Positions 1 to 13,990 of a stretch of 13,990 nucleotides of DNA are shown here, piece after piece. Below the pieces are notes generated by a model, which ran no database searches, was not told the DNA's origin, and was given only the letters and a program-made list of their open reading frames with translations. Location of the stretch: contig CAVUXE010000061.1 in assembly GCA_963745235.1 (NCBI GenBank), positions 1 through 13,990 on the forward strand. Direction: 5' to 3'. The position numbers and the translations under genes were made by a program. Position 1 is the stretch's first letter. Each line of letters opens with the position of its first letter. This DNA is from an uncultured Spirochaetota bacterium. Its GTDB lineage: Bacteria > Spirochaetota > Spirochaetia > SZUA-6 > Fen-1364.

Positions 1-89
1 GGGAGCGAGCTAAGGTTGCCTGCAGGCTCCCAAAGTCGGACGCTTGGAGCAACTAATGACTGGGGATGATATCATTTGGAGCGCCAGGC

Positions 90-539
90 TTAGGGGTCAA
101 GAGCAGCCGCTGGTCCAGAACTCCAAAATCCATAAACGCAACGTGTTCCTCCACGCGAGGGATCACTGGTGTCATGTATAACCCCGTTGATTACAGCGCA
201 TTCGTGCTTGCTGACGGTGACAATCAGACGCCCCATCGGAAGCTCGCCGTCGCGCAGGTGAACACGACAACCGGTCCCGATGCCCATTGTTGGCGTAAAG
301 TTCCATCCAATTCCCTGGAGGTAGCGGCGAATGGTTTGCCGATAGACACCGTTTCGCGCAGATGAGACTCCACGCTTGCTCTTGCCGGTGCGTTCGCTTT
401 TTGCTAGGGCATTAAGAGAGTGATACACGGTCAAGTAGTCTTGGCGCGTTGCAATCGCGATAGCGCGGGTGACACAATCTCCAGCGTCTCCGCGAAAGCC
501 CGCGGCTGCACGTCCGCCGTCATCATATTGGAAACGCAT
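90..539 (-). CDS. Hypothetical phage/MGE-type protein with a possible papain-like Cys-His-Asp catalytic set
   Basis: Starting at ATG 539 gives MRFQYDDGGRAAAGF..., 149 aa (the ORF track start at 575 adds 12 aa). The pattern GDCVTRAIAIAT ... SKHECAVINGVIHD ... CVYGFW resembles small phage hypothetical proteins. Function is inference. Confidence 0.7.
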   Translation of the reverse strand: MRFQYDDGGRAAAGFRGDAGDCVTRAIAIATRQDYLTVYHSLNALAKSERTGKSKRGVSSARNGVYRQTIRRYLQGIGWNFTPTMGIGTGCRVHLRDGELPMGRLIVTVSKHECAVINGVIHDTSDPSRGGTRCVYGFWSSGPAAALDP

Positions 540-888
540 GCGTCGGCTGTCCGTTCGAACTTGCTCGTTTAACATATCGGCGCTTTCTTACCCAGGATGA
601 TGCCTTTGAAAGTCAAACGGTTGGCCGCCTCGCAGAAAGTCACCCCTGCTCTCCTCTTGAACAAAAACAGCCTTGGGTTATCAACCACACCGACGGTTGC
701 GTGTGAAAGACCTTAGCCTTTTTCGGCAAAGTCCGAGAATGTTATATAAGCTCTCATTGTCTAACAGGCGAGGGGAGCAGTAAAGGCAGAGGACCTATCT
801 CGCCCGCCAAGGCCGCAACGTCTTGTTGCAACAGCACGGCAAGCTGTAGTTCTTTTTTGCTCAGAAAGTCTCTACCCCGGGCCGCCGG

Positions 889-1276
<388 letters not shown>

Positions 1277-1378
1277 TGACGATTTCTTCCGTCCGCGGCC
1301 ACGCCAACTTTGGTAGAGGGCTTCCTTCGTCCAGCTCTTGGAAGCGTTGCTTTCTAACAATTTCTCAGTCCCTTTGGA

Positions 1379-1409
1379 TTGACAATTGTATATGTTCATC
1401 GTATACATT
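1379..1409 (+). promoter_or_regulatory. Sigma70-type promoter of brnTA with an overlapping inverted-repeat operator
   Basis: TTGACA (1379-1384), then 17 nt to TATACA (1402-1407) or 19 nt to TACATT (1404-1409). Inverted repeat TGTATA-N9-TATACA at 1387-1407. Confidence 0.7.
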
Positions 1410-1413
1410 GTAC

Positions 1414-1734
1414 GTGAGTCTGCTCGACGAGTTCTTTGAAACTCTGGAAGGCTTTCAGTGGGATCAAGGCAATTCCGAAAAGATCTGGGTAAGACATGAA
1501 GTGTCCCAAGCTGAGTGCGAGCAGCTGTTCCTCAATCGACCAATTGTCGTAACCTTTGACGAGGACCATTCTAAGCTGGAACGGAGGTTCGTGGCGTTGG
1601 GGCATACTGACTCTGGCCGCCAACTAACTGTCGTTTTCACTATCCGCGGCTCGTTGCTGCGAGTTATTTCAGGTCGGCCTATGAGCCGGCGAGAACGGGG
1701 GATCTATGCCAAGCGCACGCAAACCGGTACCTGA
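1414..1734 (+). CDS. brnT: BrnT family ribonuclease toxin (type II TA)
   Basis: GTG start at 1414 is in frame with ORF 1276..1734. Typical BrnT pattern FQWDQGNSEK..HEVS...DEDHS..ERRFVALG...LTVVFTIRG..LRVISGRPM..RER..Y. Overlaps the downstream antitoxin. Confidence 0.9.
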   Translation: MSLLDEFFETLEGFQWDQGNSEKIWVRHEVSQAECEQLFLNRPIVVTFDEDHSKLERRFVALGHTDSGRQLTVVFTIRGSLLRVISGRPMSRRERGIYAKRTQTGT

Positions 1735-2074
1735 GTTCAGGTCAGAAGCCGAAGAACGTGCCTTTTGGGAAGAGCACGATACGGCTGACTATCTGGACTG
1801 GTCGCGGGCAGAGGTCGTCCGGTTTCCGAACCTCAAGCTGTCTACTTCCACAATTTCGCTACGGCTTCCGGCTCAGCTTCTCGCAGACCTGAAGCTCCTG
1901 GCCAACAAGCGTGATGTACCATATCAGTCGCTGCTCAAGGTTTATCTAGCGGAACGGATTGCGGCGGAAAGCGCCAAGGCACGCCCCAGCAAACCTTCGC
2001 GACGCTCTAAGTCACCTTCGTCCTCCAAAAGGGGAACGAGGCTTGCGAAGAGGGATCACTCACGATCGAGCTGA
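1706..2074 (+). CDS. brnA: BrnA / CopG-type (ribbon-helix-helix) antitoxin
   Basis: PEFRSEAEERAFWEEHDTADYLDW...TISLRLP..LL..LK..A.KRDVPYQSLLKVYL matches the CopG-antitoxin/BrnA signature. Directly downstream of brnT. Confidence 0.88.
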   Translation: MPSARKPVPEFRSEAEERAFWEEHDTADYLDWSRAEVVRFPNLKLSTSTISLRLPAQLLADLKLLANKRDVPYQSLLKVYLAERIAAESAKARPSKPSRRSKSPSSSKRGTRLAKRDHSRSS

Positions 2075-2119
2075 GGTGAATATCCGTGACTGATTCCGCC
2101 TCACGCACTGGGGTGAGCT

Positions 2120-4595
2120 TTGGTGAGCGACAGCCATAGCAACGATGCGCGACGGCGAATACTCGCCGAACAGATAGCTCGGGAAGAACAGCGTATTTCG
2201 GAAATCCACGCTGAGCTAAAACGGCGCCATGCCCTAGTTTCTTCTTTCAAGGAGCAGTTGGCTGGGCTTCAGCCAATGGCCAACGGATTGACAGTGCTTG
2301 ACGAAGGCACAACGTCGACGACAACAACCCTCTCAAGCGAGGAGAAAGTGCGACTGTTTCGTTCGCTGTTTCGCGGTCGAGAGGACGTTTTCGCGCGTCG
2401 CTGGGAGAGCCGCAGGACGGGAAAGGCTGGCTATTCGCCGGCTTGCGCGAACGAGTGGGATCCGGTGCTCTGCGGAAAAGCAAGAGGTCCAGGAAGCACC
2501 CGAAAGGCAAACTGCCTTGAATGCTGTGAGCATGCGTTCTTTCGCGTTACCGACGAGGAAATCGAGAAGCATCTCAAAGGCTTTCAAGTCATGGGGGTAT
2601 ACCCGCTTCTCACCGATGAAACATGCTGGTTTCTTGCCGCGGACTTCGACGACGGCGCGTGGCAGGAAGATGTAGCTTCGTTCCGTGAAGCGTGTCATTC
2701 ACACGACGTTCCCGTGGCGATCGAGCGATCGCGTTCGGGCAACGGTGCGCACGCTTGGCTCTTCTTTTCCGAACCCGTCCCCTCCAGCCTTGCGAGGAAC
2801 TTGGGGTGTTTCTTGATAACCGAATCCATGGCTCGTCGCCACCAACTTTCGATGTCGTCCTATGATCGGCTTTTCCCAAACCAGGATACGCTCCCCAAGG
2901 GTGGCTTCGGCAACCTCATTGCCCTTCCCCTTCAGCGTGAATCAAGGGCGGGAGGCAATTCGGTATTCGTTGATGCATCACTCACTCCCTATGCAGACCA
3001 GTGGGCTTTCTTGTCGAGTATTCGGCGCACCGATTTGAATCGTGTTCGGGAAATCGTTCAAGACGCGGGTCGCCGCGGCCAAGTGATGGGTCTGCGAATG
3101 GTCGATACCGAGGAGGAATCCGGACGTACTCCGTGGAAACGGCCTCCATCCGGCTACGAGGAACGGGTGTCCATAAGTGAGGCCCTTCCGCGCGAGGTGC
3201 ACGCTGTCATCTCTCAACGCTTGTTTCTCGAACGAAACGGCCTTCCCTCTCCTCTTCTGAATCAGATCAAACGCCTGGCTGCCTTCCAGAATCCGGAGTT
3301 TTACAAGAGGCAGAGCATGAGGCTTTCCACTGCACTCACCCCCAGGGTTATTGCATGTACAGAAGAGCTCTTCGAGCACATCGCCCTGCCTCGTGGGTGC
3401 TGGCCCGATGTTGAAGCCCTATTGAACGAACACGGCATTGCCCTCTTGGTCGAAGACAAGCGCGAGGAGGGTACGGCGCTTGAATGCTCCTTCACAGGTA
3501 CTCTCACCTCGAGTCAGAAGCGAGCTGCAAGGGCTCTCTTGGCTCACGATATTGGCGTTCTGGTGGCGCCTCCGGGAACGGGCAAGACCGTCGTGGGGAC
3601 TTTTCTGATCACCATGCGGCGTCGGAATACGCTCGTTCTTGTTCACCGCAAGCCTCTCCTCGATCAATGGGTCGCTCAACTTGCGTTGTTCCTTGGCAAG
3701 GAACCTAAAGAAATCGGCCAGATCGGCTCTGGGAAGAACAAACCTACTGGCGAGATCGATGTGGCGATGATGCAGAGCCTGGTTCGACTTGGCCGCGTAG
3801 CTGACCTTGTGGCTGGCTACGGACATGTCATAGTGGATGAGTGCCACCACATCCCGGCCATTTCCTTCGAGCGAGTACTTTCAGAAGTGAAAGCCAAATT
3901 TCGTCATGGGGCTTACCGCAACTCCACGTCGCCGGGACGGGCAGCAGCCTATCCTTTATATGCAACTCGGCCCTGTCCGATTCAGTGTCGATTCTCGAAC
4001 CAAGAGCGCACAACGGCCATTTGAGCAGTCTCTCATTGTCCGCGAGACTACGTTCCTTCCTGAGGCGCAGACCGATCAAACCAGCATCCAGCAGCTGTAT
4101 GCGATGCTGGCGGCTGATGAGGCGCGCAATGATCTCATCTGCACGGATGTGATCCGAGCCCTTGAGGAGGGTCGCTCACCTATCGTGCTCACGGAGCGGC
4201 GCGATCACCTGGAAAGGCTGGCCGACAAGCTGCGTGTGTACGTTCCGCATCTTGTCGTGCTCCATGGAACAATGAAGACTTCGGTGCGTCGTGAGGCCCT
4301 CGTACACTTCGCCACGGTGCCCGACGGCAAGCCGCGGCTTCTGCTTGCAACAGGGCGATACATAGGGGAAGGATTCGACGATGCACGACTGGACACCTTG
4401 TTTCTCGCCCTGCCGGTGTCGTGGAAAGGGACGCTGATTCAGTACTCGGGCCGTCTCAATCGCCTTCATGCCGGCAAGACAGAAGTGCGGATATACGATT
4501 ACGTGGACCGAAAAATCCCAATGCTTCTTCGGATGTTCGAAAAGCGTCTTCGTGGCTATCGGGCAATAGGGTATGTTCGTGAAAAGGACGATTGA
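2120..4595 (+). CDS. AEP (archaeo-eukaryotic primase-like, TOTE-type) domain fused to an SF2 DExH helicase (type III restriction Res-like); interrupted by a 1-nt frameshift near 3899-3901
   Basis: AEP motifs LAADFDD, ERSRSGNGAHAW and DRLFPNQD..GGFGNLIALPLQ, plus a Cys cluster (CAN..C..CLEC). Walker A APPGTGKT and DECH lie in ORF 2120..4024. Motif III (GLTATP), EGFD and motif VI QYSGRLNR lie in ORF 3906..4595. Removing one T from AAATTTCGTC restores AKFVMGLTATP, about 824 aa. The start may be TTG 2120 or GTG 2123. Confidence 0.85.
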
Positions 4596-4609
4596 GAGAC
4601 GGGAACAAG

Positions 4610-4957
4610 ATGAAACGCAAGCAACAAAGACCGGGCCGACGCGGCTCACTATCCCCCTCGCCGCTTGAGCGAATGATCTCAGAGGCAATCGTCGACTGCT
4701 ACAATGAGAGTGAGCAGGCGATGGGTCTTTTCGCTATGGTCGAGGAGAATCTCCGCCTCCCGTTCTCAACCATGGTGCTTGGCATCCAGGTCAAAGTGCA
4801 GAAAGTCGAACTCAATGACGCGGGAGAAATTGTCGCGGTTTGTTCCAGAGGCCCGGAGAAGCAGCGGATTCCATTAGTGGACCTTGTCCTTCCATCTCCT
4901 CGACCTGAAGGGGCAGAGTGGATTGAAGCGTATCGTCGCTGGGCGAGAGGAAGATAA
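4610..4957 (+). CDS. CcbP-like ('calcium-binding protein') family hypothetical protein
   Basis: ATG 4610. EAIVDCYNESEQAMG...LRLPF...IPLVDL...EWIEAYRRW resembles the CcbP-family pattern. Lies 14 nt after the helicase stop. Confidence 0.7.
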   Translation: MKRKQQRPGRRGSLSPSPLERMISEAIVDCYNESEQAMGLFAMVEENLRLPFSTMVLGIQVKVQKVELNDAGEIVAVCSRGPEKQRIPLVDLVLPSPRPEGAEWIEAYRRWARGR

Positions 4958-5057
4958 CCATTAGGCACGGCTATTCGGGAATCACAGACATCGGCGAGCC
5001 CGACCTCCGTTAGCTGGCGCAAGACGAGAGCCTGTTGGGAAAGAACTCGCCGATATA

Positions 5058-5250
5058 GTGCCCGATAAAGGATATGAGAAAAATCCGCAATTCTTTGCAA
5101 ATTGATCCAAACCGATGCTTCCGCCGCCGCGGTGCTACTCGAAGTCCTGTGAGACGGAATGTCAGAAAAGCCATCGGGCGTAGCCGCTTTGGATCCACAT
5201 TGGTCCAAGTTCTTCCATATACCTGTAATTTTCAACGGTTCCTAAAACCG
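5058..5250 (+). repeat. Diverged direct copy of the flanks of the att-like site at 889-1276, lacking the tRNA core
   Basis: 5058-5080 vs 889-911: 19/23 identical, continuing to TTGCAAAT..CAAA (about 5111 vs 943). 5114-5154 vs 1140-1180: 34/41. The final 63 nt (to 5250 vs 1276): 42/63. Counted by eye. Confidence 0.8.
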
Positions 5251-5508
5251 CGGCGCTTCATTCTGTCTACGCCCCGATAAATCCGTGCAACACTGGGCGG
5301 GAGTGGCAGTGCCGATCTTCTAGGTGCTCAGCGCACGCTACCGTTTCGACATGGGAACAGAACAATCAGACCGCGCCGGAAGCCGGAGCCAACAGCAACT
5401 TCCGCAATTCCATTGGCCTGACCCTTGGCGGGCAGAATCGGCCGTTCGGGGATCTCTCGTCCTCATTGCCTGCGACGCCGTTCGAACTCTGCACCTTGTT
5501 TGGCGCGC

Positions 5509-5540
5509 TCGTTGACAACGAAAGCACGAGACAATACCCT
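5509..5540 (+). promoter_or_regulatory. Sigma70-type promoter of the ABC/deaminase operon with a palindrome over the -35 box
   Basis: TTGACA (5512-5517), 17 nt spacer, TACCCT (5535-5540). Palindrome TCGTTG-A-CAACGA at 5509-5521. GAGG RBS before ATG 5570. Confidence 0.6.
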
Positions 5541-5569
5541 GGGAGAAGGAAGAATATGGCGAGAGGCAA

Positions 5570-6388
5570 ATGCAGAGATCACTGTACTGGATACTGATTG
5601 CACCGGGTGTCCTGCTCTTGGCTGTCTTCCTTTTCTATCCGCTCATCGTCGTCCTCATTCCCACCTTCGGAGCCGGAAAAGCGCTCGGCGGCCGCTACGT
5701 AGCATTCTTTGCGGATCCCTACTATCTCAAGATCTTTGCGCGCACGATCTGGATCGGCCTTGCTGCCACGGCCGTTTGCGTCGTTCTGGGCGTTCCAACT
5801 TCCTATTTCATTTCCCGCAGAAGCAGCCGGGCCAAGTCGATTCTGATGGCAGTCTCGATTTTTCCGCTCCTCACGAACGCCGTCGTGCGAGCCTTCGCGT
5901 GGATCATCGTCCTGGGACGGGACGGAGTCGTGAACTCCCTCCTCCTGGCGCTGAAGTGGATCGACAGGCCCCTCACTCTTCTGTACACGGACTTTTCGAT
6001 TCTAGTCGGCACGATCTATCTCTTCCTGCCCCTCATGCTCATTACCCTCGTCGGCAGTATGGACACCATCGAAGAGGAAGTGACGGAAGCCGCTGAAAGC
6101 CTGGGAGCCAGCCGCTTTGGGACTTTCCTGAGGGTGGTGTTTCCGTTGAGCCTGCCCGGTATCCTCATCGGCAGCGTGCTCGTTTTCACGGGAGCCATCA
6201 CCGCGTATACGACCCCTACGCTGCTCGGCGGCAATAGAAGCATGCTGCTGGCTACATTGATCTACCAGCGCGCGATGAGTCTCTCCGACTGGACCGGCGC
6301 CGGTGTGATAGCGCTCGTCATGATCGTCGTGACCCTTGCGGTGGTGAAAGGAATGCAGGACTTCGCCCGGCGTCTGGACCGAAGATGA
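5570..6388 (+). CDS. ABC transporter permease (PotB-like)
   Basis: Multiple hydrophobic TM segments; EAA loop EAAESLGASRFGTFLRVVFPLSLPG; FPLLTNAVVRAFAW and YTTPTLLGG patterns. Confidence 0.92.
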   Translation: MQRSLYWILIAPGVLLLAVFLFYPLIVVLIPTFGAGKALGGRYVAFFADPYYLKIFARTIWIGLAATAVCVVLGVPTSYFISRRSSRAKSILMAVSIFPLLTNAVVRAFAWIIVLGRDGVVNSLLLALKWIDRPLTLLYTDFSILVGTIYLFLPLMLITLVGSMDTIEEEVTEAAESLGASRFGTFLRVVFPLSLPGILIGSVLVFTGAITAYTTPTLLGGNRSMLLATLIYQRAMSLSDWTGAGVIALVMIVVTLAVVKGMQDFARRLDRR

Positions 6389-7176
6389 TGGCGGCCAGGA
6401 AGCATCTCTGGTTGACGGTGTATTCCGTCGGCGTCTTCCTCTTCCTGGTGACGCCTCTGGTGATCATTGCGATCACGGCGTTCGGAGAGGCCAGCACCAT
6501 CCGCTTTCCCATTCAAGGCTTCACCGTGAAGTGGTTCATTGCAGTCTTCGATTCTCATTCATTCATGTCGTCCCTCGGGTTGAGCTTCATGCTCGCCATC
6601 TATGCGACGCTCCTCGCTCTGGCGGTTGGAATCCCCGCGTCGTACGCGCTGGGAAGGACGGCATTCAGGCGCAACTCGTTTCTCAGGTCGCTCTTCCTGT
6701 CTCCGGTCTTCGTCCCCGGAATTGTCGTAGGCTATGCCCTGTTCAAATTCCTTGTGATCGCGATGCGCCTGCCGGTCCTCGCCGGGCTCGTGATGGGGCA
6801 CTTCCTCGTGATTCTCCCCTATGTCATCCGCGTGGTCGGCGCGAGTCTGGAGCACTTCGACTTCTCCGTGGAGGAAGTTGCACGCAGCCTCGGCTGCAAC
6901 CGGGCGCAGGCCTTTGTGAAAGCGGTGCTGCCGAACATCGGCTCCGGCATCATCGCCGCGTTCATGCTCGCCTTCATCAATTCGTTCAACAATGTGCCCG
7001 TCTCGATGTTCCTGAGCGGCCCCGGGGTGTCCACGTTTCCCCGTACGCTCATCAGCTACATCGAGTACAGCTACGACCCTTCGGTGTCCGCGGTTTCGGT
7101 TCTTCTCATGGCCGTCACCGTAGCTTTGATGTTTCTCATGGAAAGAACGCTGGGCATCGGAGCCCTCGCGGAATAG
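6385..7176 (+). CDS. ABC transporter permease (PotC-like)
   Basis: TM segments; FPIQGFTVKWF; EAA loop EEVARSLGCNRAQAF..VLP; ATGA overlap with the upstream permease. Confidence 0.92.
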   Translation: MMAARKHLWLTVYSVGVFLFLVTPLVIIAITAFGEASTIRFPIQGFTVKWFIAVFDSHSFMSSLGLSFMLAIYATLLALAVGIPASYALGRTAFRRNSFLRSLFLSPVFVPGIVVGYALFKFLVIAMRLPVLAGLVMGHFLVILPYVIRVVGASLEHFDFSVEEVARSLGCNRAQAFVKAVLPNIGSGIIAAFMLAFINSFNNVPVSMFLSGPGVSTFPRTLISYIEYSYDPSVSAVSVLLMAVTVALMFLMERTLGIGALAE

Positions 7177-7184
7177 GAAAGCTC

Positions 7185-8222
7185 ATGCCATACGTGGAAT
7201 TGGAGAATATTCGGGTCTCCTACGACGGCAAGACAATTGTTCTCGATGGATTGAACATGTCCATCACAAAAGGGGAGCTTGTTTCCCTTCTCGGGTCCAG
7301 CGGCTGCGGAAAGACGACGACGCTTCGCGTGGTGGCGGGATTCATCGAGCCTGCCAGGGGACGTTTCCTGCTGAACGGCAGGGACCTGACTCGAACGGCG
7401 GTCCACAGGCGCAATTTCGGTCTGGTCTTTCAGAGCTACGCATTGTTTCCACACCTGACGGTGTTCGACAACATTGCTTTCGGGCTCACGTTGCGGAAGG
7501 TGGATGCAAAGGAAAAAAAGAAGCGGGTAGAGGAGGCGCTCGACTTCACCGATTTGTTTGATCTTGCGCGTCGCTACCCAAAGCAACTTTCCGGCGGACA
7601 GCGCCAGCGCGTGGCACTGGCCCGCGCGCTGGTTATCCAACCTGAGCTTCTCCTCCTCGATGAGCCGCTGAGCAATCTCGATGCGAAACTGCGTCTGGAA
7701 ATGCGGGTGGAGATCAAACGACTGCAAAAGAGACTCGGCATCACCACGATCTTTGTGACGCATGACCAGGAGGAATGTTTCTCGATTTCCGACCGTGTGG
7801 CGATCATGAACAAGGGCGCAATCGAGCAGTTCGACAAGCCGGAAGCCATCTATTCGAGCCCTGCAAACGAGTTTGTCGCGCGCTTCGTCGGGTTCACGAA
7901 CTTCTTCGATCTGACCAAGGTAGGCGCGAGGCGGTTTCGGGCCCCTCATGGCGGGGAGATCGACGTGGATGGAGATCGGGACGTCCAGAGGTGCGTTGGC
8001 GCGATCCGTCCAGAGGACATCGAGCTGTCGGCGGCAAGGATCGGCCACAGCAACACCGTTGCAGGGATGGTCGAGGTCCGCACCTTCCTTGGAAAGAGCT
8101 ACCAATACGAGCTGTCGACGGACATAGGCCGTCTTGTGGCCAACGCGCCAAAGGATTTTGCTTTCGAGCCGGGAACCCGGATCTTTGCCAGATTCCCGTC
8201 GGAAAGAATAGTATTATGCTAG
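7185..8222 (+). CDS. ABC transporter ATP-binding subunit (PotA-like, C-terminal TOBE)
   Basis: Real start ATG 7185 (MPYVELENI) within ORF 6531..8222, with AGGA upstream. Walker A GSSGCGKT, Q-loop FQSYALFPH, LSGGQ, LLLDEP, H-loop VTHD. Confidence 0.95.
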   Translation: MPYVELENIRVSYDGKTIVLDGLNMSITKGELVSLLGSSGCGKTTTLRVVAGFIEPARGRFLLNGRDLTRTAVHRRNFGLVFQSYALFPHLTVFDNIAFGLTLRKVDAKEKKKRVEEALDFTDLFDLARRYPKQLSGGQRQRVALARALVIQPELLLLDEPLSNLDAKLRLEMRVEIKRLQKRLGITTIFVTHDQEECFSISDRVAIMNKGAIEQFDKPEAIYSSPANEFVARFVGFTNFFDLTKVGARRFRAPHGGEIDVDGDRDVQRCVGAIRPEDIELSAARIGHSNTVAGMVEVRTFLGKSYQYELSTDIGRLVANAPKDFAFEPGTRIFARFPSERIVLC

Positions 8223-8250
8223 CGGCCATTCGTCGCGTAAGGAGTACAAC

Positions 8251-9312
8251 ATGAGAACGGGCGTGTCTGTGGCGCTTGTCGCCGTCCTGGTCTGGTTTGC
8301 GGCTGGGGCCGCCGGCGCGGAGGATTCCAGCAGTGCCGGAGCGTCGGGAAACCGAACGCTGGTCGTATCGACGTGGGGGCTGGGTGAGGACGTGCTGTGG
8401 CGGGACGTCTACACGCCATTCGAGAAGAAGTACAACTGCAAGGTGGTGCTGGAGCTGGGAACCACGCCCGAGCGCTACACGAAGCTCGCGGCCGACCCGA
8501 ACTCCACCGTCGACGTGATAGAGCTCTCCCAGAAGGCAGCGGCGGATGGCTACGCGGCGAACCTGTTTGCCAAGATCGATTACAGCAAGATTCCGAACGC
8601 GAAATACCTGATAGGCCCCGCCAAGAGCCTGACAAAGAACGGATACGGCCCCGCATACACGGTCAACAGCATAGGCATCATCTACAATCCAAAGGCCATC
8701 GGGTTTCCCATGAAGGACTGGGCCGATCTCTGGCGTCCCGAGCTGGCGAATCAGATTTCCATCCCGGCAATCACGTCCACGTTCGGGCCAGCCATGGTTT
8801 ACGTCGCAGCGGACTACGCCAAGGTCCCCGTGACGGAGGACAATGGCGCCGCCGCCTTCAAGGCGCTGGCGGAGCTCAAGAAGAACATCGTGAAGACGTA
8901 CGAAAAGTCCTCCGACCTCGCGAACATGCTCGCCAGCGGGGAAATAGCCGCTGCCGTGGTCGGGGATTTCGCCATTCCCATCATCACCAAGGCCGTGCCA
9001 GAAGCGAAATACCTGGTTCCCCTCTCCGGTACGTACGCGAACTTCAACACAATCGACGTCGCTGCCGCCTCCAAGAACAAGGATCTGGCCTACGCCTACA
9101 TCAACTGGCGCATCAGCGCGGAGCTTCAGAACAAAACGGCCGTCTCCCTGAACGAGGCACCCATCAACTCCATGGTCAAGCTCAGCGCGGGGCAGGCCGC
9201 GCGGATGACGTACGGCGACGTGGCCAGGCGCGCCAGGACCATCGACTACGTTTTTGTGAACCCCCTGATGAATGGCTGGGTGGATTCCTGGAACCGTACT
9301 CTCAACGATTGA
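8251..9312 (+). CDS. ABC transporter substrate-binding protein (PotD/PotF-like cluster)
   Basis: AAGGAG RBS; N-terminal signal peptide (AGA-E like cleavage); LVVSTWG, KIDYSKIPN, WADLWRPEL and AYAYINW patterns. Confidence 0.92.
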   Translation: MRTGVSVALVAVLVWFAAGAAGAEDSSSAGASGNRTLVVSTWGLGEDVLWRDVYTPFEKKYNCKVVLELGTTPERYTKLAADPNSTVDVIELSQKAAADGYAANLFAKIDYSKIPNAKYLIGPAKSLTKNGYGPAYTVNSIGIIYNPKAIGFPMKDWADLWRPELANQISIPAITSTFGPAMVYVAADYAKVPVTEDNGAAAFKALAELKKNIVKTYEKSSDLANMLASGEIAAAVVGDFAIPIITKAVPEAKYLVPLSGTYANFNTIDVAAASKNKDLAYAYINWRISAELQNKTAVSLNEAPINSMVKLSAGQAARMTYGDVARRARTIDYVFVNPLMNGWVDSWNRTLND

Positions 9313-9322
9313 CGGAGCTTCT

Positions 9323-11020
9323 GTGATCATCCACGGGGCCGGAGTTTTCAACGCCTTCAGAAGGAGATTCGAGGACTGGGACGTCCGCGTGCGCGACGGG
9401 ATCTTCGTCGAGGTGGCTGCCGGGCTCGAACCCCTGCACGGCGAGGAACGGTTGGATGTCGACGGGGCCTGGCTCGTTCCTGGCCTTGTCGATGTCCACA
9501 TGCACATCGAAAGCTCCATGACGGTGCCCGCGGAGTTTTCCCGAATGGTTCTTCCCCGGGGAACCACGACCATCGTAGCTGATCCACACGAAATCGCGAA
9601 TGTCCTGGGCGTCGACGGCATACGGGCGTTCATTGCAAGCACGACGCCACTGGATATCTTCTTCGCCATCCCTTCCTCCGTCCCTTCGACGAACGAGCGG
9701 TTGGAGACGACAGGCGGCAGCATTGGTCCGGCTGAGCTTGCTCTCCTTGCCGCCGACAAACGGGTGATCTGCCTCGGTGAGGTTATGAACGCCGTGGACC
9801 TGCGCTCGCAGGGGGATACTGCGATAAAACGTCTGGTTCGAACATTCAGGGATCTGAGGCCGCTCTCTCCCATCGAGGGCCACTGTCCGAAGCTGAGCGG
9901 CGCGCAACTGTCGTCATTCATCGCTTCGGGGGTATGGTCGGACCATACGCAACAGACGCCGGACTCCATTCTCGAAAAGATCGACAGGGGCATGTTCATC
10001 GAGCTTCAACGAAAGTCGATCACGCGAGCGACCGTCGAGACGGTGGTCCGAAACGGACTGTACGAGCACGTGAGCCTCGTCACCGACGATGTGATGCCGG
10101 ACGAGCTCCTGTCCGGTCATCTCAACCTCCTTGTCACTCTTGCGATAGAGCAGGGCATGAAGCCGGAGGACGCGATTTACTGCGCCACCTATACTCCTGC
10201 CCGTCACATGCTGCTCCGTGACAGAGGCTCCATAGCGCCGGGGCGCATTGCCGACTTCATCGTCCTGGAGGATCTGAAGACATTCAAAATCCGATCTGTG
10301 TACAAGAAGGGCGCATGGGTGCGGCCGCAGGAGGCGCCTGCGGGCGGCGCAAGGAGAAGGTCCTTCCCTGAATCTTTCTATTCCACGGTCCGTCGGCGCA
10401 CGCTCGCCGAGGCAGCTTTCGAGCTCCGAGTTCCCTCTGCCGCTGGAGAAATGGACTGCACCACCATCCGTATCGATCCGAAATCGAACTTCACTACCCG
10501 AGGACGGGTTCGCTGCCCGATCTCGAACGGTCGTCTGGATTGGAAGTCCGCAGGGCTTTCCCTGATCGCGGCCGTCGAGCGCTATGGGCACGAATCGCCC
10601 ATTCGGTTCGGTTTTGTAGAGAATGCGCTGAAGAAAGAAGGCGCCGTTGCAACCACATGGGCGCACGATCACCACAACCTTCTGGTCATGGGGAGATCCG
10701 AACGGGACATGGCCGTTGCCGCGGACGCTCTGATCGAACAGCAGGGCGGGTATGTCGTGGTTCGAGGCGGAGACGTGGTGGCGAACACGGCCTTGCCCGT
10801 GGGGGGCATCGTGAGCGAGGCGCCCTTCGAAGAACTGGCGGCGTGTATACGCGAGGTGCGTTTGCAGATGCGCGCGCTGGGCTACGAGCACGTCAACGAA
10901 ATCATGTCCTTCAGCACGCTTTCGCTCCTCGTTTCGCCGGGCATCAAGATCAGCGACAAGGGCCTGGTGGACGTGACGGGCCAGACCATCGTGGAGCCCT
11001 ATGAGCTTCCTCATCGATGA
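9323..11020 (+). CDS. ade: Adenine deaminase family amidohydrolase (variant)
   Basis: GTG 9323 with GGAG RBS. PGLVDVHMHIESS, ADPHEIANV, LGEVMN, EGHCP, TDD, GSIAPGRIADF, AHDHHNL and LPVGGIVS; 565 aa. The usual DHE motif reads DHT here. Confidence 0.85.
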   Translation: MIIHGAGVFNAFRRRFEDWDVRVRDGIFVEVAAGLEPLHGEERLDVDGAWLVPGLVDVHMHIESSMTVPAEFSRMVLPRGTTTIVADPHEIANVLGVDGIRAFIASTTPLDIFFAIPSSVPSTNERLETTGGSIGPAELALLAADKRVICLGEVMNAVDLRSQGDTAIKRLVRTFRDLRPLSPIEGHCPKLSGAQLSSFIASGVWSDHTQQTPDSILEKIDRGMFIELQRKSITRATVETVVRNGLYEHVSLVTDDVMPDELLSGHLNLLVTLAIEQGMKPEDAIYCATYTPARHMLLRDRGSIAPGRIADFIVLEDLKTFKIRSVYKKGAWVRPQEAPAGGARRRSFPESFYSTVRRRTLAEAAFELRVPSAAGEMDCTTIRIDPKSNFTTRGRVRCPISNGRLDWKSAGLSLIAAVERYGHESPIRFGFVENALKKEGAVATTWAHDHHNLLVMGRSERDMAVAADALIEQQGGYVVVRGGDVVANTALPVGGIVSEAPFEELAACIREVRLQMRALGYEHVNEIMSFSTLSLLVSPGIKISDKGLVDVTGQTIVEPYELPHR

Positions 11021-12319
11021 TGTCCGCGTCCTGACCATGAACGCTGCCATGGACAGCTTCGAACACGGCTGCGTGGCAGTGGAGGGGAAGACCATCGTCG
11101 CGGTCGGGGACAGGAGCTCGGCAGTCGATATCCGGGGTTCGAAAGGATCGATGGGGACGGGGGAATCCTCATCCCCGGCCTCATCAATGCGCACACCCAC
11201 AGCGGCATGATTCCTTTTCGTTCGCTCGGCGACGACTGCGTGGATCGACTTCGCCGGCTCATTTTTCCTCTCGAGGCCTCGATGACGGCTTCCCTTGCCC
11301 GCGCAAGCGCGCGCTATGCCTGCTGCGAGATGCTCCTTGCGGGCGTCACCACCTTCCTCGACATGTACTACTTCGAGGACGACATAGCCCGGGCGGTGAA
11401 GGAAACGGGGATGCGGGCATTTCTCGGTGAGACGGTGATCGGATCCCCAAGCTGCGACGCGCCGGAGCCTCACGGGGGGCTCACGCGCGCCAGGCGGTTC
11501 ATTCCGGACTGGCTCAATGACGAGCTCATCACGCCCATGGTTGCGCCGCACGCAACGAACACGAACAGCCCTGGGGCCATCGTCGAGTCTCGCCGGCTCG
11601 CTGATCGCCACGGCGTTCCCCTGATGATGCATGTGAGCGAGATGGACTACGAGGTTTCCCATTTCCGCGACACCTACGGCATGACGCCAATCGGTTTCCT
11701 CGACTCTCTGGGTGTGCTCGGAGAGCGGTTCATAGCAGCGCACTGCGTTCTGGTCGACGATGACGACATCGATACCCTCGCGCGTCGCCGCGTGACGGTT
11801 GCGCACTGCATCGGCGCGAATACAAAGAGCGCCAAGGGCGTTGCTCCGGTAAGAAAAATGCTGGAACGGGGTGTGCGCGTGGCACTGGGGACCGACGGCC
11901 CTTCCAGCGGCAACACCCTGGATATGTTCACGCAGTTCGATCTGTTCGCGAAGTTCCACAAGACTGCGAACAGGGACAGATCTGCCTTTCCCGCGAAGGA
12001 GATCGTCAGGCTGGCGACGTGCGACGCCGCAGCAGCCTTGCGAATCGGAGACAAGGTCGGATCCATCGAAGTGGGCAAGAGGGCCGACCTGACGCTCGTC
12101 GAGAGCCGGTCCGCCAACATGTTTCCGATCCACGATCCTTATTCCGTTCTCGTCTACAGCGCCAAGGCTTCCAACGTGGACAGCGTCTTCGTGGACGGCC
12201 GGCCCCTGGTCCGCCGCAAGGCCCTCACGGCTCTCTCCCTTGATGATTCACGGACGGAGCTGCAGGAGAAGATGGCGGACTTCCGTGCGGCCGCGCAGGC
12301 CCTGGCGAGCACTCTTTAG
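11001..12319 (+). CDS. Amidohydrolase of the MTA/SAH deaminase (AtzA/TrzA-like) family; frameshifted near 11106-11109
   Basis: The N-terminal beta region MSFLIDDVRVLTM..GCVAVEGKTIVAVG is in frame 11001. IDGDGGILIPGLINAHTH is in the frame of ORF 11207, upstream of its ATG. Later motifs: APHA, MHVSE, AAHCV, GTDGPSSGN, GSIEVGKRADL, VDSVFVDG. Adding one G to GGGG joins the frames. Confidence 0.85.
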
Positions 12320-12346
12320 CGTCATTCCAGGCCGGTCTTACCAACC

Positions 12347-12394
12347 CCTTCGAGTTCTCCGATTGAAGACCCACCTCGAAGGTCGTCTTTCTTT
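12347..12394 (+). terminator. Possible intrinsic terminator after the deaminase operon
   Basis: Imperfect hairpin AAGAC..ACC-TCGAA-GGT.GTCTT followed by TCTTT; overlapping alternative inverted repeat CCTTCGAG/CTCGAAGG. Confidence 0.35.
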
Positions 12395-12428
12395 GTGGAT
12401 TCCGAGCACAGAGGGCTTGACCTGCCCG

Positions 12429-12457
12429 TTGCGCGATTCGCGTTTCGTGATTAGGAT
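12429..12457 (+). promoter_or_regulatory. Putative sigma70 promoter of the MNT-HEPN pair
   Basis: TTGCGC (12429-12434), 17 nt spacer, TAGGAT (12452-12457); GGAGG RBS before GTG 12478. Confidence 0.45.
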
Positions 12458-12477
12458 TAATAAGTCGGAGGGTCACA

Positions 12478-12786
12478 GTGGTTGAGGTATTGCAGAGGAG
12501 CCATGACGCAATTGTCGCCGCCTGCGCGCGCCACCGTGTGGCCAGGTTGGAAGCCTTCGGCTCGGCACTTCGCCAGGACTTCAAGCCTGGAGAAAGTGAC
12601 CTTGACCTCCTGGTTGACTTTAGGCCGATGGAACCTTACGCGCGCGTCGAAGCCTATTTCGGACTCTTGGAAGAACTGCGGTCCTTGTTGCAGGGGAACA
12701 TCGATCTTGTAATGGTCGGCGCAGTCAAGAACCCCTACCTCGCCCGCGATATAGAGCGTACAAAGCAGCTGCTCTATGCCGCGTGA
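12478..12786 (+). CDS. mntA: Minimal nucleotidyltransferase (MNT) antitoxin
   Basis: LEAFGSALRQDF...SDLDLLVDF (GS-x-DxD motif), IDLV, C-terminal LLYAA; 102 aa. Confidence 0.9.
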   Translation: MVEVLQRSHDAIVAACARHRVARLEAFGSALRQDFKPGESDLDLLVDFRPMEPYARVEAYFGLLEELRSLLQGNIDLVMVGAVKNPYLARDIERTKQLLYAA

Positions 12787-13135
12787 CCAGCGCGCCTACC
12801 TGGCGGACGTCATCGATTCCTGCGAAGCCATCGAGCTTGCTGTAGCGGGTCTCGATCTATCGGCCTACACGGCGTCTCGGCTGGTTCGATCTTCTGTGGA
12901 GCGGGAGTTTATCATAATAGGCGAGGCCATTGCGGCACTTGCGCGAACGGCGCCATCGACCTTCGAGGCCATCACGAACGCTCGAAGGATTATCGATTTC
13001 CGGAATCAGCTCACACATGAATATCCCACCGTCGACGATGCTCTTGTCTGGGCGATCGTCGAAAAGGACGTGCCGTTGTTGAAACGGGAATGCTCGTTGC
13101 TGCTGAAGAAGGCAGGAGCCGAGGAGATTGAATAA
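12776..13135 (+). CDS. hepT: HEPN (DUF86/HepT-like) ribonuclease toxin
   Basis: VEREFIIIGEA and the R-x4-H-x-Y motif RNQLTHEY, then VD...VW. Overlaps the MNT gene. Confidence 0.9.
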   Translation: MPRDQRAYLADVIDSCEAIELAVAGLDLSAYTASRLVRSSVEREFIIIGEAIAALARTAPSTFEAITNARRIIDFRNQLTHEYPTVDDALVWAIVEKDVPLLKRECSLLLKKAGAEEIE

Positions 13136-13308
13136 GCGTTTCCGTTGCGCTTTGTTTCTCAAGAGCCGGGAGCAGCACCGCTGGCATGGAACCCGTGCCC
13201 CATCAGGGTTTCCATTGGCCATGAAAAAAGGCCGTGGCAGCCCTGATCGGGTATCGGTAGCTTGATGCCGAGCGAGTCACGAATTGGAATACATGCCAAG
13301 CTTGCGAG

Positions 13309-13332
13309 TCTGTTACATTATCTGTGACATTA
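13309..13332 (+). repeat. Tandem 12-bp direct repeat, candidate integrase arm-type sites
   Basis: TCTGTTACATTA (13309-13320) and TCTGTGACATTA (13321-13332), 11/12 identical, about 140 bp upstream of the tRNA-Leu core. Confidence 0.6.
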
Positions 13333-13470
13333 TTCTTTTCGCAGTCACTGCAAATCGTTGCAAGTCCTTGCACGTCCACTTGACGGATTTCTTTGCTACC
13401 GAGATAGTTGCTGCAAATAGATGCGTTCTGCTGCAAGCCCTTGCAAGCTCTGAAAATGGCTACTGCCAGT

Positions 13471-13522
13471 TTGAGGGGCTAGTGCCCGAAAGGGTGTGCT
13501 GGTTCAAGTCCAGTCCGCAGCA
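13471..13522 (+). pseudogene. tRNA-Leu(GAG) 3' half (att core), not an intact tRNA
   Basis: Anticodon loop TTGAGGG (13471-13477), 3' stem GCTAG, long variable arm GCCC-GAAA-GGGT, T arm GCTGG-TTCAAGT-CCAGT, acceptor 3' strand CCGCAGC + A. There is no GCTGCGG 5' strand or D arm at the expected place upstream. The 5' stem CCAGT pairs imperfectly. Confidence 0.88.
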
Positions 13523-13990
13523 AAGATAAGCCCTTGACTTGAAATGAATTAACGAAGAGCCTCCGAACAGGTCCATCGAGCTGAGATACCAACTGTTGCA
13601 TTGTTTCGCCGGGGGACCTTTTCCAGCGATTCGCTCTCATCCCTGCAACCAAGTACAAGCATTTGCAAGTCGTCTTGAGCTCCGCTGGTCTCGGGCACTA
13701 GTGGCTCATGAGAAAGCGAGAGACCGCATAGAAGGCGATTCGCGTATCCCGTTTCAGCGGTCCTGGCGATTGACTGGGCCACGATGTCACTGTTTCCCCT
13801 CATCTATTGCAAAAAGCGTATCAGCAAATGCCGCCCGTGGAACGGGCGTTCAGCTCGACATTGAGAGGGCCAAAGAGCTGTCTCTTGCTGTCTCCATCGA
13901 AGAGAGAAAGACGTGCCCGGTCGACATCGGTCACCTCAATGAGCCGGGTGGCTTCATCAACGAACTCGGGATTCATTTCGTTGTTGCAGC

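Follow-up and report, generated by a model that had tools for sequence, protein, structure and literature searches.

Site B, which occupies positions 5018-5274 of the stretch of DNA analysed here, is probably a decayed junction, i.e. an inert scar within a stack of small, mostly integrase-less cassettes of the kind that builds up behind tRNA-Arg(CCT) in this genus. The stretch, hereafter called the window, is one whole contig of 13,990 nt, and the genome assembly to which it belongs (5.8 Mb in 104 contigs, 85.7% complete, 5.9% contamination) is a fragmented metagenome bin. An earlier note on the window had described a core-deleted paralogue of an attachment (att) site, with a left arm fused directly to a right arm. 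That description holds, as both arms of site B are significantly similar to those of another site, site A (889-1306), and abut at 5113|5114, with 196 nt of site A (944-1139) absent between them. Among the readings that the note had offered, that of a dead att scar which fixed its cargo is also the one favoured here, since B keeps what is, judging from sequence comparison, a genuine left arm and lacks the tRNA fragment.

Site A, like site B, is described here on the + strand. Its left (P-type) arm, L_A (887-945), is part of a profile match at 887-1104 (E 4.6e-52), is covered by repeat families D2 and D3, and contains a 21-mer, GTCAGATAAAAGATGTGAGAA, at 891-911 as well as the motif TTGCAAATCGTTACA at 925-941. 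Further along is a conserved middle segment, M_A (979-1058), recognized in a promoter scan by sigma-70-like hexamers, TTGACG (980-985) and TAATAT (1003-1008), which are separated by a 17-nt spacer and directed towards the tRNA fragment; from these hexamers, M is predicted to act as a promoter. The listed sequencing runs that contain the stretch include no recorded RNA dataset. Next comes T_A (1059-1104), a 46-nt 3' fragment of tRNA-Arg(CCT) that extends from the anticodon stem to the 3' end of the tRNA, is 91% identical to the gene on contig C90 of the same genome and is the presumed crossover core. R_A (1105-1306), defined by its position after T, is both the right arm of site A and the left end of the cassette that lies between the two sites. 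It comprises a proximal part (1105-1174), a second copy of the 21-mer (1175-1195) and an L-like stretch (1170-1242; L profile E 8.6e-5), and it ends in a decayed tRNA fragment, T', that starts at ~1262. The earlier note was correct in that a 196-bp piece with a tRNA-Arg core is absent from B; however, the core is the 46-nt 3' fragment and not a tRNA, as ARAGORN calls no tRNA gene in the window and Rfam gives no match at E<=1, so that a tRNA gene within site A was rejected. A terminator-like hairpin with a T run (831-856) stands immediately before the L arm of site A and fits the end of a preceding cassette.

The genuine tRNA-Arg(CCT) gene of this genome, the only one called by ARAGORN, lies at 1559-1632 of contig C90, where it is followed by ~100 nt resembling the start of the R arm and then by a tyrosine integrase. 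Given this location beside the target gene, the C90 enzyme is the candidate cognate integrase and presumably acts on the att sites described here. Within the window, no integrase is encoded, based on Pfam and on a search with the C90 integrase, and an integrase remnant at site A or B was discarded as a candidate, with only chance-level window matches in tblastn using the C90 query. Two further tRNA-Arg(CCT) fragments are located on contig C15 of the same genome. A second type of tRNA-Arg(CCT) fragment site, found at C15:3110-3157 (G000) and at 2512-2553 of locus L059 (G015:C11), has a different upstream arm that is conserved between both copies and is devoid of L-M; the copy in G015 is followed downstream by an integrase that is 87.5% identical to the C90 integrase.

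Across the genus, site A matches 29 of the 41 genomes searched, its own included, and beyond the genus the matches cover the tRNA part only. The genus-wide module measures ~215 nt and consists of L arm, spacer, M and T in that order, with an L arm that carries a 21-mer close to TGTCAGATAAAAGATGTGAGA and a TGCAAAT..TCCAAA motif, and with an M whose hexamers follow the pattern TTGACC, 17-18-nt spacer, TAnnnT. Such modules close small cassettes that are mostly without an integrase, and same-orientation arrays of them, with modules 1.3-15 kb apart, occur in G013, G015, G017, G018 and G019, the last of which has the full tRNA-Arg(CCT) gene at the head of its array. Integrases or integrase remnants do lie downstream of T in five other modules, so some of these units once had an integrase of their own. 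R stands after T in the window, G007 and G017, and after the full tRNA in G010. T is the only part common to the module and the tRNA gene, and it is there that cassette neighbours change between genomes; from this, we infer that T is the crossover site. The first hexamer of M starts 123-125 nt before the end of T in 19 of the 28 fragment-bearing sites; at three genuine tRNA-Arg(CCT) genes, the corresponding distance, from the start of the gene's own promoter-like hexamers to the 3' end of the tRNA, is similar (119-120 nt). M may be an outward promoter or a relic of the copied tRNA gene. On 21 M-T segments, the pairs predicted by RNAalifold number 10, one of them with a double change, and all belong to the tRNA T arm and a stem adjoining it. 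A D-arm-like hairpin between M and T had been suspected by eye and was dropped because single-sequence folds give it inconsistent registers.

The similarity of site B to site A was recovered with different methods for its two arms. With blastn at word size 7, as the earlier note had suggested, the right arm aligns at 1140-1300 versus 5114-5274, with 70.6% identity over 163 columns and E values of 3e-21 (window) and 1.3e-18 (5.8-Mb genome); ungapped, 107 of 161 positions agree. The left arm was not returned by blastn at E<=10, and its case comes from Smith-Waterman alignment of 889-943 with about 5058-5112 (38/55 identical, score 22). For this query, site B is the best-scoring place in the whole window on both strands, and the score was reached by none of 5000 shuffles against 860-1000 and by none of 200 against the whole window, both strands. 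Additionally, a profile derived exclusively from modules of other genomes, 18 in number, matches the L arm of B at 5050-5119 (E 5.2e-12). Only profile positions 14-83 of the L-M-T profile, corresponding to L, are matched at site B, in contrast to the L-to-T match at site A. In the whole genome, the profile finds L copies only at sites A and B, and it finds no T to the right of site B in the remaining contig.

Comparison with L arms elsewhere extends the left arm of site B, L_B, to 5018-5113, where it forms the right end of the cassette. Its identity with the L arm of G017 is 81%, and over 5018-5116 four L arms, found in G013 and G015, reach 84-91%. Each of these four G013/G015 arms leads on into spacer and M, and in three cases T follows as well. 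Such similarity argues that L_B is a genuine L arm. Its 21-mer (5060-5080) carries substitutions, which are taken up below. The L/R junction at 5113..5114 was placed by alignment with G013, G015, G017, G007 and G010, in which B proves to be short of the ~26-nt spacer, of M and T, and of the initial 35 nt of R. To its right, R_B (5114-5274) is a paralogue of R_A from R_A position 36 onwards, is 78% identical to the R of G007, and contains a 21-mer-like stretch at 5148-5169, within an L-like stretch (5140-5217) that reaches a profile E of 0.49.

The end of R carries a trace of the tRNA. In G007, T' aligns with the tRNA fragment at 40 of 46 positions and none of 2000 shuffles is as good, and for G010 and G017 the figure is 1 of 2000 each. 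The window copies are marginal, with the score reached by 107/2000 shuffles in A and 53/2000 in B, where T' (~5236) matches the tRNA at 14 of 15 positions of the anticodon stem-loop, with a single gap, and no longer matches outside it. The small terminal hairpin that the earlier note saw in both copies (~1262-1277 and 5236-5251) is indeed kept, and corresponds to the anticodon stem-loop of this tRNA-Arg fragment, subject to the marginal score of T' in both. After T', the sequences of R_A, R_B and the G007 arm diverge, and this suggests that R may itself be a collapsed ~200-nt unit between a live core and a dead one.

The cassette between sites A and B spans ~4 kb. In Pfam terms, site A is followed by BrnT and a CopG/BrnA antitoxin, a TOTE primase-helicase in two overlapping ORFs, a CcbP-like gene and then site B, to the right of which are an ABC transporter, an adenine deaminase, an amidohydrolase and a MNT/HepT pair. 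The BrnT toxin and CopG/BrnA antitoxin (1276-2074, +; PF04365, E 9.6e-20, and PF12441, E 6.5e-32) correspond to ORFs at 1276-1734 and 1706-2074, and the true start of BrnT is probably later than 1276. The TOTE-type primase (AEP), so named from Pfam PF22548 alone (E 1.5e-95), is fused to a ResIII/Helicase_C helicase (PF04851, PF00271) at 2120-4595 (+). A frame change at ~3891-3910 splits this gene into ORFs 2120-4024 and 3906-4595, the counterpart in G017 being a single 760-aa ORF, and the split reflects a frameshift or else an error of assembly. A small CcbP-like gene (4592-4957, +; PF11535, E 2e-7) closes the cassette and has the same position in G017.

That the cassette is a unit with defined ends follows from its recurrence in other genomes. 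Collinearity with G017:C3 extends over 979-5116, with identities of 80.4% (1422 nt) and 84.5% (2611 nt); in G017:C3, the order is M-T-R, antitoxin, 760-aa TOTE gene, CcbP-like gene and L, and the homology with G017 ends at 5116, i.e. at the junction. Beyond this point, the G017 cassette continues with L, spacer and an insertion sequence (IS) with a DDE transposase, and then M-T, so that it keeps at its right end what B is lacking. The IS itself (locus L057, G017:C3, 7872-9170; DDE_Tnp_1) separates the L-spacer from M and lies within the first promoter hexamer; on the far side of the IS, this hexamer has the sequence TAGACC. In G010, R and the same CopG/BrnA antitoxin gene, which make up the left end of the cassette, come directly after the full tRNA gene. 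Because these contexts differ among the window, G017 and G010, the unit R-BrnTA-TOTE-CcbP-L occupies different positions, each bounded by T or the tRNA; R forms the left end of the cassette and L its right end. From the G017 and G010 comparison, site B is the right end of this cassette minus spacer, M, T and 35 nt of the next R.

These comparisons also bear on the direction of change. It might be supposed that B, with L beside R, is the ancestral empty form and that A gained a 196-nt piece with a promoter-like segment and a tRNA fragment, for which parsimony within the window is the sole argument. However, all 18 canonical modules aligned from other genomes read L-spacer-M-T, the hexamers keep their fixed distance to the end of T, the orthologous cassette of G017 reads L-spacer-[IS]-M-T, tRNA or T leads directly into R in C90, G010 and G007, and the L/R form is seen only here among the genomes searched. 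Such an origin is exceedingly improbable. The comparison likewise contradicts the idea that B serves as a scaffold for swapping tRNA cores, as 19/28 sites have the same M at a fixed distance from the same fragment; because the orthologous G017 cassette still has M-T, B is a derived form and not an empty scaffold. A search for homologues with and without a core, likewise proposed at the outset, thus yielded L-M-T modules across the genus and, among the genomes searched, the core-less junction form only in this one.

Since the genome is a fragmented bin, it also had to be considered whether an assembler had joined L and R from different places, such that the junction exists in no cell. Contigs of four public runs were aligned to 4700-5600. 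In X1, the run in which the stretch is best represented, a contig is identical to the window at 413 of 414 positions over 4700-5113 and then departs, exactly at 5113, into AATCCAAGACGAACAACTCTCCAACGGACG, which is the canonical L spacer, a behaviour that an artefact could explain. On the other hand, a 151-nt record from X2, an independent metagenome of another study, matches 5038-5188 with no differences and with 75-76 nt on each side of the junction, while a second X2 record covers 5175-5325. Because the first of these spans 5113|5114 exactly, the junction is real in an independent data set. Moreover, no repeat is common to both sides of the junction that could have misled the assembler, and A and B are only ~70% alike. 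We therefore consider an artefact very unlikely. The X1 contig, in continuing as L spacer, shows that an intact version of this cassette end exists elsewhere, and it may represent that end in another context; X1 contigs do not cover 5114-5362, and this gap in cover is no proof of absence.

As to what kind of sequence site B is, the suggestion that it is non-coding and without codon-position bias is confirmed: none of the reading frames stays open in each of the five R homologues, mismatches fall 16/19/19 by phase, and ORFs overlapping site A or B have no Pfam match. The possibility that the repeat is a remnant of a coding gene or of an IS end was raised together with the original proposal, and neither proved to be the case. 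The sole inverted repeat touching B (574-594 / 5036-5056, 21 nt, 86%), considered as an IS or MITE end, is at chance level (E 0.2). A structured RNA gene likewise finds no support; the fold of B has z scores of -0.42 (+ strand) and -0.53 (- strand) versus shuffles, Rfam gives no match, and RNAalifold on M-T contributes only the T arm and adjoining stem already mentioned.

The location of B ~300 nt upstream of the first permease gene, and on the same strand, would be compatible with B serving as leader or regulatory DNA for the ABC-transporter operon that begins at 5570, with its likeness to A reflecting a shared promoter or operator. Yet a consensus scan finds no promoter-like site in 5000-5700, B is without M, the promoter-like part of the module, and R_A and the R of G007 each precede different gene sets, all of which makes this a highly improbable account. 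The block of ABC transporter, adenine deaminase and amidohydrolase genes at 5570-12319 is itself accessory. For its first permease (5570-6388), the 20 other genomes of the genus yield nothing at E<=1e-40, so the right flank of site B is accessory too and unusable as a fixed landmark; the sole segment to the right of site B with a counterpart in another genome is 5295-5447 (G006, 71%, no tRNA in the vicinity). Near the end of the contig, 13465-13522 is a 58-nt 3' fragment of tRNA-Leu(GAG), 96.6% identical to the gene on contig C91, which has an integrase downstream. A repeated motif, ctgttacattatctgtgacattatt, lies upstream of the fragment (13310-13335) and is present also just downstream of the C91 gene. 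The region 13300-13522 has the appearance of an attR end belonging to a second family of islands, and with such a site near its end the contig is a mosaic of island ends.

If B were still in use, it would have to be without a core. An att-site core is a segment of the target tRNA, and B has no T; what it offers are two arm motifs in direct order (5060-5080 and 5148-5169), an arrangement like that of site A. These could be read as a retained, working accessory site, i.e. a core-less cluster of arm sites that titrates integrase or excisionase as a decoy, as the earlier note had entertained, or that aids synapsis. However, the first motif carries three changes at its 28 near-invariant columns, which are at least 94% conserved elsewhere, compared with 1 of 34 at site A and 0-2 of 29-34 in the 18 intact reference modules, and the second stands at an E value of 0.49. 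As they concern three positions, the changes are a weak hint that constraint on the 21-mer of B has been lost. There is also no sign that the junction form is conserved: of the 12 matches that the B region has in the 40 other genomes, self-matches set aside, not one extends across the junction, and the 21-nt exact junction word has only three matches in two public collections (one in a metagenome, two in genomes), which are put down to chance because all are without flanking homology. With no positive evidence for it, a working accessory site is quite unlikely, and the scar remains the preferred reading of B. A complete L_B-spacer-M-T-R_B sequence was not seen among the sequences compared.

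The formation of such a scar can be pictured as follows. In the intact junction, L would be an arm whose repeated motifs are presumably binding sites for the integrase or accessory proteins, R is likewise presumed to bind integrase, and T would be the place of strand exchange for a tyrosine integrase supplied in trans. An ordinary, non-site-specific deletion has then probably taken ~200 nt from B, comprising spacer, M and T together with 35 nt at the start of the following R, and would have joined L to R directly. In this way, B would also have lost the outward-facing M hexamers. Since a site without T cannot recombine, the cassette would now be welded to the DNA on its right and B would be inert. 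The junction has no clear microhomology. A one-step deletion between two GGATGCTT words, one of which stands at the spacer/M boundary (in G013 and G017) and another at the start of R_A, was rejected, as it would keep the 26-nt spacer, which is absent from B.

The decay of accreted islands similar to CIMEs is of an already known kind. In the ICESt1/ICESt3 family, as described in PMC5704250, att-flanked units stack at tRNA genes and decay into integrase-less elements. The likeness to the CIMEs of that account extends to integrase-less units, att sites with a tRNA 3' repeat, stacking by site-specific integration and internal decay. However, a CIME in that description keeps attL and attR, whereas the BrnTA-TOTE unit (1105-5113), which is without an integrase, has T_A at its left and a right site that has lost its core, and it is thus not itself a CIME. 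Furthermore, unlike in the CIMEs of PMC5704250, the conserved arm here is ~170 nt with a promoter-like segment, and mobility here is deduced from comparison only. Among the tandem ssrA islands of Dehalococcoides, some are without integration modules and some are suggested to be now fixed, according to PMC3146451. They resemble the present arrays in their same-orientation direct repeats of the 3' end of a small-RNA gene, placed downstream of that gene; however, the islands portrayed in PMC3146451 involve a tmRNA target, a serine integrase and a 20-bp repeat, and the arrays here involve a 46-nt tRNA-Arg(CCT) repeat and a tyrosine integrase beside the gene. The tycheposons of Prochlorococcus, as presented in bioRxiv 10.1101/2020.12.28.424599, likewise have partial tRNA copies as the only separation between elements at tRNA genes, as well as degenerated remnants and partial tRNAs in scattered places, although they belong to a different phylum and to different element families. 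Finally, ICEclc is reported in PMC5812530 to have at its end an outward promoter, Pcirc, which after circularization reads across attP and so reaches the gene at the opposite end of the element. The M hexamers share the geometry given there for Pcirc, but the activity of M is putative and most cassettes here have no integrase for it to drive. Since B is without M, the comparison with Pcirc concerns site A.

Taken further, the tRNA-Arg(CCT) arrays might be a working cassette platform, integron-like in its logic, and not merely a graveyard of islands. Under this proposal, which we hold as a whole to be a speculative and rather doubtful one, the integrase beside the tRNA would shuffle integrase-less toxin-antitoxin, defence and metabolic cassettes in trans, each cassette would bring an end module of ~215 nt from which the conserved M promoter is read past the junction and into the cassette that follows, and collapses such as that at B, together with the ~200-nt R units with a dead T', would be a regular route by which cassettes fuse into larger co-mobilized units.

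Site B as interpreted here would be a scar recording how a mobile cassette comes to be fixed: its flanking arms persist, but the 46-nt crossover piece is gone. Because another data set contains a nearly identical, intact form of this cassette end, the example is a clean one and can be dated. In itself, B is of little consequence, and the genus-wide pattern of modules is more useful. This att-module family has a strongly conserved promoter-like segment and closes integrase-less cassettes of toxin-antitoxin and TOTE conflict genes; its pattern provides precise boundaries for annotating the accessory and defence cassettes of these genomes, as well as a testable case of cassettes mobilized in trans at a tRNA gene.
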